Below are positions 1 to 64,000 of a stretch of DNA of 64,000 nucleotides, in pieces. The stretch spans positions 5,197,802 to 5,261,801 of the forward strand of contig CH464491.1 of the NCBI GenBank assembly GCA_000002445.1, given 5' to 3'. Numbering within the stretch: position 1 is the first letter of the stretch; the number at the start of each line of letters is the position of its first letter. The translations under genes and the position numbers were made by a program. The notes under the pieces were generated by a model. It was not told the DNA's origin. It saw only the letters and a list, made by a program, of their open reading frames with translations, and did no database searches. Source of the stretch: Trypanosoma brucei. Taxonomy: Eukaryota.

Positions 1-1129
1 TTTGTTTTGTGTTGCCCTGCGTCGGTACCTCCGCGTTTATGGCTTTGATCGCCATTATGTAACCGCCTTCTTCGTTATCTGCGTTGACTTCGAAAAAACT
101 TTTAACTAGTTCGTCTGCGTTGTTTGCCTCAGCTGCCGCTTGCCACGCCTGCGCCTTCTGTGCAGCTGTTGCCAGTGCTGCCCGAGTTGTTCTGTCTTTT
201 AGTAGGCCCTTTACTGCCGTTTCGTCCGTTGGTGTTTTTGTTACTGCTTGCCGCAGCTTGTTTGCTACTGCAGCGCGCTTTTCGCTGAGCGCCTTGAGAA
301 GGTTATTTGTGACTGCGGCCGTGTGTATCGATGGCATGTTCTGGAAGTCTCCAGCAGCTGCTACCTGTATTAGTCCGTTTAGTGGGTGTATTGGCTGCGT
401 TACACTGCTGTATGCTGTGTTTGGGTTTTCCGATATTCGGCATTTTGGTGCAGCTGCTCCGGTTGTTTCAGGGATTCCTGTGTCTTGAAGGGTTGTTTTG
501 ATTTCGGTTGCCAGATCTGTGATAACTGCTGTTAGTGTTGTCGTGTCTGCCGTGCCGCACTTTGTGTCAACGATTTTAGCTGCAGCGTTGCCGTCGTTGT
601 CACCGCCAATGCACCCATTTTGTGCTGTTGGTGTCGTTTGTTGGTGGTTTTGCAGTAAGTGCATCAGTTCATCGACACGGCCTGAAGCGTACATTGCTTG
701 TCCTACTATTTTGGTGTTCTCGCCTTCCCAGTTGACGAGGTTGCTGGTCGCTTCGTCTAGGTTTGTCGCCGCATACAGCTTGAACGTTTCTGCTGCAAGC
801 TTCAGCGCCGGCATTTTTAGTGCTGCTAGCGAATGCTGAAGGTACGCGTGCTTGGCGGTGATCACTGCATCTTTGCCATGCTTGATCGAGTCTGCTAGGG
901 ACGCGGCTAAGGCCTTGGCTTTGGACGAAAAGGCACATAACTTTGTCCCAACACTGGCTTTGATTGGGCGTTTGTCGGTCGCGCCTTCGATACCGGTCGG
1001 CAGCGCAAGGACTAGAGCCACTAGTCTCGCCTGTTTGCTGCTCCGCTGTCGCCAGTTGTTAATGCTTTTTCGCTCCACGTCGTCTTTTCCGGCATGTTGG
1101 GCTAGTTCAGTGCCTGTGACTGCAAACAT
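1..1129 (-). CDS. VSG: VSG gene, N-terminal part; the reading frame runs off the window edge so the 3' end is not in the window.
   Basis: Manual reverse-complement translation from the ATG at 1129 gives an uninterrupted frame to position 1: MFAVTGTELAQHAGKDDVERKSINNWRQRSSKQARLVALVLALPTGIEGATDKRPIKASVGTKLCAFSS...NGCIGGDNDG...KCGTADTTT...KCRISENPN... It is Ala/Thr/Lys-rich with spaced Cys, like VSG N-terminal domains. It is absent from the ORF track, presumably because there is no stop inside the window. Plus-strand ORFs 84-488, 498-839 and 852-1172 are the stop-free low-complexity antisense typical of VSG sense strands. A 70-bp repeat lies upstream at 1881-2125. Confidence 0.55.
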   Translation of the reverse strand, partial: MFAVTGTELAQHAGKDDVERKSINNWRQRSSKQARLVALVLALPTGIEGATDKRPIKASVGTKLCAFSSKAKALAASLADSIKHGKDAVITAKHAYLQHSLAALKMPALKLAAETFKLYAATNLDEATSNLVNWEGENTKIVGQAMYASGRVDELMHLLQNHQQTTPTAQNGCIGGDNDGNAAAKIVDTKCGTADTTTLTAVITDLATEIKTTLQDTGIPETTGAAAPKCRISENPNTAYSSVTQPIHPLNGLIQVAAAGDFQNMPSIHTAAVTNNLLKALSEKRAAVANKLRQAVTKTPTDETAVKGLLKDRTTRAALATAAQKAQAWQAAAEANNADELVKSFFEVNADNEEGGYIMAIKAINAEVPTQGNTKQ

Positions 1130-1880
1130 GTATTATAGTGATTGCTTGTGCTTTTTACATGGTATAGGTTGAAACAAAAACGGTCTGCGTCTGCTGCTGT
1201 CACATTCCATGAGACGGTAAACAGCACATAGGTAAAACGGAAATAAATACACATTTAAAAAATTCGACTCCCTATTGACAACCCCTTATTTAAAATCCCC
1301 CTCTGCCACTTTCATTCTGTCTTTTTTTCCAAATAGGGAATGTTCTGCCAGAGTAGCGGCTACATCCGTCTTCCTTTGCACATTTGAGTCTGCTATCGCA
1401 TTTTTGCCATTGATACAGCCATTTCAACTGCGATACGAGTCAATTCTGAGTAAAATACGGTGCATCATTGTCATCATTATCTCCTGTTTGTCTCTAGATG
1501 TATTATTTCTGTTATGAAAAATATACAGTCACCTCAGTCTTAATTTCCTCCATTTTGGTCATCTCTCGCTTCTTCCGCCGATGATGTAGGGGCTTGACGT
1601 GACCTATACACGGAATCTGTTTCTCGGTAATAATTCTCCACATATTTTCCTTGTGCATAATGATGCCAAACATCATATATGTGTTTAAAACGCACGTATT
1701 CACTCTTCTCTCTCATTTTCTTTCTTTTTGCATATTCCTTAATAATCTTCATTCTACTCTTCTTTACTCCCAGGATAACCCACTGTCCGACCAGCTCATT
1801 TACTCTTAATATACTTTAACCGTTGTTTTAAGTGCTTTTATTTTATTTCTTCTATTGACTATAATTGCTTCCCTCCTCTA

Positions 1881-2125
<245 letters not shown>

Positions 2126-2349
2126 ATAACTAATATGCATAAAATAATGGATACAAACAAAAAATACTTATCATATCACTAATTTTTTATCCTATCTCAA
2201 TACCACTTTTCACCAGGTTTATACAATTATACACGTCTTAATAAAATTTTAGATTTTCAGATTTTGCAATGTTTTTACAACAGTGTTAAAGTAACTCATA
2301 TTTTAGTAAATTTGGTATTTTCTCTCTTTAAAGAAAATCTTCTTGAATT

Positions 2350-3978
2350 TCATAAAGCTGAGCAAAAATTATAAAGTGCCACCAAACTCACAAAAGAAGG
2401 GGCCACGATAACAAATTTCTTATTAACTAGGATACTGAAATCACGGCATTTTGTTTTAGCTTTTCCCTTTCCATCAATGAAATCACTTCATCCGCAAACA
2501 GATTTCTTTCCCTCCTTCGGTTTACCTGGCGCCTTGGAACATTTTTCGGGGTCATTATACTGGCCACAATTAGGGTCTTCTCCGCTTGTTGCTCCTTCTC
2601 CTTTTCCTGCTTGGGTTGCTTGCTGTTCTGCTGCTGTCGCATTCAATTTGCAGTGGGGGCCATCTTTCGCGTCACCTCCCTCCCATTTGCACTCTCCATT
2701 GTTTTTGCAGTCTGTTGCTTTTTCTATTACTGCGCAGTTTGCCTTTGCTTTTGCCGTTTTGGGGCGCGCTCTTGTCGTGTTTTGGCGTTTCTATTTGTTG
2801 CTGGCGCTCGCTGTAGAGCAGTGTTTGCACTAGTTGCTTTTTGGCTTTCAGCTGTCTTGCCGCCTCCTTCCTTATTTGCACTGCTTGCTCGTGCTTGCGC
2901 AGTTGCTTTGCTATTGCAGAGAGTCCGTTGATCCACGGGATGTCCGTCACTTTTGCCGTGGCGCCCGTGCCGAGGTCAGTGTATTTTACACACATGCCTC
3001 CTCCCTGTTTTCCGTCGCAGTTCCCGTTTATGGTCTTTCCTAGTGTCGCTGCTCCCGAACGTCGAGCAATGAGCGCTGTAACCGCTGCTACCGAGTCTGC
3101 AGTAGTTCGCTCGTTAGCTGCGTTTTGGAGTTGAGGTCGCATAAGTTAAGGGCAGCCCCGATTGCTGCGGTTCCTGGGTCGGTGGAGGCGGTCCATTTGT
3201 TCGTTAGTCCTGTTTGGTATTCGCACGCTTTGACTTCGTTGTTGCTTGCACTGTTGTCGGCGATGCACACGCATATCAGGGTACCGGCGACCGTTTTGGC
3301 TGGGTTGGCTGCTGCCGTCCCCGAGCATGTGTTGGTTCGGCTGCCTCCCGTTGATGTGAACAGCTTTGTACCAGCCACCGGTGGTTCTGCTGCTGGTGTT
3401 TCTCCGTAGACGTGCTGGTTTATGAGTGTTTTGATCTTATCATCTGTCAGTAGATCGCTTTCCGGGGCTTTGGCTAATGCTAACGTTTCTATTGCTTCAG
3501 CCTCGGCGGCTAGTCTAGTGACTGCCGGTCGTATTGACAGACGCTGGTCCTGTGTTAGTCCCTGTAGTTTGTGCTTTTTTAAGACGTTTTGGTCTCCGGT
3601 TTTCTTTAATAGCGGTTCAGCCGCCTTTTTCCAGATCGGCCACTTTCCGGGCCAATCTTTGTGGTCCGTGAAATCTGCTTGCGGAAAGTCACGCGGCTTT
3701 TCCCTGGCGTCTGGCTGCCGGAAAATGTCAAGCCAGACGCTATCTGCCAGCGACATATTTAGCTCTAGCAGATCTGCCAGGTCTGTATCGAGCGCTGTCT
3801 CCGCCGATTCCAGCTTTGCGCGTCCATTTGCTAACTCGATTAAGCCACAGAGGGCTCCTCTCTCCCGCTCATTGTCTCCCGCCGCTACGTTTCCTCGCGC
3901 GGTGTCTGTTGTTAGAACTATGGCAATAAGTATCGCCACTTGTAGATGACTGCCGCGTCTTTGTGGCAGTGGCGGCAT
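2350..3978 (-). pseudogene. VSG: VSG pseudogene with an A-type N-terminal domain (ORF 3088-3978), a frameshifted C-terminal domain (ORFs 2672-3142 and 2427-2642), and a GPI signal in a third frame.
   Basis: N-terminus MPPLPQRRGSHLQVAILIAIVLTTDTARGNVAAGDNERERGALCGLIELA...LNMSLADSVW parallels the VSG at 25158-26687 (ARGNIPAGANEQEFGALCAIVDL...LNMSLADESW). The 2672-3142 frame contains KYTDLGTGATAKVTDIPWINGLSAIAKQL, matching IKYAGYDGTPTKDFAAIPWAQKLLAL in that VSG. The reverse complement of 2350-2440 translates to ...[33 protein letters not shown], a GPI signal. At least two frameshifts separate these pieces. No 70-bp repeat lies upstream; the ingi copy follows instead. Confidence 0.75.
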
Positions 3979-4962
3979 TACGACGTTTACTAGTTTCTTC
4001 TTTTTAAAGGATGTGCGTTCAAGCTGAGTCGTTGGTTTTTTTGTTACAGTTTGGTGCTATAGAAGATTGCCATTTGCTGTTCAGTGCCTTGCCAACCTTT
4101 TAGAGCAGCCACAGCTAGAGTTCTTTTGTTTAACGCTGAATCGGTAACTATTATAAAATGGAAGTGCTTATCTTTTGTGCTGGTTTAGTAAGATGATCTT
4201 GCCGCATTAAAGAAGATAAATGTGACCTTCTATGGGCAATCTCCATAAGTTAAAAACTAATTGAGCTTTTGGTGTCTTTTTTACACCTACAGCAGCCAAC
4301 GCATCCTTTGAACACTGGATTTATTAAATTACACTCACAAACGTCTTAAATATTGGTTTTAGGTATATTTTAACTCTTAATTCTAATATACGTCACTCTA
4401 TATCTATAACTATTGCATCTTTCCTTCACATTCCCAATTTCCTACCTGTTTGCTTTTAAAAAAGTTTAGATAGGTCTGTAAATGTAAAAAAATTAGAATT
4501 TATGATTTTCACTCTCTTCTATCAACTTATTCCTCCTATGTTTTTCCTGAACTTCGAAGAACAAGATAACACTGTTGCTTCTCGCACACGTGGCCCCTCT
4601 TTCCCTCTTTTTTTTTGGATGGTGATACTGAGTTCCTCAGACGTTCGAAATTGGAAATTTATGTGCTGACGCGTACTGCTAATCTTGGTCTTGCGGCTAG
4701 CCTTATATAAGATACGCTTGTTTTAAACTGTTTTATCGTCGGCCCGTATATCAACACGGATTTTTTGGTATCGCCATTAATTTTCTATACTTTATAGAAA
4801 TAGGCTGCGGTTCCATCTGCGTGAATTATTCCTCCCTCATTGCTTCTGCCAGTCGGGGGTTTGGTCGGCTGCCTACTCCTAAGTATTCACCGTACCCGCC
4901 GTGCTATATGCATTGCCTGCGCCGCTTCGATGTGTTTCGCCGTGGTCTAGTTTTGGCTTTAT

Positions 4963-5039
4963 CCCTCGCGATGCCGGCCACCTCAACGTGGTGCCAGGGT
5001 CCAGTACCCCGTATCATCGGGGAAAGCCAAGAGCCAGCA
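4963..5039 (+). promoter_or_regulatory. Pr77-like 77-nt 5' hallmark of ingi/RIME. In L1Tc this element is an internal promoter and HDV-like ribozyme.
   Basis: Sequence matches the conserved 5' element CCCTGGCG..GCCGGCCACCTCAACGTGGTGCCAGGGTCCAGTACCCCGTATCATC. The functional assignment is from the literature, not from this sequence. Confidence 0.6.
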
Positions 5040-5186
5040 GAGTTCCTTTCATGAGGAACACTGCTGTGCTCCGGCTACGGCATCATACAGCACAGGGATC
5101 AGCAGCGTCTTGCTGGGACACCGTTCTTCATTTGTCTGTCCCTGGGGACGTGCCAGCGTGCCATCAACAGTATCATCCGCACTAAG

Positions 5187-8100
5187 ATGCTGCTGTCCGG
5201 TGATGTGGAAGAGAATCCCGGACCGTCGTTGCGCGGGATGCAGTGGAACTGCGCCGGGGTATCTCAAGGAAAGAGATTAGCACTCCACAAAACCCTTGTT
5301 GATGAGCGGATCGCCTTTTGTCTGTTGAGCGAGACAAGGATGACGCCTGGAGAGGCGGCTTGCTTTAGCGTTGCTGGCTACCAACATCACGGAATAGCTC
5401 GTAACTTCAAAGGAGGTGGTGTATCAATACTAGTGAGGGGGGACCTACCAGTCGAGACCGGTATGGCCGTTGTTGGTCGCATTGAACAAGTGCATGCAAC
5501 AATTCACCTTGCACGTGGAACGGCGCTGACTGTCACGTCGGCATACATCCCACCAAAACACACCTTCACGGCAACTGACCTAGATACGCTTCTGACAACT
5601 GACGGTGCCCAGCTCATCGGTGCAGACGCTAACGCACACGCGTTGGCATGGGATCGCGCGAGCCCACCAAATACAAGGGGTGAAACCCTCACACAGTGGT
5701 GCATTGACAATTAGTTTCTGGTCTGCAACACTGGTGAGTGCACCAGGTACGCGCGCCACCACGGGGAGTCCACCCCTGATGTGACACTGTCAAGGAATTG
5801 CACAGTGCACACGTGGACATCGCTGTATTCTCCCGATAGCGATCACCATCACATATTTTTCGACGTTATCGTTGGAGACGACACAGATGCACTGAGTTGC
5901 CCGCGGCTTCGAAAGCCCATGTACGCATGGCTAAAAGCTGACTGGAGGAATATCCGTCTCAAGGTTGACGAGCTCTGCAGGAAAATTAATAGAGAGAAGA
6001 ACGTCAACACCCTGGAACAGAAATTGAGCTTCGCCATCCGCATTGCGACGAAGGTCTCCGTCCCCCGTGGCTGCAGAGCAACGGCATCACATTGGACACC
6101 TGAGCTCGCGAAACTCGATGAAGAGATCGCTGGATGCGGACCCTCCCACCGAAGGGAAAAGTTGGTAGCCACGCGTAAGCAGATCCTGGACCGTACCACA
6201 AAGAAGAGATGGAGCACGCTATGCTCCAGACTTGCGGTGTCAGACCGCTGCAGTTGGCACATTGTCAAGAAGGTATATCCGCCACGACCACTAACCACAC
6301 CGGCTGTACTTGTTGATAACGCGGCCATCACGGACTACTGTCAAGCTGAGAGGTTCATTAAACTGTACTCGTCCCGCGCAAGAAGGCACCCCGACTCACA
6401 CCCACCGGCACCAATAAAGACGATAGCGAGTGAGTTCAGTCCCATCACGATGGCTGAACTACGGAAATCGATCAAACAACTTCCGAGTGGATCCACAGCC
6501 GGACCTAATTGCTTATACAACGAGGCACTACAACATCTCGGTAGAACAGCGTTGAATGTTGTTCTGAGGCTATTCAATGAGAGCCTACGAACGGGAGTCG
6601 TGCCGCCTGCATGGAAGACTGGTGTTATCATCCCCATCCTGAAGGCCGGAAAAAAGGCGGAGGACCTCGATTCTTACAGGCCAGTGACGCTCACGAGCTG
6701 TCTCTACAAAGTCATGGAGCGCATAATTGCCGCGAGACTTAGAGACACTGTTGAGTCCCAGCTGACGCCGCAGCAATCAGGCTTTCGCCCCGGATGCTCA
6801 ACGCTCGAACAACTCCTGCACGTCCGCGCTGCCCTCCGCCGTCCCACGCACCAATCTCGTACGGGTGCTGTATTTGTCGACTACGAGAAGGCATTCGATA
6901 CAGTAGACCACGACAAAATTGCGAGGGAAATGCACAGAATGAAGGTATCACCCCACATTGTGAAGTGGTGCGTATCATTTCTGAGTAACCGAACTGGCAG
7001 AGTGAGATTCAAGGAGAAGCTTTCCAGAAGCAGAACATTTGAGCGAGGAGTGCCACAAGGAACTGTCCTTGGCCCAATCATGTTCATTATTGTCATGAAC
7101 TCGTTGAGCCAACGCCTTGCAGAAGTGCCGTTACTGCAGCACGGATTCTTTGCAGACGACCTGACGCTACTTGCGAGGCACACAGAGAGGGATGTCATCA
7201 ACCACACACTACAATGCGGTCTAAACGTGGTGTTACAGTGGTCAAAAGAGTACTTCATGTCTGTCAACGTAGCGAAAACAAAGTGCACACTCTTCGGGTG
7301 TATAGAGCGTCACCCCCTTACATTACAACTGGACGGCGAAAGAATAGGAGCTGACAGGACACCGAAGCTTCTAGGAGTAACATTCCAGTGTCTGCAAGGG
7401 ATGGCAACACATGCGGCCAAAACGAGACGCAAGATGGATTTCAGACTACTGCAGATAGCAGCCATCTCAGCTTCTACATGGGGGCCAAGACGACAAGTAC
7501 TGAGAGCTTTTTATCTAGCACTCGTACAGGCACACACCATGTATGGCATTGAGGTATGGTACTGGGACGCTTCGGAACGAAGTCGCGACCTCCTTGCATC
7601 AGCACAACACAAAGCCAGTCGCATCATAGCCGGCATACCACATGGGACGCGCAAAGAGGACTCTCTGCTGGAAGCAAACCTCCTGCCACTCAAGACGACC
7701 ACTCTTGTGCGCAGCATGAAATTCATGCTGATGTGTGAGTCACGAGGCGGATGTTTGCGGCGCAGTGCTGAATAAGTATACCACAGCAAACACCCAGTCA
7801 GAGTCTTACATTCCCGCATCATGCGGTCCTATCCCCAACTCCGCATTGAGCCACGCGAGCAACCACTAGAGACATCGACGCTCCGCCACAGCTGCCGACC
7901 GCTATTTCACACGCAGATAAAGCCTGTGTGCGCTGATGACCCTGACGATGTCAAAAGGGAGGCTTCCGAAAAGTGGATTGAACGGCATTTTGCACGGAGG
8001 GGGAAGGAGCCACCGCGGCGAGAGCACTACGAATTGTGGACTGATGGATGCGTGTCCCTCGGTGAGAAGTCCGGAGCAACTGCCCTGCTCTATAGAAACA

Positions 8101-9955
8101 ACACGCTGATTTGCGCACCCAAAACTGGAGCAGGGGAACTCTCATGCAGTTACAGAGCGGAATGCTTAGCATTAGAGATAGGACTGCAACGGCTGCTGAA
8201 ATGGCTTCCGGCATACAGAAGCACAACGAGCAGGTTGTCCATCTTCTCTGACTCGCTGTCAATGTTAACAGCACTGCAGACAGGCCCCCTAGCCGTAACG
8301 GACCCAATTCTAAGACGACTATGGAGGCTTCTGTTTCAAGTTCAGAGAAGGAAGATACGTATCCGACTGCAATTTGTGTTTGGCCATTGTGGCGTGAAAC
8401 GGAATGAGGTTTGTGACGAAATGGCCAAAAAGGCCGCAGATTTACCACAGTTGCGAGACACATGGATCCCCAACATCATTGCTTATGCGAAGCGAGTGCT
8501 TAGGTCGGAAGAAGTCTATGAGAACACTCATAGGTTTGGTATCACGGGCAACCACTTTCCAACAAAACCTAAGAAAGAAGAACTGACGAGGGAGGAAGAA
8601 ACGGCACTGGCACGCTTTCGGGTTGGGTCCTCAAGACACTATGGCTGGATGTTGCGAAAGATCAACCCGAGTGTGCCTCCACAGTGCCGATGGTGCAACC
8701 CGCAACATGCAGAGATAGGGCCAACAATACAAACAGCCCTACCTATTGCGACACGCACTCTTCAGAGAACCTCCGAACCGACCAAATGTACGGAATGTGA
8801 TGCCACATACCAATGCCGCTCGAGTGCTGTAACGCACATGGTAAACATGGCTTTGTGCGAGCTGATGCCCTCAGGAGGATCAAATACGGCGATGCAACAC
8901 CTGCAGTGGACATCCCCCCGGAGTCCCCTCCAGTGGTGGCGATCGTTCCTCTACCATTCGAGCACACGAGTCCAGATGAGACCGCAGGTGCTTCATTGTA
9001 CCCTCTGTACCTCCAAATTCGCAGTGCCAGGCCGACTATTACACCACCTTAGAACAATACATGGCATAGGCAGCGGTAGTTTGCCGCGTGAAAAGGGGGC
9101 GAGAGAACGAGGACTCAGTGCAAGGAGATGGTAGAGCTCCAGCAGCGCCAGCCTCTCAGGATACACGGAAGCTGCCGTTTCAATGTGACCTGTGCGAGCC
9201 GAGCTTCGGTACACGTTCTTCCCTGTCACTACACAAAAAATTCAAACATAAGAGCATAGTGACGGAGGACGGTACCGTGGTGGTGGTGCAACTCCCTCGT
9301 AAGCGTGCCCGTGAGGGAAACGTTGACGTCCCGGGGAAGGGCGAGGTGCAGTGTGGTGTGTGCCAAAAAGTGCTCAGTTGCAGGGACTCCCTCATCCGAC
9401 ACTGTAAGGCTTTCCACAAAGGTGAGGGAGTCGAGCTTAAATGCAGCAAAAGCACAAAATTGTGTGCCACTGATTCCCCGCATACAAACACATACATGTA
9501 CATCCATCTTGGTGTGCCCGACATGCGGAAGGCAGTGTGCTAGCAAAACTGGCCTCACCCTACATCAAAAGAAGATGCACGGTATGAAGGTAGAGCGCGC
9601 TGTTACCAGCCAACGCGGCGAATGCGAAGAAACGTCGCTGCACTTGATGAGCTGTCCCGGTTTGAAGGAGTTACGTGTCAGGTTTGCGGTAGAAGGTGAG
9701 TGTGTGCAGGATGTATGTTTCTCTAAAAGGCTGGCGCAGTTTCTCATTGCGGTTGAACGGAGCCGGCCACAGGTGAAGTCCTCACCTAAGGTAACAGTCA
9801 TACAACCCACTCTCCCTTCTGCAACTTCCCCCCTTATTGCCGAGTGTGGAGCTAGCAGGAAAAGCACCGGACGCAGGAATAGTCCAGACACCCTTAGAGA
9901 CAGAGGAGGTATGCAGTCAACAAGCAACAGAAACAGAAAGAGGGGGAGAGAATAA
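5187..9955 (+). pseudogene. ingi polyprotein pseudogene (2A, AP endonuclease, reverse transcriptase, RNase H, zinc fingers) broken into ORFs 5187-5714, 5781-7775, 7821-9134, 9088-9543 and 9305-9955.
   Basis: These ORFs are collinear with, and near-identical to, the 34559-35302 plus 35369-39535 ORFs of the second copy. They are interrupted by in-frame stops and frameshifts. Confidence 0.85.
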
Positions 9956-10227
9956 TAAACGAATAACAAAAATCAAAACAAAAGGATTGGTAATTGACAT
10001 CTTTGAGAGAGTCCGGGGTGGGGGGTTTCTCGCCCCATCTGCTGTATTCCGTTCAACTTCGGAGCTACAATAAAAAATTATAGAGAGTGTGTTAGGGTGA
10101 ATAAAAAAGGGAGACTCTGCCACAGTCGCCAGACCGATAGCATATCAGTGCTCTACGGTGATGGCTGATGGCCGCGCCAGTGGGGGGAAACTCCCACGAA
10201 GGCACGAAGAAAATTCCAAAAAAAAAA

Positions 10228-11255
10228 TGCCTCTGTTTTTCTGCTTCGACGAGCATTTTTTGGGCAGCAAGAAACTGTCCCACCCAGGGGAGTTTTGTAA
10301 TATCCTTGTTCCGTACGACGCCATTGTAGTCTATGCAAGCGGATGCTTCGTCTTGTCCGTCGAAGTCGTTGTTGGTTTCTCCGCCTCCTATCACGTTCTC
10401 TGTGTTTGCGCCGGTGGATGGTGCTGTGCCAAACAAACTTGCGAATTGGGCAAGCGCCGCGTCGATGGTTGATGGTGTCACATGCCGCTGGGTTGCTGAG
10501 GGTGGACACTTTGTTACTATCGTTTGTAGTGCTCTCTTAGCGCTCTGTGCTGTGTCTCCACCGCTGTTTTTGTAGCTTTGTTCGTTGCCGCCTGCCACAC
10601 ACAGGTTGGTCGCACCCGCTGAGGAACACAGGCAAGCCAAATCCGATGCTAGGCTGGCTCCCTGCTCGGCCGGACTGTCCTTTTTGCACCTGTTCGCGTG
10701 GTTGCCATATATGCTGTCGTCCGTAGTCTCCTTGTTTGTATCACCCGTTAGCGCTTGCTTCAGGTGGCTTCTTACACCGCCAGCCAAAGCTGTTATTGCT
10801 TGTTGTGCATCGTTGAGCCGTTTTCTGGTTTCGGCTGCTGCTGTTCGAATTTTGTCCATCGCACATTGTACACGCTGCCGGGTTTCTTCGTCTCCGATAC
10901 GTAAATATTTTGTTTTTGCTTCTGGTGTATGTGCCTCCAGCAAACTTTTCTTTTTTTGCTCCCACGCTTGCTTGTTGAACGTCGAAAAAATTTTTGCTGT
11001 GAAATTAACTGTTGGCAGCGTTACAATGTACAAATCCTCTATGTCGTCTGGCGGTTCAGGTGTGTCGCTCCGCGTTAAGTCTGTTGTGTTTGGTTCCGAT
11101 GTGCACAGCTTGTAAATTTCGCAAAATACAGAGAATTCTTTGCCGTTCTTTGTGGTCGCTGCGGCGCCAAGTTGAGCTGCCAATAGTAGAAGGGCCAATG
11201 CTTTTGATATGGCGAATATAGCGCATCCCGACATTGCATACCCGTATCTGATCAT
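10228..11255 (-). pseudogene. VSG: VSG N-terminal domain of about 342 aa, truncated. The C-terminal domain is replaced by the ingi 3' end, so ORF 10092-11255 is a chimera that reads into the ingi poly-A.
   Basis: MIRYGYAMSGCAIFAISKALALLLLAAQLGAAATTKNGKEF...CIDYNGVVRNKDITKLPWVGQFLAAQKMLVEAEKQRH, after which the translation becomes FFFGIFFVP..., which is the reverse complement of the ingi poly-A and 3' end. The VSG-derived part has a signal peptide and 8 or more Cys. Confidence 0.8.
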
Positions 11256-12770
11256 CCCTACCTTTCAGTCGTGACTTCTTAACTCTGGATGTTCAGAAAC
11301 AAAGTAAGAATCGAGTGCCCTTAGTGGCTACAAGAAAGTCCACTGCTTTTCTTGCAAGCTGCTGTTGATTATCGCCCGTTGCTTTTGGATTGATGAATAC
11401 GATTTATATCCATTCACATTATTTCTAGCCACCTATACCCCTCATCTACGAAATATCCTCTTTCGACACCCTATTTTTCCACTAAAATAAAAGCTTTATA
11501 TGCTCACTATTACTTTCCCCCACTTGAAATCAATACATAACATGAGAATCAAATAATAGATTAAGAAATACAGTCACAACCATCGTCGCTGTTGCGCCCA
11601 TTCATTTTTGTGATGTGGTGTTTTCTTTTGAGTGCACATGGTACTTCCATCCGCCGCATCATATGTTAATTTGCAATTTCGGCCCCCAGTTGTGCCGCCA
11701 ATCCCCCTTTATACTTTATGTGCTTTATGCTGTGCTTTGTGTATGGACAATTATGAGCATTGAGGAAGGGTATTTGACTCTATCTTCCTAGAAACTTCTT
11801 ACATTTGTAACTTAGATTGTCACTTTTGTTTCATTTGTTTTACTTTAAATAATTATCTGATACTTGGTGCTTTTTCGAAGATAAACGATAGAGAAAGCTG
11901 CAACAGGATAAAAGTCTCATGAGAAATGGCTCAACTATGGTGATTTATTCCCTCTGTGTTAGATTTGCTTGTATTGTTTTACGTCACCTCATTTCTAATC
12001 TACTAAATAAGCTATTCAAGTTGTGCCTACACACCTCTAATGGCTTGGCCATAGAAAAACAATGAAATTCTTAGTTCTATCGAATATTTTTACCAACTCT
12101 ACTTTATAGGGTGTTAATAAGGTTAAATGTTTCTACACTGCCTTTCAATGCAATAATTTTATTTTCGTCTCTTTTCATTTGCCGTTTCTATGGTTTTCCG
12201 GATAGTTTTCAACATCTTTAAATGTTGTGATATTTTTTTGAGCTTTACACGTATGTTTAGGTACAATCATTAGCTGCTTGTTTGTTCACTTCTCTCAAGT
12301 TCCAAATTCTGTTCATAGCTGCACTTTTACAAGAATTGTGCACAATTTATAAGCTAAATTCTCTACATTAGATCGGTTTGCATCCATGACGACGATTTCA
12401 GTAAAAATAATGTATTTTTCAAAGAGTTATTGAGAACATATTAGTAATAGTGGTTTTATATCTTTTGTACCCCTAGTGCTTGTTTGTGTAACATGTAGCG
12501 CTTTATGTTGGTCTATACATTGCGTTTTTCCAATCATCATTGTCCCCTCGGGGTTACGTTGTGTATCATAATACCCATCATCATGTTAAAGTTTGAGAGT
12601 ATGCATATTACATCTCCTTCATTTCATTTCCTTTAAAAATAATTATCCTGGACCCTATCCATCCATATTTTTCACTTTTCCGTTCACTTACTCACTTACT
12701 CTGATTGCGCTCTTGTCATTGTTTTAAGTTTTTGTACTTTTTTCCATTTGATCTTCACCACCACCTTTGT

Positions 12771-12840
12771 AATATTAGTATAAACACACTCACAACACAT
12801 TCATATCATTATCTTTACGTTTTTCACTACTTATTATAAC
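12771..12840 (-). repeat. Degenerate single 70-bp repeat, upstream of the VSG at 11255.
   Basis: aatattagtataaacacactcacaacacattcatatcattatc, same reverse-complement core. Confidence 0.7.
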
Positions 12841-13075
12841 CCTAAATAATGTTGATTAAATTAAAAATTTAAAATAGCACTCATCCTTCATACAATATAG
12901 CGCTACTACTTTACAGACACAGGCCACAATGATATCTAATTTTAAATTTGAGTTTTTCAGTGGTTTTACTAAAAAGCGTTAAAACATATCAAATCTTGGA
13001 AAATTTGTTAATTATATTAAATTCTATCAAAGCAGCAAAATTACGTAAATTTTTATAAAATTGAGCAAAAAACCT

Positions 13076-14604
13076 CAATATGCTAAGAAACTCATGTAAG
13101 ATGCAGCATTTGCAGAAATTTTCTTATTTGCAAGAATACTGTAATCTTTGTATTGTTTTCCCCCAAATTTACATTTATGAGCTTTGGTGCAGTCTGGTTC
13201 CAATTTTTATGTGCACTTAGGGTCAGTTTTCTCATCTTTTCCTGTTTCTTGCCTTTATTTTCTTTATTTTTCACTTTTTGTCAAGTTACATTTTGGTTTA
13301 TCTCTTTTTTCGTCGTAAGTACATCCTGTTTTCTTTCTACATTCATTTTTATCGTCTTCTGCTTTGTTGCACTCTTTCTCTTCACTTATTTCTGCTTTCT
13401 TGTTTTCCTTATCCTCTTTTAGCTTTTTAAGTTCAGCTTCCAGTTTTTTCAATTCGGCCGCTTTTGCTCGCATGTAGTAACTCATAGTTGCTTGCAGTGT
13501 TTCTATTCCTGTCACCGCATCGATCTCTTTGGCTTTGGCTCCAGTTGCGGTTATATCGGCTACTGGTGTTTTTTTTGCTACTTTCCATATTTCTGGGGCG
13601 TTGCTTCCATCAGCTTTAAATAACTCTGTTAGTTTTTTGGGGGCCGCCGTTTCCAAGCCTGCTACTGTTATATCTGGGTTTGTGTCTTTAAGTGCGCGTT
13701 TTACCTCCGCTAGAGCTGCCGCGTCGAGTGCAGCTGCTTTTAGGAGGGTGTCGACATCGGTTGATGCGCTTGTCGTTTCCTTTGCCTGCACTGCTAGGCG
13801 GTCAAAATGTACCTTTTCTAGAAGCGTTGTTGCTGCTTGGCGATTGGCTCTGTTTATCTGCTGCAGGCTGTTCCGGGTTACTTGCTCGTTTGCCGTGACC
13901 TTTAGTAGGCCAAATTCGAGGAGCGGCGTGGCTGCCGTTGAATGTCCCGCGCCGCCGCTGAGCGCCTGCTTTTTCCACATACCGCATTTGTCGGAGTCTG
14001 CGACTCCGTTGGTTGCTGTCACTGTGTCAATTTGTGCGTACCCTGTGGCTGACAGGACCGTATCTGTTATGCTCGGTTCAGTGCCGTCAAGCTGCGGTTC
14101 GCCACCCTCGCAGCCGTTTGCTTTTGTTGTAGCCGAGCCGCTGCTACTTGCCGTTTCGTCCGCACCGAGGCAATACTCTCCCACGGTTGCGCTCGTTTTT
14201 AGTAGTTGGATCGCGTCTTCAATCCCGCCCACTGCTTCCATTGCTGTGGCCGTTGCCCTCATCGCCACTGTCGTGAAAGTTTCTACTGCTGACGCCTTTG
14301 CATCTGCTTGTGCTGTCAGTCCTGCGGCAAGAGCCACGAACGCCGTGTTTTTGCTTTCTGGTGCTGTTTGTTCTGCTAGTATTTCCAGTTTTAGTGCCAG
14401 CTCCCGTCCTGCCTTGGCGCTTTCCTGTAATTTTTTTATTTTTCCATGTGCTATTGTTGGGATTTTCCTTAGTTCGCCGGCGATCCTACATAAAGGTTTC
14501 CACATTTTGTCTATAAGAGCAGGCTGGGCTGTGTCGGCATGGTTGCTGTACATAAAAACTAAAAGCGCCAGTGCCGCTGCTGCTTGGGCCACCGTCGCTT
14601 TCAT
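13076..14604 (-). pseudogene. VSG: VSG with an intact 446-aa N-terminal and central ORF (13264-14604) but a frameshifted C-terminus. The GPI signal lies in another frame and ends at 13076.
   Basis: The ORF ends ...CRKKTGCTYDEKRDKPKCNLTKSEK* with no hydrophobic tail. The reverse complement of 13076-13200 in another frame gives PDCTKAHKCKFGGKQYKDYSILANKKISANAASYMSFLAY*, a GPI signal. A 16-mer-like GCGTTAAAACATATCA lies at 12976-12991 in the 3'UTR. Confidence 0.8.
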
Positions 14605-15494
14605 CCCTTGTTTTGCAATCGTATCTTCGATGAAGAAACTTTATTTAGGTGACAATTAAATGTGGGTAATGAATGAATGTGAACAGGCAGTAAGGTACCA
14701 CAAGCATGAAACAAACTACAATTTAGACTACTTTTCAAGGGACAATTACCGCATAGCCACGTTATCGCGAAACTATAGTCTAGCATACTGTCTGCAAAGA
14801 GTCATCGGGTCTTCCACCTGTTCTATATTTAGCGCCGCCCCTCAAAGACCGGAAAGTGCTACTTTTGCTCGCTAAGTATGCGTTTTCCTTTGAAATTCTA
14901 ATCATTTAACGATTGCACTACTCTACCCACCTTTCCCTCTAATCTAAAAATTCCCTTTATATCCCCTCTACTGTACCGCTAAAATAAAAAGATCAAATTC
15001 TCTCTATGCTCGTACAACTCCCTTACCTTGAAGTTTAACATTTTAATAGACTATGAGATTGAAAACTACTGCGCACACTATTGCCGCTGCAGCATCTTAT
15101 TCATTCCGCATAACATTTAGCGCATCACTTCTTTCTCTTCCTGTATCATTTTGTTGTATGTTGTGCTGCTCATTATTTATCAGTTTATACGGTGTTTTTT
15201 GTACCTATTTTTTGCTTTTATGTCAGTAGTTGTGTTGATAAAGAAGAAACTTCATTATGATTGTACACTGTTTTTAGTCACTTACTGATTGTCCCCTTTC
15301 TCAACCTCCTTTTTATAGTATTTACAATTGTCATGTTCGTGTTTGGAATTGTTCATATATCTAATCTCCATTTCCGCCCTTCCGTTAATAGAATTATTCA
15401 GGTTCTTATATTGCCTCAAGTACTCTCTTCGCTCATTCAACCATTTATACTGTTTTATTTTCTTCTACACCGTTACTCAATTTAGTTTCCCATA

Positions 15495-15585
15495 TTTATT
15501 ATAATATTCGTATATACACACTCACAACACTCTCCTATCACTATCATTATTATCATTATCACTATTATTACACTAGTTAATATCC
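15495..15585 (-). repeat. 70-bp repeat in reverse-complement orientation.
   Basis: ttattataatattcgtatatacacactcacaacactctcctatcactatcattattatcattatcactattatta. Confidence 0.85.
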
Positions 15586-15858
15586 ATAAAATAGGCAAAC
15601 AAATTAAATTAGAGTAGCACTCATTTTCAAACCACATTACCATATTTCGGTACACTTTTGTTCCAAGATGTCACTTTCATATGAAAATTTCAGATATTTT
15701 TAAAAAATGTTTCACATTTTTTAAAGGTTTATGAAAAGTAATATAATATATTATTTTTTTTTAGAAAATATTATATATTCTACAAAAAAAAATATTTCCG
15801 GGAAATTTTATTATATTGAGCAAAATTTCTTTAAGAAAAAGAGGGGGAAATTTTTGTT

Positions 15859-17451
15859 TTAAAAAAGCAAGGCCACAAATGCAGCAGAAACCACGCTGAG
15901 GGCGAATTTTTTGTTGACTAGAATGGAGGAATCTTTGCAAGCATTATTCTCCCATTTGCATTCAGGAGCCTTAGTGCATTCGGGTTCTAGTTTCCCTTTG
16001 CATTTCTCTGTTGCTGCCGCTCCTCCTGCAGTTCCATCTCCTGTTGCTGGTGTTTCTGATCCCTCTACCGTTTTGATTGGATTGCACTTCTTTTCTTTTT
16101 CATCGTACGTGCATCTGTCTTTTGGGCAAGTGGCATTTTTATTGTCATGCTTGTGGCAATCCGTGGCGTCTTCTTTGGTTTCTTTTGATGCTGCTCCGCT
16201 TGCGTGTGGTTTCGACGCCGCCAACGGCATTTTTGGTCTGGTGGCGAGGTACTTGGCTTGGTGTTTTAGTGCTTCTAGTTGTATTGCTACGTGCTGTGCC
16301 TGTTGTTGTCGAGCCTCTGTTGTTTTTAATTGTTCTAGTGTTTGTGTTAGCTTAATGTACCAGTTCATCTGTTTGAGTGCTGCCGCTTGTCCTGCTGCGT
16401 AATTTGGTATTTCGACGCAAACTCCGTTGGTCGCTGCGCCGTTGCAGTTGGTGTTTTTGAATGTCCCGATATATCCTGCTGTGCTGACCGTTGTTATGCC
16501 GTTAGTAACCCCGTGAATTAATTTTTCAACACTTGCGGCCGTTGCTATGAAAGTATCTTGTTTGCCGCAAAGCTGTATTATGTCCTTAGCTTGTGTTGGC
16601 TCCGGTTGCTGAGATGCACCTGCGTTCCATGGTGTCCCGGCCGTCTTGGTTACTATGCAGGGGTCCGCTAGCCCGGCGTTATTGTCGTAGCAGATGCATG
16701 TTATGACCGCCGATATGGATTTTGGGTTGGCGCCGCCGTTACCTGCCTTGCATGTGGCTTCCCGCGCGGCGCTTCCTGCTGGTGTCGTCCCGAACATTTG
16801 AGCGAGTGTTACTGACGTTGCTGTTGTCGAGCTGTCGCCGTATGCCGCTTCCTTCAGTGTTGCCTCGATGCTGGTTGCTGTCGGTTCGCTTTCTGGTTTG
16901 GTTTGGGCGCGGAAGTGGCTTATTAGGGCTTCCGCTTGTCGTGTTACGTCTGCCATTACGGCCCTCACTTCCGACTTGTCGTCGTCGTTTAGCTTAAGGA
17001 AGCCGCTGTTTCTTAACTCTTCGTCGGGCTGTTTGTCTTTCACAGCTGTTATTGCGGCCATCCAGTCTTGCCAGCTGCCTTCGAAACCCCGTCCTTTGAC
17101 GGATGCCTTTGTTGGGTCTGTGTGCAATTCTAGCGGGTCCGGTTTGGAAACAAACATGTCCTGCCAAGTTTTGGTTGCAACGCTCATGTTTAACTTCTGA
17201 ATGTATTGGTACAATTTTTGTGGGTCAACAGATGTTGCCGGCACCTCTACTGTCGCCTCGGCTGCCCGGAAGATCGCGCAAAGGGCCTCAAACGTGTGCC
17301 GGTTGTCGCCGCTTGCTACATCGCCTGCTTCGACAGCTCTGTTACACGTTGCGACTGCCACAACTAACACAACTGCGGCTGTTTTAAATTTCTGGTGCAT
17401 CTCTCTGGCTATCTTTGAACTTTCTCGAGATTGTAGGTTGAATCGAGTCAA
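15859..17451 (-). CDS. VSG: Intact VSG of 530 aa with an A-type N-terminal domain, a signal peptide and a GPI signal.
   Basis: N-terminus [44 protein letters not shown]...; C-terminus ...[34 protein letters not shown] 70-bp repeat pair lies at 19421-19580 upstream. Confidence 0.9.
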
Positions 17452-19420
17452 AATCTTCCTCCTGTTTCAGCAATATAGAATCAGAACTGATCGGTTGATC
17501 GCATATAAAACACAGAAAATGAACAAATTACATGCGTTACCAATCTTAACTCTCTTCATTGCGTTCTTTTCTTTTCTCCAGCATGATCGTCACAGCCCCT
17601 CAGTCATTTGTACCTTTTGCACAGACATGCAGTTGGCCTGCCAACTGGCTCTTCATATTTCATTTTTATCCTCTACATGGAGGTTGCACGTGTATATTTT
17701 GCACAATTGTGGCTTTAAGCTGTAATTGCCCATTGTATATTCCCATTATTTACAAAAAATACTACATACATACTTTGTCTTTGGCTGTAATTTTATATTG
17801 TTTCCGTTTTTGCTGGTCCTATCCTCATTGGTTTGGAGTCCTGCCAATCCTAGTCTCTTGTTCACTCAACAGTCCGCCAATATTATGTTTTTACGTGCAA
17901 GGTCTGCCTGAACATCCGCTGCTGCTCTTTACCATTTTTTGTAAACACTGTGTGCGCGTGTTACGTTGGTGCTGGTAAGGAAGGCTAGTCGCGACCGTCC
18001 TTGCTATATGCTGTCAGACGTTTTCTTTCCTGTTTTTTCCAGTGCTCGATGTGATATAAGTGACTAATCTAAATGCCACTGGTTGACCTTTTCTAAATAT
18101 AACCTGTTCTTTCTTCCTTCTCTCAAATTTCTCCTCGTCGCTGCGGTGGTAACGTTTGCTAACGAAGCATAAACATAAAAAGAAGATGAAATACTCGTGC
18201 CAATAGAGTGATATTTGGTTTTTATTTGCTTGAGAATTGCTTTCTGCTGCTTTCTCTTTTTTTTCTTGCATGTTCTAACATACTACATTTTCCATTTAAA
18301 CTCTACTTACACAGCTCCCTTTGACATCATTCTAAACAAAGAGGAACTCAATTTTATATAGTAAATTTTCCAACTAGCGGGAGAGGCCGCTAATGGTTGC
18401 TGTTTCTGCACTTCCTTTTGGTGAAATAACAACTTTATTTCTGGTTTTCCTTGGCTGTTTTTATTATTACACTTGTGGCAGGCCTCTCTGGATTTGGTGG
18501 TGGACAGGACAAATTTTGCAATGCCGACTCAGGTTATCAGTTTTCTTCTTTTCTTATGATTATGTGTCCAGGTTAACTCTGAGTCAGATCGTACTCTCAT
18601 ATGAATTATACGTTCCTTGACCACTGTTAATTCCTCACATACATAACAATACCGAATTGTATCAATATCACCATTGATTCTCCACAATTCATAGATTTTT
18701 TGTAGCTTTGTATATGTGCCATTTTAAGCAGCTTCCGAGTTTTCTTTCTCTTTTGGTGCCCACAGTAATCCATTGGTAGTCTCATTTTTGAAATCCTCCC
18801 CCTGATATTAATAAATCTTTCCCGCAAAGTTTAGCGGCTATCACTATAATTAATGATAAAAATACATCAGAATTACCTTGTACTTATCCAATTGCTCACT
18901 TTTCCTTTCTCTAATTTTTCTCTTTCCAGCTGGATATTAGCGTACGGTATTATATTTAAAACTACATATGCTACTGCTTTTGTTTCAATGGCATCTATCC
19001 ATTTTCAGTAAAGTACAAACCATTACTGGTTTCTGCTTCATGTAATTTTGTGTTGTGACTTCGTGTAGTCTAATGTCTCTTTTCAAAATTTCTTTTCTTC
19101 TTCTTTATACTTTAGCGGTTTTTCCTAAATGGCGTAGCAATTTCATTTGCCTTCGGAAAAGGACCCTGCCTCTCCATGATTTTCCCTTCAATCATATCCT
19201 TGTGACAGATAATTTCCTTCGTCATGTTTATGTTTAAAATAGCGCATTTTCCATCCCCATCTCTTTGTCCTTTAGGGTTTCCTCCAACAATATTTTTTTC
19301 GTTATCTCTCTTTCCTATTAACTCATTCACTTCTCATTTACTCACTTACTATTATTACACCATCACTATCATTTTAATTACTTCCATTTTTTATCCAATA
19401 TTTTATAACTACAACTATTC

Positions 19421-19580
19421 TCATTATAATATTCGTATATGCACACTCACAACACTCTCCTATCATTATCATTATTATTATTATTTTTACTGCTCTTAGT
19501 ATAATAATAGTATATACACGCACACGACACTCTCCTATTATTATCATCATTATCATTATCATTATCATTACTATTACAGT
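19421..19580 (-). repeat. Two tandem 70-bp repeats in reverse-complement orientation.
   Basis: tcattataatattcgtatatgcacactcacaacactctcctatcattatcattatt... then ataataatagtatatacacgcacacgacactctcctattattatcatc... Confidence 0.85.
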
Positions 19581-19839
19581 CGCAAATTAATTATAGTTAG
19601 CAAGGAGACATAGTAAGCCATAGAGGAAAATTTTCCATACCTTCTTACTCCACTGCTTTATACTGATAGACCACAGCCACGCACATCACACAAAATTTTC
19701 AGATTCTTCAAATTTTACACTTTCACTTATTTTCATATTCTTATCAAAAAGTATCAAAATATAGCATATTTTACCAAATATAGAATACTCTCTCAAAAAC
19801 AATAATTTTATATATTTTTATAAAATTAAGCAAAAAACC

Positions 19840-21320
19840 TTAAAGTGCTGCCATGCTACCAAACCTGCAGGAGAAGCAACCATAAGAAAATTTTTTATTT
19901 ACAAGAAAAATGAAATATTTACAACTTTCACCTTCCCACTTACAATCCGTAGATTTGCAGTCATCCTTTTTCTTACCATTGCTTATTTGTGTTGTTTCGA
20001 CTTCATCTCCTGTTCATGTGGTTTTTTTGTGTAAATTTACTTTTATCTGCTACTAACTTCCCTTCTGTTTCAGTGTTTCCTTCCCATTTGCATTTACCAG
20101 AGTTTTCGCACGCAGTTTTGTTAGTTGTGTGTTTTTTGAATTTTTCTGCTTGGTGGTTTAGTTCCGCTGAATTTACTCTCTGAACTGTAACAGGCAGTGA
20201 GGGGGCGGCGATGGCGAGCTTTGCTAGTGTGTACGCGGCAGCGGCTTGTGTTCTAAGAAGCGAAAGCTCCTGTTTTAATATTGCTAGACGCTGCTTCTTT
20301 GTGTGCAGTTTGTCAATATTCTCAGCAGCTACTAGGATGTTCGCTTCCCATGTTATACCGTTTTTACCGGACCTAAGGAACGGTGCTAGCGAAATGCATT
20401 TGCTGTTAGGTATGCCATCTTTTCAGGTTGCAGCTTCGGCCTTGCCTAAGACGAGTGTTGCCGTTTTCGTGCCTTCTGCTGCCCCATGCCACAAACCGCC
20501 GTTAGTCTTGTAAGGGCCTGCCTAATTAATCCTACTGTTAGCTGTTTTGGTGTGGCTCTCCCTCGCAGCCGGTTTTTACTTGCTCCCAGATTTTTAGGCA
20601 TCTGCTACCGTCGTTTTTGCTTGCGTCTTCCCATTGGGTGCTTATGCCGGCCCCGCAGTGACCATGGCTGTTGGCTGTGTTGGAGCAGATGCAGCAAATT
20701 GCTACCGCTCGTGATTCTGCTATTGATTTCCCTTGTTTTGCTGCTTTTGTGCACTTCTCTTGCCAGTTGCCTTTGCAGTTGTTTCTGTCGAGATCGGTAT
20801 TGTTGTCTCCGTAGAGTGCTGTCGCCAGAAGCTTCTTGGCGTCTTCAACGTCGCTATTGATGTCTTTGACAGCTTTTTTACATTCGTCTTTTAATATATT
20901 CGCCGCAGTTGCGTAGTGCTGAATTTGCGCATTGGCGGCGGCTCTAGCCGGTGTATCTTTTAGCCTTTCGTATGTTTTGTCTTCTTTTGGACCCAGAGCC
21001 TCTATTTTAGTCTTCTCGGTTTTCCAAGAATCTGCAGCTGCTTGTTGTATGCTGCCGTCGGGTCCTTTTGGCAATGTGCCGTCCTTGTCGGCGTAATAGC
21101 TTTCCGTCTACGTTGAAACATTGTAATACACTATTTCTTTGTGTTCTTTCGGCTCTTCTTCTGATATTTTCAGTTGATCAAGCGTGTTACGGGCCGATAT
21201 AATGGTAAAAAGATTGCAGAACGCTTCGTATTCGCGGACGTTGACGTTTGCCGCGCCGCTTCCTTTGTAGGGCAATAGCGTTACGATCACCGGTGCGGAA
21301 ACGACGGCCTTTGTGTTCAT
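19840..21320 (-). pseudogene. VSG: VSG pseudogene: N-terminal ORF 21108-21320, ORF 20538-21074, then a disrupted C-terminal part with the GPI signal ending at 19840.
   Basis: MNTKAVVSAPVIVTLLPYKGSGAANVNVREYEAFCNLFTIISARNTLDQL, then ...CKGNWQEKCTKAAKQGKSIAESRAVAICCICSNTANSHGHCGAG... The reverse complement of 19840-19910 gives ...IFLVNKKFSYGCFSCRFGSMAAL*. Several frameshifts and stops lie between the pieces. Confidence 0.75.
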
Positions 21321-22500
21321 TTAAGTCTCTGCGCGGCTACTGCTATGTTTTCCTTTGGGGAAAGACAGAATGGCTAGACGCACTCGTTCGCTATTGATGA
21401 TATAAGTTATGTTCACCTTACATAGTCTTGGGCCTTTGTGTCGGCTGGCGTCTTTCAGTTACAATGGCTTGCTTGTTGATTGTGCTGTTTGCTTTGTGTC
21501 TGTGTTATAGTTGCCTTGGGCACCGGTCTCTGTCGACAGGTCACCGTTGTCTAAGCTGCACATCGAATAGGTGTCTGCTCATTTACTGCAAAATGTTAGC
21601 GGCGCTGTCCTGTCACTGCAGTTCTTTCAACCTCGTGACGGGTAAAAAACGTTTTTCAAGTTCATCTTCACATGTATGGGAGCGTCGCTTAGATTTCACT
21701 TTTGATTTCTATTTCTAAACAGTCTGTTATTAATGTTTTCCTAATTCCTCTCAGAACCTATTGCACAAATTTACTGTTCATATGTTAACGATCATTATGT
21801 TAAATTTTGAAAATAATTTATACATTTCTGTACACAAAAATTCAACGTTTATGTTTTGTTATTGCTTCTACATTGCGGCTAACATTGACCACATGATAAA
21901 GTTATAACAAAGTAAAGATTGGGATTTTCACGGATGCGATTCGTCTACTGTTTCTGTATTAGACTTTGTTTCTCCGCTACTTGTAACCTGTGCTTAAGAC
22001 TAAGTAAAATGGATCCAGGCATCGCTTTTTCGCTGACTTTTCTTTTGTTAATACGACTGGTTTGCTCGTATAAACAGCAACTTCTATATGAGTTACTTGT
22101 TCCTTGAAAAGTCTTAGTGACTATGAAATATACAAACAAAAAGTTGGAGGAGTATCTCCGCTGATATTCGCCACAGCACAGAGATCTTCCGTTTTTTAAT
22201 AGACGCGATTTCTTACTCTTTTCTGCTGGTATTATACAGGTGACGAGGTAAGCCTACTTTGTCACAGAGGATCGACCTTGCGTCCTCGTGCTTTCTGCAT
22301 CCTTATTCTTCCGTATGATGATGATATCCACACTAGCTCTACTAAAAACGCTGCATATACTCTATTTCTAGTTTTTTAGACATTTCTCTTCTCCATCCCC
22401 ACACATTCATCATTACTAAGTTACTTCCTTCCATTCTAAATGATTTACTGCTTTTAGTGCTTGATATTTTGTCCATGAATTTAGTTTCCAACAGAGCCAT

Positions 22501-22600
22501 TATTATATTTTTTGCATACTCACACTCACAACACTCTTCTATTATTATTATCATATTATTATTATTATCATTACTGCTCTTATTATTAATCTAAATAATA
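22501..22600 (-). repeat. 70-bp repeat in reverse-complement orientation.
   Basis: tttgcatactcacactcacaacactcttctattattattatcatattattattattatcattactgctct. Confidence 0.8.
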
Positions 22601-22836
22601 TTCACAAGAAAATATAATAAAATAACTTAATCAAATGAGAATTTACGAAGTTTTCGTCTTAAATCACACTAATTTGAACCCATATTCCATTTTTTTACTT
22701 TTTTAAAAAATTCTCAAAGATTTTATAAAAGTGTTAAAATGTAATAATTTTGGAGGTTTCAGAAAAATTTCCGAAATTTAGTGGATTTCATAAATTTCAT
22801 AAAACTGAACGAAAATTCTTATAATACTAAAATCCT

Positions 22837-23060
22837 TAAAACAGAAAGTCCACCAAAGCAGCGGCAATCAGAGCAAACTTTTTAGTTACGAGAAAACTAG
22901 AGGAGCGGCAAGCTGGAGTTACTGGGCCCTGTCACTCGTTGTAGGTAATCCACTCAACAAAAAGCTTTCTTGCCAGCAGGAGCAGTGCCCGGACACCGTT
23001 GAATTTCTCAGGAGTGTCGTAACTAGAGCAATTTACCCGTGATGTTTTATCCCCTTCTTT
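22837..23060 (-). pseudogene. VSG: Orphan VSG 3' fragment: the end of a C-terminal domain plus a GPI signal.
   Basis: The reverse complement of 22837-22900 translates to ...FLVTKKFALIAAALVDFLF*. A 16-mer-like GTGTTAAAATGTAATA lies downstream at 22731-22746. No N-terminal domain and no dedicated 70-bp repeat. Confidence 0.65.
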
Positions 23061-23439
23061 ATTTTCTCCTCCTTTGTTTCCTGAATATTGTGTGGACGGC
23101 TGGCCCACTTTCGAGCGTTGGTTAAGCTGCTGTTGCCTTTGTCAAGTTTAGTCTAGAAAAAAAAGGTTGATCAGCTGCTGCTCGGACGAGGGCTTGGGCT
23201 TGCGTCTAAAAAAAACGGTGTGTCATTATTTAATTAAAGACGGCGGAAAAAAGTAAGTTTGAAACAAAAAAATTGCAGCTCAAAATGCAGAGCTGAAATT
23301 TACAAAAGAAAAATGAACAAAAACGTAACAAATCGAGGAGATGTTTTAGGCAAAAAATATGAAAATAAAGATGTCTTCAGGATAAACAAAGGTTAGAGTC
23401 CGCACCAAAAAAGAGCCGCTGCATCACTTAAAAAAGAAA

Positions 23440-24205
23440 CATTCCCAACCCTAACCAGGATAACCCTTCCTGGCTTTCTTCTTTTTCGCTTTTGCCAGTC
23501 CAATTGCTGTTCGGGCAGATTATTCAAAAATTTTGAAAAATTAGTTATCCAGCGTAAAACAAAAAAAATAAATTGATGAAAAAACCAAACAAAAAACAAA
23601 ATATACTCAAAAATGTCAAAAGATAAAGAAAAAATTTACCCTAATAACCCTAAAAAACCCTAATCTTAAAAATTCCAAATTAACCCGAAAAACAAAAAAT
23701 CCAAAACCAAAAATATCAAAAAATAGGGAAAAACAAATGGAGCCGCTGCAGGTGCTTGAAAAAAGTGGGCGGAATAAAAGTTGATGGTAAAAAATTCTAA
23801 ATCCGTCACCCCCTCCCCAAAAAGCCAAAAAAATTAGAAAAAAAAGACGAAAAACACGAAAATCAAGTTTTTTTAAAAATGTAAAAAATTAACAGTTAAA
23901 ATTTTAATGTTCGATTCACGGCTGGTAGCGGACAAGGGTTATGGTTTGAATAAAAAAGGAGCGCTGCAGCGGTCAAAAATAAAATTAAAATTATTAAATT
24001 GTTTTTGCAAAGGAAAATCGGGTAATAAAAAAATTGAAATTAAAAAGGAAAATTAAAAACCTAACCCTAACCTCTCTAACTATTCGTTTTCTTCTACCTT
24101 CTTTGGTTTCTGGAAAAAAATTCGACAAGAAAAAATAAACTTAGATTTAAAAATTTGTTAAAATTGAAAATTGGAAAAAACCTAAAATCCTAACCTTAAA
24201 AGTTC
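23440..24205 (+). repeat. Degenerate, A-rich telomere-like tract (CCCTAA on the plus strand) interstitial in the array.
   Basis: cccaaccctaaccagg (23445-23460), cctaataaccctaaaaaaccctaatc (23639-23664), aaacctaaccctaacctctctaac (24057-24082), cctaaaatcctaacctt (24181-24197). The C-strand is on plus, which is the orientation expected downstream of minus-strand VSGs. Confidence 0.6.
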
Positions 24206-24347
24206 AAAAAAAACCAACAACTAAAAAATGATAATTTTATTCATAAAAATATTTTACACGCGCAGGAAGCCTAAAAAAATAATTATTTCTAGGAGATTGA
24301 TAAATGTGTTAAAATACATTAAATTTTTAACAAGAAAAAAAGGGGAA

Positions 24348-24600
24348 TTAACACATCAAAGCAGTAAAAGCAGCAGCCATACTCAGAGCCAATTTCTTAT
24401 TGACAAGGATACTGAAAGAGAGTCACTCAGGTTTGGGAAGTTTGCCTTCTTTGTCTGTGAAAGTTATCCAACCACATTTACAAGGGGCACAAACTGGCAG
24501 TCCTTCATTCTTGTTTTTCACCAGATGTCTGATCCTGGTGGCTAGAGAAATTAGTTTGCCAGTCTTTCCCTCACGATTCTTGGCTTGCCTTTTCTAGTTC
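24348..24600 (-). pseudogene. VSG: Orphan VSG 3' fragment: part of a C-terminal domain plus a GPI signal.
   Basis: The reverse complement of 24348-24420 gives ...SLSVSLSILVNKKLALSMAAAFTALMC*. A 16-mer-like GTGTTAAAATACATTA lies at 24306-24321. The telomere-like tract is immediately downstream, at lower coordinates. Confidence 0.7.
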
Positions 24601-25107
24601 TTGTGTCAACTCCTTTTTCAACTCACATTTGTCTCTGACACCGTTAAAAACACACCTCTGACAGTTGAGCGGCTTTAGACGTCTGGCGCCAGCCACAGAT
24701 TGTGCCACTGAGGGTTAATTGCTTATTGTCATAATCTGCTGGTGACGAATATTTCCCTATTTCCTTAATTTTCCCTTTAAAAGGAAATCGTTCTGCGCAA
24801 CGAAATTGCCGCGTGCCAGCTTTAAAAAGAACAGCGTGCAGCGCCTTCGCCTACGTACAAGAGTTTTTTAAAAAACAAATTAAGCACCGCTTCACGTGCG
24901 GAAGGCAAATAAGCGTTAGGGTCCGCGTCAAGAAAGAGCCGCTGCATTACATTAAAGGCATGGCAAATTACAAAAAATACCAAAAAAAAAGGAAAATTAA
25001 AACCTTTAAAAAACTCAATAGATAAAAGGGGAATTTTTGAGCCATCAACAAAAAATTTACAGAATCAGAATTTTTACAAACAAACAAAAAATCTCCGCTG
25101 AATTTAG

Positions 25108-25123
25108 GTGTTAAAATATATCA
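25108..25123 (-). promoter_or_regulatory. Exact VSG 3'UTR 16-mer TGATATATTTTAACAC (seen on plus as gtgttaaaatatatca), 35 nt downstream of the VSG stop.
   Basis: Exact 16/16 match to the conserved VSG mRNA stability element. Degenerate versions follow other VSG ends: 2283-2298, 12976-12991, 22731-22746, 24306-24321, 27909-27924, about 31000-31014, about 34371-34384 and 42470-42485. Confidence 0.8.
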
Positions 25124-25157
25124 AACAGCAAATTTTTTACGTATAGGGGAAATTCTT

Positions 25158-26687
25158 TTAGAAAACCATGGCCACAAATGCAGAAACAATCATGGCGAAT
25201 TGTTTGTTTGCTATAATAGAGGAATTTTTGCACTCTTTTCCATCCCATTTACAGTCAGGAGATTTGAAATCTTTCTCCGGTTTCCATTTACATTTATTTT
25301 CTGTTGTTTTAGCCGGTCCTTTTTGAGGTTGTGTTACAGGGACACCATTTGCTGTGGCTTTCGTTGCATTATATTTGCACCTTTTTGTACCATCGCTTTC
25401 TTTTTCATAACTGCATTCATTTTCTTTGTTGCATGTCTCTTCCGTAACTATTTGATTGCATTTGTTAGTCGGCTGAGTCCCCTGGTCGCCTTTGCGGTTG
25501 ACATTGTCGCTGCTTGTCTGACCGGCTGTTGGAGGTGCGGTCTTCTGTAGCAGTGCTGCCGCATAGGCTTTATTTTTGGCCACAGCAAGTTGCTGTTCGA
25601 GTGCCGTCGCTTCTGCGATTGCTTTTTCTTGCTGGCGCAGATCGTCGTGGAGAGCTAGCAACTTCTGGGCCCAGGGGATCGCCGCAAAATCCTTGGTGGG
25701 CGTCCCGTCATAGCCAGCGTACTTTATGCATATTCCTTGTGTTTTGTCGCCGTTGCAGCTGCTTCCTGTTTTGAGAGCCCCCATGTAGGCGTTGGCGCCT
25801 ACTCTTCTTATTAGGTTTTTGATCTTGGTTATGAGACCCATTAATAGGCTGGATGTTAGGTGCGTTTTTGCTGGGCCGGCGCAGTGCTTTACTATTTCCT
25901 CGAATCCGTCCTTGGTCATGGCGTTGGTGATCGATGTCCACTTGTGAGTATCTGCCTGGTTTCTTGCGCACACTTTTTCTGCTTGGGCGTTGTCTTGGCC
26001 GCAGATACAGTAAATAGCGCCTGCGATTGTTGTTGTTTTAGCTTCGCTGCCTAGCCCGACGCAGATCGCTTCCCTTGCTTGTGTGTTCAGACCGTCATAG
26101 TTTCTCGTTGGCTCAAAGTCTGGTGGTGCCTCTTGTTTGACGCCGTATATAGCTTCGTTTAGCGCCGCTTTAACGGTGGCCGCTGTATGCTTTTTGCCTA
26201 CGTTCTCTTTTTCGGCGATTTGTTGTGTTAGGAATTGTGCTTCTGCTGCTATTTGTGCTACACTTGCTTTGGCCCCTGCCCTTTCTATTGGGTTTAAGGT
26301 TTCGAAGCCGCTGCTTTTTATCTCTGCTGCCGTTCCTTGGTCGGCTAACCTGGCCGCGGCGGCGGCCCACTTTGGCCAACTTTTTTTCCAGTGGCCAGGG
26401 TCTGCTGTGCCTGCCGGAAGCTCTTTTATCCACTCTTTTTTCGCCCCGTCCTTACTGAACCGCTTCTGCCACGACTCATCTGCTAAGCTCATGTTAAGGG
26501 CTAGAACGGCCCCTTCTAGGGCAGCTGTCTGATCCGGAAATTGGTTAATGGTTATGTCCGATCGTGAAAGATCGACAATAGCGCACAATGCACCAAATTC
26601 CTGCTCGTTTGCTCCTGCCGGTATGTTGCCTCTTGCTTGCTCTGCCGTTAGTGCTAAGGCCAGCAGCGCCGTCGCTTGGGGCGTCAT
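25158..26687 (-). CDS. VSG: Intact VSG of 509 aa with an A-type N-terminal domain.
   Basis: N-terminus MTPQATALLALALTAEQARGNIPAGANEQEFGALCAIVDLSRS...LNMSLADESW...; C-terminus ...CKWDGKECKNSSIIANKQFAMIVSAFVAMVF*. An exact 16-mer sits in the 3'UTR and a 70-bp repeat lies upstream at 27668-27740. Confidence 0.9.
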   Translation of the reverse strand: MTPQATALLALALTAEQARGNIPAGANEQEFGALCAIVDLSRSDITINQFPDQTAALEGAVLALNMSLADESWQKRFSKDGAKKEWIKELPAGTADPGHWKKSWPKWAAAAARLADQGTAAEIKSSGFETLNPIERAGAKASVAQIAAEAQFLTQQIAEKENVGKKHTAATVKAALNEAIYGVKQEAPPDFEPTRNYDGLNTQAREAICVGLGSEAKTTTIAGAIYCICGQDNAQAEKVCARNQADTHKWTSITNAMTKDGFEEIVKHCAGPAKTHLTSSLLMGLITKIKNLIRRVGANAYMGALKTGSSCNGDKTQGICIKYAGYDGTPTKDFAAIPWAQKLLALHDDLRQQEKAIAEATALEQQLAVAKNKAYAAALLQKTAPPTAGQTSSDNVNRKGDQGTQPTNKCNQIVTEETCNKENECSYEKESDGTKRCKYNATKATANGVPVTQPQKGPAKTTENKCKWKPEKDFKSPDCKWDGKECKNSSIIANKQFAMIVSAFVAMVF

Positions 26688-27667
26688 TTAGGCTTTCGTT
26701 TTTTGTTTTACCTGCTTTACAGTTGTCCTCGGCGTAGTTGTTCGCCGCTATACTTGGTTAAAAGTTGTTTACTGCCGCTTGCAGGTGCTTTCACCGGAAC
26801 TTTCTTGTGCAATCTACGAAACACAGAAGAAAAGCAATTATGATTGGTCGTGTTTTTAGCTACAAGCCCTATTTAGAGCATCCTGTTCCAAAGCCGTATG
26901 AAGTTGTTGGTCTGCCATGTCAAATGGCATTTTGGTATCTGCTTAGCTGAAGTTAGTGGCTCGCGTGGTGTTGTCGTCTATGGTCTGGTCGTTGCCGTCC
27001 GCCGCGGTGTTAAGGTGTGTGTGCGGTCCTGCTACGGTGTCTTGTGTTGTTACTTGTATGCACTCGTTTCGAAATGACGATAAATAGTCGGTGGTTACGT
27101 TCCTTCTTATTTTAGTAGTTGTTACTGTCCTTGGGTTTGTGTCTGACACAGTCAGAAAACATCTTTGTCACCTTTTCCCCATCTACAATGTTCCATTCTC
27201 ATACCATTAAAAAAAACCACATTCAATCTATCTGTCGCCACAGACTTAGTCTTGTCGATTAAGATAGGAACTTGCCATAAATTTAAAACCCCATTCGGAA
27301 CAATTATCGATAGAGTAGCACATATTCATTTTTGTGGGAAATGTGGTGTAAAATCTCCTCTTCCTATATCATTTTTTACGTGATGAGCTACTACGTATTC
27401 TGTAGTTTTACTCTGTATTTTCTTCCCCTTTTTTCAATCTCTGTCGCTACTTGTACGAATGACATAAAAAAATTATTTAGACTGTTTACTGCATTCTGTC
27501 TATCCATATTGGCCAATCAATTATCTTCTCGTATAATGATTCCCATTGTCACGCTCATTTATGTAAATACTCACGTTCCATCTTCCTCATTATTTAACTT
27601 ATGTTACACTATTCCCATTGTTTTAAGTTCTTATATTTTTCTCATCCACTTAGTTTTCGGTGCCATA

Positions 27668-27740
27668 ATCATTATAATATTCGTATATACACTCCAAAAA
27701 CTCCCCTATTATTATCATCACCTTTATTACTATAAATTAT
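27668..27740 (-). repeat. 70-bp repeat in reverse-complement orientation.
   Basis: aatcattataatattcgtatatacactccaaaaactcccctattattatcatcacc. Confidence 0.8.
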
Positions 27741-28021
27741 AACCGTACCAAGTACCCATAAAGTAAACAAAATAAAGCAAATTGAAAAATTTCCTAGTGA
27801 CACCAATTTTTCATACGTTATCACCCTACAAAGTTTTATCCATAGACCACAGTCATACAAAAAATTAAAAATTTTCAAATTCTCTATATTTACACATTTT
27901 ATCAAAAAGTTTTAGAATGTATCAAATCGTATTAAATTTATTTATTTTTATCATAATAGCAAAATTTTGTAAATTTCACAAAATGGAACAAAAACCTTTT
28001 ACCAACAATTCTTAAAATTTG

Positions 28022-29415
28022 ATTATTTAATAAAAACTGCAAGCAAAAGAGGGGCCTTGTGAATGACAAATGAATTGCTTCCTGTGGTATTTGTGGTTCC
28101 AGTTTTTTTGTTTTCTCCCACTATTTTTCTTAGGTTTACAAGTTTCTTGTGTTTTTTCCCATCCACACTCTCCTGTGCACGCATCACCCTTTTTGTCACT
28201 GCATCCTTGGACGCCTTTGAGAGACGGTTCGCCGCTCGCTTGTGGGTCTGTTTCTATCGCCAGTCTTTTGAGTGTCTCCCTTGCTAAAGCGTCAGCAAGG
28301 TCGGTGAAAGTTTCTACGCTTGTCAGCGGCTCTGTCTTTTTTTTGCCGTCGGCGGAGATTTCGGTTTGTTTATTTCCTGGGGTCTCATACACTACTTTGT
28401 TGAAGTTTTTGCCGCCTTCGCCGTATGCTGTGGTGAGCGCCTTCTCTAAGGTTTCGGCCGGGCTTGTCTTCTTTTTTTCGTTGCCCTGTTTTTGCAATAG
28501 GGTCTTTATTGCTAGCCGCTTGAACAGTCCTGTTCCTGCTATGGTACTGTAGTCTGTAATCTTTGCTTCACACGATGTGCTCGTGTCCACTTCTTTTAGC
28601 TTCCTGAGAGCAGCGTTTAGGTTTGTTATATTATCATCAAGAAGCGCAATTTCGTTGCCAAAATCCGCGCTCCTGGTATGCGTGTTTGAATGCCAGGCGC
28701 CTGTTGTGTCTGCTACGGTGGCTGTCGTATGTGTTACGTCAATTTCAATCCAGCCGCCGTTTCTGATCGCTGCGTTATGACAGGTCTTTGGCGACGTGAC
28801 TGACGAACACTTTATTTGCGTCTTCGTCTTTAGCTTGAACTCCTTTATGTCCGGTTCGTCGCCGGCCGTTGTGTCTGTTATGTCGGCTCCCCTCTCTTCT
28901 TCTGTTGGGCCGTCGCAATTGCTTTTATCTACTTTGCCCAGTGTCTTGGTCTTTGCTGCATTTTCTTTAAAGTAGCCACTGCCGTCCGCTGTCAGCTTCA
29001 GTTGAGAAGTCGCTTTCACAAAATGTTGCATTATGGAGTAAGTTTTTCCGACCTTGGCGGCGATCCGTGCTTCCGTGTCAAATTTTTTTTGGGCGTCGTC
29101 CAGTTTTGCCTTGCATTGATCCAAGATGTCTCCGGCTGCCCCTATTACTGGCACCGCTGCTTTAGCAAGAGTCCTGTCGCCGCTTAACGTTGCTATTTGA
29201 AGTTTTAACAGTTGTTTCAAATTATCTTCTGAATTCTGTCGGGCGCTTGCTATGCGTATGTCGTAGTATTTTATTATTTTTTCCAGTCGTTCTTTGCAAT
29301 CGCATGGAGTTGAGCAGGCACCGTTTGTTTTCGCTTCGCTTATGTTTACCTGTACTAGTGTTATCAATATCCATAGCGACACCTCACCTTTATTGATGTT
29401 TCTCTTCACTCTCAT
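28022..29415 (-). pseudogene. VSG: Near-intact VSG (ORF 28027-29415, 462 aa) with a frameshift in the last 25 or so codons. The canonical GPI signal is out of frame, so it is either a pseudogene or carries a sequencing or indel error at a homopolymer.
   Basis: The ORF ends ...CKPKKNSGRKQKNWNHKYHRKQFICHSQGPSFACSFY*. The adjacent frame gives ...TTNTTGSNSFVIHKAPLLLAVFIK*, matching the intact tail NTTGNNSFVINEAPLLLADLFILLGF of the VSG at 31090. The shift maps near the run caaaaaaactgg (about 28100-28112). Confidence 0.75.
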
Positions 29416-30549
29416 TGTTCTCGCTATATTTTAGTGTATGTCTGCTATTTTATCCTGTAGGTGTAATCTGCATAGTTTTTCGTAGTGAAAGGACACATTT
29501 TAGTTGGTCTCCAGGATGTGCGTTACACGCCTACTGTTAGTGTTACCTTATCGCTGTCGCAAAAGATTATACTTTTCGACATCGGTATGAATCTTTTGCT
29601 GTGCTGGGCTAGTCTACTGTACACTCCCTCTCCTTTTGCCGTCGGACAGGTCCTTCGGGCACAAAAAGGGCAGAAGGGAACCCCCATTTTGTTCCAGTTC
29701 AACGCCACATTGATCAGCTATTGAACTCCTGTTTTCGCAGCAGTCTGCCGGCGGTGACTCCGCTGGTTGAAGCAGTGGCTACCATATCTGCTGTTCTTTA
29801 TTCTAGGTTTTGTTTTTTCCAAGCTGTTCGACAATAAGTTGTGCGGAAATGAAGAGCTTTCACTGCGAGTAACAGAACCATTAGGACAATTGCCTTGATG
29901 AACCTCTAGAATGTCTCGTTTGACTGTGTGTAGTATGCTCACTGAATTATATTCCTTTGAAAGTTGCCGCACTTCAATTCCTAATTTACGCAGTTTAATA
30001 AAATTATAACGAACTTATCAGCATAATCTATTGAAATCCTCTAGTTATGCCAGCGTTCACACAGAAAATAAATGCATGACGCTTCTACATAAATATTGCT
30101 GATTTTTGTCATTAATGTATAGCGGAATGTCCACCATCAAAAAAAAGCTACAGTAGACGTCATCATTTCTGCAGTATAATTTATTCTTTTTCCTTTAAAT
30201 ACGTGACATAACTGGCTCCCTTTATATCTTTTCCCCCTGTTACTCACTGTATTTTTAGGTGCTCTTTCATTTAATTTCGCATTTTTGTCCCTTGTCTTAT
30301 TCTGTTGAATCTGCAGATCATATAGCGAGTCCATCTATCCAGGGCACTGCATTACGTCTTTTCAGAATGTTCTCTCTGTCATCTCTTTGTATATAATGAT
30401 GTCTATTGTCATTTCTGTGGTTAAAGCTGCGCATATTACACCACCACTTTCTCCTTATTGTCTGTCAATCCCACTCACTTACTCTCATTTCCCCATTTCA
30501 TTTATTTAACTTTTACTATTTCAACAGTGCGTTTAGCATTTAGCATAAC

Positions 30550-30855
30550 TCTTATTATAATATTCGTATATACATACTCACAACACTCTCCTGTTATTAT
30601 TATTATTATCGTTATCATTATTATTATTACTGCTCTCATTATAATATTCGTATATGCAGACTCACAACACTCTCCTGTTATTATCATTATTATCGTTATC
30701 ATTATTATTATTACTGCTCTTATTATCAAATTAGTATACACGCACCTAGAACACAGCCCCACAAGCACGATAATTTTAGACGTTATTGTTGTTTATATAA
30801 GTATAGCGACCCTCTCTATCCTTATTATACTGCTATTACTATTATTATTTTGAAT
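30550..30855 (-). repeat. Three tandem 70-bp repeats in reverse-complement orientation.
   Basis: Three copies of ...attataatattcgtatatacatactcacaacactctcctgttattat..., with the third degenerate. Confidence 0.85.
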
Positions 30856-31089
30856 CTAGCTAATATCCATTGAAGAAGAAAATAAAAAAATAGAGAAAAT
30901 CATAATGGCACACATTTTATCCTTTCATCTTATTTCTTTACATCAATGCGTCACTTTTAACATATTTTACTCATTTGTACCGATTTAAACAATAAAAAAT
31001 GTTTAACTATATCATATTTCTGTAAAATCTAGAAACTTTTCTCAAAAATTTAAAATTTCATAGTTTTCCTTAAATTAAACAATAATCAC

Positions 31090-32538
31090 TTAGAAACCTA
31101 GCAATATAAACAAATCCGCAAGCAAAAGAGGGGCCTCATTAATGACAAATGAGTTGTTTCCTGTGGTATTTGTAGGTTTGGCATCATTTTCCGCTTTCAC
31201 TCCCTCTTTAAGTTTGCATTTGCCATCGCTGTGTTCGCAATCTTTATCTGCTGTACATTTACTTTTTTCTGTTTCTTCTTGGCATTTTTCTGGTGTTGGT
31301 TTAGCTTGTAGGGATGTTTCTTTGCACTCTTTGCTTGTTGGAGCTGTATATCCACTTGCTCCAATTGCTATTGTTATATGATCACTAGTTGTGATAGCGG
31401 TAATCTTGCCTTTGAAGTCTTTGCTTCCTATACTGCAAGAAAAATCAGGTTCTCTTATTTTATTCCATACCTTTTCTTTAAAGTCGCTTTCTTCTTTGCC
31501 GTAGTTTGATTCGATAAAGGTATTGATTACTTTCTGCTGCTCTTTGCTGTCCGTGTCGTATTTTTCGTTCGGGCCTTTTACGACTGCTAGTACACTGCGC
31601 CGTAGTGGCTCATTCGTTTGTGTCGTGGCCGCTTTGTCTAGGCTTGTGTACGTTGCTTTGCAGGGCTTGTTTAGGTTGAAGTTGTATAGACGCCAGTTAA
31701 GGTGGCGCTTGTGGGCTTTGAGATACGTTTTCCCGTTTTCTTCCTCGCTTGCCTTCTCTGGTTGGCTGTGGGCTGATGCTTGCATATCGATCGTGTCTCT
31801 TGTGTCTTCTTCGAGAAATTTCTTGCTTTGAGTCTTGGTTTTGTGCCTTGCCGCTTGTGCCGTGCACGCTTTCCCCTGGCCGTCGCAGTGCCCTAGGCAA
31901 ATCTGCCGGTTGCCAGGTGTCGAGTGTTCTTTTAGTTTGAAGAGGGTTAGCGTCTTGAGTGCTGATATGGCTACACCCGTTGCTGCTTTTGCTATGCTGC
32001 CGGCTTCTTTGTTAGTGCACGTATCTCCGTGTATTGTCTCGAATGTCGCCGTATCTTGTACCTTTCCGCCGGCGCTTAACGTGCTTGCTGCCGTTCCTGC
32101 AGACGAAGCCGTTGTAATTTCTGCTAGTTCTGCCACTGCCCAGTTTCTGCCTGCTTGGATATTGGCTGAGCGTGCCGCGTCGGCCGCCGCTTTGTTGCAT
32201 GTTGCGAGTCTTGAAATCAGCTTCTGCTGCTCCGCTAGTACTAGGCCTATCAGCGGGGTCAACGCAGTTGGTTTCGTGTTCCATTGAGGCAGTGCTAGTG
32301 CCGTTTCTAGTTGAAGCAGGTCTGCGTTGGCTTTTGATATTTCGTTGATGAGTTCGCTCCGTTGTTCGTCTATCGAATTTGCTAGCTGCATTATGTAAAC
32401 CGCGGCACTGCAGGCATCTCCCTGTTTGGCTTCTTGGGTGCTTTCTGCGCTGCCGTGTCTTATAATTAGTTGTGCCACCGCTGTGGCTATTAGTAAGGCT
32501 TTTGGCACACTTCGGTTGTCGCTTGCGCGTTGCAGCAT
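31090..32538 (-). CDS. VSG: Intact VSG of 482 aa.
   Basis: N-terminus MLQRASDNRSVPKALLIATAVAQLIIRHGSAESTQEAKQGDACSAAVYIMQLA; C-terminal domain Cys-rich ...CQEETEKSKCTADKDCEHSDGKCKLKEGVKAENDAKPTNTTGNNSFVINEAPLLLADLFILLGF*. Confidence 0.9.
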   Translation of the reverse strand: MLQRASDNRSVPKALLIATAVAQLIIRHGSAESTQEAKQGDACSAAVYIMQLANSIDEQRSELINEISKANADLLQLETALALPQWNTKPTALTPLIGLVLAEQQKLISRLATCNKAAADAARSANIQAGRNWAVAELAEITTASSAGTAASTLSAGGKVQDTATFETIHGDTCTNKEAGSIAKAATGVAISALKTLTLFKLKEHSTPGNRQICLGHCDGQGKACTAQAARHKTKTQSKKFLEEDTRDTIDMQASAHSQPEKASEEENGKTYLKAHKRHLNWRLYNFNLNKPCKATYTSLDKAATTQTNEPLRRSVLAVVKGPNEKYDTDSKEQQKVINTFIESNYGKEESDFKEKVWNKIREPDFSCSIGSKDFKGKITAITTSDHITIAIGASGYTAPTSKECKETSLQAKPTPEKCQEETEKSKCTADKDCEHSDGKCKLKEGVKAENDAKPTNTTGNNSFVINEAPLLLADLFILLGF

Positions 32539-34175
32539 CGTTGCTTCTTCCTAGTGATATAATTTTAGAGGGCAGAGTTCGTTGCTTTGTTTTTTGTTGT
32601 CAAGTCGCCATCGCTTGTGCAGCAACTTTCGTACTGCCGTTTGTCAGGTGAGTTCTTTTGCTCACTGACTGTTTGGTTTGTAATGGTCTGATTCAGTTTG
32701 TTTTTTTCGGTTCCTCTGTCGTCAACTTCACGCACAGCAGTGGTCGTCGTTATGCACTGCCACCGCTGGATGCAGTCACGGTCTGTGAAACAGTGCAGTG
32801 CAGTGCATACAGGTGCCGTTGTTGCCGCCTCAACAAGTATTCAGTGCAGTTTCCGCTGGATCTTCACCACCTGACTTCCAAAAAAAAAATTGTTTTGTTC
32901 CAAGGTGATCTTGCGTCGTGAGTTGAGTTGTTGCAATATCCTCTAACAAAACAATTTTGGCTTAACTACAGTTACGTTCCGTGGGGCGGTATTGCTTATT
33001 GATGTCTGTTTGCTTTTGATTGGATTTCAACCGCTTCTCCGCGCTTGATCTAGTAAAAAGATGCTGAGCAAGGTCTTTTCGGTCGTTTATTTTGGTAAAT
33101 ATGATGACGGGCGACGGGAGTCGCTGCATTATTAATGGTCTTGTCGGCCTGATGGAGCGCGTACCGCCGAGGTAGCGGAGGTTTTAGAAAGTTTATAGTC
33201 ACGTCTTTTCCACGGGTTTTATTTGCTGTTTTTTTAGCTTCGAATCGACATTGCCACCGCGTTATGCTGGGAGTCTGTCTCTCCGTGACGTTCTCTGTTT
33301 GTTTCGTTTCATTGCCATCTAAAGTCGAAAATGCCGTTGGTCATTCTATCCGATTCTATCTTATCCTCTTTTTAAAATTCTGCTGTAATTTTTTATAATC
33401 CAATTTCGAAGCGCCTACGTGTTCCACTGTTAGTTTTATTCTCTAAGTTTTGAGCGCTGTTTTGAGTGCTGTGTTTGTTGGAGAAGTTGCCAAAAAACAC
33501 GCAGTTTAACGCAAATAGTCTCCACATTTAACTCTAAAAATATACCTTTTAACACTTGTATTTAGAACACTTAATATCCCCGTAGTTAGTGGTAGCATCC
33601 TCATTGTAGTGCCAGAGTTTAGTACAGAAAAAAATTTAATTTTCTGCGGAAGCTAACTGTTATCACATGAACACTGGCATATCAGCCACAGTAAGTGATA
33701 TCTGTTGTTCCAGCGCAAGTGCACTTGTGGATGTTGAACATATTTATATGTATGCAGTGCAAATGAATCCGCTAATAAGTTTCTACTTCATGTTCCGCTT
33801 TTGAGTACTCTGTCCAGGGGGAACCCATCGAAGTCGTATACACGCCATTAGCCGTATAGCTAGTGGTGAATTTACAGGGTGATATGCCACAGTGGATATA
33901 GGAAGGGATAGCGGGCTGCACTGGAGACCGTCCCTTTAGACCAACGTGTGAATCATGGTCGCCATGTACTGGAGAACTGGGTTGAAAATAATATTCACTT
34001 AAGAGGGTTTTAGTCGGCAGTGGCTCGTTCTCGAAGGCTGATTCCAACAGCCTTATGTCATGTGTCATGGCGTTCATAAATGCATTTCTTCCTCTTCGCT
34101 GGAATATGGTGGCCACGATGGTCATCAATCTGCACCTTGAAAAAGATTTTCCAGTCGTGCTGCAACAGCACTGAC

Positions 34176-34255
34176 ACTATAATAATAGTATATACACGCA
34201 CACGACACTCTCCTATTATTATTATTTTCATTATCATAACTATTACTGATATCCA
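34176..34255 (-). repeat. 70-bp repeat in reverse-complement orientation.
   Basis: ctataataatagtatatacacgcacacgacactctcctattattattattttcatt. Confidence 0.8.
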
Positions 34256-34462
34256 TAAAAAAACAAAATAAACTAGTTTATAATAGTGCTCAATTTTCAT
34301 ACCCTCTTACTTTGTAGCTTTAAGCCACTTTCTTACTCATTTACAAATTTTTACATTTTCATTAAAAAATGTTAAAGTACTTCACATTTTAGAATTTTTA
34401 TAAATTTCTCTGAAAATAGCAAATTTGAGAATATTATAAAAATTTTCATTAACTTTAAAACA

Positions 34463-34550
34463 CCAAGGCCACAAAAGTAGCATCCATACTCAGAAACAAT
34501 TTCTTATGGACCAGGAAACTGGAATCCTGGCGCTTGCCTTCAATCCAACC
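34463..34550 (-). pseudogene. VSG: 3' end of a VSG (GPI signal and last C-terminal-domain codons), abutting the 5' end of the ingi copy.
   Basis: The reverse complement translates to ...GWIEGKRQDSSFLVHKKLFLSMDATFVALVF*, with the stop at 34463-34465. Confidence 0.75.
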
Positions 34551-34627
34551 CCCTGGCGATGCCGGCCACCTCAACGTGGTGCCAGGGTCCAGTACCCCGT
34601 ATCATCTGTGGAAGCCAAGAGCCAGCA
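34551..34627 (+). promoter_or_regulatory. Pr77-like 5' hallmark of ingi/RIME.
   Basis: Same conserved 77-nt 5' element as the copy at 4963. Confidence 0.6.
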
Positions 34628-34774
34628 GCGTTCCTTTCATGGGGAACACTGCTGTGCTCCGGCTACGGCATCATACAGCACAGGGATCAGCAGCGTCTTG
34701 CTGGGACACCGTTTTTCATTTGTCGGTCCCTGGGCACGTGCCAGCGTGCCATCAGCAGTATCATCCGCACTAAG

Positions 34775-35302
34775 ATGCTGCTGTCCGGTGATGTGGAAGA
34801 GAATCCCGGCCCATCGTTGCGCGGGATGCAGTGGAACTGCGCCGGGCTATCTCAAGAAAAGAGATTAGCACACCACAAAACCCTTGTTGATGAGCGGATC
34901 GCCTTTTGTCTGTTGAGCGAGACAAGGATGACGCCTGGAGAGGCGGCTTGCTTTAGCGTTGCTGGCTACCAACATCACGGAATAGCTCGTAACTTCAAAG
35001 GAGGTGGTGTATCAATACTAGTGAGGGGGGACCTACCAGTCGAGACCGGTATGGCCGTTGTTGGTCGCATTGAACAAGTGCATGCAACAATTCACCTTGC
35101 ACGTGGAACGGCGCTGACTGTCACGTCGGCATACATCCCACCAAAACACACCTTCACGGCAACTGACCTAGATACGCTTCTGACAACTGACGGTGCCCAG
35201 CTCATCGGTGCAGACGCTAACGCACACGCGTTGGCATGGGATCGCGCGAGCCCACCAAATACAAGGGGTGAAACCCTCACACAGTGGTGCATTGACAATT
35301 AG
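34775..35302 (+). CDS. ingi ORF, N-terminal segment: 2A-like peptide plus most of the AP endonuclease domain, ending at an in-frame TAG (35300-35302).
   Basis: MLLSGDVEENPGPSLRGMQWNCAGLSQEKRLAHHKTLVDERIAFCLLSETRMTPGEAACFSVAGYQHHGIARNFKGGGVSILVRGD.... ORF 34559 and ORF 35369 are in the same frame, so a single TAG separates them. The APE catalytic SDH motif lies just after the stop. Confidence 0.8.
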   Translation: MLLSGDVEENPGPSLRGMQWNCAGLSQEKRLAHHKTLVDERIAFCLLSETRMTPGEAACFSVAGYQHHGIARNFKGGGVSILVRGDLPVETGMAVVGRIEQVHATIHLARGTALTVTSAYIPPKHTFTATDLDTLLTTDGAQLIGADANAHALAWDRASPPNTRGETLTQWCIDN

Positions 35303-35368
35303 TTTCTGGTCTGCAACACTGGTGAGTGCACCAGGTACGCGCGCCACCACGGGGAGTCCACCCCTGAT

Positions 35369-38300
35369 GTGACACTGTCAAGGAATTGCACAGTGTACAC
35401 GTGGACATCGCTGTATTCTCCCGATAGCGATCACCATCACATATTTTTCGACGTTATCGTTGGAGACGACACAGATGCACTGAGTTGCCCGCGGCTTCGA
35501 AAGCCCATGTACGCATGGCTAAAAGCTGACTGGAGGAATATCCGTCTCAAGGTTGACGAGCTCTGCAGGAAAATTAATAGAGAGAAGAACGTCAACACCC
35601 TGGAACAGAAATTGAGCTTCGCCATCCGCATTGCGACGAAGGTCTCCGTCCCCCGTGGCTGCAGAGCAACGGCACCACATTGGACACCTGAGCTCGCGAA
35701 ACTCGATGAAGAGATCGCTGGATGCGGACCCTCCCACCGAAGGGAAAAGTTGGTAGCCACGCGTAAGCAGATCCTGGACCGTACCACAAAGAAGAAATGG
35801 AGCACGCTATGCTCCAGACTTGCGGTGTCAGACCGCTGCAGTTGGCACATTGTCAAGAAGGTATATCCGCCACGACCACTAACCACACCGGCGGTACTTG
35901 TTGATAACGCGGCCATCACGGACTACTGTCAAGCTGAGAGGTTCATTAAACTGTACTCGTCCCGCGCAAAAAGGCACCCCGACTCACACCCACCGGCACC
36001 AATAAAGACGATAGCGAGTGAGTTCAGTCCCATCACGATGGCTGAACTACGGAAATCGATCAAACAACTTCCGAGTGGATCCACAGCCGGACCTAATTGC
36101 TTATACAACGAGGCACTACAACATCTCGGTAGAACAGCGTTGAATGTTGTTCTGAGGCTATTCAATGAGAGCCTACGAACGGGAGTCGTGCCGCCTGCAT
36201 GGAAGACTGGTGTTATCATCCCCATCCTGAAGGCCGGAAAAAAGGCGGAGGACCTCGATTCTTACAGGCCAGTGACGCTCACGAGCTGTCTCTGCAAAGT
36301 CATGGAGCGCATAATTGCCGCGAGGCTTAGAGACACTGTTGAGTCCCAGCTGACGCCGCAGCAATCAGGCTTTCGCCCCGGATGCTCAACGCTCGAACAA
36401 CTCCTGCACGTCCACGCTGCCCTCTGCCTCCCCACGCACCAATCTCGTACGGGTGCTGTATTTGTCGACTACGAGAAGGCATTCGATACAGTAGACCACG
36501 ACAAAATTGCGAGGGAAATGCACAGAATGAAGGTATCACCCCACATTGTGAAGTGGTGCGTATCATTTCTGAGTAACCGAACTGGCAGAGTGAGATTCAA
36601 GGAGAAGCTTTCCAGAAGCAGAACATTTGAGCGAGGAGTGCCACAAGGAACTGTCCTTGGCCCAATCATGTTCATTATTGTCATGAACTCGTTGAGCCAA
36701 CGCCTTGCAGAAGTGCCGTTACTGCAGCACGGATTCTTTGCAGACGACCTGACGCTACTTGCGAGGCACACAGAGAGGGATGTCATCAACCACACACTAC
36801 AATGCGGTCTAAACGTGGTGTTACGGTGGTCAAAAGAGTACTTCATGTCTGTCAACGTAGCGAAAACAAAGTGCACACTCTTCGGGTGTATAGAGCGTCA
36901 CCCCCTTACATTACAACTGGACGGCGAAAGAATAGGAGCTGACAGGACACCGAAGCTTCTAGGAGTAACATTCCAGAGTCTGCAAGGGATGGCAACACAT
37001 GCGGCCAAAACGAGACGCAAGATGGATTTCAGACTACTGCAGATAGCAGCCATCTCAGCTTCTACATGGGGGCTAAGACGACAAGTACTGAGAGCTTTTT
37101 ATCTAGCACTCGTACAGGCACACACCATGTATGGCATTGAGGTATGGTACTGGGACGCTTCGGAACGAAGTCGCGACCTCCTTGCATCAGCACAACACAA
37201 AGCCAGTCGCATCATAGCCGGCATACCACATGGGACGCGCAAAGAGGACTCTCTGCTGGAAGCAAACCTCCTGCCACTCAAGACGACCACTCTTGTGCGC
37301 AGCATGAAATTCATGCTGATGTGTGAGTCACGAGGCGGATGTTTGCGGCGCAGTGCTGAAGAAGTATACCACAGCAAACACCCAGTCAGAGTCTTACATT
37401 CCCGCATCATGCTGTCCTACCCCCACCTCCGCATTGAGCCACGCGAGCAACCACTAGAGACATCGACGCTCCGCCACAGCTGCCGACCGCTATTTCACAC
37501 GCAGATAAAGCCTGTGTGCGCTGATGACCCTGACGATGTCAAAAGCGAGGCTTCCGAAAAGTGGATTGCACGGCATTTTGCACGGAGGGGGAAGGAGCCA
37601 CAGCGGCGAGAGCACTACGAATTGTGGACTGATGGATGCGTGTCCCTCGGTGAGAAGTCCGGAGCAACTGCCCTGCTCTATAGAAACAACACGCTGATTT
37701 GCGCACCCAAAACTGGAGCAGGGGAACTCTCATGCAGTTACAGAGCGGAATGCGTAGCATTAGAGATAGGACTGCAACGGCTGCTGAAATGGCTTCCGGC
37801 ATACAGAAGCACAACGAGCAGGTTGTCCATCTTCTCTGACTCGCTGTCAATGTTAACAGAACTGCAGACAGGCCCCCTAGCCGTAACGGACCCAATTCTA
37901 AGACGACTATGGAGGCTTCTGCTTCAAGTTCAGAGAAGGAAGATACGTATCCGACTGCAATTTGTGTTTGGCCATTGTGGCGTGAAACGGAATGAGGTTT
38001 GCGATGACATGGCCAAAAAGGCCGCTGATTTACCACAGTTGCGAAATACATGGATCCCCGACATCATTGCTTATGCGAAGCGAGTGCTTAGGTCGGAAGA
38101 AGTCTATGAGAACACTCATAGGTTTGGTATCACGGGCAACCACTTTCCAACAAAACCTAAGAAAGAAGAACTGACGAGGGAGGAAGAAACGGCACTGGCA
38201 CGCTTTCGGGTTGGATCTTCAAGACACTATGGATGGATGTTGCGAAAGATCAACCCGAGTGTGCCTCCACAGTGCCGATGGTGTAACCCGCAACATGCAG

Positions 38301-39535
38301 CGATAGGGCCAACAATACGAATGCCCCCAACTGTTGCGACACGCACTCTTCAGAGAACCTCCGAACCGACCAAATGTACGGAGTGTGATGCCACATACCA
38401 ATGCCGCTCGAGTTCTGTAACGCACATGGTAAACAAACACGGCTTTGTGCGAGCTGATGCCCTCAGGAGGATCAAATACGGCGATGCAACACCTGCAGTG
38501 GACATCCCCCCGGAGTCCCCTCCAGTGGTGGCGATCGTTCCTCTACCATCGAGCACACGAGTCCCGATGAGACTGCAGCTGCTTCATTGTACCCTCTGTA
38601 CCTCCAAATTCGCAGTGCCAGGCCGACTATTACACCACCTTAGAACAATACATGGCATAGGCAGCGGTAGTTGCCGCGTGAAAAGGGGTCGAGAGAACGA
38701 AGACTCATTGCAAGGAGATGGTAGAGCCCCAGCAGCGCTAGCCCCTCAGGATACACGGAAGCTGCCGTTTCAATGTGACCTGTGCGAGCCGAGCTTCGGT
38801 ACACGTTCTTCCCTGTCACTACACAAGAAATTCAAACATAAGAGCATAGTGACGGAGGACGGTACCGTGGTGTTGGTGCAATTCCCTCGTAAGCGTGCCC
38901 GTGAGGGAAACGTTGACGTCCCGGGGAAGGGCGAGGTGCAGTGTGGTGTGTGCCAAAAAGTGCTCAGTTGCAGGGACTCCCTCATCCGACACTGTAAGGC
39001 TTTCCACAAAGGTGAGGGAGTGGAGCTTAAATGCAGCAAAAGCACAAAATTGTGTGCCACTGATTCCCCGCATACAAACGCATCCATCTTGGTGTGCCCG
39101 ACATGCGGAAGGCAGTGTGCTAGCAAAACTGGCCTCACCCTACATCAAAAGAAGATGCACGGTATGAAGGTAGAGCGCGCTGTTACCAGCCAACGCGGCG
39201 ACTGCGAAGAAACGTCACTGCACCTGATGAGCTGTCCCGGTTTGAAGGAGTTACGTGTCAGGTTTGCGGTAGAAGGTGTGTGTGTGCAGGATGTATGTTT
39301 CTCTAAAAGGCTGGCGCAGTTTCTCATTGCGGTTGAACGGAGCCGGCCGCAGGTGAAGTCCTCACCTAATGTAACAGTCATACAACCCACTCTCCCTTCT
39401 GCAACTTCCCCCCTTATTGCCGAGTGTGGAGCTAGCAGGAAAAGCACCGGACGCAGGAATAGTCCAGACACCCTCAGAGACAGAGGAGGTATGCAGTCAA
39501 CAAGCAACAGAAACAGAAAGAGGGGGAGAGAATAA
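35369..39535 (+). CDS. ingi ORF, main segment of 1388 aa: the end of the AP endonuclease, then reverse transcriptase, RNase H and a C2H2 zinc-finger domain.
   Basis: Longest ORF in the window. The reverse-transcriptase, RNase H and zinc-finger motifs are listed under the element. It is collinear with the fragmented ORFs of the copy at 4963-10227. Confidence 0.9.
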   Translation: MTLSRNCTVYTWTSLYSPDSDHHHIFFDVIVGDDTDALSCPRLRKPMYAWLKADWRNIRLKVDELCRKINREKNVNTLEQKLSFAIRIATKVSVPRGCRATAPHWTPELAKLDEEIAGCGPSHRREKLVATRKQILDRTTKKKWSTLCSRLAVSDRCSWHIVKKVYPPRPLTTPAVLVDNAAITDYCQAERFIKLYSSRAKRHPDSHPPAPIKTIASEFSPITMAELRKSIKQLPSGSTAGPNCLYNEALQHLGRTALNVVLRLFNESLRTGVVPPAWKTGVIIPILKAGKKAEDLDSYRPVTLTSCLCKVMERIIAARLRDTVESQLTPQQSGFRPGCSTLEQLLHVHAALCLPTHQSRTGAVFVDYEKAFDTVDHDKIAREMHRMKVSPHIVKWCVSFLSNRTGRVRFKEKLSRSRTFERGVPQGTVLGPIMFIIVMNSLSQRLAEVPLLQHGFFADDLTLLARHTERDVINHTLQCGLNVVLRWSKEYFMSVNVAKTKCTLFGCIERHPLTLQLDGERIGADRTPKLLGVTFQSLQGMATHAAKTRRKMDFRLLQIAAISASTWGLRRQVLRAFYLALVQAHTMYGIEVWYWDASERSRDLLASAQHKASRIIAGIPHGTRKEDSLLEANLLPLKTTTLVRSMKFMLMCESRGGCLRRSAEEVYHSKHPVRVLHSRIMLSYPHLRIEPREQPLETSTLRHSCRPLFHTQIKPVCADDPDDVKSEASEKWIARHFARRGKEPQRREHYELWTDGCVSLGEKSGATALLYRNNTLICAPKTGAGELSCSYRAECVALEIGLQRLLKWLPAYRSTTSRLSIFSDSLSMLTELQTGPLAVTDPILRRLWRLLLQVQRRKIRIRLQFVFGHCGVKRNEVCDDMAKKAADLPQLRNTWIPDIIAYAKRVLRSEEVYENTHRFGITGNHFPTKPKKEELTREEETALARFRVGSSRHYGWMLRKINPSVPPQCRWCNPQHAAIGPTIRMPPTVATRTLQRTSEPTKCTECDATYQCRSSSVTHMVNKHGFVRADALRRIKYGDATPAVDIPPESPPVVAIVPLPSSTRVPMRLQLLHCTLCTSKFAVPGRLLHHLRTIHGIGSGSCRVKRGRENEDSLQGDGRAPAALAPQDTRKLPFQCDLCEPSFGTRSSLSLHKKFKHKSIVTEDGTVVLVQFPRKRAREGNVDVPGKGEVQCGVCQKVLSCRDSLIRHCKAFHKGEGVELKCSKSTKLCATDSPHTNASILVCPTCGRQCASKTGLTLHQKKMHGMKVERAVTSQRGDCEETSLHLMSCPGLKELRVRFAVEGVCVQDVCFSKRLAQFLIAVERSRPQVKSSPNVTVIQPTLPSATSPLIAECGASRKSTGRRNSPDTLRDRGGMQSTSNRNRKRGRE

Positions 39536-39806
39536 TAAACGAATAACAAAAATCAAAACAGAAGGATTGGTAATTGACATCTTTGAGAGAGTCCGGAGTG
39601 GGGGGCTTCTTGCCCCATCTGCTGTATTCCGTTCAACTGCGGAGCTACAACAAAACGTTATAGAGAGTGTGTTAGGGTGAATAAAAAAGGGAGACTCTGC
39701 CACAGTCGCCAGACCGATAGCATCTCAGGACTCTACGGTGATGGCTGATGGCCGCGCCAGTGAGGGGAAACTCCCACGAAGGCAGGGAGAAAATTCCAAA
39801 AAAAAA

Positions 39807-40740
39807 TTTTTATTGTTATCCCTTTAGCTTGGCATAACTCATTTGCTACTGCCTCCGCCGTGGTTAGCATTTGGCGGTATAACATGGTTTGCGGACGGTT
39901 TGTCTGCTTGATATGCTGCGTGCATGTTGATGCTCTCTCCTCGGCTGCAAAAGCTACTTTGGCTTCCTGGACACCGAGCCTGCGTTTGCCGTCCCAAGGC
40001 TCTTGGCGCTATTGAGGCACCCGCCAGTTTCGAAGACGTTGTTGCTGGAGGTGCTGATGTCGCCTTTGCCGCGCGTATCGAGTTTCATTTGTGGTAGTTG
40101 AAACAACTCGTCGGGATGTAGCTTCATGACTCCTATTTTTTTAGCTCCGATGTTGCCGCCGTTATGTGGGGGCCGCTAGTAAGATCTGCTTGGTAGTCTT
40201 TGGCTGCAGTTTGTTGGAATGTAACGGCAATGTCGCATTTTTTTCTGTGCCCGCTAGTAAATTGTCTTGCCCTGTCCCTGATTTGCCGTTTGAGATGACG
40301 GCTTGTGCTCTGTCGGTGGCGTAGATGGCCATTTTAAGTGGTGCTATTCTGGAGTTCAGGGTTAGAAACGCGTTTTCCAGGGCTTTCAGTCCTGTGCTGA
40401 GTTGCTGTGCTTGTTCTTGCGCCCGCCACCGTTGTTAGTGCAAAAAGTGCCACGTACTCTGTTTTGGTTTCGGCATCTTGAGCTAATGTGGCTGCTGTTG
40501 AAAGTTGTATGATGTCATTTGAAAGCTCTGGTAGCCTGTTGTCTGCCATTGTGATTTGCGTACTAAATTCGCTGCTTAATTTCTGTAGGTATCCAATCTC
40601 CTTTCACGGCGTATTAACAGCATCAGTGAGTGTTCTCTTTGCCGGTTGTGCTGCCGCCAATTTGGCGGTTAGAGTAAAGAGTACAAAGCCTGTGGTTTCC
40701 GCGCGCATTGACTAGCTTTTTATCCACCGCTACTACCTTC
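39807..40740 (-). pseudogene. VSG: Probable 5' part of the VSG pseudogene that is interrupted by the ingi copy; heavily degenerate and its upstream limit is uncertain.
   Basis: Minus-strand frames give VSG-like Ala/Thr/Leu/Lys-rich peptides, e.g. ...SNDIIQLSTAATLAQDAETKTEYVALFALTTVAGARTSTATQ. Plus-strand ORF 40488-40715 has the antisense low-complexity character. There is no long ORF. A 70-bp repeat lies upstream at 42236-42320. Confidence 0.4.
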
Positions 40741-42235
40741 AAATTTCATCAAAAAAAGTGTATGAAGAAGTAAGTTTAGTCATTGGCAGCGCCTAGGATG
40801 TGTATACGGATGGTGCAACATTTACATATAAATATTTTACCAATGCCATAACTTTGTTTCTTTTCGATCTTTACGCTGTTGGACTGTGCATCAACATCGG
40901 ACGCCACTGCGTCTACTAAGTTTGTTGTTTTCTGTCTCAATTATTTATCGGCGGTAGACACTTCTCCATTGAAGGACAACTTCTATTCGGAGTTTGTTGG
41001 TGTTATGTTCTTCAACTTGAATCTTTTGAGGTTTGAAATTGGTTGTTTAGACTACTTTGTTCTTTCTCCATCATCTCAGCTTGAGAGGATCCAATAATGT
41101 GTCTACGTGTGTGGGCCTCGTAAATAAAACTTATTTTTAGGCGAATATTTTGAGATCTTTATTACAATAGGACCGCTATATATTTGTATCTATGCCGTAG
41201 CTCTCCAGTTTTTCAACCCCAATACATAACCTCTTTATAAAACAGCACAAATTTCCATATATAAATTTACAAATCTTGTTGTTTATAACTTTTTTTCAAT
41301 TTTTGGCTCTATAGTCAGCTAAGGTGACAAAATAACGTATTTGTTTAGGTTGTATGCGCAATACAGTATTTTTTAGGTTCATTTTTTAAAAGCCTGCTTG
41401 CGGTTAAGACTTTGTAATTTTTGTGTGAATTGCACTATTACGTCTTTTTCCTCATACGTTGTTGCTTCAGTTAGACTTCGTCGGCCCTTATGCTTATATG
41501 GAATCCCCACTGTTTTAAAGTACTTAAAGTGTCACCGTTATACCAATATAGAGGCGGTGGAGTATTACTAGCAGCTCTTAGTACCACATATAAAGTTGGT
41601 CTGTAGTTTCATACGCGCGGTATTTTATGCATTTTCCTCATTTTTATATTTTACTGCCCACGGTAATTTAATAGCAATTCTATTTTTAAAACGTTTCTCC
41701 AAATAATATTGAAAGTTGGCCTAAAATGTTGACATTATTGCTGTATCTAATAAAAACAATTCGACATTTCCCTACACTTATCTAGTTTATGCCGTATGTT
41801 TCTGCTTGGGTTTGCTCATAGTTACAGCTGGACATTAGAATTTATAATCCCATTAAAGTTTACAGGCAGCACCATCTCAGTCGTTGCATCTCGCTATTGC
41901 TGTGTTAACCGTGAAGCACAGCCAACTCCTGAAACATTGTGTACTTTTCTGCGGATCTGTGCATCCTGTATTTTCTTTCCTTATTTTTCCTCTCCTATCG
42001 GTTGCTTCTGCGGATGGAAAAGCGACTCCATTATACTTGTATACTGGACTTTGTTTCCCCTTTACTCTCACCTTTATCATTTTCATGTGTATGGTGATGG
42101 TCATTTTCACATTTATGTATGAACCTGTGCATCTTATATCTCTTTCTATCTCACTTACTTCCTCCAATTGAACAGTTATATTGTTTTAAGTGCTCCTCTA
42201 TTTTGTCATTGAATCCATGGTTCACAAATACTTCT

Positions 42236-42320
42236 ATTATATATTAATAATTACACATTGACAACACTCTCGTATCATTATTATCATCATCATCATCACT
42301 ACGTTACCTTTATAACCTTA
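42236..42320 (-). repeat. Degenerate 70-bp repeat in reverse-complement orientation.
   Basis: attacacattgacaacactctcgtatcattattatcatcatcatcatcact. Confidence 0.7.
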
Positions 42321-42566
42321 ACTAATAACCATAAAATAAACAAAATTAAAATACGGTAACATTTTGATATTTATAACCCTATTAATTTACACCCATAGCC
42401 CACTATAATACACTTTTTACCAGTGTTTTAATTATTAATTTTTAAAGATTTGCTCACTTTCATCGAAAAGTGTTAGAATATTTCAAATTTTAGAAATTGC
42501 CGCAAATTCTCAAAAATTAAGTAATTTTCTTAATTTTCTACAAGTGAAGGGAAATCCTACAAATGT

Positions 42567-44001
42567 TATGCGAGAAGTAAAACTGCAAGCAAAAGAGGAG
42601 CCTTATTTATTAAAACAGAATTGCTTCCTGTGGTGTTTGTGGGTTTGCCATCTTTTCCTATTTCCTGTTTTGCTTTTTTGCCTCTTTTTGTGCGGCTATT
42701 GTGAGTTTGCACTTTTCTTCTGTCTTATTCCATTCGAAACCCTTAGTGGTGCCGCATTCTCCCTCTTCTTTGCCATTTCATTCTGGTTTCTGTGGTTTCT
42801 TTTCGTAATCGTTTTGTGTCTTTTCGAGTTCCTCTTTGGCACGCTTAAATTTTGTCTTGAGGTCTATCTGGTAGTACAACACCGATTGGATTAGCTCTTT
42901 TGTGGAGGTAATAGACGACGCCTTTTCTGTTTTGACTTCTTCGCTTTTGCCGTCGTATATTGGCGTGTCTATAAGGGTTTGCCATTTGGAACCGAAGTTT
43001 TCGCCGCCATCGGCCAGAAGGCTTTTGATTTTGCTTTTGGCGTAGGCTTCTAGCGTGCTGTCAGACCCTTTCATGCCTATTAGCTTCAGTTTTTTTACTA
43101 CGGTAGCGGCAAAATGTGAGTCGGATGCTAGTTCCTTGGCTTTATTCTTTCCTACGTGCTCTGCTTCCGTCGTTGCATGTTTTAGCAGTTCGAGTGTTGC
43201 CGAGTGCGCTTGCTTAATTAGCGCCGCCCCCGTCGCTGTTGAGTTGGCCTTAATGTTTTGCCCGTGCCCTGTTTTGAGTGTTGTCGCCGCCGTGCTGACG
43301 CTGAGTGTGCCGCCTGCAGCCAAGAAAGCTGCGCCATGCTGGAAGAGTCTGTCGTTTCCTGCCTGCGCGTTTTGGAAAAGTACGCACTTGTTCGCGTTTG
43401 TTGAGTCGTCCTTGACATCTGCTGCCTTTAGCGAGCTTATGCCGTTCTCCGTGAAAGTTGTGGTTAGTGTTTCTGAAGTGTCTGTTAGGCTTATTGCTTG
43501 GTCTATCGGGCAATCGCCTAGGCCGCTTTTGCCGCTAATGACGTTGGATCCATCCGTGTCTGCTAGGCAGCCGTTTATTGTCCCACTTTGCCCGGCAGTC
43601 ATTAGCGTAAAGAACTCGGATACACCGCCGTAAACGGCCGCCGCCACCGCTGCTGCTTCGAGCGCTGTTTTTCGAAGCTCTTTTAGGTTCAGCAGTTTTG
43701 TCTGCGCCTCGCTCCTTAGTTCCGCCGCCAGCGCCGCCAGTATTAGAGCTTCTCCGGCGTCTGCGTGTGCCCCCGCTACAGCCGCCATCTTAAGGGCTGG
43801 GTTTTCCAATGCTTCGATTGTACCCTGTGCTTCTGTTAGCTTTTGTTCTGCCGTTGCTGGTACCGTTCTGAGCTCTTTTTCTGTTGCGCACATTTTATTC
43901 CAGGCTGCTTTCTTCAGAGCTGCCCCGGTTGTGGCTGATCGTTGGGTACACATCAGGACTGCGACATATGTGAAAGCTATGATCCTGGCGATTATGTGCA
44001 T
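42567..44001 (-). pseudogene. VSG: Near-intact VSG (ORF 42778-44001, 407 aa) with a B-type-like N-terminal domain. It has a TGG to TGA nonsense codon at the start of the C-terminal domain plus a frameshift before the GPI signal.
   Basis: The ORF ends ...YEKKPQKPE*. Reading through the TGA gives NGKEEGECGTTKGFEWNKTEEKCKLTIAAQKEAKKQNRK*. The next frame gives KDGKPTNTTGSNSVLINKAPLLLAVLLLA*, with the stop at 42567-42569. A 16-mer-like GTGTTAGAATATTTCA lies at 42470-42485. Confidence 0.8.
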
Positions 44002-45600
44002 TTATCCTGGTCTTTTCTTGTTGTTTTGAACTTTTATAATATAAGGAGATTCATTGCATATCTGTAAATGGTTTAGAGGTGAAGCAGGACAATCTATTAA
44101 CGATTCGCGACAAGGCTTGTTATGTTAAAGTACAAGATAAGGAGACTTATATTAATTGTTTATTTTCGCGCCTTCGGTTACAAAGCACCATTGATTTGAA
44201 TTCAAAATTTAGTCTTTTTGTGACGTATACTTGAATGTTTAATTAAAATGCACAGTTACCCATGTTGTTGTTTCGCATTTACTTTCTCTCGAGAAAAATT
44301 TTGCGTTCTTACACGGCTTCTATATCATTGACTGCGCTACCTTGGTATAATATTGTCTTCGTTATATTTCTTGTGCTTTGTATTCGTCCTTCTGTAGTGT
44401 ACACCATATTTTTTAAGGTACAATTTAAATTCCATGGTAAAATAAAAAAAATGATGCGTTAGTTGTGCAGAGTATTCTACATTTAAATTTAACCTAGGCT
44501 TTCAATATCTATAACATTTCTCTCTGCTCTTTTTAGATTGTCACCACTATGCTGCGAAAATTCCCCACACTTTTTCACCTAAGAAGTCAGATGTCGGTGC
44601 TTCTGATCTACTTTATTTGTCGCCAACTTGCCGCTGGTACATCCAGATTCTGTTACCATATAACGCCTTTGTTTTGTATGTATCCGCTATCTTGGTTGGG
44701 ATTCCTTGGAATATTGTTCTTTCTTTTCTTCCTTTTTACACTTAAATTTGGTAGTTGTGGCGCCATTCGCAAATTTCTTGAGTGTTGTAAGTTCTTTGTT
44801 CGCTCAATTGAATGTTTTTTCTAATGCATGTAATGTGTAGCACTAGATTATTGAATACATTTAATTTTTTACCTCTATGATAGCATTGAAGTGGTGGTAT
44901 ATCATTACAAACTTTTCTACTTTGTTTACTTCTAAAAGTACTTCTTATACATGATCTACTGCAAGAATATTCAACGTTTTTATTCCTTTTTTTCTCCCGC
45001 CACAACTTCATTGGTAGTTCTAGTTATCAAACTATCCTCCAGACAATATTATGTTGATTCCACAAATGCTTTAGTCAGTACTATATCTGATGAAAAGAAG
45101 AATTAGACAGCACCTTATGCCTCCCAAATCTCTTTTTCCTGCTCTTGCCCCTGATTTTTTCAAATATTGTTATCATAATCTCTGGTCAGATTAATAAACA
45201 CAGTGAGAATCATCATTTTTGCAGTACAACATATCCATCATTGTGTAAAATGCATGGAATAATTGTCTCATCCTGAAGTATTATTATCATCTTTTTTGTA
45301 TTGTCCTGCTTCCGTTTTATCCCATTTTATAAACCCCTTTCCCTGCTTACGCAGCTACAGTAGCAATTCATTTAGAATTTTTACTAGATTATGTCTTTAG
45401 ATTATCGTCCAATCAGTCTTATCATTGTGTATGTTGACGCTCAAAATCAAGCTTTCTTTGAAATCACAATATTCAATATCCTTTCTGCGTTTTCTTGAAT
45501 AAAATTAATTTTGATCTTGCACTCACTCACTTACCACCATTGTACCCTTGCAATGTTTGTAAGTGTTTCTGTTTTAGGCATCCATTCGGCTCTCTAAATA

Positions 45601-45720
45601 CTCTTATAATACCGGTAGACACACTCAAAACACTCTTCTTTTATTCTGATTCTTCTTATTATTATATTAGTATATACACACTCATAACATTCTTTCCCTT
45701 CTGATATTACCACTATTAAG
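45601..45720 (-). repeat. Two degenerate 70-bp repeats in reverse-complement orientation.
   Basis: ggtagacacactcaaaacactcttcttttattctgattcttcttattattatattagtatatacacactcataacattc. Confidence 0.75.
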
Positions 45721-45766
45721 AAATTGTTATAAATTTAATAAATTTCCGCAACAATTTTCAAAATGC

Positions 45767-47202
45767 TAGAATGTTGCAAAACTCACAAAAACAGCAGCCA
45801 CACTCAGGGCCAATTTCTTATTGACAAGAAAACAGGAGTCCTACACTCTTTGCCCTTCCATTTGCAATTTTCTGTGCATTCTGCCTCTTTTTGATTAGAT
45901 TTGCAATCTGAGACTGCTACCCCACCTTCTTTTTTTCCATATTCCTGTTTTAGCTTGTAATTTGAATCCTTTACGCACTTCTTTTTTCCACCTTCTTCGA
46001 CTTCTTTGCAGCCTTCTTTGCAGTTATCTCCTGGCCCTTTCTTTTGACAACTCTCATCTGTCTCGGTAATCCTTGTGGTTTCTGTGTTTTTTTTGCTTTT
46101 TCTTCCTGCAATTGATTTGCTAAGTTTGCAACGGCTTCTCTGTTCATTATATGCTGAAGAAGTATGCTTTTTCTTAGTTCACCATCATCGCCAACCGTGC
46201 TGACTGCTTTATCGGCTGTGTTTTTGCCCTCGATTTTTTTGACAGCCACCTTTTCTAGTGCTTCCATGATCTTTTTTGGTTGCTGGCCTGTTTTTGGTGC
46301 TATTGAGTCTATTAATTGCTGAGCCCACCCTTCACCGTCTGGCGGTTTTGCTTGGGGATGCTTTTCTTGTAGTACTATTATTATCATGGATGTCACTTTA
46401 TTTCCTGAATTTAATTCTCGATTACGTTGGCAGCCGTTTCACCGCATGTTGATGGGTTGGCTGTCTTGAGGTCTACTAGGGCTTTGTAAAGCTTTTTCGG
46501 CATCGTGTTGGCCGCTCCACCGTTGAGCTGCCATTGAGATGCTATGGCGTGCAGCGAGCTGAATACTGCTGCGTTGTTGCCGCTATCAGCCGCAGTGACC
46601 TTTATCAGCTGCGACGCAAAGTCGTGGGGGCCTGATGACTGGAATAGGTCGGCCGCTGCCGGCACACCGCCGCTTTTGCGCAGAAACATGCATTTTGTAT
46701 TGTCTGTCCCGTCGAGCAAACTACCTGAATTCATGGTTGGAAAGCCGCTTGCTGATACTAGCCTGTCATCAAAGGGTTGCGGTTCGCCAGTTGTCGCGAA
46801 TTCTGGTGCCGTACATTCGAAATCGCCAATTTTTGTCGCCGTCACTGTCGTATTTTTTGTCGTGCTAAGGCAATAGCCCGTCGTGGCCCCACCGTTAGAA
46901 ACTGCCTTGAGTAAAGAGATAAATTCGGCAATGCCGCCCGCTGTGCTTGCGGCTCTGGCCGTTGCTGCGAGGCCCTTTTTCACAATGTCGTCATGCTGTT
47001 CGGTTGCTTGATCTACGCAGTCCTGGGCCGCCATGGCCATGGCATAGTACACCGGGCTCGTATTAGTATTTTGTGTCGCCGCTGCTCCTGCGAGTGCTTG
47101 TACTTGGACCTTGTTTGCTGCTGCAATTGCGTTCTTTATTGTCTGCGCTTTTTGACTTGCATGCTGTCCTATCTTGCTTAGAAACGCCGATAGTGTGCAC
47201 AA
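45767..47202 (-). pseudogene. VSG: VSG pseudogene: N-terminal domain ORF 46411-47202, C-terminal domain ORF 45971-46396 in another frame, and a GPI signal in a third frame ending at 45767. The true N-terminus may lie upstream of 47202.
   Basis: MCTLSAFLSKIGQHASQKAQTIKNAIAAANKVQVQALAGAAATQNTNT...YCLSTTKNTTVTATKIGDFECTAPEF...; the C-terminal part reads ...EGKNTADKAVSTVGDDG...KKTQKPQ.... The reverse complement of 45767-45840 gives DSCFLVNKKLALSVAAVFVSFATF*. A 70-bp repeat with an expanded (ATT)n lies upstream at 48001-48195. Confidence 0.75.
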
Positions 47203-48000
47203 CTTTTCAACCTCGGTTCATTTGAACGGCTTTTTCGTCGTCGCCTCCGTGTTGCTGCACACTATGTGCAAGATATACGCAAAAGTTAGTGCATAAGTTG
47301 TCAATTGAGATTGTTCGGGCCACATGGATGTGCGGTGCATGTGCTGGCGCTCTTGAAGCTTCAGAGAGGTAAACTGAAAGGTATGCTATGTTATTGATCA
47401 AGTATAAATATGTATTGTTTTCCGTGCACATGCTAAAAAATAGTGTACGCTATTGCTTTGCTTTACCAAATCTCTGTATTTGACCAAGGAAGTTACCGTG
47501 TGTCTTCTATGATTTCTTCGGGACGGTTATAATGTTGACGTTAAAACTCTTTCAAACTGTGGTACTATTATATACAACCCTTGAGCCCGTTAAGCTCTTT
47601 CACTGTATCTGTTTCCATAAAATGTCATATTTTTGTTAAAAATACTAGACATTTCACTTCTCTAGACTACCATCAATCGAAGTCACCGCGGGAACTGATC
47701 AAGTAGTTTGCAATACCCATTTCTTCACACCTTTGGATGTTTTAGCTTCTAAGTTCGCTTTCAGTTCCAATTTTTCGAGACTTATTGAGACACTGCAGCT
47801 GCACCCCCGCCTCTAGATTCACGTTGATTATTCGTGGCTGTTTCATTCCCCAGTTGCCTGTGTATGGTTTGGTTGGCTTAACCACTGCAGGCCGAGAAGG
47901 TGCAACTCTCTTAATGCGGCGAACCGTATCTAAATAAAATCTAAATGGTTCTGGAGTCTGAACTCCGCTTGGTATCGTGAGCTGTCTATCACATTCTTTA

Positions 48001-48058
48001 CAATAATGATACACTCACAACACTCTCCTATTATTATTATTATTATTTATTATTATTA

Positions 48059-48090
<32 letters not shown>

Positions 48091-48195
48091 CATTATTATT
48101 ATTATTATTATTATCATTATTATTATTATTATTTATTATTATTATTATTTATTATTATTATTATTATTTATTATTATTATTTATTATTATTACTG
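48001..48195 (-). repeat. 70-bp repeat in reverse-complement orientation with a TAA/ATT tract of about 165 bp (48030-48193). It is the last 70-bp repeat and marks the array boundary inside this window.
   Basis: caataatgatacactcacaacactctcctattattattatt(att)n, interrupted by a few tttatt units. Confidence 0.85.
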
Positions 48196-50321
48196 CAGTT
48201 CCCACACAAAGCCATCCGTACATCATGACATTGGTTTCAGGACCCCACAGAATAGCAAAGTGAATGTGGCCGAGGACTAAAACATGTGAGCAACAGGGAA
48301 TTCGTCATGTGGAGTTTTTATGTGTCGTGGGAAAATCATTACCGCATTTCAGCATAGGGAGCAACTGCACTTCTATTTGTTGTTGTAAGTTTACAACTCG
48401 TAAAGAGCATTGCCATTTCAGTACAGGAGAGCTCTTCCATCATTTCTATTGGACACACCGACGCGGATGTTGTTTTGGGGTCTGTCTTTACAATACGGTA
48501 ACAGGTGAACCCATCAAACAAACACAACACATGTTGTAATGGAGGTTCGATAATATCTTGCAGGAAGTTCCGTCCAGAGTGGTATCCAGCCGCAATATCA
48601 ATGGAATGAATTACACCCAGCCATGCGATGGCAAAAAGTAATTATACAGCTCCCAAAAAAGAGAAAAATGTTATACCACACTCACACGAAAAAAAAGCCT
48701 CAATAGTGTATTTTTTTGGGAGGGAACCATCTAAAGAAATTCAAAAGCGATACCCACAGAGTCACCCGATGCGTAAATATCAACTGGGAAAAGGATATTG
48801 CCAGTGTGAGAAAAGTCATAGGGAGGAACCTCTGGAGGAAAGAGGAAAAATCACAGCCATTACCACAAAAGGGAAAAGTGACACCATACTGAAACGACCA
48901 TACGTAATGATAGAACATCCCATAAAGAGAAGAGCACTTCTGACACGCGCAGCGGAAGTAGTTGCAATGGAACACGACATTGACAACATATTATTAATAG
49001 AATTGGGAAAGCACATCTACACAATAGAACTTCCACGAGGCACAGTGCGGTATCTCAGATGTGTGACAACTGCCGTCAGCAAGTCGATTCTTTGAGTGTT
49101 TTTGATGTAAGATATAATTGGAAGGAATGTGCAGCGTCAGTGTGAGGGAAGACGGGACTTATAACAGGGAATACCTTTCCAAATTATTAAGGGCACAACA
49201 TTCCTTGACACTCACAAGGGAAAACAAAGGTGACCTCACGGGAAGAGGAGGAAAAAAAAAGACTTCACCTCTCCAATAGGAAATGAATGTGGGAATGATT
49301 TTCCTTCCGTGGATTTGACAGAGGATGATGCAAGCACCGAGTAAACGATTTGATGAGGTTTGGAGCATTAAGAATAGCACAGATGATGTGGAAAGAGAGA
49401 AACAAAGAGAGAAAGTATCAAACAGGGAATCTGAAATTGCACATTGTGGAAAAAGAAGTCCCAAATAATGAAGCAGCCGCGTATCATTGGCCCAGTTTCA
49501 GAGAGACATACGACAGGATGAGTTGTGTGCTATTCTTTGTGATGGAGGAAACACAGATTTGGAAGAAGGCGTTGATTTATTGCATGACCAAAGGCTAAAA
49601 AGAGCAGGGATGATTGTGAGGCATATGTCCCATTGTGTCACTTTTCCCAGTATCTAAATACTCTCCATGACCAGTCGGTGGCAGTGTTTGATCTAAAGTC
49701 ATTTCTCTCCCAAGTGAAGTTGCCTGAGGATATTCGGGTGAGGTTCCGATACGTTAGCGAAAATGAGGAACTATTGAATTTGAATCAACTCCCCATCAGT
49801 CAATAAAGGAGAATCCTGGAGTTTCACACACCATTACAAAGCTCTTTTTAGAAGACGCCGATGTCGTGAAACTGCAGCAAGCGAACCCTGAAATATTAAG
49901 GACTCAAACATGGATATGCAACATATGTATCAGTGTGAGGCACATGACGTGGTTAAATGTCGTGGAAACAAAATAGTTACGAACGTGAAGAAATGTGGGG
50001 CATACTATCATTGGTGATTTGCAAAGCATGACACAACAATGTGATTTCATTGGAGTTTTAGTTTAACTATGAAAAGCAGACAGTATGGCTGGGACAACGA
50101 AAGTGATACAGCAATTCCGAGTATCCCTTGCTATATGAAAAAAACTACCATAGAATAAATGGAAACTGTTGTATCACGCATGATGTACGCGGCAGCAGGA
50201 GTGAGAAAAAACAATAGCTTTCTCCTTAATAATACTGCTACTTTTTTTTTTTTAATGGTAACGTGATATTTTTAATGACGCAATACGGTCCTGATGCGAC
50301 CCAATAATTTAACCATGCCAC

Positions 50322-50346
50322 CACACACACACACATACACACACAT
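50322..50346 (+). repeat. Short (CA)n-like microsatellite.
   Basis: ccacacacacacacatacacacacatatacatatg. Confidence 0.6.
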
Positions 50347-53300
50347 ATACATATGCGTTACGGCTGACGCAAAAATGGATGTGAAGTTTGGTAAAGAAAA
50401 CACCAGTGAGCAGGTAGCGAGTTGCGGCAACTGTGGCCATGATGGTAACGGATGCTTCCATACAAATATGATGGGGATGGTTTTATAATTCCTCAACTCA
50501 AGAAAGAAGTTCTTAATTGCAAGTGGTGCTTGTGAAACTAGAGCTAACTTGTGAATATTTGCCTTCTGAAAGAGGTTGAAGAGTTTGGTATATGTATGCG
50601 TGAACAACACTACTATGATGCATGTTATTATTTTAAAAAATATGGTAAGAATTGCAACACACATACCAATGCCAATGGTTCATGAGGCTTTAGCCATAGG
50701 GAGAAGGTGCTGTGTGATGGAAGAATTAATTCTGCATGGAGTTACGTGATCTCAGAAAGATAACCACGCGGCTGTCTCCAAAGGGCAAGTAAAGGGGAGC
50801 ACGGGAGGTGAGTAAACTGCGCTTTCAGAAACTTCCGCTTCGTGAGTAATATAAGGAATGGATTAAATATGTGACAATAAAGTTTAATTGAGATATGACT
50901 CATATTTCAGTAAAACTCATTTGTACGAAAACACTCTTATATTTATGGTATATTTTTTCTATTACTATGTTATAGGGAAGTGAGACTTGACTATTCTTGG
51001 CCATCTCTGCCGAAAAACTTCTTGCGCTCAAGTTGTATCGAAAGTATTGATCTTTAAACGATGTTGTTCGGTGGGGAAGGTAAGGTGAAAAAGAGATGTA
51101 GCTGTGTCGCCGACGGCGTTCTGTTTGTTGGAAGCGGTAAAGGGAGGAAAAAACAAACCAACTTGTCAGATGGGAGTGGCTTTCAGGAAAACCTGTACAG
51201 TTGAAACTGGGGAAGGGAAAGTTACAGAAGGATAAAACAAATTGTGTAATCGAATTCGTCGCTGATGATAAAACAAACGAACGGAGTTCACCACCCTGAA
51301 ACCATAGCTGCGTCTTCCCACGCAACGTACGGCTTAAATATGTAAGGCCGACGCTGCTGACATAAAGAAAAGCATTGTTGCGCAGGAGACGCCCATGGCC
51401 GTGGCATTTAACTGACGCTAAGCGAGCGAAAGAACTATGCCAAACTCGAGAGCACAACAGTTACGGCTGATGGAACTCACGAAAGTGAGTGATCGCAGGA
51501 GCTTGCTGAGTTCAGGAACGTCAATGCCAACGGCAGCATTCACTCGACACACGGAAGAAATAAGCAAAACAAGAGATGCTGTGCACAAGCCATATGCCAA
51601 AGCCGAACGCAGCCATTGTTGTCATGACGTCAAGTGGGAAAGAGAGCCAACGGCAACTTGCAAATGCAGCGAAATAAGGATCGTTGAGAAACGACTTGCC
51701 GTGGACACCATGGGCGAAAGTTCACAGGCGCGGGAAACACCGGCGCTAGATTCGGTGACGAGGCGTATGGTAAAAACCGTCACGCTATCGTGGCGAAGGC
51801 ATAGGAATGACCACGATGTGGGCGAGAGAACTGGGAAGAGGTGCAAAATGTAAGGAAATTCTTGAGAGCGTGCGAATTCTGCAAAGGTAAAAAGGACAGC
51901 AGTCGTTGACATCGGGAACAGAAGGAAGACGCGAGCACAGCTGAAGAAGTGAAAAGATGTCGAAACCTTCAGGAGTTAAAAGTGTTTGGAAAGGGACAAG
52001 GCGGAGAAAATATCAGTAGTCGCCGGGAGAAAATGCAGTGGCCGTCGTCGGACTGGTCTAGTTCGCACCGCCATAATAACAACCCATATACTGACTTTCC
52101 GAAGAATGATGACGATGACAGCGAAAAACTCTTTTCAAACCTTGTCTTCCGCAATTTCCTGATATTTTCGTTCCCCCCACATAACCTGTAGAAGACCATG
52201 ACTTGAGGTGAAAACCAGTTACACATGGGACGTTCTCGCGTCATTCCTCGTACCGGTTATTTCCATCATGTACTGCGAGGGCCATTGCACAGCACATCAT
52301 CATCCGTTGATAGATGTTGTGGCTGAACCCCGTGCCCGGCTGTTTTGAAACGTTATGTCGGCCACCGTATACCCGATTCCTCCTTTGTTATTGTTTTCGT
52401 TCGTGTAAAAACGTCGATACAGATGCAATTAGCGGCTCCGGTGCGACAGCTAGATCAACCGATCGTATTTCGTACTCGCTTGTCTTTTTTTTTTTTTGCG
52501 AAACCTTCAACACACCGATCCCATCCTTTGCCAATCTCCACGCTTATGAACCCTTAGGAGGCCATGCCATATCAATCTTCCAACACCCAGTCATCACTGT
52601 GGATTCCGCCTCCGGGCCTGATGATAACGTTTACTACAAAATGTGGCAGCTACCCTTTTCTCGCGCAGTTATTTGCTTAGGTGATCCTTTTCGGGGAGGA
52701 GAGTTCCCCGGAATTCCGCTGCGACTCACTTGAGATCATACCTGCGTCCTGCTCAACACCACCGATCTCAACATTGAGAGCGCTCTAAAGATACCGAAAG
52801 AATCATGTTTGCACACGTGGAGGATCACGCCGATACTTCCCACCATCCCGAAAACCGACGGTTTCGCCGCTTTCCCTTCTCCCCCTGGCAGTCCGTTACC
52901 GTCCGACTGCCGCAATCCTTAAGACGGGATGCGCGCGAACATTTAATCTCGTCCCCTCTCGAAGATGCACCGGATTCCGACATCGCAATGAGGTGTGTTC
53001 AACACTCTGCCATGGGAGTTTGCTCATTAAACGAACTGGTCGAAGCGCTTCCCCAATTCACAGACAACTCAGATAAATGCACACTTTCATTAAAGGTGTA
53101 GCAGAAAAAATGACTAATGCTTGGCATGCTTCCGTCCAGCATGAAAGCTGTGTACCTTCTATCTCCCTTGATCATGCCGAAGGGTCCGTCAGTTGGTTTC
53201 AAATATAAGTACTGCCATGCCGCAGAAATACGCAACAATAGGCAACTCTTCCGCATCACAATGCAATAACTTGTAGAGGATGAAAGAACCAAAATTCTGA

Positions 53301-56300
53301 GATTTGCCAATCCCAAGGTTAACAATGGCAGCGTATGATCGTGGAAAATAAAGACATTCCGGTAAAGCACGCTGTGTACGCCATAATTCAATTCCACTCC
53401 TTACAACATTCCATACACAGAGCTCTTCTCTACGGATGAATATGTTTTTGTTACTTCCGTCGGTAAACTTGGCTTATTATCACCCCATTTGAGATGTTAG
53501 AACCATTGCTTCAACTTCTTCCCTGCACTCTGGTTTCTTCTCAACAGCTTCCTCAATTTTGGGGACAACATTAACTTCTTCATCCTTCCACATTACATTG
53601 CCACCACGCGTTCTATCTACAAACTCCATCCCGAGCAGTTGAGTTTCGTTATCCATTATAATGTGACTCCACTTTGCATTGCATACGGAGCCATATAAAC
53701 TGAAAACATTATCACCTCTTGCTTCACGTCCCCTCAGATGCTTTTCTCACAGAATGAGTGTTTTTTTTGTCCTGAAGCAAAATGTTGAGTATTGCTCTTG
53801 ATGAAAATATTTGCTTTACTTTTCTAACTAATTCGGCTTCTTAGTGTTTCTTTGTAAAGGATACAGAAGCTTTACTACAAAGGGATTCCTGTACTAAAGC
53901 ACGCACACAGTTACTCAGGTAGAACAGTTATAAATTTCAAATAATTTTAATAAGCTTTCCACACACAGTTTTCTATCCAATGAAATTATTTCCACACTGC
54001 TCCACTGCAGCATTTTGTGGCCATTAAAAAAAAAAATAGTTTTGGCGCTTCCTCAGGTATTCACTGACATTTCCCACCCCTTTCAACGCATGTTGAAAAA
54101 CACATGCCTCAACACCGTCACGCCTTAGCGTTATTAAATCTATTTTCATGCCTCCAAGGACTATACAGCATGAGACTCTATTTTCAAACATATTAATTGA
54201 TCCACGACATTTGGTATTTTATTCATTTCATCTGACTGTCGCTTTTCCTCATTCTCTGAGTTCGCAAACATCACTGAGCTAATTCCGTGCAAACGTACAC
54301 ATGTAGCTTCAAGGTAATATATGTTTATCACTGTTGTGTTCTTTCGTATTTCTTTGTTGGCTGCTGGTGCCCAGTAAGTTCCTATCATAAAATATGTACC
54401 TTCTCACAAGACACAACAATAATGGTCATGATAAAGGTTCTGAATTCCCTGTATTAAATTTTGGACGCTGATGTGAGGAATGGATTCAAAAACAAACAAA
54501 CAAATAAACAAACTGAAGCCTCCTGTTCGTAAATGAAGGGTTTTGTGCTCACATCGTTGGAGAGTGTCGACACTAGGAGATATACTTTTCTCGCTTTGCA
54601 GTGTGTGTTTCACTACAGCTTCCGTTCGCTCCGCCATATGGGAAAATAAATTGTTTTGGATATTTGAGTCTGCGCCGCCTTCCCCACTCAAAGCACCTTG
54701 CATAATGAGTATTATTGTGGTGAATTTTGAGTTCTCATGAGGATTTCACACTTCACACGCGCAAAAAAAAATTGTTACGATGACTCGCTTACTGTTGCAC
54801 ACATGGAAATGGTGGGTGCGATAGAGGCTTCCCTTAATTTGTGTCATTTTCGTGAGAGTTGAGTTTTAAGCAACATTGTGCCTCCTAAACCTCGATACGC
54901 ATTTGAAAAAGTGAGATTAAAATAAAAAAAAAGACTCACTGTTTGATACAGAAAGTAAGAGAACTTGGCATTTAATAATAATTATTATTGAACACACATT
55001 CATATGTTAATTTTTTTTCCATCACCGTTAGGAACGTAACACTCATACGTTAAAGAACCACCAATACGCAAATATTTCCATACGCTACTTCACTGCCTTC
55101 AAAGCGCTGCCCAATTGGTTTTGAATGTAAGTGCAATACAAAAATGACATTTCCCTCGTGATTCTAGCGGTTTCAAAGTGATAGCAGCAACCTGTAACTC
55201 ATACAGAAATGGAAAACCAACCACCTATGATATCGTCCGCAAGAAATGTGTTGAAGTGGAAAAACAGTAATTGCTTTACAGCGTAATGCACAATACATCC
55301 GCCGTCCGCCAACTACTGTCATCATAGTAATCCCATGGACGCGTCGCTGGGGAGTCTGCAGAAATATCTCCGTTCTTTTTTGGTTCGGTGGGAAACAATA
55401 GCGCGCAATAACAAGTTCACTGACAAAAGTCAACCTTTTTATTTTATGGAAAAAAATCACCACCTAAAGTCAGCCTGTTTCACTATTTCCTTACCTGCGT
55501 CTCGTCGTTGGAAACCACGTTCCCAAAGAACAACGCGTATCCCTTATCAAATTTGAGGAACGGACGAACGCCACGCACGTCTAAAAATTGAACGGTAATA
55601 AATGCGGCCACGTGGCAGCTTAGCATCCACAATGCTCCAATCTATTTCTCAGCATCATCAAACACCACCATCTAAACCGTATAGCAGCCGGTTTTTTCCC
55701 TCTGGAGTAAGCGGAATACTTCAACTTCCTATTAACGCAACAACATTTAGAAAATGTATAGCATTCAAAGTAAAAGATTCATAGTTACAAGAAAGAAAAC
55801 AAAATCCAAGTCTTGGTTCCTATTACAGCCAAGCTTTGCTTAAATACACGAACACACAACTAACCATGGAGATAAAAAACGAGTGCTCGTACCAAATTTA
55901 CCAAAATCCCCCATTTTGCAGTCGCATCACTATTGTTTGTTATTGTTTCTGTGCTGAAAAGGTAATTACTTCGAAAACTGATTGCAGAAAGTGTACACTC
56001 TTCGTTTAGATAAATAGACCGCAACAACAAGCTTAAAAAAAAAAAACACAACAAGTACACACACTAGGGGTACCCGTTTTGGTAGTTTACCTTAGATAAT
56101 TCATCGTATACCGTCAAGCATCGCTTTAACAGTCCTTCATATCTTTTTAAGAATTGCCTGATTTAGCAAATTTTTCTCAATCAGTTAAGGATCTTTATAT
56201 AACTGTACCCTCAGCAGTTCGCCAACCCATTCGTTGCTCGATTAAATCATTTATGTCTTTATGTGTTACTCGTAACAAGCACTGTCTAAAAAATACTTAA

Positions 56301-56840
56301 ATATTCACAGATACGATTTCCAATTTGGTGGTCGAGGAATTTTGTGTTGCCATCACATTTTAAGTTTGTGATGCCGCCACACCTTTCACCGAGACCTTAC
56401 CCATTTTCTTCATGGTGCGTTTCCCTCTGGGTGCCAACCAGTTCCCGTTACATATCTTAAAAAATAAATCACCCACTATTTCCTCAGTAGCATTGAGGTT
56501 AAGTTCACTATTCTCATGGCCAATTTTCTTACGGGCGTTCACCGTTTTCTGGTTTGCATTTGTGTCACTTCAAATACTGGTGACCTTTTGCTTATACAAT
56601 GAAGGACATTGATTTACTTTTCCCCTCTTCCAGTCACTCGCTCCACTTCTGTAACCTATTTATAATTATATTGGAGTTATTCGATCCTTTTATCATGTGT
56701 CAGCACAAAGCTACATACACATGCCCTTTGGTGGAAAAAGTAGCAGCTTAGTCACCTATTCTTACCCTTAGTTCTACCTCGACAAACTCTCACTTTATTC
56801 ATTGGTTGTATGCCTATGTATCAGCGCAAGGCAATGATTT

Positions 56841-57656
56841 TCAGGAGAACACAACACTTAATCCTGCGTAGAGTAATATCGCATACCTTTTGCGACTCGC
56901 ACCGTTTCCCCTCGGTACACTTTCACTTAAGGACGAGGGTTCACCCACATCGTCCAAGGCCACCTCTGAAGGTCTACTCACTTCATGCTCGGACATTCCG
57001 TTTCGCAGTGGCAACGCTACGTAGCTTTCATACTGCCTCGACGTTTGCTGCTGCGAAATCTCCTTTCCTTCCTCATCGACTGATCGTTTGCTCACGGTTT
57101 TCACCCCTTGTGTGCTTCCTTGGTTAACCACCGAGACTGCACCTCGTGGTGCAGGATGTGCATCATGGCTGTAGTTACGATTTTTTGCTTGTATTCCTAA
57201 AATATCCTCTCTGTTCTTCCCTCCTTTGCCCTCATCGTCCTCGCCATGTTGTTTTTTTGTTCTTTCTGACTTTTGTGCTGATCTATATGTGCTTTCCTCA
57301 CCTGCAACAACAGGTGCCCCACTCGCCTCTGGTTGGTGTAATACTTCAACCACTGTACCATCCTCGTTCTCAAGATCGCTTGCCTTAGGGCTGACTTTTT
57401 CACTACTTTTATTCTCACTTTCACCTCCTTCACTCCTTTCATCGGGTATACTGCCATGGGTCAAAGGTCCCACCATCGGCTGAGTTTCGTGTTTTGGAGT
57501 TATCTTTCCCCGTGCCAACTGTTCTGCTGTAGGAGCGAAGTACTCTCTCGGCCCTTCGTCTCCATATGTGACCTGCACGTCCGGTTGTCGTGTGAAAACA
57601 ACACTGGGGTTACACGTCCTCAGCGTCAAAAAAATGACTGCTGCAATTTTAAGCAT
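56841..57656 (-). CDS. Hypothetical protein of 271 aa with an N-terminal signal-peptide-like segment, an acidic Ser/Glu/Gly-rich low-complexity body and a C-terminal hydrophobic tail. It could be a GPI-anchored or type I surface protein. It is the largest ORF in the non-VSG part of the window.
   Basis: MLKIAAVIFLTLRTCNPSVVF... ...SRKRYAILLYAGLSVVFS*. No recognisable family. Codon bias could not be assessed against a reference. It lies in a region that otherwise lacks long ORFs. Confidence 0.3.
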   Translation of the reverse strand: MLKIAAVIFLTLRTCNPSVVFTRQPDVQVTYGDEGPREYFAPTAEQLARGKITPKHETQPMVGPLTHGSIPDERSEGGESENKSSEKVSPKASDLENEDGTVVEVLHQPEASGAPVVAGEESTYRSAQKSERTKKQHGEDDEGKGGKNREDILGIQAKNRNYSHDAHPAPRGAVSVVNQGSTQGVKTVSKRSVDEEGKEISQQQTSRQYESYVALPLRNGMSEHEVSRPSEVALDDVGEPSSLSESVPRGNGASRKRYAILLYAGLSVVFS

Positions 57657-60600
57657 TGTTTTACTTCACAAGCTGCTACTACACAAGTGTATACGGAACC
57701 TTACAAGAAGTATCATAATAAATTACCAAGGGCATAAAGAAGAGTTTCGCAAAAACAAATTTTGATATGCACGCCTGTCATCACCTCCACATAGTGCTTA
57801 GGAATTTTAAGCCCATCGGTGGCGATATACAGATTCTCTGAAATTTGCTCAATACATGGAGAAGCACAGACTTACACCATGCGAGTCACGCATATCACTT
57901 AAGTTGTAATATCAAAGAAAGCATAAGAGCATCTCCCAGTAATCACACACATACAATCATAACAATGTTTTAAGTATCATTTGCTTCACTGTGTTACAGC
58001 ATTCCGGGATTTTTTTCCCCAGAAAAATGTTTCGAATGAGCTGGGAACGGAGAAAGGTGGATGTTATTGAACCACCACCGCTCAGAATAATGCAAATAAG
58101 ACACGGTTCAAAGTCTTCTCATTTTCATTTTAATATGAAATTGGAGTAAGATAAAAAGCGGCTAAGCGAGGCGTAATACTCAACGGTCTCAAACACAGAC
58201 ATTGTCCACACCAGCAATCTGTGTTCCATTTTCTCCTTCATTGGACGCTTAATCTTCACATGCATCAACGAAACCTCATTGACAGCCCACCCTCATTGGA
58301 TAACTTTCTCTCGCTAATAACCGAACGGTTTCCCGCCGCAGTGCTCTCTTACGTTTCTGTCTCTTCACCGGTGCTCAAACCTTGGGTTTTGATGCTGCAG
58401 CTGCCGCATAGATACACTTTTTCTGAGGAACAGTTCCAACCGCCATATACACGCCAACGGGTTGCTTTGCTAGCATCCTCGCGTCCGTTATTTTCAGTGG
58501 ACAACGGCGCTTACCTATTGATGTTTCGGTTTTTGGTTTACTAAAAGGGGGATGGAGCACTTGTCGGTTCACTTCAAGCGTTTTTTTTTTGTCAAGGAAC
58601 GCATTTGTAATATGTCCTGCAGTGCTGTGATGTGACAATATCATTGTTACAAAGCAGTCGGTATTGTATGCATTCCATATCATTATCAGAATATTAGGCT
58701 TCAAAACTTATTGGATCCACTTCTTTCCACTGTCCAGTCTCTTTGGTCCTGTATCACATATCTTTCGCCTTATGGTGTACATCTCAAAAAGGCCGGCACA
58801 GTTCGTAAAAAAAAAAAGTAAGACAACGCATGTTCCCACATCCGGGATTGCTATTCAGACCTTTCGCCCATATATTTCCTGCGATCATGAATGACAATAA
58901 GGGCCTACAAAGGTCCCTAAAACGTCATGCCTGTTATCTTCGCAGTGTCAGTTACGTTAAGATCCCCATTTGCTCAACTTTCCCTCTCTAACAAGGAGCC
59001 ACACATCCGTTGCGTTAGACGTGGATTCACGCTAAACGCCATGAGCGGAGGATGAGACGTTCACGCTCCCCTCCTTCATCCTCAAGAATAATGTACTGAC
59101 ATACAATCCGGTAGCGCCACTTTTGCACTGGAGGCATTCCCTCGAGTTTGGTGTAGACCGCCGCTTGCTCGAGAGAGCTGACGGCAAACTTCCACCAGAA
59201 GAGATATTATTGTTGCGCACCGGCTCGCTCAAGCACGCGTTCTTTCCTTCTGGCGACAACCCTTCCGTTGAGTTTCTACGTTCCAACGGCCACAGCGACA
59301 AGTCAATACAACTCGACATTATTAGTCGATTTCTCTAGGGAATGAAAAAGCAGTTTTCCTTCAGTGAAGGCATTTTTCAGCAGTCTTCTCTAGACGAAGT
59401 TCATCGATTACGAAGATAAGTCAGCTTTCGCGCAGCACCTTTGCTTAGCTCCTACCGCTTTCAGAACCAAGCCTCACCCCCATCAGTTGGCGGGAAGCTC
59501 CCCAAACCACTTCTGCTAACTCAGGGCGTGAAAACGGTTAAAATGGTCAGTCATCGGCTCCTGGAATGTTCACTGGCTGGCCCGTCCGTGTGCTTTGGAT
59601 CCCTTTTCTTTACATTTCCGTTAAGTAGCGCATCCGCAGGTGCTTCGACATCAGCCCGCCCATGCGCAGCCCAAGTTGAGGTTGGCGATGGACGCAGTGC
59701 GACAACTAACTTGAAAGGAAGTTTTTTTCTCTAGAGAAAGCAAGCGGCACCCTAGGTTTCTCTATTTACATTCGCCGAACAGTCTCAAGATATACCCACC
59801 GCTCGTCCTTTTTACAAAGTTTTCATCGGTGTCTATTTTCAGTCGCGATCAGCCCTCTGTTTTTGCAGGCAGTGTGATGCCTTTGTTTTCAGCAGCCTTT
59901 TGGACATCCTCGTCACGAACGGCAAGTGTATTGGTGCCCTTGAGTTCGTCCGCTTCCTTTATCGATTTCTTCTTCTTCAAAAAAAGAAAATGCTGACGAG
60001 GCTTCGTAGCACATTGTTTCCGAAAACTTAGCTGATCTATCCCCTTTCCCACAAAAATTTGGCGACGCGGAACTCACAGTGCGCGGAGCCTTCCATGGCG
60101 CTTCGTACTGCCGCACCGAAGGCGATCCGTCTTTTGAATGCTGTTTGAGGTCTTCGCCACTTTCCAGTGTGTCGCACCGCATCCTTTAATGTCGGTAATA
60201 GCGGGGAGAGGGTACGGGCTTCCAATTAATGTGTCGGGTTTGAGCTCTGTCACCGGCGACTGCAAAGCCACCATCAAGCTACAAGTGCGATGTCAGGATT
60301 TCAACCTTAACCCTTTGGTACGCAGAAGCCCTGGTTACGTTAGTGTGAGTACGCATCTGCCCTAATAATTGTTGGGCACTCGATCTAGTTCACTTGCCCC
60401 CAACCCTTCCGTGCTTGCGTCAGGGGTTGTCCAAAGCATCCAGAGGTCACTGAGGGTCGGTTGCCGCTTGCGGGCGCAAGTGTAGCAGTCGTGCCTTTCA
60501 AAGGTTTCGCCGCCTTCTGGCCCCCGAATATCTCCGTGCTGTGCCGAACGAGCGTCGACACTCCGTGAGCTTTCATTTTAGAATAGCGAGCGTTAATGGG

Positions 60601-63600
60601 TTCTTGGCCATATCGGGCGGGAGGCGTATTTTCCTTAAACTCCATCCGTTTCTACTTCGGGAGGAAAGAAAGTTGCATTGTTGCGGCGGAGCGCGTTGAC
60701 GATTGGTGATGTCTATTCATCCGAGGCGTCGCCTGAAGTCGCGAAGGAGCGGCGAATGTTTTTTCCTTGGCATCCTAGCTAAGATTCGAAAGTTTTGACA
60801 GGCACCAGACGCTGGTTAAGGCTTGCACGTGCATAAGCTTCGCGGAAAAACCGGGCTTCGACATTTCACTGCAAACCGACAGGCAAGCGGCGCGCAAATT
60901 TACTTTGTTTTTGCTGCACTAAAAACTAGACATTGGCGATGCAGTGTCGTATTCGGGAGCGCTGTTTGAACTTATAAGTACCCATGTGAAGGTGGTTGTG
61001 TGCCAACAGTTCCCCTCTTGCGATGTATTGAGCCCGCTGTTTTTGAAACTAGATAGGTTGTTGTTTCACACTGAATTTCCGATGTGTTGTTTTGGATTCC
61101 GTTTGCGATGACCCCAACCGCTGCCACACCAGGTAAGATTCTGCTGCTCAGATGAGTACTACTTGCCAGGTCTGTATGTTTCAGTATCACAATTGCTTCT
61201 CCAAAAAGGATTTGGAAGCAATGAGAGCAAGTCATCTTTAACGACCTTAATGCTCTAACTTTCTTTACTTGCACCTGCGCATTGGTGGTTGGAAATGTGT
61301 GCATAGTGTCACGTGTTAATCGTATCTCCACTGTTCAAGGTTATTTGAGTACAGGAATGTTGCAGATAACTGTTTGTGTGGATGAAAATCAGCACGCGGA
61401 TATTCATATTTATGGTTACAAAGATACAGCACATACAGGAAATAATTAGAAACATCAAACCTCAGATGCATGAAATTGTCACATCGCATTACTGTGATGG
61501 GTTTGTGACTGCATGGTTAAAAAAAAAGGGCTTATACAACCAACCAAAAGTAGTGGAATGAACACTGCGCTGTATGTGTGCTCGTGAAGGAAGGAATACA
61601 TTTATTCATTTACCATGCCACCGCGGAGCACAGAAAATCTACCCCAAAGAGGCAAAAGAAATAGCACCCACCTAACTATGTCTGATTATTCCAAGGAAAG
61701 AAACTGCCGTCGAAGTGATTTGAACAGCTGTGGACGTCATTTTAACAACTGCGCACGCAATAGTTATAATGAGAGCATCCGAACCTGTTCCATAATCCAT
61801 ATGATACATGCGTCACTTTGACAGAAAGGTGAGGACGAGTCCTCAGAAATACAGTAGCAAATGCGTTTTAGTTCCACTATATCCGGACACCCCTGCTAGC
61901 GGCCGCATCTCTCTCTCTCTCTCCCTCGACCGCTGTAGTAATCGCACAACTCCCGTGGGCGACTCATAATCTGTGAAACTTCAATGACTCTCATTTACAA
62001 TGAACATCAAGGTGAAACGCGTTTGTTTGCTCGCTCGCTTTACACGGAACTGTACGATGCTGAAGTTCCGTATCAAGTGGAAATTGTAGCCTTCATGCAT
62101 TTTTGAATCAACGTGAAAAACGAAGTCAGAGAAAGAGGTGATGGTGATTAAAAAAAAATGTGATACGAACTCTGGTCCCTGTTCATGCGCGTAAAATCAA
62201 TATGGCATGCATAATGTTAGCGATGGGAAAGCTACAGAAACGCAAGCAAGATTATAATTTTTTCACTTTTTCTTGTCTATGGAACACCTTTGATACAGCG
62301 CAGAGGTAGGTCGCGCCTAAGGTGATTATATTGGGGAAATACAGTGTGTTGTGCAGGCAATTGAGATAAATACTGAATCATTTCATGACTTGCTATTCCA
62401 GATTTGCTTGCCAAACATTATTTTGGATGTCAGTGTTTACCGCCATCCTGTGCTGATTTACCACAAGTGGGTTAATATTGCAATTACCCCTTACGTGTTT
62501 CCGTGATCTCGCGCCCGTCCCAATCGAAATTTGTCCGCCCTTCAAGGTTGAGTCCCACCGAGTATGTGTGGATGCCGTCATAGAGGCATGGGTTACACTT
62601 CATGGCTGATTACCTTCTATATGTGTTAGCATTTCACGGTTACGTTTGTAAATGATGATTAGTAGCATACGCTTTGACATGTTTTTTTAACGTCTCCTTT
62701 TTAAATTGCAAACGGAAGACAAAGGCAGATAAGATTGTTCGTTTTGGTGTAATGAAAAGATATTCTCTTGTCCCCTAGTATCAATATGTGTTTAGCTTTT
62801 AACATGTATTCAACCTTCCCCAAAGGTAACTGATTAGTGATGTGCCATTGAACGCGACTGTCCGCCGTCCCCGGTGTTCGTTCGGTAAATCGTGTATGTG
62901 CACGCTACCGTGTTTTTGGTTTGTTCTTTTTCTAGTGTCAATGCCACCCACGAGTCGAAATGTAGCGGTTGTATCGCCCTTGGTTGGCATTGACACTGGA
63001 ATGCAACACACCGCTGGTATCCTAATAGCTGTTCTCATCGCTTTAAAAATCTGTGCAGCTCACAAGCGAATCCGTCGGACAATGTTACCAATCTGATTCA
63101 CTGAATTTATGCTGGTTCTTAAAGAGGTGAAGGCCTCTCGTAAGTGGAGTGCATAGTGTTCTGATCATCACATGCTGCCCACACTAGTTGTTTGGTGGAC
63201 GCTGCTATGTGTAGGCCAATGTGAAGCAATGCTAAGTTTTGCAAATGGTGAAGACATTTGTGGAGTATTCGGACACCTGGTTGTGTTGACGTGATGGCAT
63301 GAAGCAGATTATGTGGGCACAAAAATTGTATCTTCCATTCAAATGGTATGCGTTATATGTTTTGGACGAGGTGCACTTACGGTATCGGTCTCCATTTTGT
63401 TCAACATGAAATTAACATCACTTTCAGTGGGCGAATAACGATGAGACATTCGAGTCTGTAGGTTTTGTAAGTTTTTTTTGTATATGTGTGTGCATTGCAT
63501 GTTACTTCTTATTCAACTGACTGTACTAATGGTCTATACATTTGAATACTTTTTGACCAGCGTTGCGAAGTTGGCGAACGTTCTCCATGCCTCTGTGTGG

Positions 63601-64000
63601 GACACATTAATATTTTGTTATTTATTAAGTTTCCTTAATGTAAAAAGTACGTGTTTTTTTTCTAGGATCCTCACGGTCCATCACTGTTTTCGCTAGCATT
63701 GCCATTGTTGTCATTGTTTGCGCATGCATCCTTGCGAATAAAGTGAAGGTTCATGAAAAAACGTCTTTAAACCTTATAGTGTCTCTTCTGTTTTAATAGG
63801 GCGATCCGGATGGTGTGTTCCTAAAAGGTGGGTACGTCATGCAATCCACCTCATGTACCTGAGTGATGGAAATCATATGCGTCATGCGCTTCGTGGCTTG
63901 TGACGGTTTCCTTCTGAGGAGTTAGGTTTGCCAATGAAGGCACACCGGCGATAAATAGGATCTTACCCTTTGTTCTGTCTTGTTTCTATTATTCTTTTTT

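What the first reader, a model, noticed from the sequence alone, without database searches (positions are those of the whole stretch)
35300..35302. Both ingi copies carry the same in-frame TAG inside the AP endonuclease domain
In the near-intact copy (34551-39806) the whole 2A, AP endonuclease, reverse transcriptase, RNase H and zinc-finger reading frame (34559 to 39535, frame 2) is broken only by TAG at 35300-35302 (..IDN*FLVCNTGE..). The degenerate copy has TAG at the homologous codon (5712-5714) on top of its private lesions. The stop sits before the SDH catalytic motif of the endonuclease, so the domain is split rather than tidily separated into two proteins. Either both copies descend from, or were converted against, the same dead template, or this lineage relies on stop-codon readthrough. 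A second autonomous-looking copy that is inactivated by a single shared codon is worth checking.
Basis: partly seen in the sequence, partly recalled or inferred. Interest (0 to 1): 0.5.

Follow-up and report, generated by a model that had tools for sequence, protein, structure and literature searches.

The report
Shared nonsense mutation in ingi pseudogenes
Two neighbouring copies of the trypanosome jumping gene ingi carry the same premature stop codon because they are sister copies of one already-broken ancestor, while every other copy sampled and the family consensus have a normal glutamine codon there, so this is ordinary pseudogene decay.

Summary
TAG sits at 35300-35302 and is the only internal stop in the 1659-codon frame 34559-39535. 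It also sits at the homologous codon 5712-5714 of the more decayed copy. It splits the AP-endonuclease domain before the SDH motif.

The window is a VSG array of Trypanosoma brucei brucei TREU927. Outside the window I found no TAG at this codon:
- Nine other ingi copies read at DNA level (T. b. equiperdum, T. b. gambiense) all have AAC CAG where the window copies have AAT TAG.
- Six further annotated equiperdum proteins have Gln.
- One equiperdum copy is a fully open 1656-aa ORF.
- The consensus of the eight full-length or nearly full-length non-window copies is an uninterrupted 1657-codon ORF with CAG.

The two window copies are sisters. They are 98.2% identical to each other and 95.5-97.3% to the others. 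They share 35 derived substitutions and a 3-nt insertion spread along the element, and the TAG is one of these shared changes.

Nothing supports readthrough. The stop is not conserved, there is no known readthrough context or significant downstream structure, and there is no detectable purifying selection after the split.

Other TREU927 copies could not be sampled. Verdict: ordinary, low interest.

The parts
34551..39806 (+). ingi copy B. It is full length (5256 nt), from the CCCTGGCG 5' signature to the A-run. It has no recognisable 12-bp target-site duplication.
34559..39535 (+). The single long reading frame of copy B: 1659 codons including the internal TAG and the terminal stop.
35299..35302 (+). 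Tandem CC>TT change (35299, 35300) that turns consensus AAC CAG (Asn-Gln) into AAT TAG (Asn-stop). The stop codon is 35300-35302, codon 248.
34790..34813 (+). 2A-like motif DVEENPGP (residues 78-85).
   Evidence: read from the translation; for Met73 at 34775
34826..35443 (+). AP-endonuclease domain (about residues 90-295), cut by the TAG. GADANAH lies upstream of the stop. PDVTL and SDH (35426-35434) lie downstream.
   Evidence: PF03372 at 90-255 and PF14529 at 187-295 in intact P0068; only 187-246 in the window's truncated ORF; weak alignment to the R1Bm endonuclease 2ei9 with ADxNAH, DVTLS and SDH in register
36245..36973 (+). Reverse transcriptase domain (RVT_1).
37613..38026 (+). RNase H domain.
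38768..38839 (+). C2H2 zinc finger (best-scoring Pfam stretch).
38157..38159 (+). In-frame 3-nt insertion (CTA). It is shared with copy A (8569-8571) and absent from all 8 non-window copies in the alignment. It is a second marker of common descent.
4963..10226 (+). ingi copy A. It is full length but degenerate, and is the sister of copy B (98.2% identity over ungapped columns).
5712..5714 (+). The same TAG at the homologous codon of copy A, preceded by the same AAT.
5052..5054 (+). Private nonsense codon TGA in copy A (TGG in copy B).
7773..7775 (+). Private nonsense codon TAA in copy A (GAA in copy B).
8842..9499 (+). Cluster of four private frameshifting indels in copy A: -4 after 8842, +1 at 8957, +1 at 9080, +10 at 9490-9499.

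Best explanation
The TAG is an ordinary inactivating nonsense mutation. CAG (Gln248) became TAG, together with the adjacent synonymous AAC>AAT change. It arose once in a progenitor ingi copy of T. brucei brucei TREU927 and was inherited by two sister copies that now lie 29.6 kb apart in a VSG array. Translation from the element's ATG ends at codon 248. The product carries the 2A motif and the N-terminal half of the AP endonuclease but lacks the PDVTL and SDH catalytic motifs, the reverse transcriptase, RNase H and the zinc fingers. Both copies therefore cannot encode their own transposition.

Shown: the stop is absent from all other copies sampled and from the consensus. The two copies are sisters along their whole length. 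Homology stops exactly at the element ends.

Inferred: how the dead progenitor came to be present twice. The more likely route is retrotransposition of its RNA using proteins supplied in trans by intact ingi copies, which is how the non-coding RIME partner is thought to move. Flank exchange by recombination would then have erased the target-site duplications. Whole-element gene conversion of two resident copies remains possible. Copy B looks nearly intact only because it has not yet been hit a second time.
For: - **Sense codon elsewhere:** nine non-window ingi copies read at DNA level all have AAC CAG. Five of them (L002-L006) were retrieved through proteins that do not span the site, so they are unbiased for it, and so is L009.
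- **Annotated proteins:** six further T. b. equiperdum proteins read WCIDNQFLVCN, and no database protein ends at WCIDN.
- **An intact copy exists:** RHW74236.1 (P0068) is an uninterrupted 1656-aa ORF with Gln at the site.
- **Open consensus:** the consensus of 5, and then of 8, non-window copies gives an open 1657-codon ORF with CAG. The reconstructed A/B ancestor has the TAG as its only internal stop.
- **Related species:** ingi-like proteins have Glu (T. grayi) or Asp (T. theileri) at this position.
- **Sister relationship:** A and B are 98.2% identical to each other and 95.5-97.3% to all others. They pair in the NJ tree. They share 35 derived substitutions spread from 34995 to 39586 plus a 3-nt insertion.
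- **Flanks:** the flanks are unrelated, so this is not a segmental duplication.
- **No sign of selection after the split:** dN/dS is 0.44 for A and 0.73 for B, against 0.34-0.53 for plainly dead copies. The shared stem changes are about 21 nonsynonymous to 11 synonymous.
- **B's near-intactness needs no special explanation:** the probability of no further disruption is about 0.05's pooled nonsense-plus-indel rate. Taking the nonsense counts alone (11 in 673 substitutions), my own arithmetic gives about 0.5.
- **Literature:** potentially functional ingi encode a single long protein and mobilise RIME in trans (PMC2323293). ingi and RIME recombine and cause rearrangements (PMC2854126).
Against: - I could not sample any other ingi copy from TREU927 itself. 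All comparison copies come from T. b. equiperdum OVI and T. b. gambiense DAL972. A TAG-bearing subfamily with more members in TREU927 is therefore not excluded.
- Neither window copy has a target-site duplication, so retrotransposition of the dead progenitor is not demonstrated. However, only 2 of 9 copies retain one, so the absence is uninformative.
- Disruptions after the split are 6 in A and 0 in B. This asymmetry is mildly unusual (two-sided binomial about 0.03, my own calculation). Four of the six cluster within 650 nt of A and may not be independent.
- The dN/dS tests have little power at these counts.
Confidence: 0.88

Rival explanations
1. Stop-codon readthrough. UAG at codon 248 is decoded at a useful rate, for example by near-cognate Gln-tRNA, which would restore the consensus residue. 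Copy B would then still make the full 1657-aa protein and the TAG-bearing lineage would be autonomous.
For: Copy B has no other lesion in 1658 codons. The element was copied as a whole unit at least once after acquiring the TAG. From general knowledge, near-cognate decoding of UAG commonly inserts Gln, which is the consensus residue here.
Against: - The stop is absent from 15 of 15 non-window copies or proteins and from the consensus.
- Intact copies that need no readthrough exist.
- The context AAU UAG UUU CUG matches neither the UAG-CARYYA nor any other readthrough motif I know.
- The 100 nt downstream fold no better than shuffles (z = -1.5, 17 of 200 shuffles as good), and the same sequence is present in CAG copies.
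- Sister copy A went on to collect 2 stops and 4 frameshifts.
- The post-split dN/dS of B (0.73) is, if anything, higher than that of dead copies.
Confidence: 0.03
2. DNA-level homogenisation. Two older, independently inserted ingi copies in the VSG array were overwritten along their full length by gene conversion, either from each other or from a third TAG-bearing copy. No defective element was ever retrotransposed.
For: Both copies lie in a recombination-prone subtelomeric VSG array. Homology is bounded by the element. ingi and RIME are reported to recombine (PMC2854126). Most copies sampled have lost their target-site duplications, which shows frequent DNA-level exchange.
Against: Pure conversion of resident copies would leave their own target-site duplications intact, and neither copy has one. 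The 1.8% divergence between A and B is spread evenly, with no visible mosaic blocks. This rival concerns only the copying mechanism. It makes the same prediction about the TAG, namely that it was inherited from one dead template.
Confidence: 0.3
3. Sequencing, consensus or assembly artefact. The TAG is not present in the organism.
For: None found. Repeats are the usual place for assembly collapse.
Against: The same two-base change occurs in two copies that differ from each other at 96 other positions and 4 indels. They were therefore assembled as distinct sequences. The change is one of 35 shared lineage markers.
Confidence: 0.01

Closest known systems
Tbingi, the autonomous non-LTR retroposon of Trypanosoma brucei (ingi clade), in its common defective (pseudogene) form
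   Same: Both copies are 5.25 kb with the CCCTGGCG... 5' signature and an A-rich 3' end. They have one long frame encoding 2A, AP endonuclease, RT, RNase H and C2H2 fingers. They are 95.5-97.3% identical in nucleotides to ingi copies of T. b. equiperdum and gambiense. The literature describes only a few copies as retrotransposition-competent (PMC2323293).
   Different: Nothing differs in kind. The particular lesion (Gln248 to TAG) is private to this pair among the copies sampled.
Intact ingi copy of T. b. equiperdum OVI (RHW74236.1; L008 10001-14971)
   Same: Same architecture and length. It is 96.9% identical to copy B in nucleotides, and the peptide around the site is identical apart from the stop itself.
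   Different: It has CAG (Gln) at codon 248 and an uninterrupted 1656-aa ORF. It also keeps a near-perfect 12-bp target-site duplication.
RIME, the non-coding deletion derivative of ingi that is mobilised in trans
   Same: If the dead progenitor was copied by retrotransposition, it used proteins from other ingi copies, as RIME is thought to do (PMC2323293, PMC3820030).
   Different: The window copies are full length. Trans-mobilisation is inferred here and not shown, because there is no target-site duplication.
Programmed UAG readthrough in retroelements and viruses (gag-pol of murine leukaemia virus; tobacco mosaic virus UAG-CARYYA)
   Same: There is an in-frame UAG upstream of a reverse-transcriptase frame.
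   Different: In those systems the stop is conserved in all functional members, separates complete domains, and is followed by a defined context or pseudoknot. Here it is not conserved, it cuts a catalytic domain in two, and it lacks both the context and a significant structure.

Membership tests
Tbingi (T. brucei ingi retroposon) | Conserved 5' terminal signature (about 79 bp, beginning CCCTGGCG) and a length of about 5.25 kb | tested here: met
   Copy B starts CCCTGGCGATGCCGGCCACCTCAACG and copy A starts CCCTCGCG.... The lengths are 5256 and 5264 nt. They align end to end with 7 other full-length copies.
Tbingi (T. brucei ingi retroposon) | [quoted passage not shown] | tested here: met
   Pfam gives PF03372/PF14529, PF00078, PF00075 and PF13894 in that order.
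Tbingi (T. brucei ingi retroposon) | A-rich 3' end | tested here: met
   Both copies end in ..AATTCC followed by a run of about ten A.
Tbingi (T. brucei ingi retroposon) | 12-bp target-site duplication preceded by the ingi4 insertion signature | tested here: not met
   No direct repeat of 8 nt or more flanks either copy. The signature matches at best 7 of 10 (A) and 6 of 10 (B) specified positions. In the control, only L003 and L008p of 9 copies keep a duplication, so loss is common.
Tbingi (T. brucei ingi retroposon) | Terminal segments correspond to the two halves of RIME | not tested
   No RIME reference sequence was compared.
Potentially functional (autonomous) ingi | Single uninterrupted long ORF | tested here: not met
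   TAG at codon 248 in both copies. Copy A has further stops and frameshifts.
Programmed stop-codon readthrough element | The stop codon is conserved among family members | tested here: not met
   Outside the window, 0 of 9 copies read at DNA level and 0 of 6 further proteins carry it.
Programmed stop-codon readthrough element | A stimulatory 3' context or RNA structure | tested here: not met
   The context is UAG UUU CUG GUC. The downstream fold has z = -1.5. Rfam gives no hit anywhere in the window.
Programmed stop-codon readthrough element | Purifying selection on the frame downstream of the stop | tested here: inconclusive
   dN/dS after the split is 0.44 (A) and 0.73 (B), against 0.34-0.53 for dead copies. 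The counts are too small to separate the hypotheses, and copy A is demonstrably decaying.
Programmed stop-codon readthrough element | Translation continues across the stop | not testable with these tools
   This needs ribosome profiling or proteomics with reads or peptides unique to the TAG copies.

The most novel reading that the evidence does not exclude
The TAG-bearing ingi lineage is still mobile. Low-level near-cognate decoding of UAG as Gln would regenerate the consensus protein from copy B. A single-nonsense element would then remain weakly autonomous and could explain how the lineage was copied after acquiring the stop.
Probability: 0.03. Interest if true: 0.45.

Novelty: already known. 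Interest (0 to 1): 0.08.

Why it matters
It matters little. The result marks both window copies as non-autonomous ingi pseudogenes and shows that the near-intact look of copy B should not be read as evidence of a special decoding mechanism.

There is one small point of wider interest. A full-length but coding-dead ingi was duplicated as an exact unit. That is compatible with trans-mobilisation of defective full-length elements, as assumed for RIME, but it is equally compatible with recombination in the VSG array.

Tried and rejected
**Searches that led nowhere**
- Exact-protein look-ups of the window's truncated ORF1 from Met1 and from Met73, and of a window VSG ORF (31090-32538), found nothing on record. 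I therefore could not recover the TAG allele, or the window's own locus, from other assemblies.
- Scans of JGI metagenome contigs and of prokaryotic genome contigs for the 29-mer with either allele gave 0 matches, as expected for a trypanosome sequence.
- No open-access paper found with the search tools mentions a stop at this ingi codon. Three key papers are not held: Bringaud 2009 Eukaryot Cell (PMC2756862), Bringaud 2004 Mol Biol Evol and Kimmel 1987 (PMC365235). One search was a poorly chosen query and returned nothing relevant.
- An Rfam scan of the whole window gave no hits.

**Ideas considered and rejected**
- Segmental duplication of a VSG-array block: rejected because the flanks share only short low-complexity matches.
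- Target-site duplications as proof of retrotransposition: absent, and shown by the control to be uninformative.
- Using frameshift counts in the equiperdum copies as a neutral decay rate: treated with caution. Many are single-base deletions (10 of 11 indels in L008m), which may be long-read assembly errors. That is my inference.

Full report
**1. Observation**

TAG occupies 35300-35302 in the context TGC ATT GAC AAT TAG TTT CTG. Translating 34559-39535 gives 1659 codons with a single internal stop at codon 248 (..TQWCIDN*FLVCNTGE..) and the terminal stop. The second copy carries the identical AAT TAG at 5709-5714.

The two elements align from 34551-39806 to 4963-10226 at 97.9% identity. They differ by 96 substitutions and 4 indels. 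Copy A has two additional nonsense codons (TGA at 5052-5054, TAA at 7773-7775) and four frameshifting indels between 8842 and 9499.

Pfam confirms the order endonuclease, RVT_1, RNase_H, C2H2 finger. In an intact relative the PF14529 endonuclease match runs over residues 187-295. In the window's truncated ORF it stops at residue 246, about profile position 64 of 117. The GADANAH motif lies before the stop, and PDVTL and SDH (residues 290-292, nt 35426-35434) lie after it. A weak alignment to the R1Bm endonuclease structure puts these motifs in register.

**2. Source and setting**

Seven of the window's nine long minus-strand ORFs scanned match VSG families. Two are letter-perfect matches to annotated VSGs of Trypanosoma brucei brucei TREU927 on a 5.26-Mb chromosome (XP_829797.1 and XP_829798.1). 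The window is therefore a VSG array of the reference strain, with two ingi elements on the opposite strand 29.6 kb apart. A Rfam scan of the window found nothing.

**3. What other copies have at this codon**

A protein search across the site returned T. brucei-group fragments and ingi-like proteins of T. grayi and T. theileri. In the alignment the site is Gln in T. b. equiperdum, Glu in T. grayi and Asp in T. theileri.

I fetched the DNA around nine proteins and located the homologous codon by BLAST:
- All nine non-window copies that contain the site read AAC CAG: L001, L002, L003, L004, L005, L006, L008 plus strand, L008 minus strand and L009. They come from T. b. equiperdum OVI and T. b. gambiense DAL972.
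- Six of these were reached through proteins that do not cover the site, so they are an unbiased sample for it.
- The cluster listing added six more equiperdum proteins reading WCIDNQFLVCN. No protein ends at WCIDN.
- One of the DNA-level copies (L008, plus strand) encodes RHW74236.1, a complete 1656-aa ORF from MPATSTW.. to ..NRNRKRERE.
- The majority consensus of the non-window copies, each of them individually broken except that one, is an uninterrupted 1657-codon frame with CAG at codon 248.

The family state is therefore a sense codon. This agrees with the published description that potentially functional ingi encode a single long protein (PMC2323293).

**4. Relationship of the two window copies**

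In a ten-copy alignment A and B are 98.2% identical to each other and 95.5-97.3% to everything else. They form an exclusive pair in an otherwise star-like NJ tree.

At 35 positions A and B agree with each other and differ from the unanimous state of the eight other copies. These positions run from 34995 to 39586 and include the adjacent pair 35299 C>T and 35300 C>T that turns AAC CAG into AAT TAG. A and B also share a 3-nt in-frame insertion (38157-38159 in B, 8569-8571 in A) that no other copy has. The reconstructed A/B ancestor already has the TAG as its only internal stop.

The shared stop is therefore inherited, not convergent. It cannot be a base-calling artefact, because it sits in two sequences that were assembled as distinct.

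**5. How the dead template came to be present twice**

Homology begins at the first base of the element and ends at the A-run. The 6 kb on either side share only short low-complexity matches. A segmental duplication of the array is therefore excluded.

Neither copy has a target-site duplication or a good ingi4 insertion signature. As a control, the same script finds a perfect 12-bp duplication at L003 and a near-perfect one at the intact L008 copy, but none at the other seven. Loss of the duplication is therefore the rule in this sample. This is consistent with reports that ingi and RIME recombine and cause rearrangements (PMC2854126).

I consider trans-complemented retrotransposition of the defective RNA somewhat more likely than whole-element gene conversion. 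Conversion alone would have preserved the resident duplications. This step is inference.

**6. Test of the readthrough idea**

- **Conservation:** the stop is not conserved (section 3).
- **Context:** UAG UUU CUG matches no readthrough motif known to me.
- **Structure:** the 111 nt around and after the stop fold at -37.7 kcal/mol against -32.6 +/- 3.4 for shuffles (z = -1.5). The same sequence follows CAG in the other copies.
- **Selection after the split:** Nei-Gojobori dN/dS is 0.44 for A and 0.73 for B. It is 0.34-0.53 for the demonstrably dead copies measured against the consensus. Nothing suggests that B's frame has been protected, although the power is low.
- **Selection on the shared stem:** the A/B stem carries about 21 nonsynonymous, 11 synonymous and 1 nonsense change. 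This looks like drift in an already dead progenitor.
- **B's lack of further lesions:** this is unremarkable. One search's pooled nonsense-plus-frameshift rate in the dead copies gives a probability of zero hits of about 0.05 for B's 43 post-split ORF substitutions. That rate is probably inflated by single-base assembly errors in the equiperdum genome. From the nonsense counts alone (11 per 673 substitutions), my own arithmetic gives about 0.5.

**7. Comparison with what is known, and verdict**

These are two members of the well-described Tbingi family in its usual defective state. They fail the one criterion for a potentially functional copy, an uninterrupted ORF. They also fail the criteria for a programmed readthrough site.

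The same-dead-template alternative is supported, and the readthrough alternative is not.

A genome-wide count of TAG against CAG in TREU927 and other strains remains the decisive, and easy, check.

Novelty: already known kind. Interest: low.

Noticed in passing
protein P0051 (XP_018644078.1), homologous to about window 34559-35290: A Schistosoma mansoni 'LOW QUALITY PROTEIN' (Smp_186480, on a 13-kb contig) sits in the same >=90%-identity cluster as the T. brucei ingi endonuclease fragment. The most likely cause is T. brucei DNA contaminating that assembly.
   Followed up: no
L008 9993-15243 (+) and 16902-22127 (-): In T. b. equiperdum the fully intact ingi copy (1656-aa ORF, near-perfect 12-bp target-site duplication) lies 1.7 kb from an inverted sister copy that is 98.3% identical. 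This is a second close pair, like the window's. The inverted copy carries ten single-base deletions, which may be assembly errors.
   Followed up: partly
window 38157-38159 and 8569-8571: A shared in-frame 3-nt insertion (CTA) is specific to the two window copies. It makes their frame one codon longer than the 1657-codon consensus.
   Followed up: yes
window 34455-34528, 24348-24417, 45784-45842: A stretch of about 60-70 nt just upstream of copy B recurs at about 80% identity at two other places in the VSG array. It was not identified.
   Followed up: no
window 34526-34540: Ten bases upstream of copy B, the sequence TCCTGGCGCTTGCC resembles the first 13 nt of the ingi 5' signature (CCCTGGCGATGCC). 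This could be chance or a vestige of an older element.
   Followed up: no
window 39807-39818; L001 7751-7762; L002 13768-13779: The 3' flanks directly after the A-run are similar T-rich strings (TTTTTATTGTTA, TTTTATGTGTGA, TTTTACTGTGTC) and look like ingi target sites, while the 5' flanks do not match them. This suggests that the 5' flank is the side usually exchanged.
   Followed up: partly
window 35299-35300, 35576-35577, 36066-36067: Several of the 35 lineage-specific changes are adjacent double substitutions (CC>TT, GG>AA, TG>AA). Overall, 19 of the 35 are G>A or C>T, against 3 in the reverse direction (all A>G).
   Followed up: partly
window 1-64000: The window is a VSG array of T. b. brucei TREU927. 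Seven of nine long minus-strand ORFs scanned match VSG families, several of them truncated. Both ingi copies lie on the opposite strand.
   Followed up: partly
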